Origin: a virus
Lineage: Duplodnaviria; Caudoviricetes
Virus record (IMG/VR): IMGVR_UViG_3300031885_000014
Coordinates: 1 to 60,632 of that record
Length of the DNA: 60,632 bases
Strand: one strand, 5' to 3'
Part shown: piece after piece, positions 1 to 60,632 of the stretch
Numbering within the stretch: position 1 is the stretch's first letter
Layout: every line of letters begins with the position of its first letter
Position numbers and translations under genes: made by a program
The notes under the pieces: generated by a model
The model's input: the letters and a program-made list of their open reading frames with translations, nothing else
The model's database searches: none
What the model was told of the DNA's origin: nothing

Positions 1-39
1 GACAGCGTGTGGGACAGCGTGTGGGCCAGCGTGTGGGCC
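1..39 (+). repeat. 12-bp coding tandem repeat G(A/C)CAGCGTGTGG
   Basis: gacagcgtgtgg gacagcgtgtgg gccagcgtgtgg gcc. Confidence 0.9.
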
Positions 40-249
40 TACATCGGCTCGCTTTTGCCTAACATTGCGACTTGGCAATACGTCAAACACGAACCGGGCC
101 TCTACCCATTCCAGCCTGCCGTCAATCTCTGGCACATCGGTCTTGTCCCCTCCTTCGACGGCAAGACATGGCGACTGCACGGTGGGTCAGAGGGAAAGGT
201 TCTTGGCAAGCGCGAAGCCAAGGCGCTGGTGAGGGAGGCGATCGGGTGA
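1..249 (+). CDS. 3' part of the tetrapeptide-repeat protein that begins at 60191 (gene spans the contig junction)
   Basis: Frame from nt 1 reads DSVWDSVWASVWAYIG..., continuing the (D/A)SV(R/G/W) repeat of the ORF that runs off the 3' end. Confidence 0.8.
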   Translation, partial: DSVWDSVWASVWAYIGSLLPNIATWQYVKHEPGLYPFQPAVNLWHIGLVPSFDGKTWRLHGGSEGKVLGKREAKALVREAIG

Positions 250-253
250 GGCG

Positions 254-523
254 ATGACCTACTCGAACCCAACCTCCGCCGACCTACGCTGCAATATCTG
301 TCGCAAGGTGGCGGCCACCCATCCCCGCTGCGCCGAGTGCGGGATCTTCGTCGGCCCCGGCCACAGTGATACCGCCCTGGTGGATGGTAGCCGCTGTTTC
401 ACATGCCGGCGATTGCGGGACAGGTGGGAGGCAGCGGAAGCGAGGATACGAGAGGCCGAAGCGGGGGCGCGAGAGGTCCGGGACATCGGCGTGCGATGGC
501 AGGGAGGCGTTCGCAGTGGCTAA
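254..523 (+). CDS. small Cys-rich (zinc-finger-like) hypothetical protein
   Basis: Three CxxC pairs; GAGG upstream of ATG. Confidence 0.65.
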   Translation: MTYSNPTSADLRCNICRKVAATHPRCAECGIFVGPGHSDTALVDGSRCFTCRRLRDRWEAAEARIREAEAGAREVRDIGVRWQGGVRSG

Positions 524-1310
524 GTGGCGCGCACTGCATGAGAGCATAGGGCGATCCCGTGGCCTTCGGGGAATGAGTCACCATGACGCCCTACTCTACA
601 CCTGGGGCCTGGCAAGCACCGATAACTGGGGCCTTCTGCGCTGCGATCATGTGAAGGCGCTGGTCTTCCCCTACCGTTCGACCGCAAAGGGCGTCGATGC
701 CGCGGTCGAACGGCTAGTCACCAACGGCAAACTCTGCCGACAGCAACACAACGGTCACGAGTACGTCCACTGGTGCTACTTCGAGGACTGGCAGGATGTG
801 AGGAAGCGGATGGGCAGTCCGATCTTCACCTTTACGTGTCATAACGACGGCCAGATACGAACCGGCGGCGGTTCCGGTAAGGCGGCGGAAGCTACCGGCG
901 GTTCCGCCATACAGTACAGTACAGTAAAAGATAATAACAAGACACCGGCCCCCCCTACCCCCCCAGCGGCGCAGCCACCATCAGACTTCATCAACGCCGT
1001 GATGGCCCAGTGGCCCCTCGGTGGCGGGGCTTTCTATGGGCGCTATCTTCGGCTTGAAGAAGAGTACGGCGCCGACTTCATGTGGGATGTCTGGCTGACA
1101 GCACTTGATAGCGGCAAGCCCGCACCGCCAGCCAACTACCTTGAGGCCATAGCCCGGAACGCCGTCGCCGAAGGCCGTAGGCCCGGCGAACGCAAGGAGG
1201 AAAGAGATGCCGAACCGAGGGACAACAGGCCAACGGAGATCGACGGCCTCCGAGTCATCGGGTGGGTCGCCGGCCTCCCAATTCTCGATGCCCCCGCCAA
1301 AGCCCCATGA
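516..1310 (+). CDS. phage replication initiator / replisome organizer with DnaD-like C-terminus
   Basis: GTG at 516 after GGGAGG. N-terminus MAKWRAL..LLYTWGL..DNWG..VKALVFP resembles phage initiators; low-complexity linker; C-terminal PANYLEAIARN. Confidence 0.65.
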   Translation: MAKWRALHESIGRSRGLRGMSHHDALLYTWGLASTDNWGLLRCDHVKALVFPYRSTAKGVDAAVERLVTNGKLCRQQHNGHEYVHWCYFEDWQDVRKRMGSPIFTFTCHNDGQIRTGGGSGKAAEATGGSAIQYSTVKDNNKTPAPPTPPAAQPPSDFINAVMAQWPLGGGAFYGRYLRLEEEYGADFMWDVWLTALDSGKPAPPANYLEAIARNAVAEGRRPGERKEERDAEPRDNRPTEIDGLRVIGWVAGLPILDAPAKAP

Positions 1311-1314
1311 CGCG

Positions 1315-1743
1315 ATGGCGGTCCTGTACTTCGGCGCGTCCCACGTCATCGGCGGCATCTACCTGCTGCCCGACGGCGAGGAATACTGCTGCGCCGACGG
1401 GTCGCTCTACGGCCAGGATCCGGTCGATGAGTATCACGGCGTCTGGACGTGCTGGCGATGCGGCGGCGTCGGTGTGGTGAAGATGTACCGAGGTCACGGC
1501 TACGGCCTGGTCCAGTGTGGCGAATGCCGGGGCGGGCGAACGAGCGGGGTGATGCCGGAGCTCCGCCCCCCCCACATTCACGACTGGCAACCGTCTGAGG
1601 ACGAGGCGCCGGCGCGGTTCGAGCCACAGCGCTGCGAGTGCGGCGCCCTCTGGCTGAAGAAGCGGCCGAAGGAATGCCCTGAGACGAGCGTAGCTGGCCT
1701 GGTGCCTGTCGGCACCCTGCTGAAAGGAGGCCCCCATGCCTGA
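1315..1743 (+). CDS. hypothetical protein with DnaJ-type CxxCxGxG zinc motifs
   Basis: CWRCGGVG and CGECRGG; start codon uncertain. Confidence 0.55.
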   Translation: MAVLYFGASHVIGGIYLLPDGEEYCCADGSLYGQDPVDEYHGVWTCWRCGGVGVVKMYRGHGYGLVQCGECRGGRTSGVMPELRPPHIHDWQPSEDEAPARFEPQRCECGALWLKKRPKECPETSVAGLVPVGTLLKGGPHA

Positions 1744-2068
1744 CGCGATCGACGAAGCGCAGGCGGCGCTAGACAAATTGCTGCGCGACAAGACGGTGCT
1801 CGATTTCCCAGCCACGATACGTCATCATTCCCCCCTCGCCGCAGCCGCACGGCGCCCCCGATCAGCTTCAATTGTGGTCGTGGAGCGACAGGCTCTTAAG
1901 GCTGTCGCCGACCGCCTCGCGCTGGCGGTGCTGGACGAGTCTCTCCCCCCAAGCCTGCGTGGGATGCTGCCCCAGGTGACGTGCTGGCAGGAGGCCCTGC
2001 GTGCCCGCCTGGAAGGGGGGGCAACAATGGCTAACTGGATTCGGAAGGAGGCCCGCCATGCTGACTAA
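1736..2068 (+). CDS. hypothetical protein
   Basis: AGGAGG RBS; overlaps neighbours in an operon-like chain. Confidence 0.65.
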   Translation: MPDAIDEAQAALDKLLRDKTVLDFPATIRHHSPLAAAARRPRSASIVVVERQALKAVADRLALAVLDESLPPSLRGMLPQVTCWQEALRARLEGGATMANWIRKEARHAD

Positions 2069-2276
2069 GGCGGAGCGGGAGGCGATACGCCAGAAGGCGG
2101 AGGGGTATCAAGCCTGGACACAATACCGGGAGCTCCTTGCCCTCCTCGACGACCTTGACGTGAAGGACGAGGCGCTGGCCTTCTATGTGAATCAGAATAA
2201 CTGGGACTTCGGCCACCCGACTCCTATTGAAGCTGATCGGGGGCGCCGTGCGGCTGCGGCGAGGGGGGATAAGTGA
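2058..2276 (+). CDS. hypothetical protein
   Basis: AAGGAGG RBS before ATG 2058. Confidence 0.65.
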   Translation: MLTKAEREAIRQKAEGYQAWTQYRELLALLDDLDVKDEALAFYVNQNNWDFGHPTPIEADRGRRAAAARGDK

Positions 2277-2692
2277 TGGTTGCTCGCTACATGCCTTGTG
2301 GACGTCCCTTGACCGTGACGAGGCCTTGGTGTTGTCCCGAACCAGAATGCACTCCAATTCTGAGCAGTTGCCAGCAAGACCCCCAACCCGAGACTGGCGT
2401 TAGTTTCATCTGCTTCGGGTATCTAAAGAAGCCTATCCCTTTCACCTATGCTGGCCGCCCCCACCGAAACGATGTCACAGGCTGCTGGTACTCGCCGCTG
2501 AAGGGGATGATCCGCTGGCAGGAGACTGTTGAGGACTGGTGGCGAACCGTTGAGGACTATCAAGAAGCGATGCGTCGGCTGCCCCTTACGGTGATAGCGC
2601 GATGTGGGCGGGAAACCCGTGACTTCGTGTTGTCCTTGCGTCCGGCTGAAGTCGACGAGTCTGAGGCTGCGGAGCCGGAAGGAGGCGAGTGA
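2273..2692 (+). CDS. hypothetical Cys-rich protein
   Basis: ORF coupled to both neighbours. Confidence 0.55.
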   Translation: MMVARYMPCGRPLTVTRPWCCPEPECTPILSSCQQDPQPETGVSFICFGYLKKPIPFTYAGRPHRNDVTGCWYSPLKGMIRWQETVEDWWRTVEDYQEAMRRLPLTVIARCGRETRDFVLSLRPAEVDESEAAEPEGGE

Positions 2693-2910
2693 TGGACATC
2701 GGCATGAAGGTTAAGGTGCTCTATTCGCCCTTCTCCCAGGTCAAAAAGGGAGAAGTCGGGGAGATCGTGTCGGTCAAGCGTCCAAACGGGCGAACGGAGC
2801 TGGCTGAGGTTCGGTTCAAAAATGAACTGACCTGGCACTTCTGGCCTAACGAGTTGGAGGTGCTGCCGCCCGAAGAGGGCGGGGAAGGAGTAAACGATGG
2901 AAATAGGTAA
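2689..2910 (+). CDS. small SH3/KOW-like hypothetical protein
   Basis: IGMKVKV...GEVGEIVSV...VRF...WHFWPNELEVL pattern; GGAGG RBS. Confidence 0.6.
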   Translation: MMDIGMKVKVLYSPFSQVKKGEVGEIVSVKRPNGRTELAEVRFKNELTWHFWPNELEVLPPEEGGEGVNDGNR

Positions 2911-3097
2911 AGTCGCACGGCGCTGTGCCGTCATCTGGCAGGGGGAGACTGGCGGCTACATGATCGAGGTAGGTCGGTACACCGCCATTGGCATCGCTGT
3001 TGACGTGCATAAGTTGGTCTTCCCTGACTGGCCGAGTGCTGGCATGGCCCTGATTGACTTCTTCGAGCCGCCCGCTGAGGGCGAGGAAAGGACGTGA
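2897..3097 (+). CDS. hypothetical protein
   Basis: AAGGAG RBS; resembles the next ORF (GGY.I/L....L.(F/V)PDW..A..AL.D.F). Confidence 0.6.
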   Translation: MEIGKVARRCAVIWQGETGGYMIEVGRYTAIGIAVDVHKLVFPDWPSAGMALIDFFEPPAEGEERT

Positions 3098-3315
3098 GTG
3101 AGATGGCTGAAATCGCCAAGGCCGAGATCAGGGTTTACCCTGGCGGGTATCTGTTAGACCTGCCGTCTCGCGGCCAAGACGGGAAATATGGCCCGTTTCG
3201 GTGCGAACTTATTGTCCCCGATTGGGCTGAGGCTATCGGAGCCCTGTCGGACGTGTTCGCCCCCAGGGTCACTGATAAAGGATACCAACAGCCTATGGCA
3301 AGGAAGGTACGCTGA
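3094..3315 (+). CDS. hypothetical protein, apparent paralog of 2897-3097
   Basis: GTGA overlap; shared GGY / PDW / AL.D.F pattern. Confidence 0.6.
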   Translation: MSEMAEIAKAEIRVYPGGYLLDLPSRGQDGKYGPFRCELIVPDWAEAIGALSDVFAPRVTDKGYQQPMARKVR

Positions 3316-4160
3316 ATTGCCCATCCCCCAGGCTGGCACTACTGGTACTACTAGCCGCGACCAGCTTGGGGCTTGCATGTGGAAAGGATGCTTATGAACC
3401 TACAAGAACTTCTATTCCTGCTGCGGTTGCGCCGACCCTGCAAGCATCTGCGGAGAGCCGAGTTGACGCCGCCGCACTATGGCTGGTACTGCCTGGACTG
3501 CCCAGTGATAGGGTTTGTGGAGGTGCGGTAGATGGAAGACTTCTTTTGCAGCTTTTGCAAGACTTGGACCTATCGGTGTCAGCACATGGCAGCTCGATGC
3601 AGCGAGGCAGTGCGGAATCCAGCTTCCTCTTCACTCCCGCCGACGCCTGGTGCGGAGACCAAACTGTGTCGCTGCGGCAGGCCATATTGGCACCCAGGGG
3701 AGTGCTACCCGAGGATGACCCCCGCTGGTGCAGACGGGAAGGTGAGTCCGCATTGGTGGCGACGCCTGAATCAGCTGGAAGGCCGCCTGCAAGCCCTGGC
3801 GGAACAGGTACAATACCTGACACCGCCTGGGCAGGCAGGGCGACCCACTACGGAGGAGGAGCCGCCTGGGGAGATGCCATCGATTATAACCAGGGATGGC
3901 TTGGTTGTGCTCTTTACCTGGACGCCGACGGGGACAATCTGTATGACTCTGGAGACCCGACGATCGCCGCCACTGGCCCCGACAGTCCCTGGGGATGCGG
4001 AGATCGCCTCGTCCTCTGCGGACCCGTAGGGTGCCAGGGGGTGATCGTGCAAGATCAGTGTCCAGGGTGTAACCCTACGGTTCTGGATTTGTCCGAACTC
4101 GCCCACCGGCGGGTCTGTGGGTACGGGACATGTGAGGTAACGATTGCAGCAGCCCCTTGA
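3312..4160 (+). CDS. putative lipoprotein with C-terminal RlpA/expansin-like double-psi beta-barrel domain
   Basis: Extending ORF 3366 upstream to CTG 3312 (AGGAAGG RBS, CTGA overlap) adds signal RLALLVLLAATSLGLA|C. C-terminus GRATHY...CGDRLVL...VIVQDQCPGC...LDLSE fits the DPBB pattern. Confidence 0.65.
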   Translation: MNCPSPRLALLVLLAATSLGLACGKDAYEPTRTSIPAAVAPTLQASAESRVDAAALWLVLPGLPSDRVCGGAVDGRLLLQLLQDLDLSVSAHGSSMQRGSAESSFLFTPADAWCGDQTVSLRQAILAPRGVLPEDDPRWCRREGESALVATPESAGRPPASPGGTGTIPDTAWAGRATHYGGGAAWGDAIDYNQGWLGCALYLDADGDNLYDSGDPTIAATGPDSPWGCGDRLVLCGPVGCQGVIVQDQCPGCNPTVLDLSELAHRRVCGYGTCEVTIAAAP

Positions 4161-4395
4161 CCCCCTCGCCCTTGACGCCGAGTGCCACCGTCCCATCCCA
4201 GCGGCCCGGCGCGTGCAGGTCGAGGTCTCCTGGTGTGAGGGGCCGGACTGGGCCTATCGGAGGAAGGCACCCGATCAGATGACGGACAATGAACTCTTCG
4301 ATGTCCTGGAGAGGCTGGCGGACGAGGCCGGTCGGCGCGCAAAGGGACCGCTGAACGTGGCAAGACTGTTGGCGAGGTGGGACCGGACGGCGTGA
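4144..4395 (+). CDS. hypothetical protein
   Basis: GAGGT RBS before TTG; coupled to next gene. Confidence 0.5.
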   Translation: MQQPLDPLALDAECHRPIPAARRVQVEVSWCEGPDWAYRRKAPDQMTDNELFDVLERLADEAGRRAKGPLNVARLLARWDRTA

Positions 4396-4697
4396 AATAC
4401 GAACGCAAAGGTGAGTGTACCCACTGTGGTGATTGCTGTCGGTACTTCTTCCTACCGTGGCCGGATGACGAAATCACGGCGGATGATGCCCGCTGGTTGA
4501 GTCTCCACGGCCTAAAGGGCGATGGACAACGGCGAAATGTTGAGCTTCCTATCCCCTGCCAAGCCCTTACAAAACACAACCTCTGCGCCATCTATGAGGA
4601 CCGACCGGCCATCTGTCAGGACTGGCCGGTCTCGCCAGAAGACCTAGAGGACTTTCCGAATTGCACGTTCACCTTCGGGGAGGCGCGAAGTGCCTGA
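4392..4697 (+). CDS. YkgJ-family CxxCxxCC cysteine-cluster protein
   Basis: CTHCGDCC...PCQAL...LCAIYEDRPAICQDWP. Confidence 0.85.
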   Translation: MKYERKGECTHCGDCCRYFFLPWPDDEITADDARWLSLHGLKGDGQRRNVELPIPCQALTKHNLCAIYEDRPAICQDWPVSPEDLEDFPNCTFTFGEARSA

Positions 4698-5058
4698 CTG
4701 GCACCCGCCGCCTCCGCCTGATGCTGGCGCTAGTTACCTTGGGGTCTATGGCTTCATGCCCTGGACGCTCTGGATCATGCGACATGCGCCGGAACTGGTC
4801 GCCCTCACGCCGAAGAAGTTGCGGCAGATGGTCGCGCCGCTGTGCCCGGAAGGTCACTGGCCGAGCAAGCCCCATCGCATGATGCTCCGGCCCGGCGGCT
4901 GGGTCTGCTATCGCCACCCCAAGTGGACAGAGGACGGGCCGGTCGAGTGCCCGGTGCGCCTGCCGTTCGAGCCGCAGTTTGAGCGCGCCCCCGACATCGA
5001 CGTCCTCTCGCGGGTCAACGACGTGCTGGACGTGGTCTACGAGGAAGGCGAGTGGTAA
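4690..5058 (+). CDS. hypothetical protein
   Basis: GGGAGG RBS; codon usage typical of the genome. Confidence 0.6.
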   Translation: MPDWHPPPPPDAGASYLGVYGFMPWTLWIMRHAPELVALTPKKLRQMVAPLCPEGHWPSKPHRMMLRPGGWVCYRHPKWTEDGPVECPVRLPFEPQFERAPDIDVLSRVNDVLDVVYEEGEW

Positions 5059-5990
5059 GTGAGAGAATTGGCACTATGACCCGCCCACTCTGGGCTCCTA
5101 GCCTCCCCATTCTCGTCGTCGGCGATTTCTGCACCGACGTGCTCCTGCGGGCGAATGCTAGTCGCTTGTCCCGCGAGCACCCAGTCCCCGTACTGGATCT
5201 GGAGGACATCGTTCACCAGACCGGCTGCGCTGGCAACATCGTGCGTCAACTGGCGGCATACGGCGTGGAGACGCGCCTGGTCACACTCGCCCATGCCATC
5301 AAACTCCGCGGCCTCTGCGGGGTACCGGAGCACGAAGCCTTCCGCCTCGACGGTCCCTGGGAGACGGAGTCGGACCGAGTCAGAGCGCAACGGTTCGAGG
5401 CTCTGGCGCACACCTCCTTTGCGGCCGCCATCTATGCCGACTACCGGGGGGTGCGTGGGCCCGTGCCGGATGAGCGGGCCTTTCTTATGGCGCTAGGGTG
5501 CCCCCTAATCGCGGACGCTCGCCACTCACTCGGCGGCTGGCGGGGCTTTGCGGTCGTGAAGGCGAACAGTGGAGAGGTGGGGGTAAGCCTGGAGGCTTCT
5601 GGCCGCCTAGCGCACGCACAGCGGCGCCTCGCCGAGGGGCAGTACCTCATCCTGACATCTGGAGCGCGGGGCCATGCCTTGGTGGCGAGGGATAGGGTTG
5701 AGTACTTCCCGGCTGTGGACCTACCTGGCCCCGTCCTGAACACGAGCGGCGCCGGTGACGTCTTCACGGCGACACTGGCGGTTCTCTTGGCCGCTGACTG
5801 GGAGCGGTGTGGCAACAACCCCAGCGCCGAACTTGTCCATGAAGCATCGAAGACGGCCGCCCTGGCCGCCGGCCTGCGGATTCGCAAGCCGGGCTACAAT
5901 GAGGCCGTCACGTGGGAGGAGATAGAGGGATGCGGAAGGCTAGCGCCCCGCTGCAAATCCGCTACGTTGACCCCGCAAGCCTCAAGCTGA
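5052..5990 (+). CDS. PfkB-family sugar kinase, HldE/RfaE heptose-7-phosphate kinase-like
   Basis: ILVVGD...RLSREHPVPVL...GCAGN matches the HldE N-terminus; PfkB signature NTSGAGDVF. Confidence 0.8.
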   Translation: MVSERIGTMTRPLWAPSLPILVVGDFCTDVLLRANASRLSREHPVPVLDLEDIVHQTGCAGNIVRQLAAYGVETRLVTLAHAIKLRGLCGVPEHEAFRLDGPWETESDRVRAQRFEALAHTSFAAAIYADYRGVRGPVPDERAFLMALGCPLIADARHSLGGWRGFAVVKANSGEVGVSLEASGRLAHAQRRLAEGQYLILTSGARGHALVARDRVEYFPAVDLPGPVLNTSGAGDVFTATLAVLLAADWERCGNNPSAELVHEASKTAALAAGLRIRKPGYNEAVTWEEIEGCGRLAPRCKSATLTPQASS

Positions 5991-7210
5991 ACGAGCAGAA
6001 CCCGCGCCTGATGCCGCCCGAGGAAATGGCGGCGCTCAAGCGTTCGCTCGCCAAGTGGGGCTTCGTCGATCCCATCATTGTCCGGCGTGAGAACGGTGAG
6101 GTGATCGGCGGGCATCAGCGCATCGCCGCCGCTGCTGAACTCGGCATAGCGACCGTGCCAGTGGTGGACGTCGATGTCTCTGAGATAGACGCACTCCTCC
6201 TGAACGTGGCCCTGAATCGCATAGCGGGCCGGTGGGACGAGGGCAAACTGGCGCTGGTGACGGAGGGGCTGCGGCTGGAGGGGGCAGACCTGAGCCTGAC
6301 GGGGTTCACCGAGGGGGAGCTGCGGCTCTACCTCCAGCCCAAGCCCGGCCTGACCGATCCCGACGCCATGCCGGAGGTGCCGGAGCCCGTCTCGAAGACG
6401 GGCGACCTCTGGCTCTGCGGCGATCACCGGCTGCTGTGCGGCGACGCGACGAAGGCGGAGGATGTCGAGCGGCTGATGGCGGGGGAGAAGGCGGAACTCC
6501 TCTGGACTGACCCGCCCTATGGCGTCGGCGTAGGTGACAAGAATAAATGGCTCAACTCGATTGCTCGGAGCAATCGAGTTGAGGAGAACCTGGCAAATGA
6601 CACCTTGGATGAACCGGCCCTCGTGGCGATGCTGGGTGCTGCCTTCGATCTGGCTATCCCCTCGTGCACCGCCGGGGCCGCGTGGTATGTAGCGGCCCCG
6701 GCGGTGCCGCTACATGTGCTTTTCGGGCTTGCACTCAAGGAGCGCGGCATCTGGCGGCAGACACTTCAGTGGGTCAAGAACAATGCGACCTTCGCGCCGA
6801 TGGGCGTGGACTATCATTGGCAGGCGGAGCCGATCTTCTATGGCTGGCTACCGAATGCAGCGCATCGTTATCGCGGTGGCCGCCAACAGACGACCGTCTG
6901 GAATATAGACCGACCAACGAAGTCGCCTGAGCATCCCACCATGAAGCCCGTCGAGTTGGTGGAGCGAGCTGTGGCGAACTCGTCAGACCCTGGCCACATC
7001 GTCCTCGACCCCTTCCTCGGCTCCGGCACCACCATGATCGCCTGTGAGCGTTTGGGCCGGCGGTGCCACGGCATGGAGATCGAGCCGCGATATGTGGACG
7101 TGGCCGTGAAGCGCTGGGAGCAGTTCACAGGCCGGGAGGCGCAGCTAGAGCCGATTTCGCAGCCAAACGCCGCGCTTGCCCGCAAGCGCGCGAGGCCGAA
7201 CCTAGCGTAG
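5930..7210 (+). CDS. ParB-N domain fused to N4/N6 DNA methyltransferase
   Basis: NPR...GFVDPII...GGHQR (ParBc); TDPPY; HPTMKPVEL; VLDPFLGSGTT. Confidence 0.9.
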   Translation: MRKASAPLQIRYVDPASLKLNEQNPRLMPPEEMAALKRSLAKWGFVDPIIVRRENGEVIGGHQRIAAAAELGIATVPVVDVDVSEIDALLLNVALNRIAGRWDEGKLALVTEGLRLEGADLSLTGFTEGELRLYLQPKPGLTDPDAMPEVPEPVSKTGDLWLCGDHRLLCGDATKAEDVERLMAGEKAELLWTDPPYGVGVGDKNKWLNSIARSNRVEENLANDTLDEPALVAMLGAAFDLAIPSCTAGAAWYVAAPAVPLHVLFGLALKERGIWRQTLQWVKNNATFAPMGVDYHWQAEPIFYGWLPNAAHRYRGGRQQTTVWNIDRPTKSPEHPTMKPVELVERAVANSSDPGHIVLDPFLGSGTTMIACERLGRRCHGMEIEPRYVDVAVKRWEQFTGREAQLEPISQPNAALARKRARPNLA

Positions 7211-7227
7211 GAGAGTTGAACTAGACT

Positions 7228-9924
7228 TTGTCAGCCAAACAGCAGTACGTCCGCCTTCCGGCCGAGAAGATAGCCCAGCGGCGTTACCACGTCCGCCGCC
7301 TCGACCTGCTCGGGGCCTCCGTCCCCACCATCATCGCCACCCTCAGAGCCCAGGCCCCGGAACTTGTCGGCCGCCAGGCCGCCCTCGACGACATCATCCG
7401 GCTCGACCTCAAACACACCCGCGCCCTGGCTGTCGAAGACCTGGCCGAGTTCGGCCCGGCCTCCCTTGGCGCCCCTGCCTTCGCCGACTACATCGCCACC
7501 AAGCGCCTGCTGCTGAACCAGGCGGTGGCGCTGGCCGAGAACCCGAGCATCAAGGACACCGCCCGCGCCCGCTTCCTGGCCGTGGCAAGTGCGGCGGCTG
7601 ACGACATCGCCCGGGCCAGGGGCGTCAACGTCGACCGTCCGACCTTCAACCTGAACGTCATCCTCAAGCAGCAGCTCCTGGCACTGGGGATAGCGCCGGA
7701 GACCGTCGAGTCACTCATGGCCCCGGCTGGCGTGCCCCTGTTGCCCGCCGCCACCGCCGGCGCCTGGCCAGGCATCGTGGATGCGCTCACCTTCGCCATC
7801 TCGCCCGAATTCTGCAACCTGCCCAACATCCTCCGGGACTACCCGATGCAGGAGCAGGTGCTGCGGGAGTTCATGGGACCGTCATCTCGTTACCGGACGC
7901 TCATCCTGGTCTGTGGCATGCGCTCCGGCAAGGGCGTCGTGGGCAGCATCGTGGCCTGGTATGCGGCCTACACCCTCCTGTTGCTGGCCGACCCCCAGCA
8001 CTACTTCGGCCTGACGCCCAACCAGGAGATCTCCATCGTCACGATGGCCACGAGCCGGGACCAGGCCCGGCGCAACGTGTTCAAGCACATCGAGGACCGG
8101 CTGGAGACCGGCGGTGCATGGTTCCAGGCCCTGCGACCCCAGACCGAGATCGCCGGCCTGGAGATCCACCTGCCCAAGAACATCGTGATCCGCTGTGGCC
8201 ACAGCAAGGCATCGACCCAGGTGGGCGGCACCAACTACCTGGTCATCCTGGACGAGTTGGCCCGCATGAAGGACACCGAGGGCCGCGACAATGCGGACGA
8301 GGTGTACGACAAGATGAACGCCACCACGGCCACCTTCCAAGACGAGGGCAAAGTGCTGGTGCTTACGTCGCCCGAGTGGGAAGGCGACAAGGCCATGCGC
8401 CTGCTGGAGGAGGCGGTTGAGGTTGACGGCGACGGCCGGGCCGTGCGGCCCCAGATGATGGGGCTCCAGATGGCGACCTGGGAGGCAAACCGGACGTTCA
8501 CTGAGGAGTGGCTGTGGGAGGCCTTCGACGGCGAGGCCAACCCGATCGCCTTCTGGCGCGACTTCGGGGCGCGGCCCCCGCTGGCCGTCGAGGGTTACTA
8601 CCCCGACCCGGAGCGGTGGGACCGGCAGGCAGACCCGGAACTCCGCGACCCCTACGACGAGGCCGGCCAGCTCGCCGACTGGTGGAAGCCCTGCTGCGAC
8701 GCCAAGCGGTACGTCCACGTCGACCTCGGGGTGAAGCGCGACGCCTGCGGCCTGGCGATGGCGCACAAGCCTGTGCTGGGCTGTCCCTACTTCCAGGCCA
8801 GGGACGGTGAGCCGAACCCGAGGGCGAAGGCCGTCGTGGTGGATGTCGCGCACCGCCTCGTGCCCAAGCGGCAGCGCGAGGCGAAGGGGGAAGTCTCGTT
8901 CGAGAAGGTGCGGCAGATGATCCGCGACTGGTCCGACCGCGGCTTCAACATCAAGGGCGGTGGCGTGTCCTATGACGGCTGGCAGAGCATCGACAGCCGG
9001 CAGATCCTCAAGCACGAGGGCTTCCGGGTCAGGGAATACTCACTGGACCGGGACACGGAGGGCCACGACACGCTGCAGGAGCTCGTCAACACCGACCGGC
9101 TGGCGTACCCGGCGCACCCTGTGCTGATCGCGGAGGCGAAGCGGCTCGCGTTGGTGCGGGGCAAGAAGGTGGATCACCCGAAGGGCGGCTGCTTCACGGG
9201 AGACACGAGAATTGCCCTGCTCGACGGGAGCAATCCGACCATCGCAGAATTGGCGGCTCGCGGGCCGGGGCCGTATCACGTCTTTACGATGGGCGAGGAA
9301 GGAATCACGGTCGGAGTTGCACACTCGCCGCGTTTGACCTCGCCGGATGCCGAGATCATTGAGTTGACACTAGATGGGTTCGAGACGATTCGGTGTACGC
9401 CTGACCATCGTTTCCGCCTGCTGGATGGTCGCCACAAGGAGGCTCGCTGGCTCCTTCCATCCGATAGACTTACGCCCCTTAACCGAGCGGTGGTCATGGA
9501 GGGCGGCTGGCAAGGGTATGTGCGAATTGTCTGCCCTCTCAATGGCCGCCGGATGCTTCACGATATCGTCGGGCAATGGAAATGCGGCCCGAAACCGAGC
9601 GGGATGCTTTACCACCACGTCGACAACGACGGGACCAACAACGATCCCACGAACATCGAGTTACGCAGCCAGAAGTCCAGGGAGACCATACTCGCCAATA
9701 TGCCCAAGCTCTTAGTCGGCCGTCGGTCGGGCCAGAATCATCGCGTCGTGAGAATAAGGGCCGCTGGTCATGCCCCTGTCTACGACCTGACCGTAGAGGG
9801 TACGCCCAACTTTGCTCTTTCCGCTGGCGTGTTCGTTCATAACTCTAAGGATGTCGTGGACGCCGTTGCCGGCGCCGTCTACCACGCGCTGAAGCGGGGC
9901 GGTCGGCAGGCGTTCGTGGGGTAG
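7228..9924 (+). CDS. terL: terminase large subunit with N-terminal TerS-like extension and an intein
   Basis: Walker A GMRSGKG, Walker B LVILDE, coupling motif LTSP, nuclease motifs HVDLG / YDGWQS / KVDHP..GSKDVVDA. Confidence 0.9.
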   Translation: MSAKQQYVRLPAEKIAQRRYHVRRLDLLGASVPTIIATLRAQAPELVGRQAALDDIIRLDLKHTRALAVEDLAEFGPASLGAPAFADYIATKRLLLNQAVALAENPSIKDTARARFLAVASAAADDIARARGVNVDRPTFNLNVILKQQLLALGIAPETVESLMAPAGVPLLPAATAGAWPGIVDALTFAISPEFCNLPNILRDYPMQEQVLREFMGPSSRYRTLILVCGMRSGKGVVGSIVAWYAAYTLLLLADPQHYFGLTPNQEISIVTMATSRDQARRNVFKHIEDRLETGGAWFQALRPQTEIAGLEIHLPKNIVIRCGHSKASTQVGGTNYLVILDELARMKDTEGRDNADEVYDKMNATTATFQDEGKVLVLTSPEWEGDKAMRLLEEAVEVDGDGRAVRPQMMGLQMATWEANRTFTEEWLWEAFDGEANPIAFWRDFGARPPLAVEGYYPDPERWDRQADPELRDPYDEAGQLADWWKPCCDAKRYVHVDLGVKRDACGLAMAHKPVLGCPYFQARDGEPNPRAKAVVVDVAHRLVPKRQREAKGEVSFEKVRQMIRDWSDRGFNIKGGGVSYDGWQSIDSRQILKHEGFRVREYSLDRDTEGHDTLQELVNTDRLAYPAHPVLIAEAKRLALVRGKKVDHPKGGCFTGDTRIALLDGSNPTIAELAARGPGPYHVFTMGEEGITVGVAHSPRLTSPDAEIIELTLDGFETIRCTPDHRFRLLDGRHKEARWLLPSDRLTPLNRAVVMEGGWQGYVRIVCPLNGRRMLHDIVGQWKCGPKPSGMLYHHVDNDGTNNDPTNIELRSQKSRETILANMPKLLVGRRSGQNHRVVRIRAAGHAPVYDLTVEGTPNFALSAGVFVHNSKDVVDAVAGAVYHALKRGGRQAFVG
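9190..9843 (+). mobile_element. intein (218 aa) with HNH homing endonuclease
   Basis: Starts CFTGDTRI; block B CTPDHRF; ends VYDLTV...NFAL..GVFVHN followed by Ser; internal HHVDNDGTNNDPTNI. Confidence 0.92.
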
Positions 9925-9941
9925 AGATGAAAGGAGAAAGC

Positions 9942-10571
9942 ATGAACCTCTGGAAGGAATACAAGGTCAGCCTCCAGTTCACCAACGAAATCATGGGCGG
10001 TATGCCCAAGAACCCCGAACTCATCCGGGACTGGCTTGAGGCACGCAAGGCGCCGGACCCGGAGAAGAACGCCGAGGAGATAGAGGCGGGTATCGAAGCC
10101 AGCGAGGATCGTTCCTGGTCTGGCTTCCAGCGTCAAGGCGGTGCTGGTCTCTGTCTACGGGGCTATCACGTCAAGGCGCACATCAAGGACTGCGCCAACA
10201 TCCTTCGCGTCATGCTGCCCAAGCGCGCCAAGTCGGACGGGACTGAGGTGGCGATGGCGTGGCGGAGCATGATCGCCGACCGGTGCTACGTCCTGGAAGA
10301 CTACATCCCTCTGGGCGCCCAGGAAGCGAGCGGCTTCTTCGAGCACCCGGTCCACGTTATGACCAGGCAGGGACCGCGCAACGCCCTGAAGCGGACTGAC
10401 TACGTGGACAAGCCCAAGATCACCTTCACCCTGAAGCTGCTGGCCGACAAGGTGGTGACGGAGCAAGTGTTGCGCGACCTGTTTGAGTACGGCGGCACCC
10501 ACGGCATGGGGAGTGACCGGGGTATGGGTTTCGGGCGCTACGAGGTAGCCGAACTCACAGAGATGGTTTGA
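9942..10571 (+). CDS. solitary Cas7/RAMP-like RNA-binding protein (Vipr/Csf2-like)
   Basis: N-terminal strand YKVSLQF..EIMGG; L...HVKAHIKD helix; ITFTLKL strand; C-terminal G-rich loop YGGTHGMGSDRGMGFGRYEV. AAGGAG RBS favours ATG 9942 (alternative 9927). Confidence 0.75.
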   Translation: MNLWKEYKVSLQFTNEIMGGMPKNPELIRDWLEARKAPDPEKNAEEIEAGIEASEDRSWSGFQRQGGAGLCLRGYHVKAHIKDCANILRVMLPKRAKSDGTEVAMAWRSMIADRCYVLEDYIPLGAQEASGFFEHPVHVMTRQGPRNALKRTDYVDKPKITFTLKLLADKVVTEQVLRDLFEYGGTHGMGSDRGMGFGRYEVAELTEMV

Positions 10572-10967
10572 CGGCGAGTACTGCCTTGTTTTGGAGTGTG
10601 CTGGAGTGTGTTGCCGTGACGGCGAGGAGTGGCGTGGGATGATGTGGACTGACCCTGGACTGCCGTGTTCTGGACTGACGGCGAGTAGTGTTTTGCGTCG
10701 GAGTGAACTGATGTGGAGTGCTGTGACGGCGAGTCCTGGAGTGAGGCGAGGCGTGCTGGACTGTCGCCGAGTACTGAACTGCCATCCGGTGCGATGATGT
10801 GGCGGCGAGGACTGCCCTGGGCTCAAGTGTACTGTTCTGACGCCGAGATATGATCTGTGGTGCCGTGGATTGTGGTGCCGCCGAGAATCGGGTTGCGGTT
10901 GCGCTGAGATGCGGTGGCTTGACCTGCCGCCGAGGTGTGCAGTGGTCTGAGATGACTTGACATGATT
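10569..10967 (+). ncRNA. array of nine pentamer-periodic guide-like RNA units
   Basis: Boundary motif TGNCG(G/C)CGAG at 10569, 10617, 10676, 10724, 10762, 10800, 10838, 10876, 10925, each followed by 3 nt and 5-9 pentamers; 50 of 56 pentamers begin TG. Confidence 0.8.
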
Positions 10968-10970
10968 CTA

Positions 10971-10985
10971 GTCGACCATTAGGAC
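10971..10985 (+). promoter_or_regulatory. late-gene motif GTCGACCATTAGGAC upstream of portal
   Basis: Identical copies at 13610 and 29186; TTGACA at 10957 lies 17 nt before TAGGAC. Confidence 0.65.
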
Positions 10986-11064
10986 AGGCGGGCCGGGACC
11001 ACGAGCCGCGAGGCAGCGGGCGCCGTCTCACCGGTGACCCGGTCCCGCCCATAGAGGAGTTGCG

Positions 11065-13281
11065 ATGCCCACCAAGACCGTAGAGCGCGCCAAGACCGAA
11101 CCGAAGGCGAAGGGGCTGCGCGAGCCGACCTACATGCTGCGCCAGCCCGCCGTCTTCTTCGACGCCATCAGCCTCGGTGCCGAGAATTGGCGCCGCCTCG
11201 TGGGGCAGGCGCCGGTCGTGCGGGCCTGCATCCAAACCCTCATCATGCAGATCACCGGCCTCAACTGGTCCATCGAGAGTGAGGACGAGAAACTGGCGGA
11301 GTACTTCGAGGGCGTCCTGAACGGGGCCGACGACGGCGCAGGTTTCGAGAACATGGTGGCGCGCGTCATAGAGGACACGCTCACAGTCCCGTTCGGCGGC
11401 GCCTGGGAGATCGGCTCCTACTCCGACGGCACCGTGGCATGGCTCGCCCACTTGGACGGCGGCCTGATGAAGCCGACCTACCAGGCGAACTTCCCCTATG
11501 CCCAACTCGACCCGTGGGCGGGCGCCCTGAACTCTGTCCTCTTCCGGCCGGGCGAGGTGTCGCGCGTCATGTGGCAGCCCCAGACGAACGTCAGGGTCTA
11601 CGGCTGGACTCGCACGCCCTGTATGGACTGCCTGCCGGCGATCCAGGGGCTGCTCCGATCAGACCGCTTCTGGCAGACCATGATGACCGATAGCCCGCCC
11701 GTCGGCATCCTCGAAGTGCCCGGGTTCAACGAGGACGAGGCGCGCGACTGGCTCGAGGGCTGGAAGACGATGGTGGCGGGGATCGACGCCCTCAAGGTGC
11801 CGGTCCTCTACGGCGGGAGCGCTGGGGGGGACAATGTCAAGGCGGCCCAGTTCATCGCGCTCGCCCCGAGCGCGACCGAGGCCCAACTCCCCGAACTGGT
11901 CAAGCGGTACGCCGAGATGGTCTGCGCGGCCTTCGGGATGAACGTGGGCGACCTCGGCCTCTTCGGCCAGGAGTTGCGGCTCGCCGGGGCCACCAAACTC
12001 ATCGAACTGTCCAAGCGCCAGGGCCTCGCCCACGTGCTGCGGCGCATCAAACAGCGGCTCGACAGTGACGTGTTGCCCGATGGTGTCGAGTTCGTCTGGG
12101 AAGACGTTGAACTGGAGGACACGATCCGCCGGGAGTCGGCCCGCAAGATCAGGGCTGACGCCATTGCCAACCTGGCCAGCCCCATGATCGGTGTCATCAG
12201 CCCCGATGAGGCGCGCCAGCAACTTGTTGCCGACGGTATCCTGACAGTCGAGTTGCCCGAGAACGCCCCAGCCCCGCCAGAGAAGCCCGCTACGGCGACC
12301 CCGACCGGCGATGAGGCGATCACCACGAAGGGCACGCCAGAGGCTCAGGCGGGACGCAGCCGCCCTTTCGCCCCAGTCCGCCAGGGGGCGGACGAGGACA
12401 CCAGGGCCTCCCCTACTACTAGCAAGGCGGCCCGCGAGATGGGCCGGCTGGTCGGCCCCTGGATCGCTAAGATAGCCGCCTCAGTCACGAGCGTTCGCAT
12501 CGCCGCCCTCCTGAAGGCGGGGATTGCCGCAGCGCAAAAGGCCGGCGGGATGGAGGGCGCGACGGCCACCCTGCGCATCCTCGCCCCGAGCGCGGCTGAG
12601 CAGGCCATCGGGGATCTCCTGGCCAACGAGGACTGGTGGAGGGCACCGGACATCGCCGACCGCGCCGCCCAGGTGCTCGGCCTGGCCTACAGCGAGGGTC
12701 TGGTCGAGACCGCCCAGGACATCCAGCGGCGGCTCGCGGCGAACGGTATCGTGCCCAGCATCCACGTCGGGATCAGCATCGCACAGCCGACGGACCCAGC
12801 GCTCCTGAAGGCCCTTGACGCGCGGGCCTACGGCCTCATCACGAACGTCGACGAGGGCACGGACTTCCTCATCCGCCGGGAAATCATGGCGGGCGTCAGG
12901 GCTGGCATCTCCTCGCCGAGTATCGCCCGCAGGATTCTGGTGGAGCAAGTGCGTCAAGGGATCGTCCAGTTTTCACGGGGCCGCGCACTCACCATCGTCA
13001 ACACCGAGATCAACTGGGCCTCGACGCAGGCCGCGCTCAAGCAGCAGGCCAGCGTGGGTCTCACGAAGCGGGTGTGGAAAGGCCTGCCTGACGCCTGCGA
13101 CGACATCTGCCAACCGAACATCGACATGGGGCCGATCGGGCCGGACGAATCGTTTGAGGACGCCTGGGGTTCCTGCGACGGTCCCCCCGGCCACCCGTCA
13201 TGCCTATGCTGGGTGACCTTCGACATGGGCGAACTGCGGGAGATCTCAGGGCAGCCGGACTACTACACAGGAGAGGCATGA
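11065..13281 (+). CDS. portal protein fused to MuF-like minor head domain
   Basis: Follows terminase; portal-like N-terminal half; C-terminal RALTIVNTE...KRVW...C..C...PPGHPSCLC typical of MuF/gp7. Confidence 0.8.
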   Translation: MPTKTVERAKTEPKAKGLREPTYMLRQPAVFFDAISLGAENWRRLVGQAPVVRACIQTLIMQITGLNWSIESEDEKLAEYFEGVLNGADDGAGFENMVARVIEDTLTVPFGGAWEIGSYSDGTVAWLAHLDGGLMKPTYQANFPYAQLDPWAGALNSVLFRPGEVSRVMWQPQTNVRVYGWTRTPCMDCLPAIQGLLRSDRFWQTMMTDSPPVGILEVPGFNEDEARDWLEGWKTMVAGIDALKVPVLYGGSAGGDNVKAAQFIALAPSATEAQLPELVKRYAEMVCAAFGMNVGDLGLFGQELRLAGATKLIELSKRQGLAHVLRRIKQRLDSDVLPDGVEFVWEDVELEDTIRRESARKIRADAIANLASPMIGVISPDEARQQLVADGILTVELPENAPAPPEKPATATPTGDEAITTKGTPEAQAGRSRPFAPVRQGADEDTRASPTTSKAAREMGRLVGPWIAKIAASVTSVRIAALLKAGIAAAQKAGGMEGATATLRILAPSAAEQAIGDLLANEDWWRAPDIADRAAQVLGLAYSEGLVETAQDIQRRLAANGIVPSIHVGISIAQPTDPALLKALDARAYGLITNVDEGTDFLIRREIMAGVRAGISSPSIARRILVEQVRQGIVQFSRGRALTIVNTEINWASTQAALKQQASVGLTKRVWKGLPDACDDICQPNIDMGPIGPDESFEDAWGSCDGPPGHPSCLCWVTFDMGELREISGQPDYYTGEA

Positions 13282-13589
13282 ACACAGAACTGGCCGACCT
13301 AGCCCTAGACGCCCTGGTCAACGCCCATGCCACGACCATCATCGTGGACAGTGACCTCTTCGAGCCGGTACGCGATCTTGCACGGCTGGCCTTGCCGCAG
13401 CCGTTCGATGAGTTGCTGCGCTGCTCCCTCTGCACTGGCACATGGGTCGGCCTCGCCCAGGGTAGGCTCCGCAATCGTCATCCGCTCCGCGCCTTCACCT
13501 ACGGCCTCGCCGTCGCCTGCCTTGGGCGCATGATCCGCGCCGCAGTCGACCTCGCCGAGGACTTCCAAGAAGCCCACCCCACAGCCTAG
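13278..13589 (+). CDS. DUF1360-like membrane protein
   Basis: LFEPVR...LLRCSLCTGTWV; hydrophobic C-terminus. Confidence 0.6.
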   Translation: MNTELADLALDALVNAHATTIIVDSDLFEPVRDLARLALPQPFDELLRCSLCTGTWVGLAQGRLRNRHPLRAFTYGLAVACLGRMIRAAVDLAEDFQEAHPTA

Positions 13590-13609
13590 CGCCCCCTCTT
13601 TCCCCGACC

Positions 13610-13624
13610 GTCGACCATTAGGAC
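13610..13624 (+). promoter_or_regulatory. late-gene motif GTCGACCATTAGGAC
   Basis: Exact copy 3 nt before ATG 13628. Confidence 0.65.
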
Positions 13625-13627
13625 GAG

Positions 13628-16153
13628 ATGCCCGAACTGCAAACTCGTCCCTACACCGGGGTCGGCGACGACACCCTGCCCGCCAATGTGAAGGCCCTGC
13701 CCGATCACGCCAAGGCGATCTGGGTGGCCGCGTTCAACAGCGCCTGGGACTCCTGGTCCGCCGACAAGACCGACCAGCCTCAGGACGGCTATGCCTTCGC
13801 CGTCGCCTGGGCCGCCGTCAAGAACCTCTACAAGAAGGACGCCGAGGGCAACTGGACGAAGCGCAGCCTCATAGAGGGCGACGGTCACTTCACGAAGGTC
13901 TGGCGCTCGGCTGACGGCGTCCACCGCTGGCGAGCGACCGTCATGGACGACGGCGTCGATCAGTACGCCACGCGTATGACCATCGAGTTCCAGGACGATG
14001 TCTGCGCTCGGGCGGCCCTGGAAGGTGCTCCCTGGCTCGGCATCGCCCACTTCGGCAGGCAGAGCCAGGTGGGTGAGACGACCCGTCTTTACCGCGACGG
14101 CCGCATGGTGAAGGCCGAAGGGACGTTCCTGACAGATTCCGCAGATGCGACGCAGGCCAGCCTCGCCCGCGCCGCATACGAGACGGCGGCCAAAGAGGCA
14201 GACCTTCTGCCGGCACACCGCACGATAGCGGTCAGCCAGGCGTTCTACCCCGAGGCGCAGGCCATCGAGGATTGCGGCGTGGTCGCGTTCACGCGCGGCC
14301 GCATCGAACACATCGCCCTGACGACACGGAAGGCCAACTCACGCTGTGATTTCGGCGTGGAGGAAGGTGACGAAATGCGTAGAAGTAAGAGTCGGCGCGA
14401 TCTTCGGTTAGAGGACGCTGCCGCCATCGTGGGCGACGACCTGGCCCGCGCCCTGGACGAGGCGGATGCCGAGCACCGAACCGTCGAACAGGACGGCCTC
14501 CTGTACCGGATGTACGAGGTCGAGGACGGCGACGGATCCCGCATCGAGGTGAGCCCCGACGGCGGCGAGACATGGCAGGACGCTGAGGTTTGCGTTCGTG
14601 CCATGGTGCCGACTCACAAGCCTCCGCTCAACGACCCGGCCACCGCCTGGAATGCCGCCGCGGCCCGCTCATCTATCTGGGGCTGGGCGACTGATGGCGA
14701 GGACTTCGACGCCGTCAAGGCCCGGCAGGGCTTCGCCATCTTTGACAGCGACAACCCGGACAACAAGACGGGCATGGCCCTGCCCCACCATGACATCGCG
14801 GACGGTAAACTGGTCACCCACCAGAAGGGCGTCATGGCTGCCGGCGGCGTCACGATGGGCGCGCGTGGTGGCATCAAGGAGTTTCAGTCAGGCGACAACG
14901 AGCGCGCCCAGACCCACCTCGCCGTCCACTACGGCCAGATGGACCGGACGCCGCCCTGGAAGCGCGAGGAGAGCAACCTGCGCCACTGGGCCGAGGCCAT
15001 GGAGGAGGCGGAACTTCTGCACGGCGAGGAAGACCTGGCAAATGCCCGCGCCTTCCTGCGTCACCGGCTCGACGATGGGACGATTAAGCGGCCCACTGTG
15101 GCCGAGGCGAAGGCCATGTTCGAGAAGAGAACTCAGGGTCCGGGCGCCGCCCTCCTACGGGCCACAGGCGAGACGGACTTCGCCACCGCCATCAAGGCCG
15201 TCGTGAGCGACCCGGACAGGGTGGGCAGCGCCCCACAGGCCGAGACCCGCGAGGGCCGGCGCGTCAGGGCCGAGAAGCTGGCCCAGGTCGCCGATGCCGT
15301 CAAGGCCCTTACCGGCGCCGGGAAGACTATCGGCGAGTTCATCGCCTGGGCGTCCGAGAACCTACGGGCCGACTCCTCTGGGTCAGAGCATCGTGCACTG
15401 AGTCCCGACGCCGACTTCCGCGCTGCGTTGACCGAGCGCTACGGCGCCGAGCCGGACGCCTCCCTGCTCGCCACAATGAACCAAGAAGCGCTTATGCAGA
15501 CGGTCTACCAGGCCAGTTACACCTTCAGGGACATCGTGATCGCCAACATCCAGGCGGACCCGGCCGAAGTCAGTCTGGAGGAGCGCCTGGCTAACGTCCA
15601 GAACGCGCTCAACGAGTTCGGCCAAATCATAGCGAGCATCATCAGTCAGGCCGCGCAGCCCAGATCGAGCGAAGGCACCAAAGGCGGCACAGGAGAAGGC
15701 GTGAAGCCGGACGGCGGGGGTGGGGCACCCGTCAAGCCGTCGGGCGAGTCGGACTCCGAGGCCCAGGCCGCAGTGAGTGAGAGCCTCGACCAGATCAGGG
15801 CGGCACTCGGGGCGGGTGTGGACGCTGGAGAGATGCAACTCCTCCTCGACCAACTGGCCCACCGGATGAGCCAATGCATCGACGTTCCACCCCCTAGTTT
15901 CGAGGAAGCCCTGAGCCCGATCATGGATCGGCTACAGGCCATCGAGGACGAGATACGATCTCGCTCGGCTGGCCCGGAGAGATCCACGCCTGACGGGCTA
16001 GGCGCGCCGCCCCGGCGCAAGGGCTTTCGGCCGCGGCTCGATGCCCCGGCGCTCCGCAGTGCGGACGCCGACCGGCCCACCGAGCGCGGCTATTCACCAG
16101 AACAGTTCGCAAGAGGCGCCCACAGGCGGCAGGCGTTCAATCCCTACACGTAG
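13628..16153 (+). CDS. ChaB domain - prohead protease-like - scaffold fusion
   Basis: ChaB motif LP.HAKAIW.AAFNSAW...AFAVAWAAVK..Y.K; protease-like H..S..EHIALT..AN; helical C-terminus; lies directly before the capsid gene. Confidence 0.7.
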   Translation: MPELQTRPYTGVGDDTLPANVKALPDHAKAIWVAAFNSAWDSWSADKTDQPQDGYAFAVAWAAVKNLYKKDAEGNWTKRSLIEGDGHFTKVWRSADGVHRWRATVMDDGVDQYATRMTIEFQDDVCARAALEGAPWLGIAHFGRQSQVGETTRLYRDGRMVKAEGTFLTDSADATQASLARAAYETAAKEADLLPAHRTIAVSQAFYPEAQAIEDCGVVAFTRGRIEHIALTTRKANSRCDFGVEEGDEMRRSKSRRDLRLEDAAAIVGDDLARALDEADAEHRTVEQDGLLYRMYEVEDGDGSRIEVSPDGGETWQDAEVCVRAMVPTHKPPLNDPATAWNAAAARSSIWGWATDGEDFDAVKARQGFAIFDSDNPDNKTGMALPHHDIADGKLVTHQKGVMAAGGVTMGARGGIKEFQSGDNERAQTHLAVHYGQMDRTPPWKREESNLRHWAEAMEEAELLHGEEDLANARAFLRHRLDDGTIKRPTVAEAKAMFEKRTQGPGAALLRATGETDFATAIKAVVSDPDRVGSAPQAETREGRRVRAEKLAQVADAVKALTGAGKTIGEFIAWASENLRADSSGSEHRALSPDADFRAALTERYGAEPDASLLATMNQEALMQTVYQASYTFRDIVIANIQADPAEVSLEERLANVQNALNEFGQIIASIISQAAQPRSSEGTKGGTGEGVKPDGGGGAPVKPSGESDSEAQAAVSESLDQIRAALGAGVDAGEMQLLLDQLAHRMSQCIDVPPPSFEEALSPIMDRLQAIEDEIRSRSAGPERSTPDGLGAPPRRKGFRPRLDAPALRSADADRPTERGYSPEQFARGAHRRQAFNPYT

Positions 16154-16174
16154 CCGCAGTAACGGAGTAAAACG

Positions 16175-17710
16175 ATGAACAGAAACGCACCACCGTTCGC
16201 GCCCCACCCGGCGCTCCGAGCGCCCAACATGTTCGGAGGCCAGACGGGCGTGGACCCCAGATACGTGTCGTCCGGTGCCTACCGGACGATGAGCTTCGCC
16301 CAGTGGAAGGAAGAGGAAGAGCGGGCCGCCGCCCGTGACGGCCGGCGTGCCCATGTGCCGCCCGTCGACCGCAACGGCGTGCCACTCGACATCGCCCATT
16401 ACCAGGAGCCAGATGAGGCCCTGGAGTGGGCGCAGAAGATCGTCGCCCGTCACGCCGCCAGCGACGAGACCCAGAAGCGGGCCGACGCCGTCGCCGCCAA
16501 GATGGGCGAGGACTGGAAGCGCGCTGTGGCCTCGGGCGAACCGGAGGCCATCAAGGCCGTCATGCGGACAGTCTTCCTGGAGCTCCGCGACACGGACCCC
16601 AACGTGTTGCCCACGCCAGTGCCGACGCCGGGCGACTTCGCCACCGAGTTCGGCACGCCGGTGGACCCGACGGAACTCCTTGTGCTCTGCGAGGAGTTGG
16701 GCCTCTACACGGCCTTCCCGGAGATCGTGAACGGCTCCCGTGTCGAGTCGTGGCGCGAGTTGACGCAACTCGCCTTTGCAAGTGGGTGCGACTCCTGCGC
16801 CTTCCATCCAGGTGAGTGCCCGGAGGACTCGGTGCATCACACCGACACCGAGAGCGTCACGAAGCGCCACTTCGGGGTCAAGAAGAGCCTCACCGAGAGC
16901 GACATCCGGCACAGCATCGCGTCCATCGCGGGTGGTGTCGGCGTCAGCCAGCTCGTCGGGGCCTTCAACGACCAGGGCGGGCCGGGGAACCTCGACGCGG
17001 CCAGCCTGATCCGGGGCGGCGTAGCCGACCTCAAGGAGAAGGAGCTCCGCCTGGCGATGATCCTGGTGCTGAACTGCTGGGACGACCTCCTGGTGAACGG
17101 CGACAACGTGGCCAATCCCCAGGAGTTCGACGGCATCGGCCAGACGATCACGGCAGCCAACGGCGCCCGCGCCTGCCCCAACTGGATGACCGGCACGTTC
17201 AGCGCGAGCACCTTCGACCAGTTCCTGGCCGCAGGCTGTGCGCACCCGCAGGCCATCCTCGGGCACCCGACGGCCCTGGCCCAAATCGCTCTGGGCTACT
17301 ACGGGATCGGCGCGCAGACCGTGGTCTTCGACCGGAACGAGGGCATCATCCCGGGCCTGAACTTCGCCAACCAGATCATGGCTGGGATCGGCCCGATCGC
17401 CCTGATCCGCGACAGCCGGTTCCCACGCGTGGCCCGCGCCGGAGGCACGTTCGACTCGATCGTGTACCCCGTCCGGCTCACCCACAACGGGGAGCCGCTC
17501 ATCTACAAGGCGACGCAAATTCCCTTGAGCGCCAAGGACCTGACGCCGGGGTGTACCGCCGTGGCCTTCGAGGTGTGGGCGGTGTCGGCACTTGTCGTAA
17601 AGGCCATGTGTGCCCAGGCCGTCTGCCAGATTCGCTTCAGCGGCATGATCGACGACGGCTGTGTCTACGTGCACCCGTGTACTCCCGCCGCCATGCCGAC
17701 TCGGGGGTAG
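16175..17710 (+). CDS. major capsid protein
   Basis: Position after protease/scaffold; LLVNGD....QEFDGI motif; strong codon bias; followed by a terminator. Confidence 0.75.
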   Translation: MNRNAPPFAPHPALRAPNMFGGQTGVDPRYVSSGAYRTMSFAQWKEEEERAAARDGRRAHVPPVDRNGVPLDIAHYQEPDEALEWAQKIVARHAASDETQKRADAVAAKMGEDWKRAVASGEPEAIKAVMRTVFLELRDTDPNVLPTPVPTPGDFATEFGTPVDPTELLVLCEELGLYTAFPEIVNGSRVESWRELTQLAFASGCDSCAFHPGECPEDSVHHTDTESVTKRHFGVKKSLTESDIRHSIASIAGGVGVSQLVGAFNDQGGPGNLDAASLIRGGVADLKEKELRLAMILVLNCWDDLLVNGDNVANPQEFDGIGQTITAANGARACPNWMTGTFSASTFDQFLAAGCAHPQAILGHPTALAQIALGYYGIGAQTVVFDRNEGIIPGLNFANQIMAGIGPIALIRDSRFPRVARAGGTFDSIVYPVRLTHNGEPLIYKATQIPLSAKDLTPGCTAVAFEVWAVSALVVKAMCAQAVCQIRFSGMIDDGCVYVHPCTPAAMPTRG

Positions 17711-17746
17711 TAACCACCGAGGCACCGTAGCGGCACCGTAATTCCG

Positions 17747-17782
17747 AGGGGCCGGGCTTGAGAACCCGGCTCCTCCATTTTC
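17747..17782 (+). terminator. intrinsic terminator after the capsid gene
   Basis: GAGGGGCCGGG-cttgagaa-CCCGGCTCCTC followed by CATTTTC. Confidence 0.6.
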
Positions 17783-17791
17783 TTGACATTG

Positions 17792-17821
17792 TTGACAAGA
17801 ACCTTAGTACGGGACTAGAGT
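17792..17821 (+). promoter_or_regulatory. sigma70-like promoter
   Basis: TTGACA (17792; second copy 17783), 18 nt, TAGAGT. Confidence 0.45.
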
Positions 17822-17866
17822 GCAGAGGGAACCTGGGTGGGAAACCGACCACAAGAGGGAGGCACA

Positions 17867-18283
17867 ATGGACGACCTATCAGTCTACCGTTCGGTCAACG
17901 CGGCGCGCGGTCTACAGGAGGTCCAGAGACTTCTCGATGAAGAGTGGGATATCCTGCACCTTGACTTCTGCGAGGAGATACGGAGCCGCAGCGGTATCGG
18001 TGGGAAGAGTTCGGTGATGGCCTGGACGCCCTACGCCATCATGGGGAAGCGGGACACCCTGGCCGGGACGGACCGCGCCGCCATCGCCCTCGCCGACGAC
18101 CGCCGGGCGGTGGAAGCCGGCACGCCGATGAGTGACGAAGCGGAGAAGGAGCCACCGTCGGCACCCGCCCCCTTCGAGGAGAAACAGCCCATCGGGTCGC
18201 GCGAACCCCGTGGCCGGCGCATCACGGCCGCATCGCCAGCCAGCGTTGGGGCCGAGGGCCTGGGCGCGCTGGCGAATCGTTAG
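17867..18283 (+). CDS. hypothetical protein
   Basis: GGAGG RBS before ATG 17867. Confidence 0.65.
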   Translation: MDDLSVYRSVNAARGLQEVQRLLDEEWDILHLDFCEEIRSRSGIGGKSSVMAWTPYAIMGKRDTLAGTDRAAIALADDRRAVEAGTPMSDEAEKEPPSAPAPFEEKQPIGSREPRGRRITAASPASVGAEGLGALANR

Positions 18284-18301
18284 CAGCAGGAGGCGCCCGC
18301 T

Positions 18302-18508
18302 TTGGTGCTGCTACGTTATGTGTTCCCGCCGCCCATGAGGGTCGGACGGCGGACGAAGTTGCCGAGTGGCAAGGAATACGGGATCCCCTGGATGGGGGAT
18401 CCCGTTATTGACGTGGACGAGCAGGATGTCGAGGCGCTACTCGCCTTCAAAGGTGAATGTTGTACCGGCGGCCGGGGCAAGGTGCCGCTGTTCGAGAGGG
18501 CGGAATAG
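18302..18508 (+). CDS. small hypothetical protein, similar to 49862-50056
   Basis: AGGAGG RBS; shared G.EY...VD..DV..LL...C..G..LF.R pattern. Confidence 0.6.
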   Translation: MVLLRYVFPPPMRVGRRTKLPSGKEYGIPWMGDPVIDVDEQDVEALLAFKGECCTGGRGKVPLFERAE

Positions 18509-18519
18509 GAGGCAAGATT

Positions 18520-18780
18520 ATGGAGATCAAGTTGGGTCAGAAGGTCAGAGACAAGATCACCACGATGGAGGGAACCGCCATCGGGCGTACCGTGTGGCTG
18601 AACGGCTGTGTACGGATCTCCGTGCAGCCCCAGGGTCTCAAGGATGGCCTGCCCCTGGAACCCCAGTGGGTTGACGAGCCCCAACTGGAGGTGGTTGAAG
18701 ATACCGTTGCCCCGGAAGACAAACCAACGGGCGGGCCAAGACCGGACTCGGTTAGAACGTCAGACGCGACTCGCCGCTAG
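18520..18780 (+). CDS. conserved phage hypothetical protein
   Basis: AGGAGG RBS; LG.KVRDKIT..EG..IGR..WLNGC.R..VQP pattern seen in many phages. Confidence 0.7.
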   Translation: MEIKLGQKVRDKITTMEGTAIGRTVWLNGCVRISVQPQGLKDGLPLEPQWVDEPQLEVVEDTVAPEDKPTGGPRPDSVRTSDATRR

Positions 18781-18789
18781 GCAACCCGA

Positions 18790-19752
18790 ATGAGCGGTGC
18801 AACCTACCTCCTCACCCTGCAATGGGGCATCGGCGATATTCTGCTCTCGACGGCTGCCGTGCGCGCCCTCAAACAGCGTGAGCCAGACTGCGCGATCTTC
18901 TACCAGACCCTGGTGAAGGGGAAGCACCGCCTCCAGTACGACCCGCCCGGCGGCGAACCCGGCAGCGGCGGTGCACCCGACGAGATGCTCTGGCACAACC
19001 CCAACATCGCCCGAATCTTCGACGTTACCGAACCCGCCTCAGTCCCAGGGATCTTCGAGCACGACCTCCTCTATGTCCGCGTCGGCGACCCCCCGCTAGA
19101 CCGACCGATCCAAGCCAAGATGTTCGACATCCTGGGCCTGCCGTGGGACGCTGGGACGCGGTTTGACATGGACTACTATCTCCAGCCGCACGAGACCGAA
19201 AAGGCGGCTGCGATCGTGCCACCTGGACCTCTCTACTGTGCGGTCTCACCGCGTTGTGGCGGGTGGCCGGGCAAGATGTGGAATGACGAAGGCTGGACCG
19301 GGATCATAGAGCGGCTCCTCGCCGAAGGGTGGACGCCCGTCATTATCACCGGCGACCGCCTCCAGGGTCTACCCTGGACTCGGGGCCTGAACCTCTCGGG
19401 TAGCCTTGACATACGGGCGTCGGCGGCTGTCCTCGACCGCTGCCAAGCCATGATCACCCTTGAGTCCACCATGTCGAACCTGCGCTTCGCCCTGCGGAAG
19501 CCCGCTGTGGTCGTGACTTGCGCGACTAGTTTCGGGCTGAAGCAGATCGTGTGGGCACCGCCTGAGTTATGCACCGAGATCCGCAACAGCCAGTGGTGCG
19601 AACCCTGCATGTGGCGTGGCCTACATGTCGCTGGTAAGGCGCGGGTACCGCCTGGCAACCTCGCGGACTGCCCGGCGGGCAGGAGCCTGCGCGATGTGCC
19701 GCCAGAGGAGGTCTGGCCGATCTTGGTGAAACACTTGGAGGCGGCGACGTGA
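18790..19752 (+). CDS. glycosyltransferase family 9 (heptosyltransferase-like)
   Basis: GIGDILL.TAAVRALK...P; K.W...W; NLSG.LDIR.SAAVL. Confidence 0.8.
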   Translation: MSGATYLLTLQWGIGDILLSTAAVRALKQREPDCAIFYQTLVKGKHRLQYDPPGGEPGSGGAPDEMLWHNPNIARIFDVTEPASVPGIFEHDLLYVRVGDPPLDRPIQAKMFDILGLPWDAGTRFDMDYYLQPHETEKAAAIVPPGPLYCAVSPRCGGWPGKMWNDEGWTGIIERLLAEGWTPVIITGDRLQGLPWTRGLNLSGSLDIRASAAVLDRCQAMITLESTMSNLRFALRKPAVVVTCATSFGLKQIVWAPPELCTEIRNSQWCEPCMWRGLHVAGKARVPPGNLADCPAGRSLRDVPPEEVWPILVKHLEAAT

Positions 19753-19846
19753 GGGGCGTAGAGTATCATCCGCTGAAGCCCCCTCCACCCGTGATTCCAC
19801 CTCCAGAGGTGCCGCCAGGTATTAAGGTGACGGTGAAGGTGCTGCG

Positions 19847-20872
19847 ATGACCCATCAACCCATCTGCGTCCACCTATCCTGGCTGAAACGCTCGGACGGG
19901 GAAAGCGGCGGCGTGGAGAAGTTCGCCACCTACCTGAAGGCGGCCCTCATGGAGCGCGGCTGGAGCGTCCTGATCGTCTCCTGGAATGACATGCCGCATC
20001 ACGAGCGTTACGACCGCCAGGACGTGTCGAACCCCGACAAGGCCCTGGTGCTCGGCTCATGGCTGGACGGCCCGGCGTTCGGCGTCGCCTTCGACGTCGC
20101 CGTGAGCGATGGCTACTGGGGGCTCGGGATAACGAGCCATCCCGTCATGCCCGTCGTACACGGCACGTGGGCTGAGATGCACGCCCGCATGGGGATGACC
20201 TTCGGCCTGGAGGTGCAGCGGCAGGGCGAGGCGTTCAACGCGCCCAACGCCTATCCTGTGGCCTGTAGTGCGGCTTCGGCCCGCGAGCTCCGGCGCCATC
20301 ATGGGCGGGCGGCCACGGCCACGATCTACCACGGCATCGACCTGTGCGCCTTCCGCCCCCGGGATGAACCGTTGCCGCCGGGTCCGCCGTGGATCATCCT
20401 CCAGGCGGCTGGGAAGAACACGAAGAAGGGGGCGAAACTGTTGCGGCCGATCGCCGAGATGCTGGGCGACGACTACCGGATAGAGTATCTGGACGCCGCC
20501 ATCGGCGAGGAGCCCGGGGCCTTCCGCCGCGGCCACGTGTTCCTCCATCCGACGTACCACGAGGGCAACGCCTACGCCTGCCTGGAGGCGATGGCCTGCG
20601 ACCTGCCAGTGGTCACGACGGCGGCGGGCGTGTTCGAGGACATACCGTTCGTGCAGCCGAAGCATGGCTGGCGGACGCCGGTGGGCTACACGCTGCCCGT
20701 CGGCGCGAGGGCGGAAGACTTCGCGTTGGCCGTCCGGTTGGCCTGTTGCGACATCCGGGATGGGTCCGGGCACGGTGGCCCGCGCCGCTGGGCCGAGCAA
20801 CACGCCAACATGACGGACTTCGCCGACTCGTGGGATCGACTGCTGCGGGAGATTGTGGGGGTGAGAACCTGA
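19847..20872 (+). CDS. glycosyltransferase family 4
   Basis: GGVE, VHG, IYHGID, FLHPTYHEG..YACLEAMACDLPVV. Confidence 0.88.
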   Translation: MTHQPICVHLSWLKRSDGESGGVEKFATYLKAALMERGWSVLIVSWNDMPHHERYDRQDVSNPDKALVLGSWLDGPAFGVAFDVAVSDGYWGLGITSHPVMPVVHGTWAEMHARMGMTFGLEVQRQGEAFNAPNAYPVACSAASARELRRHHGRAATATIYHGIDLCAFRPRDEPLPPGPPWIILQAAGKNTKKGAKLLRPIAEMLGDDYRIEYLDAAIGEEPGAFRRGHVFLHPTYHEGNAYACLEAMACDLPVVTTAAGVFEDIPFVQPKHGWRTPVGYTLPVGARAEDFALAVRLACCDIRDGSGHGGPRRWAEQHANMTDFADSWDRLLREIVGVRT

Positions 20873-20874
20873 AC

Positions 20875-21042
20875 ATGCTACTAATGTTGGGCCTGACAGC
20901 CGATCAAGGGTTTCGGCTCATGATCATCATCCTACTTGTCGCCTTCTTGGTGGCAGGTCTGGCGATTCTGTCTCCAAGCGACACGGGGGTGCGCCATCCG
21001 CCTCCGCCAGGGCCGCCGCCAGATGATGAGGCATCGGAATAA
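20875..21042 (+). CDS. small single-TM membrane protein with Pro-rich tail
   Basis: LMIIILLVAFLVAGLAIL followed by HPPPPGPPP. Confidence 0.55.
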   Translation: MLLMLGLTADQGFRLMIIILLVAFLVAGLAILSPSDTGVRHPPPPGPPPDDEASE

Positions 21043-21045
21043 ACT

Positions 21046-22035
21046 ATGAGAATCTGGCTCCAATCCAGTGCTTATTTGCCCACCCCTGCCCCTAGCACGG
21101 GCGGCCTGGAGTACATCGTCGCCTCCCTCGGCGCGGAGTTGGCGAAGCGCGGCCATGACGTGACGCTCTTCGCGCTCGACGGATCGCACGTTGCCGGCGT
21201 CGAACTCGTGACAGTGCCCCACTACAGCACGGCCTCGGCCACGGAGATCGCCATCGTGGACCGCATGGAGCGGCGGCCCAAGCCCGACGTGCTCTTCGAC
21301 CACTCGCGCTGGCAGATGGCACAGACCCGCTGGCCCTCGCTGCCTGCCGTCAGCATGATCCACGGCAACGCTACACTGGAGGGCCACGCGCGCAACCTCG
21401 TCTTCTGTTCGCTCGCCCACGGCCGTTGGCACGGCGTCGAGAACCCCGTGGCCCTCCTGAACGGCATCGACCCGACGGACTTCGTGGTCGGCCCGCCGAT
21501 GGCGGCCAGGCACACAGCCCTGTGGATGGGCAGGATCATGCCCTACAAGCGCACCCACCTGGCGATAGACCTCTGCGAGGTGGCCAGCGTTCCGATTACC
21601 GTGGCTGGCCCGAGCGTGGACCCTGGCTACTTTCAAATGTCGATAAGGCCCCGCCTCAAGCCCGAGGGCTGGGCCGACTACGTCGGCGAGGTGGCTGGCG
21701 CCGAGCGTCTGCGCCTCCTGTCCGAATCCTGCTGCCTCGTCTTCACTTCCGAGGCCCAGGAGCCAGGGGCCGTCACGGTGATAGAGGCCATGGCGAGCGG
21801 GACGCCGGTATTCACCTTCGACCATGGGTCGCTGCCCGAGTTCGTGGCAGACCAGGTGAGCGGTTTGCTCATGGCTGCGGAAGCCAACTTTGTCGAATGC
21901 TTGCGGCAGAAGGATTGGCTGAAGATTGACCCCGCTGCCTGTCGGCGCCATGTGGAGGAGAACCTGAGCACGGAATCCCAGGCTACCAAGGCCGAGGCCC
22001 TGCTGGCCCAGGCTGCGGATGGAGGTACATGGTGA
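21046..22035 (+). CDS. glycosyltransferase family 4
   Basis: GGLE...RGHDVTLFA, NGID, GRIMPYK, EPGAVTVIEAMASGTPV. Confidence 0.9.
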   Translation: MRIWLQSSAYLPTPAPSTGGLEYIVASLGAELAKRGHDVTLFALDGSHVAGVELVTVPHYSTASATEIAIVDRMERRPKPDVLFDHSRWQMAQTRWPSLPAVSMIHGNATLEGHARNLVFCSLAHGRWHGVENPVALLNGIDPTDFVVGPPMAARHTALWMGRIMPYKRTHLAIDLCEVASVPITVAGPSVDPGYFQMSIRPRLKPEGWADYVGEVAGAERLRLLSESCCLVFTSEAQEPGAVTVIEAMASGTPVFTFDHGSLPEFVADQVSGLLMAAEANFVECLRQKDWLKIDPAACRRHVEENLSTESQATKAEALLAQAADGGTW

Positions 22036-22241
22036 CCGATGAAGCCGTAGAGTACGCCTTTCAACTGGCCTCGGAATACTGGCCCGGGTTGCCGCGAGAG
22101 GACTTCGATGAATACTTCGCCGTAGGCGCCGAGGCGGCCGTCCTGCTGGAGACGTTCGACGATGTGCTGGCTGGCATGGGATACCGGCGGGTGATAGAAC
22201 CCGATGGCCACTTCGGGATCGGGGCCTGGAGGAAATCATGA
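22029..22241 (+). CDS. hypothetical protein
   Basis: GGAGGT RBS; coupled to neighbours. Confidence 0.6.
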   Translation: MVTDEAVEYAFQLASEYWPGLPREDFDEYFAVGAEAAVLLETFDDVLAGMGYRRVIEPDGHFGIGAWRKS

Positions 22242-22762
22242 GGCAGGAGGTCATGGACTGGATGGACGAGGCCGTGCGGCGCTATAAGCCCGAGCCGCCC
22301 GTCCTAGAGGTCGGCGCCTACAATGAGAATGGCACGGCCCGCCCCCTGTTCCCCCAGGGGGGCTACCTGGGCATCGACATCCGGCACGGCCTCGGCGTGG
22401 ACATGGTGCTGGACATTCTGGGGGACACGTCGCGGCTCGCGGACCGCTTCAACACCGTCTACGCCTGCGAGACCCTAGAGCACGTCCTGGAGCCCTGGCG
22501 GGCGCTAGAGGTGATGTTCGCGGCGCTACGACCCGGCGGCCTGTGCCTCGTGAGCTGGTGCTTTTCATTCCCCATTCACGCCGCGCCCCTGGACTTCTAC
22601 CGCGTGACGCCCTACGGCCTGCACTACCTCCTATCGCGGGCTGGCTTCGTGGACATTGTGGTGGACACGGCGGGCACCAACCGACCGGCTAACCGACCAC
22701 GTGAGGAAGAAGATTGGCAATGGCCCGACGCCGTCTTCGGCGCCGGCAGGAGGCCGATATGA
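22238..22762 (+). CDS. class I SAM-dependent methyltransferase
   Basis: VLEVGA, YLGIDI..G.GVD, ETLEHV, LRPGG, H..P.DFYR. Confidence 0.85.
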   Translation: MRQEVMDWMDEAVRRYKPEPPVLEVGAYNENGTARPLFPQGGYLGIDIRHGLGVDMVLDILGDTSRLADRFNTVYACETLEHVLEPWRALEVMFAALRPGGLCLVSWCFSFPIHAAPLDFYRVTPYGLHYLLSRAGFVDIVVDTAGTNRPANRPREEEDWQWPDAVFGAGRRPI

Positions 22763-22808
22763 CCTTCGCTGATATGCAGGCCGGACGAGTACCTGATGGT
22801 GGCCATCA

Positions 22809-23342
22809 ATGAGTGACCTACCGGCCCCGACATGGCTAGAGCTGGGCTGCGGAACCAACAAGGCCGAGGGCTACTTCGGCGTAGACCGCGCCAACCTGCC
22901 CGGCGTGGACCTCGTGCACGACCTGGAGGTTCACCCCTGGCCCATCGCTGACGGTTGCGCCGAGCGCGTCGGCTGCTACCAGACCCTGGAGCACATCGCC
23001 GACCTTCTCGGCTTCATGGCCGACCTCTGGCGCGTCTGCTCGGCAAACCCCCAGGCATGGGTCGAGATCACGGTGCCCTACCATGCGGCGCCTACGGCGT
23101 GGGGCGACCCGACGCATGTTCGCGCCTTCACTGAGGACACCTTCCGGTACTTCGAGCCGGAGTACGTCGAGCGGTTCAGCGACTACGGGATCGCGCCGCA
23201 CTACTTCCAGATCGTCGACCAGGACTTCAAGAAGACGGGCAACCTGTGGGTGGTTCTGCGGCCCATCAAGACTGAGGTGCAGTTGATCACGCAGCAGGAG
23301 CACTGCTGGTGGCGGGACCGCCGGGTGGGCATGCTGGGATGA
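22809..23342 (+). CDS. class I SAM-dependent methyltransferase (type 11-like)
   Basis: LELGCG, GVDLVHDL..PWP, LEHI, WRV, DPTHVR. Confidence 0.85.
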   Translation: MSDLPAPTWLELGCGTNKAEGYFGVDRANLPGVDLVHDLEVHPWPIADGCAERVGCYQTLEHIADLLGFMADLWRVCSANPQAWVEITVPYHAAPTAWGDPTHVRAFTEDTFRYFEPEYVERFSDYGIAPHYFQIVDQDFKKTGNLWVVLRPIKTEVQLITQQEHCWWRDRRVGMLG

Positions 23343-23352
23343 GAAGAAGTCG

Positions 23353-24165
23353 ATGTTGACGGCCTCCATCGTCGTCCTAACCCACAACCGCCGGCAGGCC
23401 CTTGCCGACTGCCTGGCCACCATCCTGGAGAAGACGACCTGCGAATATGAACTGCTGGTCGTGGACAACGGGAGCACGGATGACACTGGCGCGTTCCTAA
23501 CTGGAATCCCCGATCCGTCACATGCCATGGTTCTTGTCTTTAGTCGGCCTACCAACGAGGGCGTATGTGCCCGGAACGTGGCTCTGCGTGAGGCGAAAGG
23601 CGAATACATCCTCCAGGTAGACGACGACGTGGTGGTAGGGCCAGGCTGGGATAAGTACCTGCTCACGCCGTTCGAAGACCCGAATGTGGGTGCCGTGGGG
23701 CAAGAGGGCTTCTGGATCAATTGGGCGGGCCTTATGGCTGGCCCCTGGAAGGCTCCCAACTTCCTTGACGACCGGCGCCCACAGCCTGGCGACTTCGCGG
23801 ATCTCGTCATGGGTTTCGCATGGGCTTGGAGGAATGAGCGCATACCGGGCTATCTGGGCCAGGCACCGGAGAGACTACCGACCGATTTCCCGACGGTGCC
23901 GCGCTTCTTGTACGATGAGCGGTTCAACCCGATGTGGCACGAGGAGACACAACTGCAACTGGAAATCAAGGCCGCTGGCTACCGCATCCGCTGTTGCCCG
24001 CCGGTTGCCACCCATCGCAGCCTCAGAGATTGGAAGGACGCCCATAGTAACCACCCGATGACGGGGTTACATCATGCCGCTGACCACGAACGGCTATTGA
24101 TTGAGGAGTGGAAGGACAAGCGGCAGGAGTTGGGGTTGGAACTGGACAGAAGGGCGTTGCAGTGA
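23353..24165 (+). CDS. glycosyltransferase family 2
   Basis: SIVVLTHN, VVDNGSTD, ARN, GEYILQVDDD. Confidence 0.9.
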   Translation: MLTASIVVLTHNRRQALADCLATILEKTTCEYELLVVDNGSTDDTGAFLTGIPDPSHAMVLVFSRPTNEGVCARNVALREAKGEYILQVDDDVVVGPGWDKYLLTPFEDPNVGAVGQEGFWINWAGLMAGPWKAPNFLDDRRPQPGDFADLVMGFAWAWRNERIPGYLGQAPERLPTDFPTVPRFLYDERFNPMWHEETQLQLEIKAAGYRIRCCPPVATHRSLRDWKDAHSNHPMTGLHHAADHERLLIEEWKDKRQELGLELDRRALQ

Positions 24166-24258
24166 TCATCAAGCCGGACCCCAAACTGGAGAACGCGGTT
24201 TCAAAGGGTGGCCCTAAGTCTGTCCCGCTTCCCAAGTGGCTGAAGGGAGGCCGCTAGA

Positions 24259-25524
24259 ATGAAACTCGTCGTCGTCTCCGAACTTAACCTCGCTGGTGGC
24301 TCCGGCTACACCACGATCGCGCGCGCTGTCGCCGCTGGCCTGGGCGAGCGCGGCCATGAGGTCGTCGCCCTCGGCCTCAACTACAACGGATGCGAGCATA
24401 GACTCCCCTTCACCCTCGTCGGTGCCGATGAGCGCTTCCTCATGGAGCACGTGCGCCAGCTCCGCGCCGCCTGGGGTCCCGAAGCCATCATCGGTATCGC
24501 CGATATCACGAAGCACACGGAGTGGCGTGCGCTGATCGAGTTCGGCATACCCTACCTGGGTATCTTCCCGCTGGAGGCCGCGCCCCTGATTTCGCCCAGC
24601 GAGTGGACACGAACCATCGATGCGATGGCGGCGGCGCTGGTAGAGACCGAGTGGGCCACGAAACTCTGCACCGACGTGGGTCTCTCGGCGCGGCACATCC
24701 CGATCGGCATCGATACTGCCTTCTGGCGGCCGCCATCGGAAGAAGAGAGGGCGCCCATCCGGGAGCGCCTGGGCATCAGCGACCGCTTCGTCATTCTCAC
24801 CGTGTCCGACAACCACGAGCGCAAGAACCTGCCCGCTGTGTTCGCCACGACAGCGCTCCTCCTGGGCCGCGAGATCGAGTGGCCGGCGGGCTGTGGCGGG
24901 ATGATCTCGATGCCCCAGGGCTCCGGCCCAGACTACTACCTCATCGTGAATACCAAGAGGCGCCCGGAGGCCGTCGGGTACCAACTGTGGGACCTGGCCA
25001 ACACCTTCCAGTTACAGAATGAGACCACCTTCTACCAGCACGAACGGCGTGCGGGCCTCACCGACGAGCAACTCCGCGACCTCTACTGGGCCGCCGATTG
25101 CTTCCTGCTGCTCTCGAAGGCTGAGGGGCTGGGCCTCCCGGTCATGGAGGCGATGGCGTGCGGGGTGCCCTGCGTCTGTACGAATACGGGCGGCATGGCG
25201 GAGAACTTGGCCGACGGCTGCGGCTGGCTGGTGGATCGTGACTACTGCTATCTCGACCCGTTCGGCAACCAGGAACGTTACTTCGCCGACCCGTTGGACG
25301 CGGCGCGCAAGATTGCCCTGAGCCGAGAACTAACGGCTGGCAGAGAAAGCATGGTGAGAGTCGCCCTAGAGTGGGCTCGCGGGCGCACATGGAGCTGCGC
25401 CCTTGACATCGTAGAGGAGGCCCTTCATGCCATCACACAAGAGAAAGCGGCACCGTCAGCCGGTGCCCCGGCGCCAGAGTCCTACGCCCGCCGCGTCGCA
25501 GTCGGTGGTGCCCATCCGGGGTAG
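24259..25524 (+). CDS. glycosyltransferase family 4
   Basis: SGY, GID, RKN, EGLGLPVMEAMACGVP. Confidence 0.9.
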   Translation: MKLVVVSELNLAGGSGYTTIARAVAAGLGERGHEVVALGLNYNGCEHRLPFTLVGADERFLMEHVRQLRAAWGPEAIIGIADITKHTEWRALIEFGIPYLGIFPLEAAPLISPSEWTRTIDAMAAALVETEWATKLCTDVGLSARHIPIGIDTAFWRPPSEEERAPIRERLGISDRFVILTVSDNHERKNLPAVFATTALLLGREIEWPAGCGGMISMPQGSGPDYYLIVNTKRRPEAVGYQLWDLANTFQLQNETTFYQHERRAGLTDEQLRDLYWAADCFLLLSKAEGLGLPVMEAMACGVPCVCTNTGGMAENLADGCGWLVDRDYCYLDPFGNQERYFADPLDAARKIALSRELTAGRESMVRVALEWARGRTWSCALDIVEEALHAITQEKAAPSAGAPAPESYARRVAVGGAHPG

Positions 25525-26299
25525 CGTCGACGCCGTAGTCTCTGTTCGCCACGTGACTGACCGCCTACCAGCCTGCCTGGAGGCCCTGCGTGCCCATCTA
25601 CCGCCAGACGCGACGATCACCATCGCCGACGCGCCGCCGGGGCCGGTGAAGGAAGATCGCCGCGCCGAGATCGCCCGGATGGCACGCGAGGTAAGTGCCC
25701 GCGTCGTGGTGAACGGGCATGGCCAGTGGGAGTGCCGCAACCGCGCCACCGCCCAGGGCTACGCGCCCGTGGTGGTCTTCCTCGACGGCGACTGCTATCT
25801 CATGCCCGATGCCTGGCCTGCGCTGGCAACCGTGCTCGAGCGCGAACAGGTGGGCGTCGTCGGCGGTCTTGTCCTCTGGGAAGAGGGGCTGGGGCCACGC
25901 GAGTTGCCCCTCGTGCCCTGCGTGAAGGTGGCCGGCTATGCGTTCGGCGCGCGGCGGCTACCCTATGCCCGCTTCGTCGGCTGGCTGCCCGACAACCCGA
26001 AACTATACGCCCGCGACGACCTCCAGGCTATCAGCAGCGTCTTCATGGCGACGCGGCGGCCGCTCTGGCGCTCGCTGCAAGGGTTCAGCCCCGAGTACGG
26101 AAGCCGCCCGCTGTCGGACGTCGACTACTGCCTACGCGCCCGCAACCAGGGCGTGATCATCACCTTTGAGCCCGCGGCTGTGGCGATGGCCGGCGGCGAG
26201 CCGATGTCCGATGACCTCCGGTCGCTCCAGGAGGCGGTCAGCATCTTCCAGGCGCGCCTCGGGCCGCTCGCGCAGTACGATGAATTCTGCCTCTTGTAG
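25427..26299 (+). CDS. glycosyltransferase family 2
   Basis: L..CLEAL, RN, VVFLDGD, VGVVG, DVDYCLRA. Confidence 0.8.
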   Translation: MPSHKRKRHRQPVPRRQSPTPAASQSVVPIRGSVDAVVSVRHVTDRLPACLEALRAHLPPDATITIADAPPGPVKEDRRAEIARMAREVSARVVVNGHGQWECRNRATAQGYAPVVVFLDGDCYLMPDAWPALATVLEREQVGVVGGLVLWEEGLGPRELPLVPCVKVAGYAFGARRLPYARFVGWLPDNPKLYARDDLQAISSVFMATRRPLWRSLQGFSPEYGSRPLSDVDYCLRARNQGVIITFEPAAVAMAGGEPMSDDLRSLQEAVSIFQARLGPLAQYDEFCLL

Positions 26300-26317
26300 G
26301 TTGCCCCACCCGCGTCA

Positions 26318-26332
26318 GTCGACCATTAAGGC
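26318..26332 (+). promoter_or_regulatory. variant late-gene motif GTCGACCATTAAGGC
   Basis: 11-nt core identical to the other copies; intergenic, before the neck/tail block. Confidence 0.6.
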
Positions 26333-26344
26333 GAAGGGGGCGAC

Positions 26345-27226
26345 GTGGCGCGAGCACACTTCCTCGATGTCGTCCAGGATCGCTACGGCAACGCTGTGGC
26401 TGGGGCCAGCGTTGAGGTTCGGCAACCTGGGACGGCGACGCCGATCACCGATCCCCTCTACGCTGCCAGCATTGGCCCCGCTACGCTGTCCAACCCCCTG
26501 ACGACCGACGCCAACGGCGAGTTCGGCTTCTGGCTAGATACACCGCAGATGGTGGACCTCTATGTGAGCGGCATGGGCCTGACGGCGCGAACCCAGGTCG
26601 GGGTGCAGGTGGGCGTGTCCAGCGTCATCTATGGGATGACCACGCCTTATGACTGGTGGTGGGTAGATGCCTTGCCGCCGGTGACCCTCGCGGAAGCCGC
26701 CGACAATGTCGCGTGGGCAATCAGCACCCTGATTCCCACTGTGAATGGCCTCATACCCAGCCCGCTCATGACGTTCATCTTCAAGATGGGAACGACCGAA
26801 GAAGACCCAGGAGAGGGCGACAGGCTGGCGGTTAATGACAACGATGACTTCGGGTCGGTGACCAAGATATTCGTTGCGGCTCATGAGGTCTCGGGGGAAG
26901 ACGTTAGCCTAGTCCTCGACGGCATTTGTGCACACGGTGGTCTCTTCGTCTTGCACGCAGTAACCGGTTCAGGAGCGAATGAACGCTTCCTCATCGGCTG
27001 GATTTTCGGGGGCGTTGATAACGGTGGCTGGTACACCCTAAACTGCCAAGTCTTCACCCATAAGGAATCATCCACTTGGATAGACCGTGAAAGGATCGCT
27101 CTGGTGTGGTCTCCAGGTGACGCCTTCACGTCCGCTGCGCCTGAGCACTGGCTGATGCCACCGAGCACAGTTCAGGCCGCCCTTGACGAAATAGCCGCGC
27201 GGATCTACGCGCTGGAGCATCCGTAG
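26345..27226 (+). CDS. putative virion structural protein
   Basis: GNAVAGASVEV...NPLTTDANGEFGFW N-terminal domain seen in tail/decoration proteins; TVQAALDEI motif. Confidence 0.6.
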   Translation: MARAHFLDVVQDRYGNAVAGASVEVRQPGTATPITDPLYAASIGPATLSNPLTTDANGEFGFWLDTPQMVDLYVSGMGLTARTQVGVQVGVSSVIYGMTTPYDWWWVDALPPVTLAEAADNVAWAISTLIPTVNGLIPSPLMTFIFKMGTTEEDPGEGDRLAVNDNDDFGSVTKIFVAAHEVSGEDVSLVLDGICAHGGLFVLHAVTGSGANERFLIGWIFGGVDNGGWYTLNCQVFTHKESSTWIDRERIALVWSPGDAFTSAAPEHWLMPPSTVQAALDEIAARIYALEHP

Positions 27227-27228
27227 CC

Positions 27229-27972
27229 ATGCCGATAATCGTTAACCTTAACCTTCCGTCCTACCCCACCGATGATGTCCTGCATGGCCTACAGGCGGAG
27301 ATGGCGGCCGTCGGCTTCGCCACCGGCACTGCCGCCCTCGAAGACATGGCGTGGCAGGCGGCCTGGGATCAGGCGGAGACCCTGCTGGGTTCCAACATCC
27401 TGACGGGCACGGTGACTGAGCGCCACATCTGGCCTCGCGGATGGCTCGACTATGACGCCAACTTCCGCTACCTCCAACTCAACAAGACCTATCTGACCTC
27501 AGTCATCACCGCCACGCTGACCCACGACCTGGGCGAGTGCGACTGCGGGACCGACGACGTGAGCGCCTGCGTCCTGGAGTACGATCTGCGCCGGTCGGTG
27601 GTGGAGATCCGCTCCAGCGAGGCCAGCATCAGCGCCGGCTGCGGCTGCGTCATGTGCAACAAGGAGGCGTGGGTCGATATCGTCTACATCGCCGGGGCCT
27701 GGGACACGCCAGCCGATATCCCGGCCACGGTCAAGCTGGCCATCGCCACACTGGCCCAGGATTGGAAGAACCTTGCTCTCTCGGGCGGTGCCACGGTCAG
27801 CGCAGGGTTCATCGACCAGTGGTCCTCGATGGACTACTCGGAAAGGCTGGGCCTACTGGTCAAGACCGACGCTGGATCGTCGCCAGCGGCCAACCTCGCG
27901 GCGATGGTCTTCCGCAAGTACAAGGTCAAGCGGATGGTGGCGCTGCGCGGCCGCCCTAGCGTCACCGGCTAA
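27229..27972 (+). CDS. head-tail adaptor/connector
   Basis: Position; V.Y.AG...P..VKLAI..LA pattern. Confidence 0.6.
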   Translation: MPIIVNLNLPSYPTDDVLHGLQAEMAAVGFATGTAALEDMAWQAAWDQAETLLGSNILTGTVTERHIWPRGWLDYDANFRYLQLNKTYLTSVITATLTHDLGECDCGTDDVSACVLEYDLRRSVVEIRSSEASISAGCGCVMCNKEAWVDIVYIAGAWDTPADIPATVKLAIATLAQDWKNLALSGGATVSAGFIDQWSSMDYSERLGLLVKTDAGSSPAANLAAMVFRKYKVKRMVALRGRPSVTG

Positions 27973-27977
27973 CCGCT

Positions 27978-28346
27978 ATGCAGGGCCTCAACGTCACCGT
28001 GGACATCTTCGAGAGGGCGCAGGCCGCCGATGACACCGTGGGCGGCGGGGTTCGTACCGACGTGCCGCGATATGCGGGCATCCCGGCCCGGATAGCGAAT
28101 GACCGCGTCTCTGCCGACTTCCGGGCACAGGGTGTCGAGCTCCCGCGGACGGTGCGGATCATCCTCTGGCCCGATACGCCGGTGAATGTCAGGGCCGACG
28201 ACATCGTGATCCCAGTATCCGGTGCCTGGGCTGGCCAGCGCCTGCGGGTCACGGGAGTCCAGCGGTCCAGCGTGACGCCGGGCAACGCGCACTCCCACAT
28301 CCAGTTGACGGCGATCCACACCGACTGGGCCGATCGGGAGGCGTAA
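27978..28346 (+). CDS. head-closure protein
   Basis: Position, size, DD.VGG motif. Confidence 0.55.
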   Translation: MQGLNVTVDIFERAQAADDTVGGGVRTDVPRYAGIPARIANDRVSADFRAQGVELPRTVRIILWPDTPVNVRADDIVIPVSGAWAGQRLRVTGVQRSSVTPGNAHSHIQLTAIHTDWADREA

Positions 28347-28748
28347 ATGACAGACATCCGTCGCACCCACAAGTTGCGCCAGAACGCCCATCGACTTGAT
28401 GCTGGCCTGAAGACGGCGTTGAAGCGGGGCGGGCTGGTGATAATACAGCGGGCTCAGGAACTTGCGCCGGAACTGTCGGGCCGCATGACCCGGGCCATCT
28501 CCGTCAGCGAGCCGCGGATGGACGGCGGCAAGTTGACCGTCCGCATCGGGCCATCCGGCGTGGAGTATGCCAAGTACACTGAGTTGCCCCGCTACATCGC
28601 GGGCAAACACCTGGGGGCCAGGTCGGAGGCTAAGGGCGCGACGATGCCCTGGCTGCGTCCGGCGGCCCGCGAGAAGAAGGGCGAGGCCATGGACATCATC
28701 CGCGCCTCTATCCGCTCGACGCTCCAGGCGATAGCGAGGACCGGCTGA
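28347..28748 (+). CDS. HK97 gp10-like neck protein
   Basis: AQELAP..SG.M.R.I...VEYAKY.E...PWLRPA. Confidence 0.75.
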   Translation: MTDIRRTHKLRQNAHRLDAGLKTALKRGGLVIIQRAQELAPELSGRMTRAISVSEPRMDGGKLTVRIGPSGVEYAKYTELPRYIAGKHLGARSEAKGATMPWLRPAAREKKGEAMDIIRASIRSTLQAIARTG

Positions 28749-29164
28749 TGCTCTCGCCCTACGACATCCAGGCCGCCTTGATCGCCCTCTTGAAGGCCAA
28801 CGGCCCCCTAGTGGCGGCGTTACCCATTGCTGACGCCATCAAGGAGGCCGAGTGGCGCGGGACTGCATTCGGCTACCCGGCGATCCGCGTGGACATCACC
28901 GGCGGTTCACCCCAGGGTAACGGCGCCTGCGCCGAGCAATGGATCGGCCTCGCCGGCAACATCATCGTGCTCTCGAAGGCCGATTCGTCGGCCGAGTGCC
29001 TCACCCTCTTGGGGCTCGTGCAGAATGCCCTCCAACGCAAGCGGCTGAGCGCTGCGGGCATGACGAGCCTCGAGGTGAAGATAGACTCCGTCGCATACCC
29101 CTTCCGCGAACTCAACCTCTGGCGCGGTGAAGTCGTTTTCGCCACCACCGCCATACAGACGTAG
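28748..29164 (+). CDS. tail terminator / completion protein
   Basis: IQAALIALLKAN..L...YP.I pattern; precedes tail tube. Confidence 0.6.
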   Translation: MLSPYDIQAALIALLKANGPLVAALPIADAIKEAEWRGTAFGYPAIRVDITGGSPQGNGACAEQWIGLAGNIIVLSKADSSAECLTLLGLVQNALQRKRLSAAGMTSLEVKIDSVAYPFRELNLWRGEVVFATTAIQT

Positions 29165-29185
29165 CCAACCGCTCCCTACCCCGTT

Positions 29186-29200
29186 GTCGACCATTAGGAC
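29186..29200 (+). promoter_or_regulatory. late-gene motif GTCGACCATTAGGAC
   Basis: Exact copy upstream of the tail tube gene. Confidence 0.65.
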
Positions 29201-29242
29201 GAGACAGCGATAGCCCGCCAGCGGCGGGCAGGGAGGTAGCAC

Positions 29243-29881
29243 ATGCCCACACTAGGAACCGGAACCGACATCCCCGTCGGGCCAGGGATAAGCGGCGAAG
29301 ATCTCTACATCGAGGGCGGCCCGACCATCTGGTTCCAGTCTAGCCTCGCTACTGAGGAGAACCACCCGGACAGCGACGGTTACTACTGGGGCCTCAGCGG
29401 TACCGTCGCCTACCCCGTCTATGCGATGGGGTGCTACGACGATCTGACCATCAACGACACGCGGACCACGAACGCGGTCACGTGCGCTGCTCTGGGGGAT
29501 GTGGCCACGATGCAGCGCCGGGACGCCTACGAGCTCTCCTTCACCCTCAAGTCCCTGTTCCCGCTCGAAAGACTGCGCTACCTGATCGGGGGCGGGGCGG
29601 TCGTCCACAACGTGGCAGAGGAGACGTCCAAGATGGGGCTCGGCCCCCTGCCGATCAACCAGTTCTTCCATCTCTTCCTGAGCCGCGTGTACGACGAAGA
29701 CACCGACGACTACCTGGCGGTTACTTTTCACAAGGTGCAGTTCATGGACGCATCGCCACTGGCCTTACCTTACGGAAAAGAGTGGAGCTACCAGATCAAG
29801 GCGACGGCGCTGGCCGACGGGGCCATGCCGAAGGCGCAGCGATTCGCCACGATGCTTCGCTACGATCCAAGCGTTCTCTAG
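29243..29881 (+). CDS. major tail tube protein
   Basis: Position, size, beta-rich sequence, GGAGGT RBS. Confidence 0.65.
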   Translation: MPTLGTGTDIPVGPGISGEDLYIEGGPTIWFQSSLATEENHPDSDGYYWGLSGTVAYPVYAMGCYDDLTINDTRTTNAVTCAALGDVATMQRRDAYELSFTLKSLFPLERLRYLIGGGAVVHNVAEETSKMGLGPLPINQFFHLFLSRVYDEDTDDYLAVTFHKVQFMDASPLALPYGKEWSYQIKATALADGAMPKAQRFATMLRYDPSVL

Positions 29882-29911
29882 GGGGTAGACTAGCGGGTCG
29901 ACCATGAGGTT

Positions 29912-30592
29912 GTGGAAAGCGTCGACTTCCTAGAAGCCCTTGAACTGAAGGACGCGGCTGCCGATATCGAGATCGGTGGTCGCGTTCTGTCTGTGCCCCG
30001 CGCCCGCCTCGGCCTCCACTATCGCCTCGAGCGCATCCTGGGTAGTGGCCAGACCATCGCCGAGATCGCCGGCGACTACGTCGCGGCCGCCAGCGGCCTA
30101 TCCTTGGAGGAGATCGACGACGGGACCCCCGCCGAACTGTTGGCAGCCTTCGGCGTCCTGGTCGAACTCAACCGCTTCAGGGGCACCCTCGCTATCCTGT
30201 GGCCGCGTGCGCCCGGCCCTGACGGCGCCCGGCCCGAGGACTACCCCCACCGACCCCTGGCGTCCATCGTGGCTTCCCTCGCGCGGGCCTATGGGTGGCA
30301 GGTCGACCATATTCTTGGGATGGGTCCAGAGGAGGCGCTCTGCTATGTCCAGGAGGCCTACGTTCTAGAGCACGAGCGGCAGGAGTTCGAGTGGGCGATC
30401 GCCGGCGGCGGCGTAGGGAAGAACGGCAAGAGGACTGCCTTCCCGCCGATTCCCTGGGGCCAGACGCCGGGTACGCAGCCCCGCCGCCAGCCGCGGCCCA
30501 TGCCCGAGTTCTTAAAGCCAGCAGGCGTAGTGATTAGCAGCCCACAGGAGGCACGTGCGCATGGTAGATCAAGAGATGGTGAAACTGGGTGA
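29912..30592 (+). CDS. tail assembly chaperone-like protein
   Basis: Between tube and tape measure; LARAYGW..DHILGM motif; variant motif GTCGACCATGAGG at 29897. Confidence 0.55.
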   Translation: MESVDFLEALELKDAAADIEIGGRVLSVPRARLGLHYRLERILGSGQTIAEIAGDYVAAASGLSLEEIDDGTPAELLAAFGVLVELNRFRGTLAILWPRAPGPDGARPEDYPHRPLASIVASLARAYGWQVDHILGMGPEEALCYVQEAYVLEHERQEFEWAIAGGGVGKNGKRTAFPPIPWGQTPGTQPRRQPRPMPEFLKPAGVVISSPQEARAHGRSRDGETG

Positions 30593-30959
30593 CACCGAGT
30601 ACCCGCTGGGGAAGATCACAGCCCGGCGCGGGCTCACCGCCGCGGCCCTTCTCGCGCCGCACATCTCCGCCTTGAGGCCGGTCTTCGAGTCCGCAGTGGC
30701 CGGCCCGAAGGGGAAGCAGCCGAACGCAGCCCGGGGGATCGGCCTGGCGATGCAGACGATCGATGCCCTGGCGCCGCTGCTGGACGCCGACACCTTCCTG
30801 AAGATAGCGGCCGCCGCGACTGGTATCGGAGAGGACATCCTGGCCGAGGCGCCGCTGGAGGACGTCATAACAGCCACGCTGACAGCCATCAAGAAGCTCA
30901 ACATCATGCAGCTTCTAACGTCCGCGATGGGGGCAATCGGAACCCCCGCCAGCGCGTAG
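30561..30959 (+). CDS. second tail assembly chaperone-like protein
   Basis: AGGAGG RBS; VKLGDTEYPL N-terminus; position. Confidence 0.55.
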   Translation: MVDQEMVKLGDTEYPLGKITARRGLTAAALLAPHISALRPVFESAVAGPKGKQPNAARGIGLAMQTIDALAPLLDADTFLKIAAAATGIGEDILAEAPLEDVITATLTAIKKLNIMQLLTSAMGAIGTPASA

Positions 30960-30985
30960 TGGGCCGGCAGTGGAGCGGAGGGGCG

Positions 30986-31327
30986 CTAGGGGTACATGCG
31001 GGCGCATTCTTCCTTGAGCATAGGACCTACGGCCTGTTTCACGTCACCGAAGGATTCGGGGAGGTCATAACCACCGGCGACGACAATGCTGATGAATACG
31101 TCCCATGCCTCTTGATCTGAAAGATCCCGCAAGGACCGACAGAACTGCTCGGTATCGAAGGAGGGCCAAGCGTACAGTGCGCGGATACCAGCACGAATCC
31201 CGTCATAATCCAAGGGCGGACCCGTGGGTGTTACCGTGGGCGATTCGGCGGTCGGGGATGCAGCCCCACCAGAGCAGGCCACAAGGCCCAGCGAGGCCAG
31301 GGCTAGGATGATCACTAGAACTCGCAT
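30986..31327 (-). CDS. reverse-strand lipoprotein (moron; possible superinfection exclusion)
   Basis: GGGAGG RBS; MRVLVIILALASLGLVA|C signal and lipobox; Ser/Thr/Pro linker. Confidence 0.7.
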   Translation of the reverse strand: MRVLVIILALASLGLVACSGGAASPTAESPTVTPTGPPLDYDGIRAGIRALYAWPSFDTEQFCRSLRDLSDQEAWDVFISIVVAGGYDLPESFGDVKQAVGPMLKEECARMYP

Positions 31328-31470
31328 GATATTCCTCCCGCCCATGTCGCCGATGGTGCAGGCCCGCCAAGTGCGCACGGGCATTCCGTTCGGGTTGGCA
31401 AACAGAACACCCGCCGCCAACCCAGCGAGCCTACAGGGACAGTGTACCACGATTGTCAAGGGAGTGACCG

Positions 31471-34400
31471 GTGGCTGAGGGCATCGAAGACATCTACGTA
31501 AAGCTGTCTGCCGAGACGAGCCAGTTCTTCGGCCAGGTGGACAGCGCCGTAAACGGCGCTACCTCCCGGCTGGGCAAGATCGGTTCCTTCCTCCAAAGTA
31601 GCGCCGCCAAATGGGGAGCCATGATTGCCGGGGCCGCCGCAGGCTTTGCATCCTGGCGCGGCCTAAAGGATGCCATCTCCAGCACCCAGGAATTAGGCCT
31701 CGCCGTCGCCAAACTCAGTCGTGAGACCGGTCTCTCCGCCGAAGAATCCTCCCGGCTCCTCTTCGCATTCAAGCACGTCGGTCTCGGAGCAGACGACGCC
31801 AGCCGGTCCATCGGCATCTTCGCCAAGAAACTCAAGGGTGTCTCCGATGAGGAGACCGGCGTCACGACTGGCGGCAAGTCTACCGCTGAGATCCTTGCAG
31901 ACATCGGGATCAAGGCTACCGACGCTGCAGGTAACCTCAAGCCTATCATGGACATCCTGCTGCCCTTGGCCGACCAGTTCCAGGCGATGCCTGACAGCCT
32001 GGAGAAGACCGGTCTAGCGATGCAACTCTTCGGGCGGTCCGGCAAGGACATGATCCCGCTGCTGAACATGGGCAGTGAAGGATTGAAGGCGCTCTCCGCC
32101 GAAGCCGACAAGTTGGGCGTCACCCTGAGCGGGGCGAACGTAGAAGCTATTAAAGCCTTCACCTTCGCCCAGCGCGACATGAACGAGGCCATCGCGGGGA
32201 TAAAACTCCAACTCGGCCTTGCCGTCATGCCTGTGCTGACGGAACTTATCAACTGGTTCGTTGCTGCCCAGCCCAAGGCCAGGGAGTTCCTGGATCAAGT
32301 CATCGAGAAGTTCCAGGCTGCGGCGGACGCCGCTCGACCATTCGCAGAAGCGGCCAAAAAGGTCGTATCGACCATCGACGCCTTGGACGTAAATCTCGTT
32401 GACCTTGTCATGGTACTCAGCGCAGCGGCGGTGGCCTTTGCCGCCCTCAACCTGGCCGCGGACGCTATAGACCTAGCCAGTTTCATTATGCAGACCATTC
32501 AACTGCAAATGTCCCTGGCGACGACGACCACCGTCATGGCTTCCCTGAAGGCCATGATGCTGACGCTACCCGGTATCCTGATGATCGCCACCGCCGCCTT
32601 CTTCGCCCTGGACTTTGCTCTGAACAAACTCCTCGGGTACGGCTTCATCGACTGGTTCACCGGGGCCGGCGAAGAGGCCAAGCGGGCTTCCGCTTTCGTG
32701 AAGGAGTACGGGGACAACACGGCACGTATGACCGCACTGACGGCGGCGGGCGCAACGGAGGAACAGGCCCATATCATCCGCCTGAAGGAAGTCGCCGATT
32801 CGACTGAGGGATTGATTGGCAAGACGGAGGCCCTGGCCTCGGCGCATAAACTCGGCTATGAAGGGGCCATCCGGTACAAGGACAACCTGGGGCGGCTGGC
32901 GGAGCAGCTCCTGGGCCTGAACCTGACCTACAAGGAATGGCTCGCCGTCCTCGAACAGGTGCCCGAACTGGCGGGGATCAAGGGGGTCACCGATGCGGTA
33001 GACGCGACGAAGCGGGCCTTTATAGACCTGGAGATCAATCAAAAACTTTCCTTCCCGAAGGACCTGATTGACAGAATCTTCGGTGCCGGAAGTGCGCTCG
33101 GTGATGCCGAAGGGGCGGCCAAGAGGCTCGGCGACAGCCTGAAGGGCGTCGGCCAGGCCAGCGACGCGCTGGCCACGGTTGTCCTGGAGAAACTGGGGGG
33201 CAGTCTTGAGCGCCTCGATCTCCAGCGTAGGGCAAACGAACTGGAAGCCCTCAAGACCAAGTTCGGCGAGGCCTTCCAGGATCAGGCTGAACTAGACCAG
33301 GTCAACGGGAAGCTGGACCTCCTAGACCGGCGGGACCAGGCCGTGATCTTGGGAATGAAGATTGTCGGCGAGCGCCTCCGGGAGGCCTTCGGGGCGGGAG
33401 CCCAGGCCAAAATCGAGGCGATCGCCGACACGATCGCGGCCATGCCCGACGAAGTGGCCATCGAAGTTCTACCGCTCCTGGACGCCCTTGCCGCCACACA
33501 GATTGAGACCTTTCTGAATTACTGGCGGGCAGGAATCACAATCCCCGTCGCCTTTGTTATGGCGAAGTATGCCGTGCCCGCAATAGCGCTGAGCCTCGGC
33601 AAGGTGTCCGGCTTTGGGTTTATAAACAAGGCCCTCGAACTGCTCGGCTCCACTGCCGTTGCTCAGGTTCCTAAGTTAACCAACTACTTCGGGTCTGTGG
33701 CGGGGACCGGTGCGGCTGCTGGTGCCGCCGCCGAGAAGATCGCGGAAGTCACCGACATCCTCGAGGATGGCATCATCTCCCTCGCCGAGGCCACCGCCAA
33801 CGGCATCCCCGCCTGGGCGGCTGCTCGCTTCGAGATGGAGGCGGCGGCGGCGGAACTGGCGAACGGCGAGACCGCATGGCGGAACCAGGTTGACCTCCTC
33901 AAGATGTTCTACGGCACCATCGACGCTGGCATCAAGCCAGCCCTGTTCTCTTTCACCGTTCTGCTGGCAGCGGCTCAGGGCAACGTTGAGGCCCTGAACA
34001 CCGACCTGGGTAAGTTCATCTCAGACGGCGTCATCTCCCTGACTGAGGCGCTGGAGGCAAACCTTACCCCAGCCCAGCAGGCCATCATCGAACTGACCTA
34101 TGAGCGAACCCAGGCCGAAGACGCCGCGGCAGAGGCGACGAACCGGGGCACCGTCGAACTCATCAAACTAGCAACGGCCATGCGCGAGAGCGGCGTTACG
34201 GCGGCCACGGTCGCGTTCTGGGCGGCGGCACAGATGGCGAACGAGGGCACGCTGAACCTCGTCGAGACACTGAACCTCGGCCTTGCCCCCGCGCAAGGGG
34301 CTGCCATCCAAGCCTTCTCTGACGAGATCAAGGCGCACGCGGACCTCCAGCAGGCCATCTGGGACACGATGGCCAACATGGACCTCTTTCTCCTTCAGCT

Positions 34401-35355
34401 TCAGGATATCCCCGGCTATGCGATGGACGGCGTGCGCGAACTCTACAACCTGGGCATCCAGCTCGGGAGCGAGGGCCTGGGCCGAAAGGCGCTGGACTTC
34501 GAGTTGGCGATGCGGGAAGTCCGTCGTACCTTTGGCGAAGTGCAAGGGGCGGCTGCCCGACTCGCCTACGGCCTCGAGGTCGACCTTGTGAACTCGATCC
34601 AGAGCGCACTTGGCGCGGCATTGGGTGGCCCGACGGTAGAGACGGCGAACCTCCAGGTACAGATAGACACCCTACAGTATCAGTTGGCGGTCCAAGAGGC
34701 GGCGGGGGCGACCGAGGAGCAGACCCAGGCCATCCGGGACCAGATAACTCAACTTCAGGCCCAAATGGGTGTCTTCACTAGTTATCATCGGCTGTTGCAA
34801 GACCAGGCTACTCTCGCAGACCAGAGTCTCCCGACGGAACGCGAACTCAAGGACATTTATGCGGAGATGGTCGGGTACATCAGGACCTACAGCGGCCAGG
34901 CCAAAGCCCTAGTCCCGCTCGTGGATTTGCAGACTACGGCTACCACCAACGCCAAAGATCAGGCCCAGCGGTTCGCCGATGTCGCCAAGGGCTTCGCCGA
35001 CTATCAGTTCTGGCTCGGGACACGGATCGGCGACGCGGCCGAGATAGAGATCGGGGCGCACATCAACCTGGCGACTGCCGCTGGCAACGCCGCCGCGGTT
35101 CTAAACAGCATCCATGCCCCGGCCAGCGCCCAGTCCGGCCTCTCCTACGTTCCCCGCGCGATGCTGGTCAACGTTCACCCCGAGGAGGCCATCCTGACGG
35201 CCTCCGAAGCGCGACGATGGCGCCGGGGCGGAGGCGGTGCTAGGGACGGCGGGACCAAGTTCAGCAACTTCGGCCGCTACCAGGTGGTCCTACCGAACGT
35301 GCGCGACCACGCCGATTTCCTGCGAGAGCAGGCCCGCGTACTGAGAGGAGCATGA
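31471..35355 (+). CDS. tape measure protein
   Basis: 1294 aa, Ala-rich helical; AMQLFGRSG.DMIPLL motif; C-terminal VH.EEAILT. Confidence 0.92.
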   Translation: MAEGIEDIYVKLSAETSQFFGQVDSAVNGATSRLGKIGSFLQSSAAKWGAMIAGAAAGFASWRGLKDAISSTQELGLAVAKLSRETGLSAEESSRLLFAFKHVGLGADDASRSIGIFAKKLKGVSDEETGVTTGGKSTAEILADIGIKATDAAGNLKPIMDILLPLADQFQAMPDSLEKTGLAMQLFGRSGKDMIPLLNMGSEGLKALSAEADKLGVTLSGANVEAIKAFTFAQRDMNEAIAGIKLQLGLAVMPVLTELINWFVAAQPKAREFLDQVIEKFQAAADAARPFAEAAKKVVSTIDALDVNLVDLVMVLSAAAVAFAALNLAADAIDLASFIMQTIQLQMSLATTTTVMASLKAMMLTLPGILMIATAAFFALDFALNKLLGYGFIDWFTGAGEEAKRASAFVKEYGDNTARMTALTAAGATEEQAHIIRLKEVADSTEGLIGKTEALASAHKLGYEGAIRYKDNLGRLAEQLLGLNLTYKEWLAVLEQVPELAGIKGVTDAVDATKRAFIDLEINQKLSFPKDLIDRIFGAGSALGDAEGAAKRLGDSLKGVGQASDALATVVLEKLGGSLERLDLQRRANELEALKTKFGEAFQDQAELDQVNGKLDLLDRRDQAVILGMKIVGERLREAFGAGAQAKIEAIADTIAAMPDEVAIEVLPLLDALAATQIETFLNYWRAGITIPVAFVMAKYAVPAIALSLGKVSGFGFINKALELLGSTAVAQVPKLTNYFGSVAGTGAAAGAAAEKIAEVTDILEDGIISLAEATANGIPAWAAARFEMEAAAAELANGETAWRNQVDLLKMFYGTIDAGIKPALFSFTVLLAAAQGNVEALNTDLGKFISDGVISLTEALEANLTPAQQAIIELTYERTQAEDAAAEATNRGTVELIKLATAMRESGVTAATVAFWAAAQMANEGTLNLVETLNLGLAPAQGAAIQAFSDEIKAHADLQQAIWDTMANMDLFLLQLQDIPGYAMDGVRELYNLGIQLGSEGLGRKALDFELAMREVRRTFGEVQGAAARLAYGLEVDLVNSIQSALGAALGGPTVETANLQVQIDTLQYQLAVQEAAGATEEQTQAIRDQITQLQAQMGVFTSYHRLLQDQATLADQSLPTERELKDIYAEMVGYIRTYSGQAKALVPLVDLQTTATTNAKDQAQRFADVAKGFADYQFWLGTRIGDAAEIEIGAHINLATAAGNAAAVLNSIHAPASAQSGLSYVPRAMLVNVHPEEAILTASEARRWRRGGGGARDGGTKFSNFGRYQVVLPNVRDHADFLREQARVLRGA

Positions 35356-35356
35356 C

Positions 35357-38272
35357 ATGGGCTTCGGCCTGACTCCCTACACCCTGGATGGCATGTTGCT
35401 GATGACCGGCACGTACGCGGATGCCTTCTTCAACGCCGGCGATGACCCCCTGAGTACCGTCACCCATGAGGCCATAGAGGCCGAGATCGCGGGCAACTAC
35501 CCGGTCGTGAACCGTCAGCAGCCCGAGGGCAAGGTCTTCCCCCTACACATCGTCCTTGACGAGCCAACTGAGGCCAACATGGCCGCCGTCAAGTGCCTCT
35601 GCGACCCGGACAAGGGCGCGATTATCCTGACGGCAAAGGACCAGACGCCGGTCACGCGCCGCCTCACGGTCTACGTCGAGGACCTGAAGGTCGTGGTCGA
35701 GGAAGACGAGCCTCAGTACATCGAGCATGTCGCCATCCTCTACGCCCCGCGCCCTGTCTGGGAGAGCGATGCCGAGCACACCACCATGATAACCGGCTCT
35801 GCCAGCCCTACAACCTGGCAGGTGACGAACGCCGGCACCAAGCGCGTCTACCCCGTCTTCGAGATCAAGCCGACGGCGGCGAAGGCCCACACCGTTGACT
35901 ACCTGTACCGCTGGCCTATCTCCATCGCCTCCCGGACGCCGCTCGACATGGTGGACACCCTGGGCGGCCCGTATCCCATCGACGTGGCGGACGGCAACCT
36001 GAATACGTTGGTGGAGATCGCGGCGGGCCGGATGCAGGCCGATGGCGACGACCTGCGCGTGCTACTCAACGGCGTTGAAACGCGGCGCGACCTGAGCGGC
36101 ATGAGTGGCACCGACACAAAGGTCTGGAGCTCCATCCCGTTCAAGGGGATGCTCCGGGCCACTCTGGCCGCTGACATGACCGCCATCGCCCCCGCCAACG
36201 GGGGCAGCATCGCCGTGTCCAACGCCAACGGCCTCGTGGGGTGGCCCCTCAAAGGCTTCGTCCTCTGGGCGAACGGCGAGAAGACCTACTACGGCGACCG
36301 GACGGACACCGAACTCCTGGAGATACTGCGCGGCTCGGGGGGCACCACGGCGGCGATCCACACGGCGGGCGACTATATGTATCGCTCCCAGCACGACGTC
36401 CAGGTGCTCTCCGACTATACGGCGGCCACCGAGCCGAACGGCGCCGACGTTGACCGCAAGCCGGTTATCGACCTGGCCGCGAGCACGAACCTCAAGCACG
36501 TCTACCCCGGCCCGCTAACGGCCCCAGGGACGCTTCGGCCCGGCCAGTGGCTACGGAAGTATACGAATGATAACCTGCTCTCGCCTGCCATCTCCCTTCT
36601 AGACGATGGGACCATCGTGGCTTTCCGCGACATCATTCCGTCGGCGGATGCTCCCCAGTTCAACAACCTTGAACTCTACACGCCCTGTGGCGTGAAGGCG
36701 GCAGCGGGGGCGATCGCCCAAACCATTTCGATGACGGACTTCGGTACCTTGTCCTACATGGACAAACTAACCCTCGAACTCTTAGGCATGGACATGGAGG
36801 GATTTGAGAGCCTGCTGCAAAGGTACCAGTCCTATGGTTGGGCTCCCATCACACCGGCGGCAGTCCTAAGTCGTATACGCTATAATGCCAACCTCTCCGT
36901 CATCACCGGCGCCAGCATCGCTAGCCCCAGCGACAAGGAAGTGACAACCTCGCCGATGGGACAGCAGTTCACTCTTGACAAGTCAACCCTACTGTGTCAC
37001 CTGATCCTACGGCTTAAACGCACCCCTTGGATGCTTGATTGGATTCAGGTCTGGCTTGCAGAGGATGATTTGGATAATATCGGGGAACGCATCTCGCCGA
37101 TTCTCTACATTGCCCCTGTTGAACTAGGTGCCGCTTATTGGGACAAAGTCGCGTGGTTGAATAATCCCATTGCGGCTCTCCAGGCGATTCGCCTTCCGGC
37201 GGGAAAATATTGGTTGGTTGTGTGCCGCGACGGAAATAGTGGTGAACATGTCTACGCAGCCTACAGCCCGACCCAGGTATATGCGAGGGGATTGTTCTCT
37301 GAGGTCGTTGGCGGCGGATTATCTGGTCCAAGAAGTGGAGGAACCTTTGCCGATGACGCAAGTGTCGGCACTATCGCCTGGAACAACCCGAATGACGTTG
37401 CTACTTCGAACGACCTATGGGCAGAGACGAACTTCCTCGCGGTTGGCGAGGTCTCCCACTACCTGAAGGCGACCAACTTCGGCTTCACCATCCCGACAGG
37501 GGCCCTGATATTAGGCATCCAGGTGGACTGGGAACGCCACTATCACGCTGCCGGGGAACACGCAAAAGACTTCTCGGTGAGGATCGTTAAAGGCGGCACG
37601 ATCCAAGGCCATGAAAAGGCGTCGACCGATGACTGGCCCTGGGCGGATACCTACAAATCCTACGGGAGCCAGACTGATCTCTGGGGTTTAGCCTGGACTG
37701 CTGCCGATATCAATGCGGCGACATTCGGGGCCGTTCTCAGCATCGGGGCCATCGATGCAGGGACACCACAGGTTGATCACGTCCGAATCTCTGTTTGGTA
37801 TGGGCAGGCCGCCTACCAGTACCGGCAAACCCTAGACTTCGCGGTCGTGGGTTCGCCAGCAGAGCCGATACAGGAGGATGCCCCGTGTGGTTCGGGGCAG
37901 TATATCACTCTCGACAATGTCGCGGTCACCTTCGACAACGCGACCCCGCTGACCCCGCTTATCGTGCGCGGCGCGCAGGAGACGATCTACCACCTGAATG
38001 CCATCCTGAAGAACGATGACACCGGGCAGGAAGTCAGTGTCGTCTGTCCAATAGCCCTCAATGACATTCTGCGAATCGACACCTACAACAAGAGGATTCA
38101 GCTTATCCCCGTCTCAGCCAACGACCCGACGGTTGACGTGCCGTGGGCCGCCGTCTTCTCCGATGAGGCCGACTGGCTCTACCTGATCCCTGGTGTCAAC
38201 AACCTGCGGGCTACGGAGACTGGGATGGGCACTGTCGAATACAAGACCATCCGGCGTGACGCATGGGCATGA
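35357..38272 (+). CDS. distal tail protein with inserted domains
   Basis: Follows tape measure; VTNAG...YPVFEI and C-terminal WL.L.PG.N.L resemble Dit proteins. Confidence 0.65.
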   Translation: MGFGLTPYTLDGMLLMTGTYADAFFNAGDDPLSTVTHEAIEAEIAGNYPVVNRQQPEGKVFPLHIVLDEPTEANMAAVKCLCDPDKGAIILTAKDQTPVTRRLTVYVEDLKVVVEEDEPQYIEHVAILYAPRPVWESDAEHTTMITGSASPTTWQVTNAGTKRVYPVFEIKPTAAKAHTVDYLYRWPISIASRTPLDMVDTLGGPYPIDVADGNLNTLVEIAAGRMQADGDDLRVLLNGVETRRDLSGMSGTDTKVWSSIPFKGMLRATLAADMTAIAPANGGSIAVSNANGLVGWPLKGFVLWANGEKTYYGDRTDTELLEILRGSGGTTAAIHTAGDYMYRSQHDVQVLSDYTAATEPNGADVDRKPVIDLAASTNLKHVYPGPLTAPGTLRPGQWLRKYTNDNLLSPAISLLDDGTIVAFRDIIPSADAPQFNNLELYTPCGVKAAAGAIAQTISMTDFGTLSYMDKLTLELLGMDMEGFESLLQRYQSYGWAPITPAAVLSRIRYNANLSVITGASIASPSDKEVTTSPMGQQFTLDKSTLLCHLILRLKRTPWMLDWIQVWLAEDDLDNIGERISPILYIAPVELGAAYWDKVAWLNNPIAALQAIRLPAGKYWLVVCRDGNSGEHVYAAYSPTQVYARGLFSEVVGGGLSGPRSGGTFADDASVGTIAWNNPNDVATSNDLWAETNFLAVGEVSHYLKATNFGFTIPTGALILGIQVDWERHYHAAGEHAKDFSVRIVKGGTIQGHEKASTDDWPWADTYKSYGSQTDLWGLAWTAADINAATFGAVLSIGAIDAGTPQVDHVRISVWYGQAAYQYRQTLDFAVVGSPAEPIQEDAPCGSGQYITLDNVAVTFDNATPLTPLIVRGAQETIYHLNAILKNDDTGQEVSVVCPIALNDILRIDTYNKRIQLIPVSANDPTVDVPWAAVFSDEADWLYLIPGVNNLRATETGMGTVEYKTIRRDAWA

Positions 38273-39921
38273 TGATGCGGAAGGTCACCTGTCAGCAGCG
38301 CGTTCTTGCGGCGGCGGACGATGGTACTCAGTGGGGCGGGACCTACTTCCCCGCCCTCTGGTTCGGGCGGTTCGTGGCCAACAGTAACGGCTATGTCCGC
38401 TTCACAGCACTTCCGGTTCCTCGGGGCGCACCCATCTACCGTGCCTACCTCCGATTCCGGGCGTGGAAAAGTGATGCTGTGGCACCCTGCAATGCCATCA
38501 TCGAGGGCGAGGCGGCCGACAACGCGACGGCGATCGCCGATGCTGCCGATTTTGCGAGTAGGCCCCGAACCACAACAACCAGCGCCTGGGACGACATTCC
38601 CGCCTGGGTAGACGACAGTTACTATGATAGCCCAGACATCAGCCCCATCATCCAGGAGATCGTCAAGAGGGGCGGTTGGCGGGCAGCGAACGCCCTGAAC
38701 CTGTTCATCAACAATAACGGTTCCGCCGGGGGGGCGATTAGGTGTCCCGAGTACTTCGAGGACGACCCGGGGAGCACGGTCGAACTTTACATCGAGTACG
38801 GCGTGCCGGTCATCCCCGCAGCCATCGTCACGATCCACGATGATTCCCCGCCGTTCACGATGCTGGCCGAGTTCAGAACCGCCCATGACGTCAACCGCCT
38901 TCTCGTCCACACGCCCGCCGACAAGGGGGCAGGCGCCTTCGACTTCGCTATCTCGGCGTCGGACCCCCAAGCGAACAGGGACACCGTGAAGCGCGGGCTG
39001 GTCGTGGTGATCCGGTCAACCCATCCCGGCTGCCCCCCGTTTGTCGGACGCATAGACCTGATAGAGCACGACCCCGACGCCGGGATCGTGAAGATCAGCG
39101 GCGCCGACTACGCACAGATTCTCTTCGAGCGCCTTCTGCCCCAGGACTGCGTATTCGAGGCCCAGGCCGCCGGCAACATCGCGGCCCAGCTCCTCCGTCT
39201 GGCGAACAGCAGGAACCCTACGGGGGTATGGCCGAACACATCGCCGGGTACGCCGATCCAGGGCCAGTTCGACGCCGGGAGCGCCATGCTGGGCGACGCC
39301 CTGAACGACCTGGCGGGCAAGACGGGTGACGAATGGTGGCTTGAGTACAAGGTCAGCCGCCAGAAGTTAGAGATCACCCTCCGGTGGGGATCGAAGCGCG
39401 GCGAGGACCGGACCTCAGAGGTCGTGCTGCGGGAGGGGAAAGACTTTAAGACCGCCACCTACACCGAGGATGGCTTGGGTTCGGCGAAGTCCGCCGTCGC
39501 CGTGGGCGGCGGCGCCACTCTCGCCGATCGTCCGGCCGCCGCGGTGAGTCGGCAAGCGGCCTCAGTGACGGGCAAGGCGCCTACTGTGGGCACGGCCTCC
39601 GAAGCCTACTCGCGGGGTTCCGCGCCCCTGGGGGTCACGCTCTCCCGTGAAGTCGCGCTCTACTTCCCGCTGGACTCCGATGAGGCGGTCCTGGCGCGCA
39701 CGGCTCAGCGGATGCTAGAGCTGCCCGACAATGCGGCGGAAGCCTTCACCTTGACGCTCTCGCCGCTGGCCCTCTGGGACATCCAGCCGGGGGACGTGGT
39801 GCGCGCCGTGTTCCCGAGCGTGGACTTTGGGGGCGTGGAGCGGAACGTCCGCATCCTGTCGATACAGCCGGACGAACCGACTGACGAACGTGATATCGCG
39901 GTGAGTGTCGAGTATGACTAG
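38269..39921 (+). CDS. tail hub / minor tail protein
   Basis: Position; C-terminal .PGD.V.......V...VRI..I pattern. Confidence 0.6.
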   Translation: MMMRKVTCQQRVLAAADDGTQWGGTYFPALWFGRFVANSNGYVRFTALPVPRGAPIYRAYLRFRAWKSDAVAPCNAIIEGEAADNATAIADAADFASRPRTTTTSAWDDIPAWVDDSYYDSPDISPIIQEIVKRGGWRAANALNLFINNNGSAGGAIRCPEYFEDDPGSTVELYIEYGVPVIPAAIVTIHDDSPPFTMLAEFRTAHDVNRLLVHTPADKGAGAFDFAISASDPQANRDTVKRGLVVVIRSTHPGCPPFVGRIDLIEHDPDAGIVKISGADYAQILFERLLPQDCVFEAQAAGNIAAQLLRLANSRNPTGVWPNTSPGTPIQGQFDAGSAMLGDALNDLAGKTGDEWWLEYKVSRQKLEITLRWGSKRGEDRTSEVVLREGKDFKTATYTEDGLGSAKSAVAVGGGATLADRPAAAVSRQAASVTGKAPTVGTASEAYSRGSAPLGVTLSREVALYFPLDSDEAVLARTAQRMLELPDNAAEAFTLTLSPLALWDIQPGDVVRAVFPSVDFGGVERNVRILSIQPDEPTDERDIAVSVEYD

Positions 39922-40231
39922 GAGATCTCTGGTTCAGGAACACAGGAGCGGGACCGGCCCGTGGGCGCGGCGAACGGCACAACGAGTCCGGCAGGTGGAG
40001 CGGGCCGGCCCGGTGGGCGAGCTCACCCTCACCAGGGTGACGGTTATCGGTAGTGGGGGCGGCGCAGGGGTCGGCGGAGGCGACGCCTCCGCTGTCACCT
40101 ACACCCCCGCCGTTCTTACCGACTGGAACGGTGGTGTTGATCCTGGAAACCAGGATGACGTGAATGACCAGCTCGCCGAGCGGGCGGAGATGACTGAACT
40201 GCTCGCGTGGTTAGCGGGGGGGATACCCTAA
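39914..40231 (+). CDS. minor tail protein
   Basis: Position; Gly-rich linker. Confidence 0.5.
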   Translation: MTRRSLVQEHRSGTGPWARRTAQRVRQVERAGPVGELTLTRVTVIGSGGGAGVGGGDASAVTYTPAVLTDWNGGVDPGNQDDVNDQLAERAEMTELLAWLAGGIP

Positions 40232-40563
40232 TGGCACTGGTGCCGAAGCAACTCGGGCAGGTCGCGCCCACCACGACGACGTGGACCGATCTCTACACGG
40301 TGCCCAGCGGTAGGGTGGCCGTCGTCCAGGCCCTTGAAATCTGCAACAGCAATGCGGTCGACGTGACAGTGCGGCTCTGTTTTGTAGCGAGTGGTGGCTC
40401 GGCAGGCGTGAGTAATGCAATCCTCTGGAACATTACCATAGAGGCTAGTTCGACGCTGGCTTGGAGGGGGCCACACACTTTGAAGGATGTAGGCTCGAAG
40501 ATTCGAGTGTACTCATCCAATAACGATGTCTGTTTCACAGCGAGCGGACTAGAAAGGACATAA
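40231..40563 (+). CDS. small beta-rich virion protein
   Basis: TDLYTVP......V..LEICN...VTVRL pattern of small phage tail-associated proteins. Confidence 0.6.
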   Translation: MALVPKQLGQVAPTTTTWTDLYTVPSGRVAVVQALEICNSNAVDVTVRLCFVASGGSAGVSNAILWNITIEASSTLAWRGPHTLKDVGSKIRVYSSNNDVCFTASGLERT

Positions 40564-40573
40564 GGAGAACGAG

Positions 40574-41035
40574 ATGACAGTCGTAGCAGCCATGTACGGC
40601 AAGGCGCTTTTGGCGGCCCTGAACAAGGAAATCGAATGGGATTCGGCCACCGCTGGCACACAGGTCTTTGTCTCACTCCACACATCGACCTACGTGCCGG
40701 ATCAGGACACGGACGACTACTGGGACAACGCGACCAATGAGGTCGCGGCCGCCGGCGGGTATGCCCAGTACGGCCAGCTTCTCGGCAACCCTGCCATCGG
40801 TTACACCGCCGGCACCAACGTCATCAAGCTGGACGGCGACGATACGGTCTGGGCCGCCTCCACGATCACCGCCCGCGTCGCCGTGGTCTACTTCAAGAAC
40901 CCAGGGGCAACCTCTACTTGGCCGCTCATCTGCTACGAGAAGTCGAGCGCAGACATCGTGAGCACGGGCGGCGACTGGACCATCACCTGGAACGCCAGCG
41001 GGATTTGCACGATCACCGTCGGCGCGGAGGCGTAG
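40574..41035 (+). CDS. virion structural protein
   Basis: AAGGAG RBS; LHTSTY.PD...NEV...GY...W...TITAR.AV.Y...TITWNASGI. Confidence 0.7.
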   Translation: MTVVAAMYGKALLAALNKEIEWDSATAGTQVFVSLHTSTYVPDQDTDDYWDNATNEVAAAGGYAQYGQLLGNPAIGYTAGTNVIKLDGDDTVWAASTITARVAVVYFKNPGATSTWPLICYEKSSADIVSTGGDWTITWNASGICTITVGAEA

Positions 41036-41069
41036 CGAGGCTGAGGAGTATTTCATCCATAGGAGGGAC

Positions 41070-41405
41070 TTGAACATGCCCAAGGACATTGACAAGAGTG
41101 TTGAGGAATTGCAGGCACTCGTGCAGATACCGGGTGCGCTGCGGTTCATCACCTGTCGGCACGCCTGCGGCCCTCAGTACCGGGAGGGGCCAAATTATCA
41201 GCCGGGGACAGAGGAGGAGAAGGCGGCCTGTGAAGCCTTCGAGTACCCGCAGACCGACTGGCGCCACTTCGTCATCCAAGACATCGTGAGCATTGAGGGC
41301 CCAGACCACACCGGGCGGATGACGGCCCATACAGGAGAGGGCAGCTTTCGCCGGGGACGGCCCTATGCGCTGCTGAAGGCGCTGCGGGAGGCGCGGGAAG
41401 TCTAA
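41070..41405 (+). CDS. hypothetical protein
   Basis: GGAGGG RBS. Confidence 0.55.
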   Translation: MNMPKDIDKSVEELQALVQIPGALRFITCRHACGPQYREGPNYQPGTEEEKAACEAFEYPQTDWRHFVIQDIVSIEGPDHTGRMTAHTGEGSFRRGRPYALLKALREAREV

Positions 41406-41435
41406 CCCATCGACCCCATGAGGGGGATACAAGAC

Positions 41436-41972
41436 ATGAAAGGATTGAAGAGATCGCCGAGTCACCTCACCCTGCGGCTCCTAGACCGCGACGGGCGGGT
41501 ACTAGAGGAGTGGAAGGACCTGCCTAACCTCCAGCCGGACGAGGGCGAGACCTGGGTGCTGGAATGCCTCTTCACGGGCGCACAGAGCCTGCCAAGCCCG
41601 CTCACCTACTACCTCGGACTCACCACCCAAGTCTCTACCAAGATCGATGAGGAGACCACACTGGCGACGATCACTGACGGGACCGACGGCACCGAGCCCA
41701 GCGGCAACGGCTACGCCAGGCAGGCCATCCTCCACACCGAGTGGACGATCAGCCAGCCAGGCATCTACAAGAAAGCCACCTCCGACGCACAATCGTTCGC
41801 AGCCAGCGGGGGACCTATCCCAGCGTCCGGGGCCGTCGATTGGGTCTTCCTGTGTACGGCGGCGAGCGGCACAGGCGGCAAGCTGATTGTCGCGGTTGCC
41901 CTGTCCGCTCCCGTAGTTATCCTCGACGGGCAGACCCTCGCGCAGACCATCGCCTACGGGCAGAGTGAATAA
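41436..41972 (+). CDS. virion structural protein
   Basis: YLGL...TEPSGNGYARQAI...F.ASGG...GKLI pattern. Confidence 0.65.
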   Translation: MKGLKRSPSHLTLRLLDRDGRVLEEWKDLPNLQPDEGETWVLECLFTGAQSLPSPLTYYLGLTTQVSTKIDEETTLATITDGTDGTEPSGNGYARQAILHTEWTISQPGIYKKATSDAQSFAASGGPIPASGAVDWVFLCTAASGTGGKLIVAVALSAPVVILDGQTLAQTIAYGQSE

Positions 41973-44623
41973 TGGCAGTCTTTGAGGCACAGGTCGGAGC
42001 CTATTCCTTGCCGGCGCAGAGCGGCGCCCGCTGCGTCTTCACCTACCTCGACAAGACCTACGTGGTGGTGAGAGACGGGACGAGCGGGCTGCGGGTATTC
42101 AAGATCACCCTGGCGGGTGCCGGGACGAGCTGGACTGTGGCCGAGATGGACACAGCCAACCGGCCAACGTCTAACTGCAAGGCATACGCGGCCTGTCAGG
42201 CAGGCACGAGCATCTACATAATGTACGCCGTCACGAACGGCGCAAATGTCGATGCCTTCTACCGCATCTTCGCCGCGGCGACGGACACGTGGGGCAGCGA
42301 GGTAGCCATCGAGGCGGGCCTGACGGCCCCGACCGAATACTACTGTGCCTGCGTCCATGATGGCACCGACCCACACTTCGTCTGGACGTACACGGCGAGC
42401 GGCGTAGATTGGGTCAGGCACAGGATTGCCAGCACGTCAACCGCTGTGGGCGCAGGTGTGCGGCCCGCCATCTCGAATTGCCAGTATGGCGCTGCGCCCA
42501 CTGCGGGCATCGTGGTCTGCTACTGGGACCCGACGGCTACGGCCTACAAGTCGCGGATGCGCCAGATAACAGACGGCTTTTTCCCAGCCGCCCAGACCGT
42601 AGAAGACCTAGCCGCTGTCACCGCCCCCGACATCTCCGTTGCCTACTGTGCCGACAACACCCTGCGTGCCTGCTATGTGGACGCCTCTTCTAATCTCAAG
42701 TGGGCCACCCACGGTGTTCTAGCTGGGCACGAGTGGGCGGTTGAGGGCACAGACACCAATGGCGGTCTTCATCCCTCCGTCTGTCCCGGTATCACAGGGG
42801 CCGTCGCCTACACGCTGGCTGAGGACGATAACGACGATCTGGCGTACTACCGCAACGAGGCGGGCTTTGGTGCCCAGACACGCAAACGATTCAAGATAGG
42901 CACCTACTCGGCCCCCTTCACCGCCGAGGCGATGGAGAACGACTGCTTCATAGATACCGTTTATATGGACAGTACGAACATTATGTGGAAGCGTCTCCTT
43001 ACTGGCCTCGGTGCCAACGGATACGCGGCCCTCTTTGCTCACTACGGAGCCGCCGCCTTGCCTCTGCGAATTCGCTGGATGGGGCAGGGGCTACGAATGT
43101 GGCAGGGCGAACCCGCCATGTCTCGCGTGGAGTTGACCAACGCCGTCAAGGTTCACGAGATGAACGTGGTCAAGGACAAAATCTGGTGCTCCATGCGAAA
43201 TCAGAGCGGGACTGACCCAGGCGCGGTGTACCGCATAACACCTGCCACCCTTACCTGGGACGCCGACGATGACTACCTGGAGTTCGCAGACGACACTTAT
43301 CACCCGAAAGCCGATTCCCACACCTACTCTCCCTACTCTGACCGTGTATACGTGCTGTTCAAGGGTGACAACAATTGCTCCATCATCGCAGTTATCGATC
43401 CCAACGCGGTAACACTCTCGGACGGCTACCTGGGCGACTTCAACGTGCAGCACAACAGCGTCGACGTCAACGCCGGCACGAGCCCGCACATCCTCGCGCT
43501 CGGTGACGCCCTCTACGTCGTCACCTGGACGGGGGGCTACGGGCAATATGCCCAGGCCTATCGTGTGGACATTGACGACATCAACGAGGGCGCTCTGGAC
43601 ATTGGCGTAGACGCCCCCAACGTCGAGACCGCCGACTACGCTCAGCACACGGACGTAAGCCAATACCACGTCGTTGAGTACGACCCCACATCCGGCTACC
43701 TCCTGGCCGGCGCCCAGGCTGGTCTTCCTACCGGCAACGCCCGCGTGGTGAAGATCAACCCTGCCAACCTCTCCCAATACACGGTCTGCGTTCTGGACAG
43801 CTCCGCTCCCCACTGTGACGACATAGCGATCTATGGCGACTACGCCTACGTCCAACAGGAGTACGGCAGCGCCAAGGTTCACAAGATTCGCATCTCCGAC
43901 ATGACACTCATCAAGTCCTGGTCGCCTCCGAAGGGGTGCAACGATGGGGCCTGCGTCTTTCAACTTCGGACCAGTTTCTATGTGGGTTATGACGGCATAG
44001 ACATGATGTACGTGCTCGATCAGGTGGCGATGGACGAGGACGATGAGTGGGTTCCTCTCTGGTGCGCCTTCTTCGACGCGCAGTGTGACGACCCGGACGA
44101 AATGGTGGAGTACGGCAATGAGCAGTTTATCACCCACTGCGAGGGGGCAGATCACACAGGGGGGACCTTCGTCATCAAGGTGTTCGTTGTACCAGGCACC
44201 CTGCCTCCGCCGCCTTCGGGAAGCAAGTTGACCTTCTGGGTGGCCCTACGACCCGTTTGCTACAACGGCAAGGTGGGGGCGTTCCGGGTCTACACGGACG
44301 GGGAGAACAAACTAGGCACGGGGATCACCGTGATGGGCCAGCGGGCGACGGCCTATACCCAGTGTACTAAGTCGGGGGGCGAACCCCTACTGTTGAACAC
44401 CACCAACTACCCCAGTCTCGCGGCAACACCAGAGAGCATCTTCAACTGGACGAGGGAGGCCCCACTGTACCTGAACGGCGAAGGTGCTGGTGGGGGCCAT
44501 GCGGATGCCCCTGACGTTGTGGCGTGTGGTGAGTATGTGGTCATCCAGCTAACAATCGCCTCGACGGCTCTTGCCTCGCTCTCGCCGGGCGAGTTGCTTG
44601 AGTTCGAGTATGTAGGGTCGTGA
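41972..44623 (+). CDS. large beta-propeller-like tail / receptor-binding protein
   Basis: 883 aa, beta-strand-rich, within the tail module. Confidence 0.55.
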   Translation: MAVFEAQVGAYSLPAQSGARCVFTYLDKTYVVVRDGTSGLRVFKITLAGAGTSWTVAEMDTANRPTSNCKAYAACQAGTSIYIMYAVTNGANVDAFYRIFAAATDTWGSEVAIEAGLTAPTEYYCACVHDGTDPHFVWTYTASGVDWVRHRIASTSTAVGAGVRPAISNCQYGAAPTAGIVVCYWDPTATAYKSRMRQITDGFFPAAQTVEDLAAVTAPDISVAYCADNTLRACYVDASSNLKWATHGVLAGHEWAVEGTDTNGGLHPSVCPGITGAVAYTLAEDDNDDLAYYRNEAGFGAQTRKRFKIGTYSAPFTAEAMENDCFIDTVYMDSTNIMWKRLLTGLGANGYAALFAHYGAAALPLRIRWMGQGLRMWQGEPAMSRVELTNAVKVHEMNVVKDKIWCSMRNQSGTDPGAVYRITPATLTWDADDDYLEFADDTYHPKADSHTYSPYSDRVYVLFKGDNNCSIIAVIDPNAVTLSDGYLGDFNVQHNSVDVNAGTSPHILALGDALYVVTWTGGYGQYAQAYRVDIDDINEGALDIGVDAPNVETADYAQHTDVSQYHVVEYDPTSGYLLAGAQAGLPTGNARVVKINPANLSQYTVCVLDSSAPHCDDIAIYGDYAYVQQEYGSAKVHKIRISDMTLIKSWSPPKGCNDGACVFQLRTSFYVGYDGIDMMYVLDQVAMDEDDEWVPLWCAFFDAQCDDPDEMVEYGNEQFITHCEGADHTGGTFVIKVFVVPGTLPPPPSGSKLTFWVALRPVCYNGKVGAFRVYTDGENKLGTGITVMGQRATAYTQCTKSGGEPLLLNTTNYPSLAATPESIFNWTREAPLYLNGEGAGGGHADAPDVVACGEYVVIQLTIASTALASLSPGELLEFEYVGS

Positions 44624-46932
44624 AGTCACTATTCCTCACCGGGTTCGAGTCAGGCGACATAGCCGCAACAGAGATCAGCGCCCACGCCGGCTACGGCGTG
44701 ATAGACTCAGACGGCCCGCGTACTGGCACCTACCATGCCTGGACTACAAACACAGGTGCCAACAGGTATATCACCCTTATCACCGCCCTCGCTGCAACGC
44801 GGGTAAGGGTAGGCTTTGGGCACAAGCGCGATGCCCACCCGACAGCCGAGGCGACGCTGGTAGAGTGCAGGGACGCCAGTGCCAACCCCCTCATTAAGGT
44901 CCAGCTAGAGACCGACGGCACGATAGAGATTGAAGACGCTATCGGCCAGACCTGGGCCACCTCCACGATTGCCCCTACCATCAACGCCTGGCACTACTAT
45001 GAGGTCTTCTTCGAGGTGGGCTACCCCGCCCGCTGCCGCGTATATGTCGATGGCAGCAAGGAGGCGCTGGTCGAGGCGACCCTGGTCGGCGTGGAACTGC
45101 CGAACATCGACCGCATAGTTCTGGGGCCATGCGATCCCGCATCGGGAAGTAGTGAGAATTGGTACTGGGACGATGTAGATGTCGCCATCCAGATAGGTGC
45201 CGACTGGCGGCCGTGGCGTGTGGGCGAGGCGTCCATCCCTGTAAAGCGGCCAATGGCTAACTACTTCAGCAGCGGCAGTTGGTGCGAGCATGGCGGGGGC
45301 GCGGCGACCTATGCCGATTGGGACGACACCGGCCTCGGGGACGATGATGCCACCTATAACTACACCAAGACATCGGTAGGTGTCCTGAGCTTCATCAACG
45401 AGTTCGAGGACCAGGCAACCGATGAAGTGGCCGCTGTCAAGGTAACAGCAAGGGGCAAACTGAATAGCACCAGCACCCCCGGCCGTGGCGAGGCCGCGAT
45501 GATTCGCTCGGGCACCACCGTCAATGTGGCCGGGACGTACGTTGATTACACTTCTGGCTACGCCTACTACCATGACCTATTCATTCGTGGAGCTACCTCC
45601 GCAAGCGCAGCCGAGGACTGGAGCCGTGCCTCCTACAATGAGATGCGGATCGGCATCCGCAAGAATCTCTATCACATTCGAGTGACGCAGGTATTCGCTC
45701 AGCTCCTCGTGATAGCAGCGATAGCACCAAAGTTGTCGCAGCCTATCAGCATGGGGGCCTACAGCTCGATAGGAGTTGACGCATCACTCACCAGGTCTGT
45801 TGAGCACATAGTCAAGACTGTGGTCGCCGAGACCCACGTTATCAATGTCAGAATGACCGCTGGTGTTGCCACTGCTACGGCGAGTGCCCCGGTAGCTGCC
45901 GCGGCCGGTGGTGCAGCCCTCGCGGGTACTACTGCGACAGCAACGGGCACGTCGCCAGCCTCTGCCCTCTCAGGTGGCGCTGGGTTCACTGCCGGAGTTA
46001 CCACCGCTACCGCCACCGCCCCCAGTGCCACGATAGCTGGCGGCGCCGCCCTTGGTGCGGGAGTAGCCACGGCTGACGCGATTTCGCCCGTCGCCGCTCT
46101 CTCTGTTAACGTTTATCTGACTGCAGCCGTCACGATGGCGACTGCCAGCGCGCCCGTCGCCACAGCAATTGGCGGTGCCCTCCTCACGGCAGGAGTTGCC
46201 GCCGCCAGCGCTCAGTCGCCCGCTGCTTCGCTTTCGGAGACTGTGAGCGGAACCTTCCTTGCCGAAGTGGGCACGGCGACAGCGACATCTCCGGCCTCGA
46301 CGGTAACGGGCGGTGCCGCCCTCGTTGGCGTGGTAAACACCGCGTCAGCCGATACGCCAGCAGCAACAGTAACCGGCGGGGCAGCACTAGCAGGGGTGGT
46401 AAGTCTAGCAACGGCCTTCGCGCCCGCCGCCGCCCTTGGCATCAGCGTGACCTTGGCTGCTTCCCCAGCGATCGCTACGGCGACAGCGCCAAGCGCCACC
46501 GCTACGGGGGGGGCCAACCTTACAGCGGGCCTAGCCACTGCGACCGCCCAAGGACCGGCGGCCGTCCTATCGGGTACGGTCTCAGGCACTCTTACCGCTG
46601 TGGTCACTACCGCAACGACCTCAGCCCTCGTTGCGGCCCTCAGTGTCAGCGTGACCCTCACCGCCGTCGTCGCCTCAGCCTCGACCCAGGCACCGGCGGC
46701 AGGCGTAACCGGAGGTGGCAGTCTACTAGTCACGATCAGTCTAGCATCTATTCAGGCCCTGGTCTCCGGTCTCTCGGGTGGTGCGTGCTTGCTCGCCGGC
46801 ACCGCTCTAGCTACAGCCCTGGCACCAGCGGCGACAATCGAGGGGGCGATAGTTGGTGGACATCCGTACTATCTCGGGAAGGACCCCTGGAGCAGTCTTG
46901 GACTCGGCGTGCAAAAACATACCTATAGTTAG
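44620..46932 (+). CDS. tail fibre-like protein: LamG-like N-terminus plus Ala/Thr-rich repeats
   Basis: GFESGD, NAWHYYEV, RVYVDG, YWDDV; then many 22-24 aa repeats of type LTAGVATATA.AP.A...GGA. Confidence 0.6.
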   Translation: MKSLFLTGFESGDIAATEISAHAGYGVIDSDGPRTGTYHAWTTNTGANRYITLITALAATRVRVGFGHKRDAHPTAEATLVECRDASANPLIKVQLETDGTIEIEDAIGQTWATSTIAPTINAWHYYEVFFEVGYPARCRVYVDGSKEALVEATLVGVELPNIDRIVLGPCDPASGSSENWYWDDVDVAIQIGADWRPWRVGEASIPVKRPMANYFSSGSWCEHGGGAATYADWDDTGLGDDDATYNYTKTSVGVLSFINEFEDQATDEVAAVKVTARGKLNSTSTPGRGEAAMIRSGTTVNVAGTYVDYTSGYAYYHDLFIRGATSASAAEDWSRASYNEMRIGIRKNLYHIRVTQVFAQLLVIAAIAPKLSQPISMGAYSSIGVDASLTRSVEHIVKTVVAETHVINVRMTAGVATATASAPVAAAAGGAALAGTTATATGTSPASALSGGAGFTAGVTTATATAPSATIAGGAALGAGVATADAISPVAALSVNVYLTAAVTMATASAPVATAIGGALLTAGVAAASAQSPAASLSETVSGTFLAEVGTATATSPASTVTGGAALVGVVNTASADTPAATVTGGAALAGVVSLATAFAPAAALGISVTLAASPAIATATAPSATATGGANLTAGLATATAQGPAAVLSGTVSGTLTAVVTTATTSALVAALSVSVTLTAVVASASTQAPAAGVTGGGSLLVTISLASIQALVSGLSGGACLLAGTALATALAPAATIEGAIVGGHPYYLGKDPWSSLGLGVQKHTYS

Positions 46933-46945
46933 GAGGTGATGGGCG

Positions 46946-47524
46946 ATGACCAACAACCTCATACGGTCGGCCCGCCGAGTTCCGCCTCCTCGTTACCGGC
47001 GGACCCAAGGGATTCCGCGAGCAATGGGCCCACATCGCCGTGCCCTCAGGCGAATGGGAATCGATGTCTGGCTCGTCAACAGGCCAGGGCGGGCGCCGAC
47101 GCTGGTGGGCGGGCGATATGACACCAGCGTGGGGGCGATGGCGAATGATGCTCTCACGGCCGCCGCCCTGAAGACTGACGCGGTGACCGAGATCCAGGGC
47201 GGACTCGCCGTCGCCGGGGAAGCCGCGGCTGCCCTGGCCTCCTATGATGGCCCGACTGACGCGGAGATGCTTGCGGCGCTTGCCGCTCTCAACGACCTCT
47301 CGGCCGCCGAAGTCAACGCTGAGGTGGACGCCGCCCTGGTAGGGTATGACGGGCCCACCGATGCCGAGATGTTGGCGGCGTTCGCAGCCCTAGAGAACCT
47401 ATCGGCTGCCGCCGCTGCCGACGCCGTCTGGGATGAGCTGATCTCGGAGGCGAGGCCGGCCAATTCCTTCGGCCAGAAGTTCCGCCAGCTATTGGCGCTA
47501 GTCACGCGAGGCGCGTTTAGGTAG
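46946..47524 (+). CDS. hypothetical virion-associated protein with internal duplication
   Basis: AGGAGGTG RBS; YDGPTDAEMLAA.AAL..LSAA occurs twice; ADAVWDE motif. Confidence 0.6.
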   Translation: MTNNLIRSARRVPPPRYRRTQGIPRAMGPHRRALRRMGIDVWLVNRPGRAPTLVGGRYDTSVGAMANDALTAAALKTDAVTEIQGGLAVAGEAAAALASYDGPTDAEMLAALAALNDLSAAEVNAEVDAALVGYDGPTDAEMLAAFAALENLSAAAAADAVWDELISEARPANSFGQKFRQLLALVTRGAFR

Positions 47525-47534
47525 GGGGTAAGAC

Positions 47535-47600
47535 ATGGAGATCGCAGCAATCGTCCTGACAGTGGTGCTCCTACTCATTCTTGGGGGTAGCCGAGGATGA
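47535..47600 (+). CDS. 21-aa single-TM peptide upstream of holin
   Basis: MEIAAIVLTVVLLLILGGSRG; AGGGGG RBS; ATGA overlap with holin. Confidence 0.5.
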   Translation: MEIAAIVLTVVLLLILGGSRG

Positions 47601-47806
47601 CGGCAGAGGAGAAGTGCAAGTTCGTGATGGCGTTCCTGGTGTTCGCCGCTGGCATAGTCGGCCTCTTCTGTGGCTATCCGGGGATTGAGAACAGCGGGCA
47701 AGTCCTCTGGATCGCCGTGGGCCTGATAATCGCCGGCGCCGGTGCCGTCGGGATCAAGATCCCGTCGTTAATAAGGCGGAACGGCAACAATGAGGGCAAC
47801 GCCTGA
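47597..47806 (+). CDS. putative holin (2 TM)
   Basis: Two hydrophobic helices, charged tail, precedes lysin. Confidence 0.6.
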   Translation: MTAEEKCKFVMAFLVFAAGIVGLFCGYPGIENSGQVLWIAVGLIIAGAGAVGIKIPSLIRRNGNNEGNA

Positions 47807-47900
47807 ACCTTGGCACCCGCCGCATTTCAGCACGGATCTCAGCGATCATAACCTGTTCAGCCCGGCTGGCTGCGACCGTCGGGCCGGAAGGAGCCGCATA

Positions 47901-48767
47901 ATGAAACTCGCAGGCCGCTGGGCCTGGTGGAACGAGAACTCCGACCGTTCCTTCAATCTTGACCTGTGCGTGCGCCGGGCGAAGGATGCTCGGCTGGTGG
48001 GCGCGATCATCAAGTGGGGCTATCCCAAGACTGAACAAGCCTTCACCGCAGCAGGAATCCCGTGGGCGGTGGAGAGATACGTCAAGTATTCCCAACCGGA
48101 AGTCGAGGGGCAACGCCTCGCCAACGCTGTCGGCGTTGGGGCCGTCGCTGCCATCATCAACGCCGAAGAGGGTGGCGACGAGCAGACCGGGGGCCACTGG
48201 GAACGTGATACCGACGGCCAGGCGATGCGCACCCTCATAGCGACCTTTCGCCAGCGGTGCCCGGATATCGAACTCTATGCCTCAGTGGACACCCGGGGGG
48301 ATCGCCTCAATGATCCCTACCAGCGGGTGCTTGCCCAGCACATCGCGGGGTGGCTGCCAATGGTATACCCCCTGGCCTTCCGCCCGAACAGGCCCTCGGG
48401 TTTCGTCACCCGCGCCTTCGCCGACTGCCTGGACGGCAAGGACTTCGGGGGTATCCCTGTCCTGCCCACGATTCAGACCTACGACGGGATCGGTAAGCAG
48501 GCGGTCGTCGACGAACTCGCTGAGGTCAAGCGCCGTGGACTTCCGGGCTGTCAAGCCTACACAATCCCGCACGCCACCGATGAAGAGTGGGCGGAGTTCG
48601 CCAAGGAGGCACTGGTGATACCGACACCAACGAGCACCTGGGACGAGGACAAGAAGGCGCTGGACATCTACAAGATGCTGTGGGACTTGAACAAGGTGCT
48701 GGCAGCGGGCGACCTACAGTTACTCGCCAACAAGTTGGCAAGGGTGGGCGTGAGGGCGACGGTGTAG
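47901..48767 (+). CDS. putative endolysin, glycoside-hydrolase TIM-barrel type
   Basis: AAGGAG RBS; alternating beta/alpha pattern with AIIK, IINAE, PMVY; follows holin. Confidence 0.55.
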   Translation: MKLAGRWAWWNENSDRSFNLDLCVRRAKDARLVGAIIKWGYPKTEQAFTAAGIPWAVERYVKYSQPEVEGQRLANAVGVGAVAAIINAEEGGDEQTGGHWERDTDGQAMRTLIATFRQRCPDIELYASVDTRGDRLNDPYQRVLAQHIAGWLPMVYPLAFRPNRPSGFVTRAFADCLDGKDFGGIPVLPTIQTYDGIGKQAVVDELAEVKRRGLPGCQAYTIPHATDEEWAEFAKEALVIPTPTSTWDEDKKALDIYKMLWDLNKVLAAGDLQLLANKLARVGVRATV

Positions 48768-48967
48768 GGGCAAGCATTTTGAGTCTACTGGCGCCCATAC
48801 TCGACATCGTTAGATTCAAGTCAGGCGCTAACGTAGCAAAAGTGAATCTGCCAGGCATGGCGCCGATGGTCGAGATGAGGCCAGCGTGACTCATTCGGCG
48901 CAATAGGCCGAAGCTGGATATGAAATGATTTGAACCATGTTGCGACATGATGACGGAGGTGCCGGCC

Positions 48968-49331
48968 ATGCCGGAAGGGGATAAACCTACCCCAGGGTTA
49001 CCACCTGATCGCCAACGGCGTCGGCGTCTCCTGTCGCGCCGGCGACATCGCCCGTTTCCTCCTGCGCGCCCGGCTCCTTACCGGGCTCCACAAAATCGCC
49101 CCGCCTCTCATCTCCGAGGCCCACGGTCAGGGCCTTGTCCTGATCGCCGAGTCTCACGTCGCCATCGCCGTACACGGGAGCCAGGGATATGCCGACTGTT
49201 TCAGTTGCCAGCCGTTCAAGACCCGCCCCATGCTCGTGGCTCTCAGGAGCATCTTCGGCGGCCGCTGGCGGTGGGGCATGTTCAGGCGGTCCGTCGCACC
49301 CGCCGAGCCTCCTGTGGTATCCTACCCTTGA
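48968..49331 (+). CDS. speD: S-adenosylmethionine decarboxylase proenzyme-like (SpeD/SpeH); needs +1 frameshift or non-canonical start
   Basis: Frame 48981-49331 reads INLPQGYHLIA...GLVLIAE|SHVAI...GYADCFSCQPF. The RBS-supported ATG at 48968 is one base out of frame. Confidence 0.7.
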
Positions 49332-49343
49332 GGCTGTCCAGCA

Positions 49344-49865
49344 ATGGTGTCGGCTACGGTCGAGGCTCTGCTTTTCGCGCCTGAGGTCCAGGGGATGCTC
49401 GAGGCTGTGGCACACAGGGCTGGCATCGCGGACGGGGTGGGCATCCTCGATGCGGACGATGTGGCGAGCGAACTCCAGGAGAAGGCCCTGAAGGCTGCGG
49501 TCGCCTTTGATGCCACCCGCGGCTTCAAGTTCACCACATACCTCTGGCCCCTTGTCTGGGGCAAGGCCGTCGACCTCCGGCGCCGCTATGGACGGCAGGA
49601 TCGCAGCGGGCATAGTCGCCCGGTGGAATTGCCGATCCTGGATGAGGCGCTGGAACTCGCGCAGCCAATATCAGGTGGACTCGATCTGCCCGATATGATC
49701 CGCCAACTCCCACTGCGCGAACGTGCCGCCTTCCTGCTGAGGGAAATCGGCGGCGTCTCTGCCGGCGAGATCGGCGAGATATTCTTCCTCAGCGACGGCA
49801 AGACGAAGGCGCTACGGCGCCAGGCTGTGCGGCGCCTCCGTGTCGCTGCGGAACGGCCGCGATGA
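49344..49865 (+). CDS. sigma-70 family RNA polymerase sigma factor
   Basis: Region 2 LKAAVAFDATRGFKFTTYL; region 4 LPLRER..FLLR..G.S..EIGE...S. Confidence 0.88.
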   Translation: MVSATVEALLFAPEVQGMLEAVAHRAGIADGVGILDADDVASELQEKALKAAVAFDATRGFKFTTYLWPLVWGKAVDLRRRYGRQDRSGHSRPVELPILDEALELAQPISGGLDLPDMIRQLPLRERAAFLLREIGGVSAGEIGEIFFLSDGKTKALRRQAVRRLRVAAERPR

Positions 49866-50056
49866 CTTCGCTCTTCTACCGAGGGGCGACCCGGCGCGTC
49901 ATCATTGGCCCCCAGACCGGCATCGAGTACGCCTGCGAGCCGCGCTCGTTCCTCCAGGTAGATGATGACGATGTCGGCCAACTTCTGAGGATGCCGAAGG
50001 GCAGGTGCGGTTGCGGCCATCTCTTCCAGCGCCGGTCCCCACGGGGCATCCGCTAA
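49862..50056 (+). CDS. small hypothetical protein, similar to 18302-18508
   Basis: ATGA overlap with sigma gene; shared motif. Confidence 0.6.
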   Translation: MTSLFYRGATRRVIIGPQTGIEYACEPRSFLQVDDDDVGQLLRMPKGRCGCGHLFQRRSPRGIR

Positions 50057-50068
50057 CACCCACACGAA

Positions 50069-50926
50069 CTAGAGCCGATCCCCCAGGTTCAATGCCCGCT
50101 GCTGGTCAAGGGCCCGCGTCGCCGCTGTCCAGCCGGCATAATGCGCCGTCATAGTGATCGTCGAATGCCCCATGAGCACCTGAAGGGCCCCCAGGTCGCC
50201 GCCGGCGCTTAGGAAGGCGTTGGCAAACGTGATCCTGAATCGATGACTGCCGACCGGCGCCACCCCGGCGCGATCCCCTAGCGTGCGGAGCATGTCCCTG
50301 ACTAGCACCCGCTTCATGGGTTCGCCGTACTGGGTGAGCCAGAGACAACCCCTGCGGCCGTTCACCTCTTGCCTCAGAGCCTCCAGGACGGTAGGACCTA
50401 GCGCCACCAGCCTCTCCTTTGAACCCTTGCCCCGAATCAATACCGTCCCCTCCTCCCAGTCCACATCGCGGGCCTCCATGCCCAGCATCTCCGAGACCCT
50501 TATTCCTGTGGAGGCGAGCACCAGGACGATGGCATGGTCCCTATCATTGAGACAGGCAGCCAGGAGGAGGCGGAGCTGGTCGATGGTGAACGGCCGCTTG
50601 GGTTGGCACTTCGGGAGCTTGATGCGAATGTCGGCGCTGGGATCATCCTCCCGCCAGCCCTGAGCGCGGCAGAAGGCGAACCAGGATCGCAGGGAGTGAA
50701 GCCGGCTCCGGGCCGTCACCTGGGCGACAGCAGCCAGTTGCTCGGCCAGGTAGGAGGCGACCGCCTCATGGCAGGCGCGGGTAGGGGAGATGTGATGCTT
50801 GAGCGCCCAGGCGGCGAACAGTCGCATGTTGCAGACGCGGAGTTGGACGGTCTCAGGCGAGTAGCCGGTGGTCAGGAGATAGAGTCGGAACGGTCCTTCG
50901 AGTCCGGCCCATCTGTGGGCGGACAC
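50069..50926 (-). CDS. int: tyrosine recombinase / integrase (XerC/D-like)
   Basis: TGIRVSE, GKGSKER, HRFR, LMGH, AHY catalytic residues; AAGGAGG RBS. Confidence 0.92.
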   Translation of the reverse strand: MSAHRWAGLEGPFRLYLLTTGYSPETVQLRVCNMRLFAAWALKHHISPTRACHEAVASYLAEQLAAVAQVTARSRLHSLRSWFAFCRAQGWREDDPSADIRIKLPKCQPKRPFTIDQLRLLLAACLNDRDHAIVLVLASTGIRVSEMLGMEARDVDWEEGTVLIRGKGSKERLVALGPTVLEALRQEVNGRRGCLWLTQYGEPMKRVLVRDMLRTLGDRAGVAPVGSHRFRITFANAFLSAGGDLGALQVLMGHSTITMTAHYAGWTAATRALDQQRALNLGDRL

Positions 50927-51195
50927 GGGGAGCCTCCTTGAGGCGGGGTGTTGCCATTAGCGGGGCTCTTACCGTTGGCATTGGCGGCGGCTTCGAGCAG
51001 TGTGTCCAGGGGAATGTCCAGTCCGCGGCTGATGCCCAGGAGCACGGTGGCACCGGGGTCCTTGGACTTGCCCCTCTCTATGTCCTGTACGTTCCACGGG
51101 CGCAGGCCACACTTCTCCGCCGCTCCGTCATACGTCAGGGGCGGGTCATGCGCCAACCGCGCTCGCCGTACCAGATCTCCGAGTGCTGTACTCAC
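50872..51195 (-). CDS. XRE-family HTH repressor
   Basis: LVRRAR....LT...AAEKCGL....VQDIERG....P....L..IS..L; probable GTG start at 51195. Confidence 0.85.
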   Translation of the reverse strand: MSTALGDLVRRARLAHDPPLTYDGAAEKCGLRPWNVQDIERGKSKDPGATVLLGISRGLDIPLDTLLEAAANANGKSPANGNTPPQGGSPCPPTDGPDSKDRSDSIS

Positions 51196-51205
51196 TTCAG
51201 ATAAT

Positions 51206-51316
51206 ACGATAGGCCAACCGCGTCGCCCTGTCAAGGATGAATCCTATCTTTCTTGGCCGATCGGGCCAATTTGCCCCCGCAACCTATTGACAGGAAGCTA
51301 GGACGTGTCCTATCAT
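51206..51316. promoter_or_regulatory. divergent promoters with two 14-bp palindromic operators
   Basis: Minus strand: TTGACA(51234-51229)-17-TATCGT. Plus strand: TTGACA(51287)-18-TATCAT(51311). Palindromes AAGGATGAATCCTA (51233) and TAGGACGTGTCCTA (51299). Confidence 0.75.
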
Positions 51317-51393
51317 GCCCCTGTGAGCTGGTGGCCCCGGTCGCACGGAAGCGGCCTGAGAAGGGCGGGGCCACCGGGCTCCATGAGGTAGAC

Positions 51394-52215
51394 ATGACGG
51401 ACCTCGCCACCCCTACACTTCCTGCTTCAGTGCCTCCCCCTTCAGAGAAATGGAGTCCCACGTTAACGGGTGAGGCCGCCGAAATAGAGGTTTCTCCATC
51501 CTCTGTGGCTCCTGCCCTGGAGCGCCCGTCCGGCCTGCCCCTGGCTTCCTCGCCACCAGCACCAGGGGTAGGCCAAGGGCGGGCACCCACAAGCCATGCC
51601 ACCGTACTTCCCATGTTCTCCCCGGCGGCACAGCAACCGACGAAGCGGTATCGGACGATAGTGGCCGACCCGCCGTGGAACTACCGCCAGAAGTGGGGCG
51701 GCAAGGAATTGACCTCCTCCTTCTTCAAAGGGGGAACGGAGCGAGGGGCTGCCTGTTTCTATCCCTGTATGACACAAGAGGAACTGCTGAACCTGCCTGT
51801 GGGGCTGTGGGCTATGGACAACGCCCACCTTTACCTGTGGGTGACTAACGCCTTCATGGTGCAAGGCCACGAGATCGCCAGAGCCTGGGGGTTCGAAGTC
51901 AAGACGATCATCACCTGGTGCAAGAATCAACTTGGTATGGGGATGTGGTATCGCAACACGACCGAGCACATCCTCTTCGCTGTACGCGGCTCGCTGAAGT
52001 GTCTTCACAAGGATGTGCCCACGCACTTTATGGCGGAACGTCACGGCCACTCCGAGAAGCCAGCGGCCTTCTATGACATGGTGCAGCACATGAGCCTTGG
52101 CCCCTACCTGGATGTGTTCGCCCGCAAGCAAAGATTCAACTGGGATTGCTGGGGTGATGAAGCCTACTGCTTCGACGATGGTCACGCCTATTGGCATGAC
52201 AAGGGGACGGCATGA
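51394..52215 (+). CDS. MT-A70 family adenine methyltransferase
   Basis: YRTIVADPPW, HLYLWVTN, AWGF, TEHILF, HSEKP, DVFAR; start may be 51613. Confidence 0.9.
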   Translation: MTDLATPTLPASVPPPSEKWSPTLTGEAAEIEVSPSSVAPALERPSGLPLASSPPAPGVGQGRAPTSHATVLPMFSPAAQQPTKRYRTIVADPPWNYRQKWGGKELTSSFFKGGTERGAACFYPCMTQEELLNLPVGLWAMDNAHLYLWVTNAFMVQGHEIARAWGFEVKTIITWCKNQLGMGMWYRNTTEHILFAVRGSLKCLHKDVPTHFMAERHGHSEKPAAFYDMVQHMSLGPYLDVFARKQRFNWDCWGDEAYCFDDGHAYWHDKGTA

Positions 52216-52397
52216 AGGCCGAGATCGAACAAGAACGGACCCTCGGCGGGAAAGTGAAGCCCGATCGATATGAAATCGTGCTCTCAGAGGATGGGGTCAA
52301 GGGCCTTCAGTATCTACGCCTCTCGGGCAAAGAGTTGGACGCCATCACCGAAGCCTGGGCCGCGAAGGGGCGGCTGGCACAGGAGGTACTTCTGTGA
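52212..52397 (+). CDS. hypothetical protein
   Basis: ATGA-coupled ORF. Confidence 0.55.
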   Translation: MKAEIEQERTLGGKVKPDRYEIVLSEDGVKGLQYLRLSGKELDAITEAWAAKGRLAQEVLL

Positions 52398-52639
52398 ACC
52401 ACGCCGCGCACGTCCTGGCGAACATGGCGGGCGAGGGGCCGCTGTCCTGCAAGGACGCGGGATGCGAGGGCTCTCGGGCGGAACCCTGGCCCCGGTGCCC
52501 CCGGTGTACGGCCCTACTGATCCGTGACGTAGGCGGTGACGCTTGCTGTTACGTTTGCGGTTGCGTTGTCTACGGCACGGCGCCCAATGAACGGAAACCA
52601 ATGGCCCGTCCCCCCAAGTGCGGGAGGGTGGTGCTGTGA
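52394..52639 (+). CDS. zinc-ribbon hypothetical protein
   Basis: CPRC...C..CG; AGGAGGT RBS. Confidence 0.55.
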   Translation: MNHAAHVLANMAGEGPLSCKDAGCEGSRAEPWPRCPRCTALLIRDVGGDACCYVCGCVVYGTAPNERKPMARPPKCGRVVL

Positions 52640-52806
52640 GTCCCCGTGACGTGAAGACGGCGGTGGTGACGACGGCGTTCATGGGCATCCTTGTTGGCGC
52701 GGTTGCCTTTGCCCTTGGAGGCCCCTGGAGTGTTGCTGGCTGGCTGACCGTTTTCGGCCTCTGGCTGTTCTGGGATCAGGCGAGGCGAGAGAGGAGAGCC
52801 CCATGA
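52636..52806 (+). CDS. small 2-TM membrane protein
   Basis: Hydrophobic; coupled to neighbours. Confidence 0.5.
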   Translation: MSPRDVKTAVVTTAFMGILVGAVAFALGGPWSVAGWLTVFGLWLFWDQARRERRAP

Positions 52807-53009
52807 TCATCCGCCCCGGCCAATGCGACCTTTGTTGCGAGAAGACATCCTACGTCGCCGTCCTGGTGGGCAGCAATGAGCGCGGCCCCCTCGATGTCTG
52901 CGCCTCCTGCCTGGAAGAGGCCCGCGAGGAGATCCGCCAGCAGGCAAGGGCGAACTGGACCGGCCGCGGCGACGCCTGCATTGACTTGGACGCGGCGAGG
53001 GCACTATGA
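52803..53009 (+). CDS. zinc-finger hypothetical protein
   Basis: CDLC...VCASCL. Confidence 0.55.
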   Translation: MIIRPGQCDLCCEKTSYVAVLVGSNERGPLDVCASCLEEAREEIRQQARANWTGRGDACIDLDAARAL

Positions 53010-53449
53010 CCACGCGACACTACCAGGGCACGGTTGTTCCTGAGTCGAAGTCCCTCCTAGATATCGAGTATCTCCTGCGCCTGCACGGGGTTCAGACTGT
53101 GCGCTGGACAACGGGCGTGGATCTGATCCGCATCGAGTTTGCCTGGCCCTATCAAGGGCAGGAGCTCGCCTTCCGCATCGACCTGGCGGTGCCAGCCAAG
53201 GATCGGGACGGCTACGGCTTGACAGGGGCCAAGCGCGATCAGGAGCGGCGCCGCCTGCTACGGGTACTGGTGAATCACATCAAGGCAAAGCTGGTGGCCG
53301 TAGAGGATGGGCTCATTGACTTGGAGCGGGAGTTCCTGGCCTACATGATCGGGCAGGGGAACCAAACGATGGGTGAGCGATTGACCGAACAGTTGGCGAG
53401 CGGGCACCTGCCGGAAACCTATCCGCTCCTAGAGGGGCCACGAACATGA
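53006..53449 (+). CDS. conserved phage hypothetical protein
   Basis: S...I..LL..HG...R.L...IKAKL.AVE.G....E.EFL pattern. Confidence 0.7.
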   Translation: MTTRHYQGTVVPESKSLLDIEYLLRLHGVQTVRWTTGVDLIRIEFAWPYQGQELAFRIDLAVPAKDRDGYGLTGAKRDQERRRLLRVLVNHIKAKLVAVEDGLIDLEREFLAYMIGQGNQTMGERLTEQLASGHLPETYPLLEGPRT

Positions 53450-54039
53450 CCACGCGCATTGCCGAGCCGAAGCCCATCTACAAGTTGCCCTTGCCCGGAG
53501 GGACGCGCACGGCATTGCACCGCCGCTGGCCAAAGTGCCCTGGCTGTGGCGAAACGCGAGGACTCGCTCCCCATCACGTTGTACCGCGCGACGAGGGCGG
53601 CGGAGACGATCTCGGAAACCTCATGATGTTGTGCGATCCGTGCCACGACTTCATCGAGGCCCATGACTATAAGCCGCGCACCCTCAAGAGGATTCTCTTC
53701 ATTCTGGGAGACCGCTTCCCATCGGGGCTCTCTCCTGACGAACCGGAGATTCCGGGCGAAGAGGGCGACTGGCGCGAATGGGTCTACGGCGGTGTCCCAA
53801 GCCCTTGGAGAAACACGCGCTGGCTGGAAGAGCGCTACCGTCGTCTAGGCGGGAAGCCTGGGGATGCCTTGACACGGGAAATGGAGGCGTCCGTTCGGGC
53901 CACCCTGAGGGCGAAAACTTCTGGCGATCAGGTTCAATCTACGATGCCCACGCCGCCAATGGCGACTGAGCGTATCAACCGCCCAGAAACGAATCGTGGG
54001 GCACTACAGGGCACCTTCGCGCTGGAGATCGCGCCGTGA
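53446..54039 (+). CDS. HNH endonuclease
   Basis: CPGCG...HHVVPRDEGG.D..GNL..LCDPCH. Confidence 0.85.
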   Translation: MTTRIAEPKPIYKLPLPGGTRTALHRRWPKCPGCGETRGLAPHHVVPRDEGGGDDLGNLMMLCDPCHDFIEAHDYKPRTLKRILFILGDRFPSGLSPDEPEIPGEEGDWREWVYGGVPSPWRNTRWLEERYRRLGGKPGDALTREMEASVRATLRAKTSGDQVQSTMPTPPMATERINRPETNRGALQGTFALEIAP

Positions 54040-54291
54040 TGCGTTTTGGAAGGTGCGTCAACGGCTGTGGCTGGGGCCAAATAGATGAGAACGGCCTATG
54101 CCTGCGCCGCTGCCTGTCCAGTCGGAAGGTGAGACGACAATTGAGGAAGGAGGTACCGCTATCCGCTAGTCGGCGAAACAAGTCCGTGGTGATGGTGCCT
54201 TAAAAGCCGGGAGCCCAGGGCCGGCGACTAACTCCGGGCTGGGCTCCCAACGTGCCCGCTGTGGCGGGCTTCAGCTAATAGGAGTATCGCA

Positions 54292-54744
54292 ATGGTTGCA
54301 GAGAAAGTCAAGACCACAGAGGAGCAGGTCGGCGAAGTGCGTGAGGGCCTTGAGAACATGATGGAGGCCCTATCCGAACTGCGTGAACAGAAGGAACGAT
54401 TGGAGGAACGGTACGAGACCCTCCTGTACATCGTCCTCCGTTGGGCCTATGAGGGCTATGACAGCGAGCCAGCCCGCAAGCGTGCCCTTTGGGAACTGAC
54501 GCGGAAGGCGGCCCAGGGCGTAGCCTACGGCTCGGACGAATATCACATCGCCGTCCTGACGGGCGGGCGGGGGTTGAAGGTAGGCGAGAATGCGCCCCTC
54601 TGCCCTGGCCCTGCGCCGGAGGACGCTGGTGCCATCCTGGACGGCACCAACTTTGGCGACACGCCGCGACGGTACAGCATTCGCCCCGGCGCGATGCACC
54701 AGGGCAGCGCGGGGTTGCCGTCCACGGGGGCGAGGCGGTCATGA
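54292..54744 (+). CDS. hypothetical coiled-coil protein
   Basis: AGGAG RBS; two GC hairpins upstream at 54209-54270. Confidence 0.6.
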   Translation: MVAEKVKTTEEQVGEVREGLENMMEALSELREQKERLEERYETLLYIVLRWAYEGYDSEPARKRALWELTRKAAQGVAYGSDEYHIAVLTGGRGLKVGENAPLCPGPAPEDAGAILDGTNFGDTPRRYSIRPGAMHQGSAGLPSTGARRS

Positions 54745-55184
54745 GAGCCCTACTCGAACGCCTACACCGCGCACGGCTGACGCTAGACTCCCTAGAGGCA
54801 GAGCGGGCCGAAGCGAGGCGTCACTTTGAAGAGGCTCAGGCCGAACTGACGAGCAGGCGGGGGCAAGCCGCTCTTGAGGTCGAGGCGGCTACCCTTGCAC
54901 TCCGCACGGCCGCCATCGCCGCCTTCCAAGAGACAGGCGACCTCGCGCCAGCTCCGGGTATCAAGATTCGCATGATGAGTCGCCTGGACTATGAGGCCGA
55001 TGAGGCCAAGCGGTGGGCGATAAATCACAAGATGGCCCTGAGCCTGGACACCCGCGAGTTTGAGAAGCTGGCAAAGGCGGCGCCCGCCAACTTCGACTTC
55101 GTGCGGCAGTACCAGGAGCCCGCCGCGACGATAGCGACGGATCTTGGGCCGGTGCTGGATGAGGTGACAGATGCCGATTCGTAA
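54741..55184 (+). CDS. coiled-coil protein, possibly Gam/Gp157-like
   Basis: N-terminal coiled coil then PGIKIR; next to recombination gene. Confidence 0.5.
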   Translation: MRALLERLHRARLTLDSLEAERAEARRHFEEAQAELTSRRGQAALEVEAATLALRTAAIAAFQETGDLAPAPGIKIRMMSRLDYEADEAKRWAINHKMALSLDTREFEKLAKAAPANFDFVRQYQEPAATIATDLGPVLDEVTDADS

Positions 55185-56217
55185 CGTTTCCGATCGCCCG
55201 CGTATGCCCCGGCTCGGGAAGATACGCCTGGGCCGCAAGGTCGAAAGCGGCAAGGGCACCGAGTACCCGAAGGCCCTTGATCACTTCCTTTGCCCGCCGG
55301 ATGTGTTGACGGCCCTCGCAGGCAAGGTGCCCTTCTGTGACGGCGCCTGCAAGGACGAACCGGGGCCGGTCGAATTGCCCATCATGTTCCTTTCCAACGA
55401 CACAGAGAAGGTGGCCTCGCAGTGGTTCCGGTCCTACAAGGCGACCGTGGGGCTGGTCTGCAAGGGCGATGGCTACAAGGCCGATGCCCTGTTCGACCGC
55501 GAGGCCCTAGCACACGCTGGCGGTGACATCACGCAGCCGATTCCAGTTGACAGGTGGGCCAAGCACGACTCCAAGGAGACCGTCAGGCGTGACGATATCG
55601 AGTGCTGGGGCCAGGGGTACGAGGATCATCCCCCTTGCCCCGCCTATGACGCCGGCAAGTGCAAGCGACTGATGATGCTGCAATTCGCCATCCCCCAGGC
55701 TCCTGGCCTCGGCATCTACCAGCTCGATACTTCTAGCGTCAACTCCATTCTGAACATCAACGGCTTCTTCGAGTACCTGACGATGCTGACGGGCGGACGG
55801 ATTGCCGGGATCCCCCTGATCCTCAAGGTCATTTCCCAAGAGGTCGCGCCCAACGGCAAGAAGAAGACCGTCCACGTGCTGCAAGTCTCAACGCCCTTCG
55901 GTCTAGCCGAATTGGCTGAGCGCATGTCCAAGCCCGTCATTGAGGCGCTTCTGCCGGCGCCGCACCCTGAGCCAGACGAGGAGGAAATACCGGAGGGCTT
56001 CTACCCAGAGGAGGCGACAGAGGCGGCGGAAGAGCCCGAACCCATGCTCACCGAACCCGACATGCCCAAGCTCCGCAACCTGGGCGACCTCTACAAGCAC
56101 GCCCATGACCTCCTCGGGTACCCCAACAAGGCAGCCGTACTCAAAGACCTTGGCTGCACGGAGATGGAGATCAATGACCTGCCGGCCGCCTGGCGGAAGC
56201 TGGCGGCGAAGGCGTGA
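55171..56217 (+). CDS. recombination directionality factor-like (Gp3-like) protein
   Basis: MPRLGKIRLG.K....YP..LDHF, CKGDG, L.F.IP...GLG.YQL.TSS.NSI. Confidence 0.7.
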   Translation: MPIRNVSDRPRMPRLGKIRLGRKVESGKGTEYPKALDHFLCPPDVLTALAGKVPFCDGACKDEPGPVELPIMFLSNDTEKVASQWFRSYKATVGLVCKGDGYKADALFDREALAHAGGDITQPIPVDRWAKHDSKETVRRDDIECWGQGYEDHPPCPAYDAGKCKRLMMLQFAIPQAPGLGIYQLDTSSVNSILNINGFFEYLTMLTGGRIAGIPLILKVISQEVAPNGKKKTVHVLQVSTPFGLAELAERMSKPVIEALLPAPHPEPDEEEIPEGFYPEEATEAAEEPEPMLTEPDMPKLRNLGDLYKHAHDLLGYPNKAAVLKDLGCTEMEINDLPAAWRKLAAKA

Positions 56218-56831
56218 TGTCTAGACTCCTCGACCTCTTCTGTGGCGCCGGCGGGGCTGCGATGGGCTACCACCGCGCGGGGTTTGAGGTCGTGGGCGTG
56301 GACATCAAGCCCCAGCCGCACTACCCGTTCGAGTTTCACCAGGCCGACGCCATGACCTACCCCCTGGAGGGCTTCGACGCGATCCACGCGAGCCCGCCGT
56401 GCCAGGCATACAGCCAAGCCGCTCTGGGGACTGGCAAGACCTATCCCGACCTCCTGGCCGCTGTCCGCGAACGGCTGGTTATCGCCGGGGCGGCGTGGGT
56501 GATTGAGAATGTGCCCGGTGCTCCAATGCGAGCCGACTTCAGGTTATGTGGCTGCATGTTCGGTCTATCTCTGCGTCGGGAACGATGGTTTGAAACGAGT
56601 TGGCAGCATTTTGCCCTGCGCCAACCGTGCCTGCATACCGGCCCCGTCGTCTCAGTCGTGGGCCACGGAACGCCCACATGGGTCCGAAAGATACTCAGGT
56701 TCAACCCAACGATCCATCACTACCGCGAGGCGATGGGCATCGACTGGATGAACCGTGACGAACTCTCCCAGGCCATCCCGCCCGCCTACACGGAGTACAT
56801 CGGCAGCTGGCTGATGAAGGAGTGGGCATGA
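56214..56831 (+). CDS. DNA cytosine-5 methyltransferase (compact)
   Basis: LLDLFCGAGG, HASPPCQ, IENV, RRER.FE, QAIPPAYT. Confidence 0.9.
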   Translation: MMSRLLDLFCGAGGAAMGYHRAGFEVVGVDIKPQPHYPFEFHQADAMTYPLEGFDAIHASPPCQAYSQAALGTGKTYPDLLAAVRERLVIAGAAWVIENVPGAPMRADFRLCGCMFGLSLRRERWFETSWQHFALRQPCLHTGPVVSVVGHGTPTWVRKILRFNPTIHHYREAMGIDWMNRDELSQAIPPAYTEYIGSWLMKEWA

Positions 56832-57022
56832 TGCTAGTCCCCGAGTTCGTCACCGTCCGGGTGCTCACCGCTTGCGGCTGGCAGACCGTACATGCTGCCC
56901 GGCTGCACCAGACTGTCGAATGGCCAGAGGCGGTGTGGTGGGCGCACCTAACGGCCACATGCCACATGGCTGAGGGGAGAACAGTGGCCGCGTTGGAGAG
57001 GCTGAACGATGGCCCGCCTTGA
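56828..57022 (+). CDS. hypothetical protein
   Basis: AAGGAG RBS; ATGA overlap. Confidence 0.45.
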   Translation: MMLVPEFVTVRVLTACGWQTVHAARLHQTVEWPEAVWWAHLTATCHMAEGRTVAALERLNDGPP

Positions 57023-57281
57023 GATGTTCGTTGAGTTCTACAAAGACAAACCACCACCGAATGCCGAACTGGTGCTGCGGGCGGCTACGAGCGGCCTTCG
57101 GCTTCTCCGGTCGGTTGAGACCGAACTTCGCAGGGGGAAACCCCTCACCCGCGGGTTCGCTGGCAACTGGACATCACCACTAGTTACTCAGGCGCCCTCA
57201 TCGTCTACCGTTCTAAGGAGATCCCGGAGTGGACGAGCTGGACGCCGAAGGTACAGAGGATGGGCAAGGAGTGAGCGCACG

Positions 57282-57380
57282 TCGCCCTTCGCTCGGAGGG
57301 CTGCCGCCATCCGTTAGTGGCCTGTGGTTGGTCACTGTTTACGGAAGGCGGAAACCACCAGCTCTCCGAGCGGTGGGTGA
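57282..57380 (+). ncRNA. structured RNA with nested stems and probable pseudoknot
   Basis: CGCTCGGAGGGCTG (57290) pairs with CAGCTCTCCGAGCG (57359); inner stems; loop GTGGTT (57324) complementary to AACCAC (57353). Confidence 0.55.
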
Positions 57381-57635
57381 AGGTAGGTTGAGGGATAGAA
57401 CGATTAACAAATTACCTCATCCCCTACGACCGGAAGGTGCCCGTCTTAGCACGACTAGGGGGAAAACGCCTGCACCAACGGGTGGGACAGCCGTGGAGAA
57501 TCGGGACTCGGCAACAGGCCCTCACCCGCCGCATCAAGCGAGGGTTCGCCCTTCGCCTCCAGCCCTGGGAAGAAGGCTCGGCCCGATGCGCGGGACGCCG
57601 CGAGACGGTCGGGTGACCCCAGGGTTGGCGGCGGC

Positions 57636-57721
57636 GGGTGAAGGCCGATAGCAGAGCGGCACTGCGCGGGGCTAGAGATCCCGAGGCCCAGGTTCGAATC
57701 CTGGTCGAGACCCACCCGCCA
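57636..57721 (+). tRNA. atypical tRNA-like RNA, anticodon AGA, interrupted and elongated acceptor stem
   Basis: D arm GCAG/CTGC, anticodon arm CGGGG-CTAGAGA-TCCCG, T arm CCAGG-TTCGAAT-CCTGG, ends GCCA. Confidence 0.65.
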
Positions 57722-57727
57722 CTTCAT

Positions 57728-57815
57728 GGGTTCGCTGCGCCGGGTAGCTCAGTGTTAGAGCGCGGTCGCACCGAGGTCGCGGGTTGAAATCCCGCCCTGG
57801 CGCAGCGGCCCACCA
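57728..57815 (+). ncRNA. tRNA-like RNA with 16-bp acceptor stem and truncated anticodon arm
   Basis: TA-GCTC-AGTGTTA-GAGC D arm, CGGT-CGC-ACCG mini arm, GCGGG-TTGAAAT-CCCGC T arm, ends ACCA. Confidence 0.7.
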
Positions 57816-57832
57816 GGAAGAAGGAGGCAGAG

Positions 57833-58087
57833 ATGAAGTGGACAGTTAACGGCTCACTGGCCTTTCCGCCCCCCAAAGATGAAGATGAATACGTCAGTAA
57901 TGCCACGACGCAGCGCACCATTGAAGTCATCCGCGCCGAAGGGCACGCCGCCGGCTACAAGGATGGGTTGCTGGCGATGACTGCCTGGGCGCTGAATCGC
58001 AAGCCACGGCTGACGAAGAGTGACCTGTGGGATGCCCGCGTCGAGATCAACCGCACGGGTTCCCTCCCCGAAGACAAGGAGGCGTGA
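57833..58087 (+). CDS. hypothetical protein
   Basis: AAGGAGG RBS. Confidence 0.65.
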
Positions 58088-59325
58088 TGCGGACCGGGAT
58101 TCCCTATGCCGATGACGTTTGGTCCGTGACCGAGGGCTGTACCAAGATCAGCCGCGGGTGCGCTCACTGCTGGGCCGCCGCGCTCGCCCCCCGCCTGGGC
58201 ATCGACTTCTCGCACGTCACCCTGCACCCCGAGCGGTTAGACGAGCCCCTTCACTGGCGCAGGCCCAGGACGGTGTTCGTCGCATCACGGTCCGACCTGT
58301 TTCACGCGGATGTGCCGGATGAGTTCATTGACAGGGTGTTCACGGTGATGGCGCTGACTCCCCATCACATCTATCTGCTGCTGACGAAGAGGCCGGAGAG
58401 AATGCGGGTCTATCTCATGGACAAGACCGCGTCATCGCCTCCTGTCTTCCCTGATACGGCTAGCGAGGAGGTGCGGCCCATTCCTGGCTACCCTGGCTAC
58501 TTCGCCTCTTCTCACGGCTACATCTACTCGGAGAAGCGCGGTAGCCGTCGTGCCATGCAGCCCGACGTGGCGAAAGATGGGTACGAGCGCGTTCAACTTC
58601 ACCGCGAGGGCAATGGTCGGCGCGGTGATCGGCTTCTTATACACCGTGTGATCTTGGAGAGCTTCGGTGGGGCTGCGCCGAGTCCAGATATACAGACCCG
58701 CCATCTCGACGGGAATCCGCACAATAACCGCCTCAGCAACCTTGCATGGGGCACTCAGGCAGAGAACTGGGCGGACTCGAAACGACACGGCAGATACCGG
58801 CGATATTGGAAACTGGAATCCCAAGAGGTCGATGGCATCCGGCGCCGCTGGTCTGCGGGGGAAACCGCCGCAAGTATCGCACGGGATTTCGGGGTCTCAG
58901 ACACCCAAGTACGCAACATCGGCCGGGGCCTGCAATGGAATGTAAAGCCCATGATAACCTGGCCCCTGAACAACGTGTGGTGCGGCGTCAGCGTCGAGGA
59001 CCAGGCGACCGCCGACGAGCGCATACCGCTGCTCGTCCGCATGAAGGCGGAAGGGGCAGCGGCCCACATCTGGGTATCCTTTGAGCCTCTCCTAGAAAAC
59101 CTCTCTATCAATCACCAACTAGTCCGACAACTTGACTGGGCCGTGATAGGCGGAGAGTCGGGGCCAAAGGCTCGGCGTATGCGAGTCTCCTGGCTCGCCC
59201 AGCTAGCCAGCCAGTGCGCGACGCTCCGTGTCAAATGCTACGTCAAGCAGGCGAGCCACAGATACCCAGGCAGGCAGGGGGATCTAAGTGACGAACTGTG
59301 GGCGAGGAAGGCGGTGCCGTGGTGA
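58087..59325 (+). CDS. DUF5131 (phage Gp37/Gp68) protein with in-frame NUMOD4-HNH-HTH insertion
   Basis: [27 protein letters not shown] ... [29 protein letters not shown]. Insert: [31 protein letters not shown]. Confidence 0.88.
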
Positions 59326-59552
59326 GGCGTGTAGAACTCCAAGTCCTACTCACGCTCTGGCGTAAAGAGCGGGCCATTCGGCGCGCGGAGTGGGGTGAAG
59401 CCCCGACCCAAGAGACTGCGACGGCACTGGGGGAAGCGATCGGGCGCTGCAACATGCTGGGTGCGTTGCTGGGAGCGCCCGACAGTGACCTGCGCCCCGG
59501 CGGCGCCAATATGCGGGCGGCAATGCGCCGAGTTGAGGAGACAGGAACATGA
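59322..59552 (+). CDS. hypothetical protein
   Basis: GTGA-coupled ORF. Confidence 0.45.
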
Positions 59553-59622
59553 CCGCCCGCCATCCCGCCGAGTACTTTCCGGCACCCACTGAGGGCGAGC
59601 GGATGGATCAGGAGGCGAAGGG

Positions 59623-59841
59623 ATGAACCGAAAGCTCTTGGCGGTCATTCGGCAGAAGCAATGGGGCATCACCAATTCGGGTCGGCTGCATGTGATGATT
59701 CGCGATCCTATCGATGAACACGCTGCCTGCGGACGGGCGGGAGGATGGCCTTTGCCATCCTGTCCACCACCTAAGACATTGGGCCTTGCTGATATCTGCC
59801 CATACTGCCTTCCGCTTCTAGAGAAGGAGGCGACGGCATGA
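59623..59841 (+). CDS. hypothetical protein
   Basis: AGGAGG RBS; H..CG..CPYC. Confidence 0.55.
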   Translation: MNRKLLAVIRQKQWGITNSGRLHVMIRDPIDEHAACGRAGGWPLPSCPPPKTLGLADICPYCLPLLEKEATA

Positions 59842-60194
59842 ACGCCGCCGAAGACCTGCTTGCCATCCATCTGGCCGAACTCGGCCTGCACTTCATCCGC
59901 CAGTTTGCCTACACAGCGAGCCGCAAGTTCAGGGCGGACTTCGCAGTATGGCAGTTCGACGCCTCCAAACGAAGCACCAATAAAGAGCCGCCTCGCCTCT
60001 GCCTCATCGAAGTCACCGGCGGCATCTACTCCAAACAGGCCCACGGCAGCGTGACCGGCGTGCTGAAAGATAACGAGCGGCTCTTCGAGGCGTTCAAGGC
60101 GCGGTGGCCGATGATCCGCGTGACCCCCCAGCAGGTGGAGAGCGGGGAGGCCAAGGCGATGATCGCGGCGAGGATGAAGGAGGACTCAAGATGA
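59838..60194 (+). CDS. PD-(D/E)xK / DUF559-like endonuclease
   Basis: RKFRADFA...LIEVTGG...H....KD..R....W..IRVT. Confidence 0.7.
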   Translation: MNAAEDLLAIHLAELGLHFIRQFAYTASRKFRADFAVWQFDASKRSTNKEPPRLCLIEVTGGIYSKQAHGSVTGVLKDNERLFEAFKARWPMIRVTPQQVESGEAKAMIAARMKEDSR

Positions 60195-60632
60195 CGTGGT
60201 ACAAGTTGGCTCGCCCCGACGGGTGGGACTTCTTCAGCGGCAAGATCATCAACTACCGCGAGGCCATAGGGTCTACGGTCAAGGCACCGACATTCCGGCG
60301 GACGGGTGATTGCGGGCATGGCCTGCACATCTCCCAGAATCCGAATGACTGTTTTATTGGTGCCCGGATTCCTTGCTCGGCCTATGAGGTTGAGCCTGGC
60401 CGCGCGATAGACCGAATCGATGCCACGAAGAGTAAGGCCCGCTCCCTCAGAGTAGTGCGCGAGATACCGGACCTCGACGCGCTGTTTGGTTGGCGGTACT
60501 CCGACGCAGTGGCACCCATCAACCCATTTGCCTTGCCTGTGCCACCGATCACTGGTGAAGTGTGGAACCTTGTCGATAGATGGGCCAGCGTGAGGGACAG
60601 CGTGGGGGACAGCGTGGGGGACAGCGTGAGGG
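60191..60632 (+). CDS. 5' part of tetrapeptide-repeat protein (continues at nt 1)
   Basis: AAGGAGG RBS; MTWYKL...CGHGLH... open to the contig end, finishing WASVRDSVGDSVGDSVR. Confidence 0.75.
   Translation, partial: MTWYKLARPDGWDFFSGKIINYREAIGSTVKAPTFRRTGDCGHGLHISQNPNDCFIGARIPCSAYEVEPGRAIDRIDATKSKARSLRVVREIPDLDALFGWRYSDAVAPINPFALPVPPITGEVWNLVDRWASVRDSVGDSVGDSVR
60581..60632 (+). repeat. 12-bp coding tandem repeat G(A/C)CAGCGTG(A/G)GG
   Basis: Four units of the same repeat found at nt 1-39. Confidence 0.9.

Follow-up and report, generated by a model that had tools for sequence, protein, structure and literature searches.

A single Cas7-like gene and the short array adjoining it form, with a probability that we put at about 0.8, a two-component RNA-guided system of the VIPR type on a complete 60.6-kb phage genome. 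The window, by which we mean the whole 60.6-kb stretch of DNA analysed, is a virus record rated 100% complete, in which the vipr-like gene and the array sit between the genes for the large terminase and the portal protein. The available text of two preprints describes VIPR as a Vipr RAMP together with GGY/NN vrRNAs, with one protomer per repeat (10.64898/2026.04.26.720920, 10.64898/2026.04.26.720927), so the systems to which the original prediction referred do exist in print.

The open reading frame of ~209 residues with a Gly-rich loop, from which that prediction started, is real: the protein has 209 residues, its start codon follows a Shine-Dalgarno sequence at a distance of 5 nt, and the Gly-rich stretch lies at residues 183–202 (YGGTHGMGSDRGMGFGRYEV). 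The structure model of the protein has the RRM/RAMP fold of Cas7, as had been anticipated, with a long beta-hairpin (the 'thumb') at residues 131–156 and the G-loop at residues 183–200. In structure it comes closest to backbone subunits of the RNA-targeting complexes of types III and VII, a result that identifies Cas7 in general because the PDB copies searched contained no VIPR structure. Eight residues are identical in all 70 family sequences, the window's included, and are by definition present in the window protein, while at the near-invariant position 192 it has D where the family usually has E. Searches with the window protein gave matches at chance level only in Pfam and PHROGs, no match in NCBIfam, a single chance match in the PDB by sequence, and weak G-loop matches to Cas6, Csm4 and Cas5 only in PADLOC (E 0.005–0.04); the profile of the window family likewise matched the PDB through the G-loop only (E 0.4–1.4).

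A relationship to characterised Vipr proteins emerges from the comparison of families. The SUSP1 vipr gene was located by its anatomy: of the eight residues that the structure paper names, seven are found where it places them, and the gene is flanked by GGYNN arrays. Aligning a profile of 70 homologues of the window protein with one of 45 SUSP1-Vipr homologues in hhalign gave a probability of 81.5% and an E-value of 1.1e-5 over 134 columns, which take in helix 1, the thumb and the G-loop and place the G-loop acid D177 of SUSP1 Vipr on D/E192 of the window family. We regard this sequence-based link to Vipr as moderate, not strong. The window family profile against the single SUSP1 sequence gave an uninformative probability of 2.5%, and SUSP1 Vipr was matched from the window protein by neither tblastn nor phmmer, the five tblastn matches among GenBank phages being distant (25–27% identity) and SUSP1 not among them. 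No direct tie to the published seed X1U2U4 was obtained through cluster accessions; both families have marine-sediment members, GAJ05663.1 in that of the window and X0TDZ5 in that of SUSP1.

Table 1 Coordinates of the vipr-like gene and of the units of the adjoining array in the window
Feature	Position	Strand	Description and basis
Shine-Dalgarno AAGGAG	9931–9936	+	5 nt ahead of the vipr-like ATG; read from the sequence
vipr-like gene, Cas7-fold RAMP, 209 aa	9942–10571	+	ATG at 9942, stop TGA at 10569–10571; ORF read from the sequence, family alignment, predicted structure
Array, nine units of handle plus guide, candidate precursor of vrRNAs	10571–10964	+	Register, shuffles, homologue loci
Unit 1	10571–10618	+	Handle 10571–10578, then 8 NNNTG pentamers
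Unit 2	10619–10677	+	Handle 10619–10626, then 10 pentamers, extra base after the fifth
Unit 3	10678–10725	+	Handle 10678–10685, then 8 pentamers, 7 ending in TG
Unit 4	10726–10763	+	Handle 10726–10733, then 6 pentamers, 4 ending in TG
Unit 5	10764–10801	+	Handle 10764–10771 (variant TCGCCGAG), then 6 pentamers, 5 ending in TG
Unit 6	10802–10839	+	Handle 10802–10809, then 6 pentamers, 5 ending in TG
Unit 7	10840–10877	+	Handle 10840–10847, then 6 pentamers, 6/6 ending in TG
Unit 8	10878–10926	+	Handle 10878–10885, then 8 pentamers and one extra base, 7 ending in TG
Unit 9	10927–10964	+	Handle 10927–10934, then 6 pentamers, 6/6 ending in TG; end of the array

The array is co-oriented with the vipr-like gene, begins at its stop codon and extends over roughly 394 nt. 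It contains nine G[ACG]CG[GC]CGAG motifs (starting at 10570, 10618, 10677, 10725, 10763, 10801, 10839, 10877 and 10926), each of which is followed by pentamers in register. A unit comprises an 8-nt handle with the consensus N-[C/A]-G-N-CGAG and a guide of 6–10 NNNTG pentamers; unit lengths follow 8 + 5n, the eight spacings from handle start to handle start being 48, 59, 48, 38, 38, 38, 38 and 49 nt, and the last G of each guide is also the first base of GACGGCGAG. Read by eye, TG ends 58 of the 64 pentamers. The predicted nine related units over ~400 nt from the stop codon are thus confirmed, both by the nine handles and by the recurrence of TG at +5, which was counted 44 times in 70 in the array, whereas 2000 dinucleotide-preserving shuffles averaged 12.0 (sd 3.0) and never exceeded 21. 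The strict 5-nt periodicity that had also been claimed holds inside the units but does not carry across them, because each 8-nt handle moves the register by 3, and for this reason a global phase count is flat. Similarly, Tandem Repeats Finder detects almost nothing in the array, since the units are not sequence repeats. An anchor composed of CGAG followed by at least three NNNTG pentamers in four occurs eight times on the plus strand of the 60.6-kb window (seven times in the array and once at 3033) and never on the minus strand; shuffles gave 0.36 on average and at most 2.

Open reading frames of 68 aa on the plus strand and of 223 and 316 aa on the minus strand overlap the array, but we rejected a protein-coding reading because the conserved features are 5-nt periodic and the unit lengths follow 8 + 5n. 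The array RNA is predicted to fold with no more structure than its shuffles (z −1.35), as expected of an RNA held extended by protein. The array has no match in Rfam, and no promoter-like site was found upstream of it.

The pairing of protein and array recurs throughout the family. At least three anchors lie on the gene strand within 2.5 kb at 39 of 50 IMG/VR loci that encode homologues (32 of 40 once near-duplicate loci are dropped), and 375 of the 376 plus-strand anchors at homologue loci are within 2.5 kb of the gene, with two minus-strand anchors in 285 kb. The remaining 11 loci have fewer than three anchors; two of them end 30 nt past the gene, and some have TG runs that lack the CGAG handle. 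Additionally, TG-periodic arrays are present at all four MAG loci, three of them with the CGAG handle. In the reverse direction, a homologue is encoded at 26 of the 33 loci with at least two matches to the array pattern, always on the same strand as the array (26/26) and 8–503 nt away, and in six of the seven loci without a homologue the array is at most 106 nt from the end of the available stretch. The search for a 5-nt-periodic array downstream of homologues, which had been suggested as a check, therefore succeeded in both directions.

Across the family, arrays have 4–12 pentamers per unit and up to 24 units head to tail in under 1 kb. Their ends vary: of 32 arrays, 23 start with no more than two TG pentamers ahead of the first handle, and in 18 the last guide is followed by a handle. 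In a phage with a Vipr 92% identical to that of the window, the array has only TG and the handles in common with the window array. In one subclade of homologues, a conserved small ORF of 83–134 aa lies between or beside gene and array. The family comprises 1278 clusters at 50% identity (E ≤ 0.001) and is almost wholly one of uncultured environmental phages, with 50 IMG/VR loci as against four in 185,579 species genomes.

These family data also bear on whether the locus is a decaying or orphaned remnant without present function, which we consider improbable. In the window, TG is missing from six of the 64 pentamers and two units contain an extra base, as might be expected of a remnant; yet irregularities of the same kind (missing TG, extra bases) occur in long arrays of other homologue loci, the phage genome is rated complete, and the vipr-like ORF is intact, has a good ribosome-binding site and retains all eight family-invariant residues (by definition, the window being one of the 70 sequences), with D for the usual E at 192. 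Decay would also fit the absence of an accessory gene, there being no ORF between or beside the vipr-like gene and the array that could be a vap gene, and the lack of a target for the first two guides: that of unit 1 had eight IMG/VR matches, which represent five distinct sequences and look random, and that of unit 2 had none.

The neighbourhood of the locus in the window invites a different explanation, namely that the array acts as DNA, as iterated protein-binding sites for packaging or partition (bound by the terminase or a ParB-methylase), and that the RAMP-like gene is adjacent by coincidence. The array does lie between the genes for TerL, which contains an intein, and the portal protein, with a ParB_N-methylase gene 2.7 kb upstream, and ParB-methylase homologues occur in four of the 50 related loci. 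However, homologues of the terminase or portal genes adjoin the family in none of the 50 loci, where the RAMP gene is the constant neighbour, so that gene and array move as a module. The fixed orientation of arrays to the gene, with 375 anchors on the plus strand and 2 on the minus strand, also speaks against binding sites, as does their construction, since a strict register of 5 nt, unconstrained bases in between and units of 8 + 5n follow Vipr repeat logic and not that of iterons. We give this explanation hardly any credence. The two-component reading is further consistent with a locus that stands alone, away from any CRISPR-Cas setting: terminase and portal genes flank it, the 60.6-kb window contains no direct repeats of at least 20 nt, and, in agreement with the original prediction of no cas1 nearby, no Cas1 was found in the window by a scan covering Cas1 and four flanking proteins.

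We characterised the repeat code on 211 distinct clean units from the whole family, which contain 1369 pentamers. Their consensus is NNNTG, which upholds the prediction that the fixed motif is TG and not GGY. Positions 1–3 have an information content of 0.02, 0.01 and 0.09 bit, and T and G occupy the last two positions in 93% and 98% of pentamers, figures that are partly imposed by the parser. The base after TG is G in 28% of pentamers, so it is not H. In the handle, position 3 is G in 90% of units; the invariance of CGAG is not an independent result, because the parser required a final CGAG. Stop triplets in guides are mildly depleted (74 observed, 96.3 expected), and depletion this mild speaks against a full reading of the guides as in-frame sense codons. 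The GC content of guide position 3 rises with that of the locus with a slope of 1.64, compared with 0.40 and 0.59 for positions 1 and 2. A wobble signature was the first reading of this slope, which we rejected as confounded because the high-GC loci come mostly from one clade with G at that position in 60–80% of pentamers.

Searches for targets yielded one lead. Scored at three positions with skips of 0–3, 200 guides showed no excess over shuffled guides in 350 kb of local sequence. Three long guides of related loci were searched against IMG/VR, and two had no matches; the third, from locus L029, had ten, every one of which lies antisense to a single Walker A coding site, in genes for a Toprim and AAA_25 primase-helicase, and puts the wildcard at the wobble position. 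The guide that found these records agrees with them at 22 and 21 of 24 bases, a level that none of 100 shuffles reached. The remaining guides of the L029 array did not converge on the matched records, and the 200 guides scored at two positions against ten L029-matched loci again gave no excess at periods 2–5. The phage that carries the L029 guide has no primase-helicase gene of that type; in its own genome one guide matched at 17 of 20 bases, which 1 of 100 shuffles equalled and which is not significant after six tests. Because a scrambled control gave two unrelated matches, we treat the primase-helicase site as a lead only, with the odds somewhat against its being the target. The third free base matches at 6 of 12 positions in this lead, which gives no argument for a contiguous reading.

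The antisense orientation of this sole target lead would suit a complex of the same components that reads RNA, antisense to mRNA, and not double-stranded DNA. The closest structural matches of the window protein, Csm3, Cmr4 and type VII Cas7, point the same way, being backbone subunits of RNA-targeting complexes. In addition, a model in which guide triplets are reverse complements of coding trinucleotides, with position 3 facing the wobble base, outperforms every sense model at 18 high-GC loci; over 730 triplets, its log-likelihood is −3.977 per triplet, compared with −4.079 under the pooled null. This compositional signal is, however, confounded by the clade with G at position 3 in 60–80% of pentamers, is absent in low-GC loci, and in the window's own clade is, if anything, replaced by a sense-like one. 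Moreover, no nuclease partner is present, and characterised VIPR, in the available text of the preprints, binds dsDNA on either strand (10.64898/2026.04.26.720920, 10.64898/2026.04.26.720927). We therefore consider the reading of RNA unlikely.

In the VIPR-type system that we favour, the 209-aa protein would be a minimal Cas7-like RAMP (Vipr), and the ~394-nt stretch from the stop codon would most likely be co-transcribed with the vipr-like gene and yield nine short guide RNAs. By analogy with the solved SUSP1 Vipr filament, each pentamer would be bound by one protomer, whose thumb and G-loop would hold the invariant T and G in a flipped-out position, and the variable bases would be displayed to pair with a target in a rival phage or another mobile element, silencing it. 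We infer the transcription and processing of the array, RNA binding and the filament stoichiometry, and likewise that the target is DNA and not RNA, that it is read with a period of 3 and that the system has a role in competition between phages.

A further, doubtful possibility is that the family represents a clade whose code and array logic differ from those of characterised VIPR, with TG sequestered and three bases read, and that it is a candidate intermediate between VIPR and CRISPR. Three free bases per pentamer would then offset the shortness of the guides, and the precursor would run from handle to guide to handle, with a variable guide between 8-nt handles, starting at the stop codon of the upstream gene. 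Such a layout resembles a CRISPR repeat-spacer array that has 8-nt crRNA tags more than it does the described type II VIPR, and, if this possibility is true, the recognition rule would be a new one of three bases in five.

VIPR was described only in 2026, and the available text of the preprints reports bench study only of the GGY/NN type II (10.64898/2026.04.26.720920, 10.64898/2026.04.26.720927). The window family shows how far the repeat code can drift, to two fixed letters, three free ones and an 8-nt separator. Were each repeat read at two bases, a guide of six pentamers would define no more than 12 nt. Reading of the third free base as well would depart from the one-nucleotide-skip rule in the published text, in which the skips fall at codon wobble positions; if that base is not read, 12-nt guides pose a question of specificity.

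Compared with class 1 CRISPR-Cas systems, the window locus has no long-repeat array, adaptation genes or multi-subunit effector, and thus differs from class 1 effectors in having neither a CRISPR array nor Cas1 nor partner subunits. The window protein is 8–16% identical in sequence to type VII Cas7, Csm3, Cmr4 and Csf2, and the guides repeat internally every 5 nt, unlike crRNA spacers, which lack any such repeat. In class 1 systems, crRNAs bear a 5' handle of 8 nt, and we take the likeness of the 8-nt handle in the window to it as a lead only.

Whether the family is an undescribed variant, as the original prediction suggested, is doubtful, because variant motifs and staggered arrays are already reported. 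The VIPR preprint permits 'a related consensus', lists NNNGG, YNNNG and NNNNG repeats, and describes staggered arrays whose consecutive vrRNAs overlap by 1 nt, each starting where the previous one ends (10.64898/2026.04.26.720920), much as the last guide G in the window is the first base of the following motif. A second preprint, which used a genomic language model and modelled three fixed and two free positions, reports non-canonical arrays with TGH/NN and WGT/NN motifs (10.64898/2026.10.21.760802); as far as its available text goes, these resemble the window array in having a period of 5, a Vipr-like fold next to them and a fixed core that is not GGY, and TGH/NN differs from the window family in that here the base after TG is not H and the base before TG carries only 0.09 bit. 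The main text of the VIPR preprint does not contain 'NNNTG' (10.64898/2026.04.26.720920), the preprint text examined makes no mention of an 8-nt CGAG handle, and among the matches listed for an NNNTG-type motif in the literature from 2025 on there are barcode-design papers only. The family may already be typed in Fig. S10, S16–S18 and data S4 of the preprints.

The closest comparison is with the type II VIPR of SUSP1, as far as the available text describes it. Both are phage-borne, with a single RAMP of ~200 aa that has an RRM core, thumb and G-loop, and with pentanucleotide-repeat guides beside the gene on the same strand, whose variable positions are quick to turn over; cas genes are absent from both, and the G-loop acids align. 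SUSP1 has 9–16 GGYNN repeats with two free positions, whereas the window family fixes TG and leaves three free; each SUSP1 vrRNA, of ~100 nt, ends in a structured invariant tail, whereas in the window only the 8-nt handle separates the guides; vap1 follows vipr in SUSP1, whereas the window locus has no vap gene, an accessory that is typical of VIPR but not universal; and where SUSP1 has the Trp that stacks on G2, the alignment shows an invariant Arg in the window family. The window locus thus lacks the GGY/NN (YNNGG) consensus, the structured 3' tail and the vap gene, and has the moderate sequence relationship to Vipr, the stand-alone position and the adjoining pentanucleotide array. On this comparison it is a non-canonical VIPR without an accessory gene, in which TG is combined with three free positions and the guides are set apart by an 8-nt handle.

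Nine copies of G[ACG]CG[GC]CGAG follow one another from the stop codon of the Cas7-like gene (vipr-like) onward, with a start-to-start spacing of 38–59 nt. The sequence after each copy parses into NNNTG pentamers, 58 of 64 of which end in TG in a count by eye from the layout, with one extra base apiece in units 2 and 8. A pentamer-periodic array at this stop codon had been read from the sequence in the original prediction, and statistics confirm it: TG recurs 5 nt further on in 44 of 70 cases, against a mean of 12.0 (s.d. 3.0, maximum 21) in 2000 dinucleotide-preserving shuffles. Each pentamer tract (guide) ends in a G that also opens the next nine-letter motif, leaving a true separator of 8 nt, which moves the register by 3. 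The array RNA, rich in G and U, shows no more predicted structure than shuffled sequences do (z -1.35), as expected if it were held extended. Scanning both strands of the window revealed no array-like sequence elsewhere. An isolated anchor (CGAG plus at least three of four NNNTG pentamers) lies at position 3033, far from the array; shuffles contain 0.36 per window, and it probably arose by chance.

The record is 60,632 bp long with 63.7% G+C and is rated 100% complete by CheckV. The vipr-like ORF begins 18 nt past the stop of the intein-bearing large terminase gene, with AAGGAG 5 nt before its ATG. No promoter-like site ahead of the array and no plus-strand terminator-like site past it were detected, in keeping with co-transcription as part of the terminase-to-portal operon; the inverted-repeat region past the array is no more stably folded than its shuffles (z -0.39). 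Neither Cas1, CRISPR-like repeats nor tRNAs were found in the window, nor any Rfam family in the array region.

Features at and around the vipr-like locus of the window
Feature	Position	Strand	Details
ParB_N + N6/N4 DNA methylase fusion	5912-7210		2.7 kb upstream of the vipr-like gene
Large terminase	7228-9924		898 aa; intein with HNH endonuclease (Intein_splicing, residues 705-872; HNH_3, residues 776-815)
vipr-like ORF	9942-10571	+	209 aa
GC-rich inverted repeat	10987-11002 + 11034-11049		16 nt, 75% complementary; between array end and portal start
Protein past the portal	13628-16153		841 aa; N-terminal ChaB domain

No curated protein family recognises the window protein, whose relatives (92 in a word-indexed search; 1278 clusters at 50% identity, E ≤ 0.001, in an exhaustive search) are nearly all unnamed metagenome proteins. 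Residues P22, F62, K82, G144, K150, G188, R193 and G198 do not vary in a 70-member alignment of the relatives, which gives the C-terminal consensus YGGxHGxGxERGxGxGRY. Modelling predicts a Cas7 fold with Cas7 subunits as the closest solved folds, despite which a CRISPR-Cas system was rejected for the locus.

Homologues of the protein had been expected to sit beside 5-nt-periodic arrays, and they do so in both directions of search. Among 50 IMG/VR loci encoding a relative (26–91% identity), 39 carry at least three anchors on the gene strand within 2.5 kb of the gene, or 32 of 40 once near-duplicates are dropped. Conversely, scanning the bare array pattern through IMG/VR returned 77 stretches, 33 of them with at least two matches; a relative is encoded in 26 of these 33, in every case on the strand of the array and 8–503 nt from it, and in six of the remaining seven no more than 106 nt separate the array from the end of the available sequence. 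The other multi-match stretch (L099, 10.7 kb) has four pattern matches, an array 1.4 kb from its end and no detectable homologue of the window protein; this array may be an orphan, or its partner protein may be a more distant one. At 30 of the 39 loci the array lies only downstream, at three (L017, L018, L027) only upstream and at six (L036, L038, L041-L044) on both sides, on the gene strand every time. Plus-strand anchors lie within 2.5 kb of the gene in 375 of 376 cases, and the opposite strands hold two in 285 kb. Two of the 11 loci with fewer anchors end 30 nt past the gene, and several carry TG runs divided by a different separator. The sole matches among 185,579 species genomes were four MAG contigs, all of which carry TG-periodic arrays.

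In a set of 211 distinct clean units with 1369 pentamers, the information content is 0.02, 0.01 and 0.09 bit at the three N positions; T and G reach 93% and 98%, both somewhat inflated by the parser. The family separator reads N-[C/A]-G-N-CGAG, with G at position 3 in 90% of units and the final CGAG demanded by the parser. Units contain 4–12 pentamers, most commonly 5–7, and the largest arrays comprise 24 units. The first handle, as we call the separator at the start of a unit, often overlaps the stop of the upstream gene (L004, L009, L017, L019, L021, L036, L045 and the window), either with TAG as its first three letters or with a TGA ending on its first letter. Near-identical contig pairs have guides in common; a phage with a 92% identical protein has a different guide set and shares only TG and separators with the window. 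The array is strand-locked and turns over fast; of every five letters two are invariant and three free, and a short invariant tag stands between units.

A terminase or portal homologue was found beside the gene at none of the 50 related loci; since neighbours are not conserved, gene and array travel together as a small module. Homologues of the ParB_N methylase fusion occur at four of these loci (L002, L003, L005, L040), within the available stretches. In one subclade (L022, L024, L025, L028, L029, L030, L032, L038, L040, L047), gene and array are separated by a conserved ORF of 83–134 aa that matches nothing in Pfam and is a candidate accessory (vap-like) gene; the window has no such ORF.

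Local scans for self-targets or cross-targets of the guides found none. For a 12-pentamer guide from a related locus (L029:4038-4097), we also searched IMG/VR with pentamers one to nine, each reduced to two letters and a wildcard. This query matched ten stretches of other viral contigs (L057-L066), every one antisense to a single Walker A coding segment, LGGREG[I/M]GK, in Toprim + AAA_25 primase-helicase genes, with the wildcard facing the wobble base; a scrambled control gave two unrelated matches. In the best records, 22 of 24 letters of the full guide agree, a score that no shuffling of its order approached. The phage carrying the guide, a complete genome of 31.9 kb, lacks a primase-helicase gene of this type. 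Against this lead, besides the scrambled control, two other long guides had no matches in IMG/VR, the remaining guides of the L029 array did not converge on the same records, and window units 1 and 2 gave random-looking matches or none. A period-3, wobble-skipping reading rule is plausible for the window family; the guides hold compositional hints of codon phase, which are confounded by clade effects.

In the parts of the founding reports available, VIPR pairs a ~20-kDa, mostly phage-borne Vipr RAMP with vrRNAs of 9–16 YNNGG repeats followed by a structured tail, with one protomer per repeat; thumb and G-loop grip the flipped-out GGY bases, and NN pairs with dsDNA in a register that passes over every third base of the target (10.64898/2026.04.26.720920, 10.64898/2026.04.26.720927). 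In GenBank, we located the vipr gene of Escherichia phage SUSP1, the type II reference, as a 195-aa gene flanked on both sides by GGYNN tracts and followed by a 146-aa gene. Its residues match the published H17, E71, M72, R138, C173, D177, W178 and R179; published T175, counted as the eighth named residue, is V in this record. Aligning the window-family profile to a 45-relative SUSP1 profile with hhalign gave a probability of 81.5% (E 1.1e-5, 134 columns) across helix 1, thumb and G-loop, pairing the G-loop acid D177 with D/E192 and the stacking W178 with invariant R193. This is moderate evidence that the window family is homologous to SUSP1 Vipr. Together, profile match, fold and locus type place it in the family as the available text of its authors defines it (10.64898/2026.04.26.720920, 10.64898/2026.04.26.720927).

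By analogy with the SUSP1 structures, the array would be transcribed and then cut or trimmed at the tags, each pentamer would be bound by one protomer with T and G sequestered, and the free bases would read a target in a competing element, whose transcription would be silenced upon binding.

A distant relative (26% identity) is encoded by a cultured cyanophage, Microcystis phage Mae-JY09 (PP395641.1 37713-38976), where the gene is followed at the genome end by ~500 nt of non-coding, C-rich sequence in which motifs containing GAC recur. The stretch may represent a further non-canonical array, here in a tractable phage-host pair.

The window locus has the protein features, locus type and pentamer array of a VIPR; the GGY/NN consensus, structured tail and vap gene were not found there. 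As far as their available text goes, the VIPR authors describe "a related consensus", repeats of the types NNNGG, YNNNG and NNNNG, loci with a single gene, and staggered arrays in which successive vrRNAs share one nucleotide (10.64898/2026.04.26.720920, 10.64898/2026.04.26.720927), and a later report, likewise available in part, lists 21 clusters whose cores are non-canonical and lie next to Vipr-like folds, TGH/NN and WGT/NN among them (10.64898/2026.10.21.760802). That a repeat with three free letters and an 8-nt tag represents an undescribed rule or array logic seems unlikely to us. The initial reading of a VIPR-like two-component RNA-guided system proved right in substance. The evidence supports well that the window locus is a real, non-canonical VIPR that probably works like one, most likely of the kind described in 2026.

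What the first reader, a model, noticed from the sequence alone, without database searches (positions are those of the whole stretch)
57728..57815. tRNA mimic with a 16-bp acceptor stem, no real anticodon loop and encoded CCA
Seen: D and T arms look canonical. The acceptor helix GGGTTCGCTGCGCCGGG / CCTGGCGCAGCGGCCC gives 16 bp with one bulge, followed by A-CCA. The anticodon arm is only 4 bp plus a 3-nt loop, and the T loop is TTGAAAT. Intact pairing argues against random decay. Inference: a non-decoding tRNA mimic, such as a decoy for anticodon nucleases or other tRNA-targeting defences, or a ligand for an elbow-binding protein.
Basis: partly seen in the sequence, partly recalled or inferred. 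Interest (0 to 1): 0.7.

Follow-up and report, generated by a model that had tools for sequence, protein, structure and literature searches.

The report
Anticodon-less tRNA-like RNA inside phage hairpin
A temperate phage carries a tRNA-shaped RNA that has lost its anticodon loop and sits at the tip of a conserved hairpin just upstream of a gene, most likely serving as an RNA-processing signal rather than as a decoder or a proven decoy.

Summary
Window 57728-57815 folds as described: a 16-bp helix with one bulge, D and T arms, a 4-bp/3-nt "anticodon" arm and A-CCA. Rfam tRNA scores 45.6 bits with a deletion in the anticodon arm; ARAGORN calls nothing.

Comparison changes the reading in two ways.

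1. The outer 9 bp of the helix, the 5' CAU and the 3' ACCA belong to a conserved hairpin (H2). Seven distinct variants in related phage contigs share its base. Their tips differ: a normal tRNA-Ile(UAU), unrelated small hairpins, or this core. H2 closes a structured intergenic module that includes an upstream helix with real covariation.

2. The truncated core is not a one-off decay. A second phage (L121) has the same mini-arm in a cloverleaf. Its acceptor and T stems differ from the window's by 6 compensatory double changes. Sediment contigs also carry the core inside a different long helix.

Best reading (0.4): a non-decoding tRNA-derived module acting in cis as a tRNA-type processing or stability signal, with an RNase P-like site at U-1/G+1 plus RCCA. 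Rivals are a trans-acting mimic with Yrn1-type Y-RNA topology, a decaying pseudogene, and an RNase III stalk. There is no expression evidence.

The parts
57279..57383 (+). Long helix LH0, unit 1: block A plus H0 5' strand pairing with H0 3' strand plus X (GCGGTGGGTGAAGG). It starts at the stop codon of the upstream reading frame.
   Evidence: Inverted repeat I3, 22 nt, 82% complementary; MFE fold; one row of alignment A2.
57386..57533 (+). 135-nt insert of unknown nature, followed by X' (CCCTCACCCGCCGC, 57520-57533), which is complementary to X.
   Evidence: Direct repeats D2 and D3 and inverted repeat I1. No Rfam match.
57543..57644 (+). Long helix LH0, unit 2: block A TCGCCCTTCGC plus H0 (CCAGCCCTGGG / CCCAGGGTTGG) plus X (GCGGCGGGTGAAGG).
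   Evidence: Inverted repeat I2, 25 nt, 80%. Covariation over 9 sequences: 92.9% of cells paired versus 82.0 +/- 1.8 in shuffles (0/500), and 9 of 24 pairs changed on both sides. Contig variants C57579T with G57611A keep a pair in its apex.
57646..57707 (+). Element 1: degenerate copy of a phage tRNA with anticodon loop CTAGAGA. The inner acceptor stem is broken (3 of 7 pairs).
   Evidence: RF00005 43.2 bits, model 5-66 only. 93.5% identical over 62 nt to the L005 tRNA, which ARAGORN calls tRNA-Ser(aga) and Rfam scores at 56.3 bits. The fold of 57620-57730 is no better than shuffles (z = +1.0).
57713..57727 (+). X' of unit 2 (CACCCGCC) and the linker ending in CAT, the conserved 5' flank of H2.
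   Evidence: Repeat D3. CAT is invariant in 7 of 7 H2 variants.
57728..57737 (+). H2 scaffold, 5' strand (GGGTTCGCTG, with one bulged base).
   Evidence: Conserved in 7 distinct variants; all changes keep pairing.
57738..57803 (+). Anticodon-less tRNA-like core: acceptor 57738-57744 / 57796-57802, D arm, mini arm 57763-57773 (4 bp plus CGC loop), variable AGGTC, T arm 57779-57795.
   Evidence: RF00005 45.6 bits. Model R1 95.2 bits. Homolog L121:945-1010 with 6 compensatory pairs.
57803..57811 (+). H2 scaffold, 3' strand (CAGCGGCCC).
   Evidence: Identical in L003, which was found independently through a protein.
57812..57815 (+). A-CCA tail of H2.
   Evidence: Present in 7 of 7 H2 variants. 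Two of these are independent of the search probe: L003 and L081. Absent after the core in L121 and in the X2/X4 contigs.
57822..58087 (+). AGGAGG ribosome-binding site (57822-57827) and 84-aa ORF (ATG 57833) with no known family.
   Evidence: In relatives a purine-rich site and a different gene follow H2 within 1-35 nt.

Best explanation
The 88-nt element has two layers. The inner 66 nt (57738-57803) are a tRNA-derived cloverleaf. Its anticodon arm is reduced to a 4-bp stem with a 3-nt loop, so it cannot decode. It belongs to a small family of such anticodon-less tRNA-like RNAs in temperate phages. The outer 9 bp, the CAU before them and the ACCA after them are the base of a conserved hairpin, H2. 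H2 ends a structured intergenic RNA module (block A, long helix LH0, middle region, H2) that runs from the stop codon of one gene to the ribosome-binding site of the next.

Inferred mechanism: the module is transcribed with its neighbours on the + strand and works in cis as a processing and stability signal. H2 presents A(-2) U(-1) | G(+1)-C72 ... A73-C-C-A, which fits the stated preferences of bacterial RNase P. Cleavage there, with trimming back to CCA, would separate the upstream RNA from the downstream message and could release a stable hairpin RNA with tRNA-like ends. The tRNA-shaped tip adds the T-arm/elbow surface that tRNA-processing enzymes use, for which an anticodon loop is dispensable.

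Shown here: the structure, the family, the scaffold and the covariation. Inferred: transcription, the cleavage sites and the enzymes.
For: Structure:
- Searches support the fold.

Scaffold:
- The H2 base is shared by 7 distinct variants with 97.1% of cells paired. CAT and ACCA are invariant. The tips range from 19 to about 95 nt.
- One tip is a normal tRNA-Ile(tat) at 57.3 bits.
- All 7 one-sided changes give G.U, U.G or A-U, which fits a + strand RNA.

Upstream helix LH0:
- 9 of 24 pairs changed on both sides; 23 such cells versus 9.8 +/- 2.5 in shuffles (0/500); slid controls 37-55% paired.

Family of the core:
- L121 has the same mini arm, with 20 of 20 pairs kept and 6 changed on both sides (8 of 500 shuffles reach this; slid controls 40-55% paired).
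- One contig holds 57743-57815 identical, followed by another gene.
- Two contigs hold 57743-57795 with 4 differences and no gap. By my reading of their loose ends, the flanks form 14 consecutive pairs of different sequence.

RNase P determinants:
- U(-1), A(-2) and 3' RCCA pairing with L15, and non-tRNA substrates including 4.5S RNA and phage regulatory RNAs (passages of PMC4919922).
- A tRNA-like Y RNA of M. smegmatis is cut by RNase P and receives CCA (passages of PMC4201824).

Position:
- 18 nt before a start codon in the window. In L121 it lies 8 nt after the integrase stop codon.
Against: - No RNA data: no RNA run holds the stretch. Transcription, ends and cleavage are all unshown.
- H2 shows no double-sided covariation (0 of 15 pairs), and its shuffles are uninformative because the 3' strand was my search probe.
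- The 5' leader is fully paired for 9 bp beyond the tRNA acceptor, which is not how pre-tRNAs usually look. If the T loop were used as the ruler, the cut would fall inside the helix.
- L121 and the X2/X4 copies have no ACCA, so RCCA cannot explain the core family as a whole.
- U(-1) and A73 could simply be one more base pair.
- L081 carries a degraded version of this same core in H2 (R1 17.7 bits). Element 1 of the window is degenerate. Both fit relaxed selection on the tips.
- The family rests on few sequences: 2 full cores plus short contigs.
Confidence: 0.4

Rival explanations
1. Trans-acting tRNA mimic. The processed RNA is a stable small RNA that binds a host or phage factor recognising the tRNA elbow, acceptor or CCA end. 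Candidates are a Ro60/Rsr-type protein, a CCA-end-modifying toxin or a tRNA-modifying enzyme. This is. Its layout (a long helix of the 5' and 3' ends, a D arm, a short hairpin in the anticodon position, a T arm, 88 nt) is that described for Deinococcus Yrn1.
For: - Compensatory maintenance of the cloverleaf after the truncation, and recurrence inside a second long helix.
- Chen et al. 2014 describe Y RNAs of 80-130 nt with a long stem plus a tRNA-like module, and Yrn1 with a hairpin of a 5-bp stem and a 6-nt loop in the anticodon position (passages).
- The best match of the core among 50,697 phage records is an unannotated YrlA-like RNA beside a Ro-like gene in Mycobacterium phages Whirlwind and Krypton555.
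- A single bulged base in the H2 stem is present in 7 of 7 variants.
Against: - No TROVE gene in the window or in 4 related virus records.
- The motifs named for Ro binding in that paper (GNCGAAN0-1G, GGUCCGA) are not evident in the H2 5' strand.
- Rfam YrlA scores only 16.4 bits, E = 1.8.
- The similarity to the Whirlwind RNA lies in generic D and T arms, and the arm order there is permuted.
- H2 tips are freely replaceable in relatives.
- Without an anticodon loop it cannot decoy anticodon nucleases.
Confidence: 0.2
2. Pseudo-tRNA without a function of its own. A phage tRNA gene that sat in the tip of H2 lost part of its anticodon arm and is drifting. Only the hairpin base is under selection.
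For: - Tips of H2 and of the middle region are unrelated among relatives.
- L081 holds a further degraded version of the same core.
- Element 1 is a broken copy of the L005 tRNA.
- A deletion confined to the loop leaves the stem paired, so 'intact pairing' alone proves little.
Against: - The same mini arm in L121, with 6 double compensatory changes and no broken pair, is hard to obtain by drift.
- The core persists with 4 substitutions and no indel in another scaffold.
- By my reasoning, a single contiguous 6-nt deletion from a canonical arm (U33, purine 37) does not give the CGC loop without further change.
Confidence: 0.2
3. RNase III processing stalks. LH0 (24-28 bp) and H2 (16 bp plus inner helices) are double-stranded RNase III sites that cut the polycistronic RNA and release whatever lies in or between them, as the stalks around rRNAs do. 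The tRNA-like tip and ACCA are incidental.
For: - Long, nearly perfect helices with conserved mismatches.
- Real tRNAs lie inside them in L005 and L032.
- RNase III sites between phage genes and after int (T7 R sites, lambda sib) are recalled from memory, not from a call.
Against: It does not explain the invariant CAU and ACCA flanks or G1-C72 to G3-C70, nor the maintenance of the cloverleaf in L121, which has only an 8-bp acceptor helix.
Confidence: 0.12
4. Attachment site: the tRNA-like sequence is an attP copy or scar of a host tRNA gene used by the phage integrase.
For: In L121 the element lies 8 nt after a tyrosine integrase gene. The window encodes a tyrosine integrase.
Against: - In the window the integrase lies at 50135-50587, about 7 kb away.
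- The element is a whole cloverleaf, not a 3' tRNA fragment.
- The 19-mer of the mini arm gave 74 hits in one genome each of 185,579 species, none of them tRNA-like (best identity 48 of 88).
- No 66-nt type was found in 151 genomes of one phylum.
Confidence: 0.03

Closest known systems
Deinococcus radiodurans Yrn1 and bacterial/phage YrlA Y RNAs (Chen et al. 2014, PMC4201824; passages read)
   Same: A non-decoding RNA of 80-130 nt with a long helix formed by the 5' and 3' ends plus a tRNA-like D/T module. Yrn1 has a short hairpin in the anticodon position. M. smegmatis YrlA is cut by RNase P and receives CCA. Such RNAs occur in phages.
   Different: No Ro/TROVE gene nearby and no recognisable Ro-binding motif. 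YrlA has the permuted arm order. Rfam YrlA scores 16.4 bits against a gathering score of 69. The acceptor helix here is continuous with the long stem and ends in ACCA.
Non-tRNA substrates of bacterial RNase P: 4.5S RNA precursor, tmRNA, C4 antisense RNA of phages P1/P7 (review PMC4919922; passages)
   Same: A hairpin or tRNA-like helix with 3' RCCA and U(-1), G(+1). Phage-encoded examples exist.
   Different: Cleavage has not been tested here. The helix is 16 bp before the T stem, against 7 bp in a tRNA. The element sits in a 5' UTR with a variable tip.
tRNA-like processing signals in mRNAs and lncRNAs: mascRNA of MALAT1 and plant mitochondrial t-elements (recalled; the only call is the Rfam mascRNA-menRNA hit at 57658-57711, on element 1, not on this element: 15.9 bits, E = 2.8)
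   Same: A cloverleaf-like element with a reduced anticodon arm, used in cis to recruit RNase P/Z.
   Different: Those systems are eukaryotic or organellar. There is no sequence relationship, and the Rfam hit is far below threshold.
Ordinary phage-encoded tRNAs
   Same: Body closest to tRNA-Ala, Pro and Val. Relatives carry real tRNAs at the same positions.
   Different: There is no anticodon loop, ARAGORN rejects it, the D loop lacks GG and the T loop has G56.
Conserved intergenic stem-loops at mosaic gene boundaries: PeSL of T4-type phages, SAS/ESAS of cluster K mycobacteriophages (recalled, no call)
   Same: Conserved inverted repeats with a variable spacer just upstream of start codons, flanked by variable genes.
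   Different: There is one locus per genome here, the helices are much longer and covary, and the tips carry tRNAs or an HNH gene.

Membership tests
tRNA (RF00005), decoding | Cloverleaf with acceptor, D and T arms | tested here: met
   45.6 bits against a gathering score of 29, model 1-71.
tRNA (RF00005), decoding | 5-bp anticodon stem with a 7-nt loop carrying U33 and an anticodon | tested here: not met
   4-bp stem and 3-nt loop; 11 model positions replaced by 5. ARAGORN makes no call.
tRNA (RF00005), decoding | G18-G19 / U55-C56 elbow pairs | tested here: inconclusive
   D loop AGTGTTA and T loop TTGAAAT. A U.G substitute is possible. L121 has the canonical GG and C56.
Y RNA (YrlA RF02553 / Yrn1 type) | Match to the family model | tested here: not met
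   YrlA 16.4 bits against a gathering score of 69, E = 1.8, spanning two separate elements.
Y RNA (YrlA RF02553 / Yrn1 type) | Ro60/Rsr (TROVE) gene in the same locus or genome | tested here: not met
   0 matches in the window and in 4 of 4 related virus records. The host is unknown.
Y RNA (YrlA RF02553 / Yrn1 type) | Long terminal stem plus tRNA-like module, 80-130 nt | tested here: met
   88 nt, 16-bp terminal helix, D and T arms. Definition taken.
Y RNA (YrlA RF02553 / Yrn1 type) | Binding to Ro60 | not testable with these tools
   Needs immunoprecipitation.
RNase P substrate | U(-1), G(+1)-C72, R73-C-C-A after a helix | tested here: met
   CAU|GGG...CCC-ACCA, invariant in 7 of 7 H2 variants. 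Criteria.
RNase P substrate | Cleavage by RNase P | not testable with these tools
   Needs an in vitro assay or end mapping. No RNA run is listed.
Phage attP in a tRNA gene | Adjacent to the integrase and identical to a host tRNA 3' part | tested here: not met
   The integrase is 7 kb away. No tRNA-like host match among 74 hits.

The most novel reading that the evidence does not exclude
Temperate phages of sediment bacteria encode a previously undescribed class of anticodon-less tRNA-like small RNAs. The class keeps acceptor, D and T arms and has a conserved CGGU-CGC-ACCG mini arm. In the window's lineage it is fused to a long bulged terminal helix ending in CCA, the same topology as the Deinococcus Y RNA Yrn1. 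These RNAs would be released by tRNA-processing enzymes and act in trans on host tRNA-binding machinery or defences. The surrounding hairpin module would be a cassette site where tRNAs, tRNA mimics and homing-endonuclease genes are exchanged.
Probability: 0.2. Interest if true: 0.8.

Novelty: new variant of a known kind. Interest (0 to 1): 0.55.

Why it matters
tRNA-shaped RNAs that do not decode are known from only a few systems: tmRNA, Y RNAs, mascRNA and viral TLS. A phage family that keeps the tRNA body but discards the anticodon loop would add a case, and the data point to what is under selection: the acceptor/T/D surface, not the anticodon. The conserved multi-hairpin module is also of interest in itself. 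It shows real covariation, spans exactly one intergenic space, and carries swappable tips (a tRNA, a tRNA mimic, an HNH gene). That makes it a candidate RNA-processing centre or cassette boundary in mosaic phage genomes. The practical lesson is that the '16-bp acceptor stem with CCA' is a composite of two layers, which only comparison reveals.

Tried and rejected
- blastn of 57600-57830 against 50,697 phage records found no match.
- A pattern joining the D arm to the T loop gave 0 hits in IMG/VR.
- The 15-mer of the H2 5' strand gave 51 IMG/VR stretches, of which 2 are real members (L005, L081).
- The H1 pattern gave 6 stretches, of which only L006 (the L003 record) is real.
- The H2 pattern gave 0 hits in genome contigs.
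- Of the 57 metagenome stretches found with the 19-mer, 10 are family members (L013, L032, L033, L039, L046, L048, L049, L053, L057, L063). The other 47 are chance matches in unrelated sequence and were dropped.
- The consensus scan of 56800-58200 found no sigma-70-like promoter or intrinsic terminator.
- No RNA holder was listed for the stretch.
- RtcB, the CCA-adding enzyme domain and the serine-recombinase domain were not found in the window.
- PHROGs and Pfam gave nothing for the flanking small ORFs.
- Model R1 over the window plus 99 loci (751,985 bases) found no further 66-nt copy. In 151 genomes of one phylum it found only normal 72-76-nt tRNAs, at most 62.7 bits. That sample includes the unpublished genomes G097, G091, G010, G057, G027 and G129, and the negative tally rests partly on them.
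- A group I intron reading (conserved helices, an HNH gene in a loop) was rejected. There is no Rfam intron hit at E <= 10 and no split exon.
- Literature: two searches for anticodon-less or truncated-anticodon phage tRNA-like RNAs and for phage tRNA-like processing signals listed nothing pertinent. The phrases 'lacks an anticodon', 'anticodon-less' and 'truncated anticodon' had 0 occurrences in the listed papers. Supplements were not seen; those of Chen et al. 2014 hold their Y RNA models and lists and could bear on membership.
- The search of earlier findings was not open.

Full report
**Setting.** The window is a complete 60,632-bp virus record (CheckV 100%) with 63.7% G+C. It is a temperate phage with a tyrosine integrase at 50135-50587 on the minus strand. 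The finding lies in a gap of about 550 nt without convincing genes. Upstream is a small reading frame ending at 57274. Downstream is an 84-aa ORF starting at 57833. The wider neighbours are:
- a Gp3-like recombination directionality factor;
- a C5 methylase fragment;
- a DUF5131 gene interrupted by NUMOD4 and HNH_3 domains.

**Observation.**
- The 88-mer folds to -50.6 kcal/mol, z = -3.68, and no shuffle of 200 does as well.
- The textbook cloverleaf stacked on the outer helix costs only 0.3 kcal/mol more.
- Rfam's tRNA model matches 57738-57803 at 45.6 bits across the full model, with 11 anticodon-arm positions replaced by 5.
- ARAGORN finds no tRNA anywhere in the window.
- A second tRNA-like match lies just upstream at 57646-57707 (43.2 bits, model 5-66 only). 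Its inner acceptor stem keeps 3 of 7 pairs, and its region folds no better than shuffles.

**The outer helix is a shared scaffold.**

How the relatives were found:
- The closest relative was found through the RDF protein (L003, 76% identity). It conserves both strands of the outer helix, the CAT before it and the ACCA after it. It has no tRNA-like interior.
- Probing with the 3' strand found L005 in IMG/VR and 10 true members among 57 metagenome stretches.
- Probing with the 5' strand added L081.

What the seven distinct versions of this hairpin (H2) share and where they differ:
- They share the base, with 15 pairs and 97.1% of cells paired. There are five pairs with one-sided changes, all to G.U, U.G or A-U. 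One bulged base is always present.
- Their tips differ. One is a 19-nt mini hairpin (L005). One is a 32-nt hairpin that is identical in four otherwise different contigs (L013, L033, L046, L053). Two are other inserts (L003, L048). One is a degraded relative of the window core (L081). One is a regular tRNA-Ile(tat) set off by an internal loop (L032; 57.3 bits).
- H2 is always followed within 1-35 nt by a purine-rich ribosome-binding site and a gene, and that gene differs between contigs.

H2 shows no double-sided covariation. Its 3' strand was my probe, so the shuffle control is uninformative. The independent confirmations of ACCA are L003 and L081.

**The module upstream.** From the stop codon of the upstream gene onward, relatives share a block A (TCGCCCYTCGC) and a helix H0 whose sequence changes while its pairing is kept. 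They also share a G-rich strand X that pairs with block A. Together these form one long helix, LH0, of 24-28 bp.
- Nine sequences were used. L033 was left out of the count because its apex is 400 nt long.
- 92.9% of cells pair, against 82.0 +/- 1.8 in shuffles (0 of 500).
- 9 of 24 pairs change on both sides. There are 23 such cells against 9.8 +/- 2.5 in shuffles (0 of 500). Slid controls reach 37-55% paired.
- Two G.U pairs are conserved, which places the structure on the + strand RNA.

X can also pair with a C-rich strand X' downstream. This alternative pairing is the 'extended acceptor' of element 1, and in the window the two pairings exclude each other. The window holds two such units (57279-57533 and 57543-57723). 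In L033 the apex of LH0 holds a 149-aa HNH endonuclease ORF. In L005 the middle region holds a tRNA that ARAGORN calls Ser(aga) (56.3 bits). Window element 1 is 93.5% identical to it over 62 nt, with one compensatory pair in the anticodon stem but a broken acceptor stem.

**The truncated core is a family.**
- A scan of IMG/VR for the 19-mer spanning the mini arm found L121. It is a 66-nt cloverleaf at 50.1 bits with the same 11-to-5 deletion. It lies 8 nt after the stop codon of a tyrosine integrase, inside a provirus record that continues with HTH, ParB-like, DnaA_N and terminase genes.
- Against the window core, the D arm, mini arm and variable loop are identical. The mini arm is identical by design of the search. 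The acceptor stem has 4 double changes and the T stem has 2, and all 20 pairs are kept. 8 of 500 shuffles reach this, and slid controls reach 40-55% paired.
- L121 has canonical GG in its D loop and C56 in its T loop, an 8-bp acceptor helix and no CCA.
- Laying contigs of four sediment runs on the window adds two pieces of evidence. One contig is identical over 57743-57815 and then continues into a different gene. Two contigs match 57743-57795 with 4 differences and no gap. Their flanks are unlike the window's and, by my reading of the printed loose ends, pair with each other for 14 consecutive positions, with no ACCA behind. I could not fetch those contigs or see which 4 letters differ.
- No further 66-nt copy turned up in the window plus 99 loci, in 74 genome hits of the 19-mer, or in 151 genomes of one phylum (this sample includes six unpublished genomes).
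- The nearest ordinary tRNAs are Ala, Pro and Val. Neither numbering of the helix gives a G3:U70 pair.

**What it most likely does.** The data separate two questions.

What the element is: a non-decoding, tRNA-derived cloverleaf nested in a conserved 5'-UTR hairpin. I hold this with high confidence.

What it does can only be inferred. I favour a cis-acting processing or stability signal, for three reasons:
- The module fills exactly one intergenic space.
- Its tips are exchangeable, while the helix base and its flanks A(-2) U(-1) | G(+1)...A73-CCA are invariant.
- Those flanks are the stated sequence preferences of bacterial RNase P, which also cuts hairpin-like and phage RNAs (passages). It also cuts a tRNA-like Y RNA that then receives CCA (passages).

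The real tRNAs of this phage group lack an encoded CCA, so the conserved ACCA on H2 stands out.

Against this reading:
- There is no expression evidence.
- The leader is fully paired.
- Copies of the core outside H2 have no ACCA.
- Decay of tips occurs in some lineages (L081; element 1).

**Comparison with known systems.**
- The layout matches what Chen et al. 2014 describe for Deinococcus Yrn1: a terminal long helix, a D arm, a short hairpin in the anticodon position and a T arm.
- The best hit among phage genomes is an unannotated YrlA-like RNA beside a Ro-like gene in Mycobacterium phages Whirlwind and Krypton555.
- Membership in the Y RNA family fails the tests I could run. There is no TROVE gene in the window or in 4 related records. 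Rfam YrlA scores 16.4 bits. No Ro-binding motif is evident.
- It is not a decoding tRNA, not an attP site, and no intron model matches.
- Two literature searches found no description of anticodon-less phage tRNA-like RNAs. Supplements were closed.

**Verdict.**
- Observation: confirmed.
- Novelty: a new variant of known kinds (tRNA-like processing signals and Y-RNA-like mimics).
- Interest: moderate to fairly high. The reasons are the family evidence for the truncated core and the covarying hairpin module with swappable tips.

Noticed in passing
window 58027-59325: The DUF5131 (Gp37/Gp68) gene matches its Pfam model in two stretches. NUMOD4 (residues 150-192) and HNH_3 (205-247) domains lie between them, in frame. 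This is either a homing-endonuclease or intein-like insertion, or a fusion.
   Followed up: no
window 57009-57274: The conserved C-terminal motif EIPEWTSWTPKV, shared with a 109-aa protein of L003 and L048, lies in a different frame from the ATG-started ORF 57009-57317. This could be a frameshift, a broken gene or a different N terminus.
   Followed up: partly
L033 229-678 (-): A 149-aa HNH endonuclease ORF (motif HHRNGNPLDNTVENL) fills the apex of the long helix LH0. Its stop codon lies in strand X.
   Followed up: partly
L002 3466-3538: A 73-nt element matches only the two ends of the tmRNA model (25 bits, below the gathering score). It has an acceptor-like helix, a T arm and an ACC tail. 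It lies downstream of a weak homolog (39% over 45 aa) of the window's 84-aa ORF.
   Followed up: no
window 57386-57519: A 135-nt insert between X and X' of unit 1 contains the only A+T-rich stretch of the region (around 57400-57425). It has no Rfam match and no consensus promoter.
   Followed up: no
L198 (G001) 943-2179: The provirus record holding L121 has a second tyrosine integrase (943-1929, minus strand) next to a tRNA-Pro(cgg) (2104-2179). This suggests two elements integrated in tandem, or host flank included in the record.
   Followed up: partly
L216 (Mycobacterium phage Whirlwind 42077-42456): A YrlA-like RNA (38.3 bits, E = 3.7e-6 in the local search) lies unannotated between gene 55 (RNA-binding, vWA-like) and gene 56.
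   Followed up: partly
L013, L033, L046, L053: Four contigs share a 66-nt H2 that is identical to the letter, although their upstream middle regions and downstream genes differ. This points to recombination at, or strong constraint on, this hairpin.
   Followed up: partly
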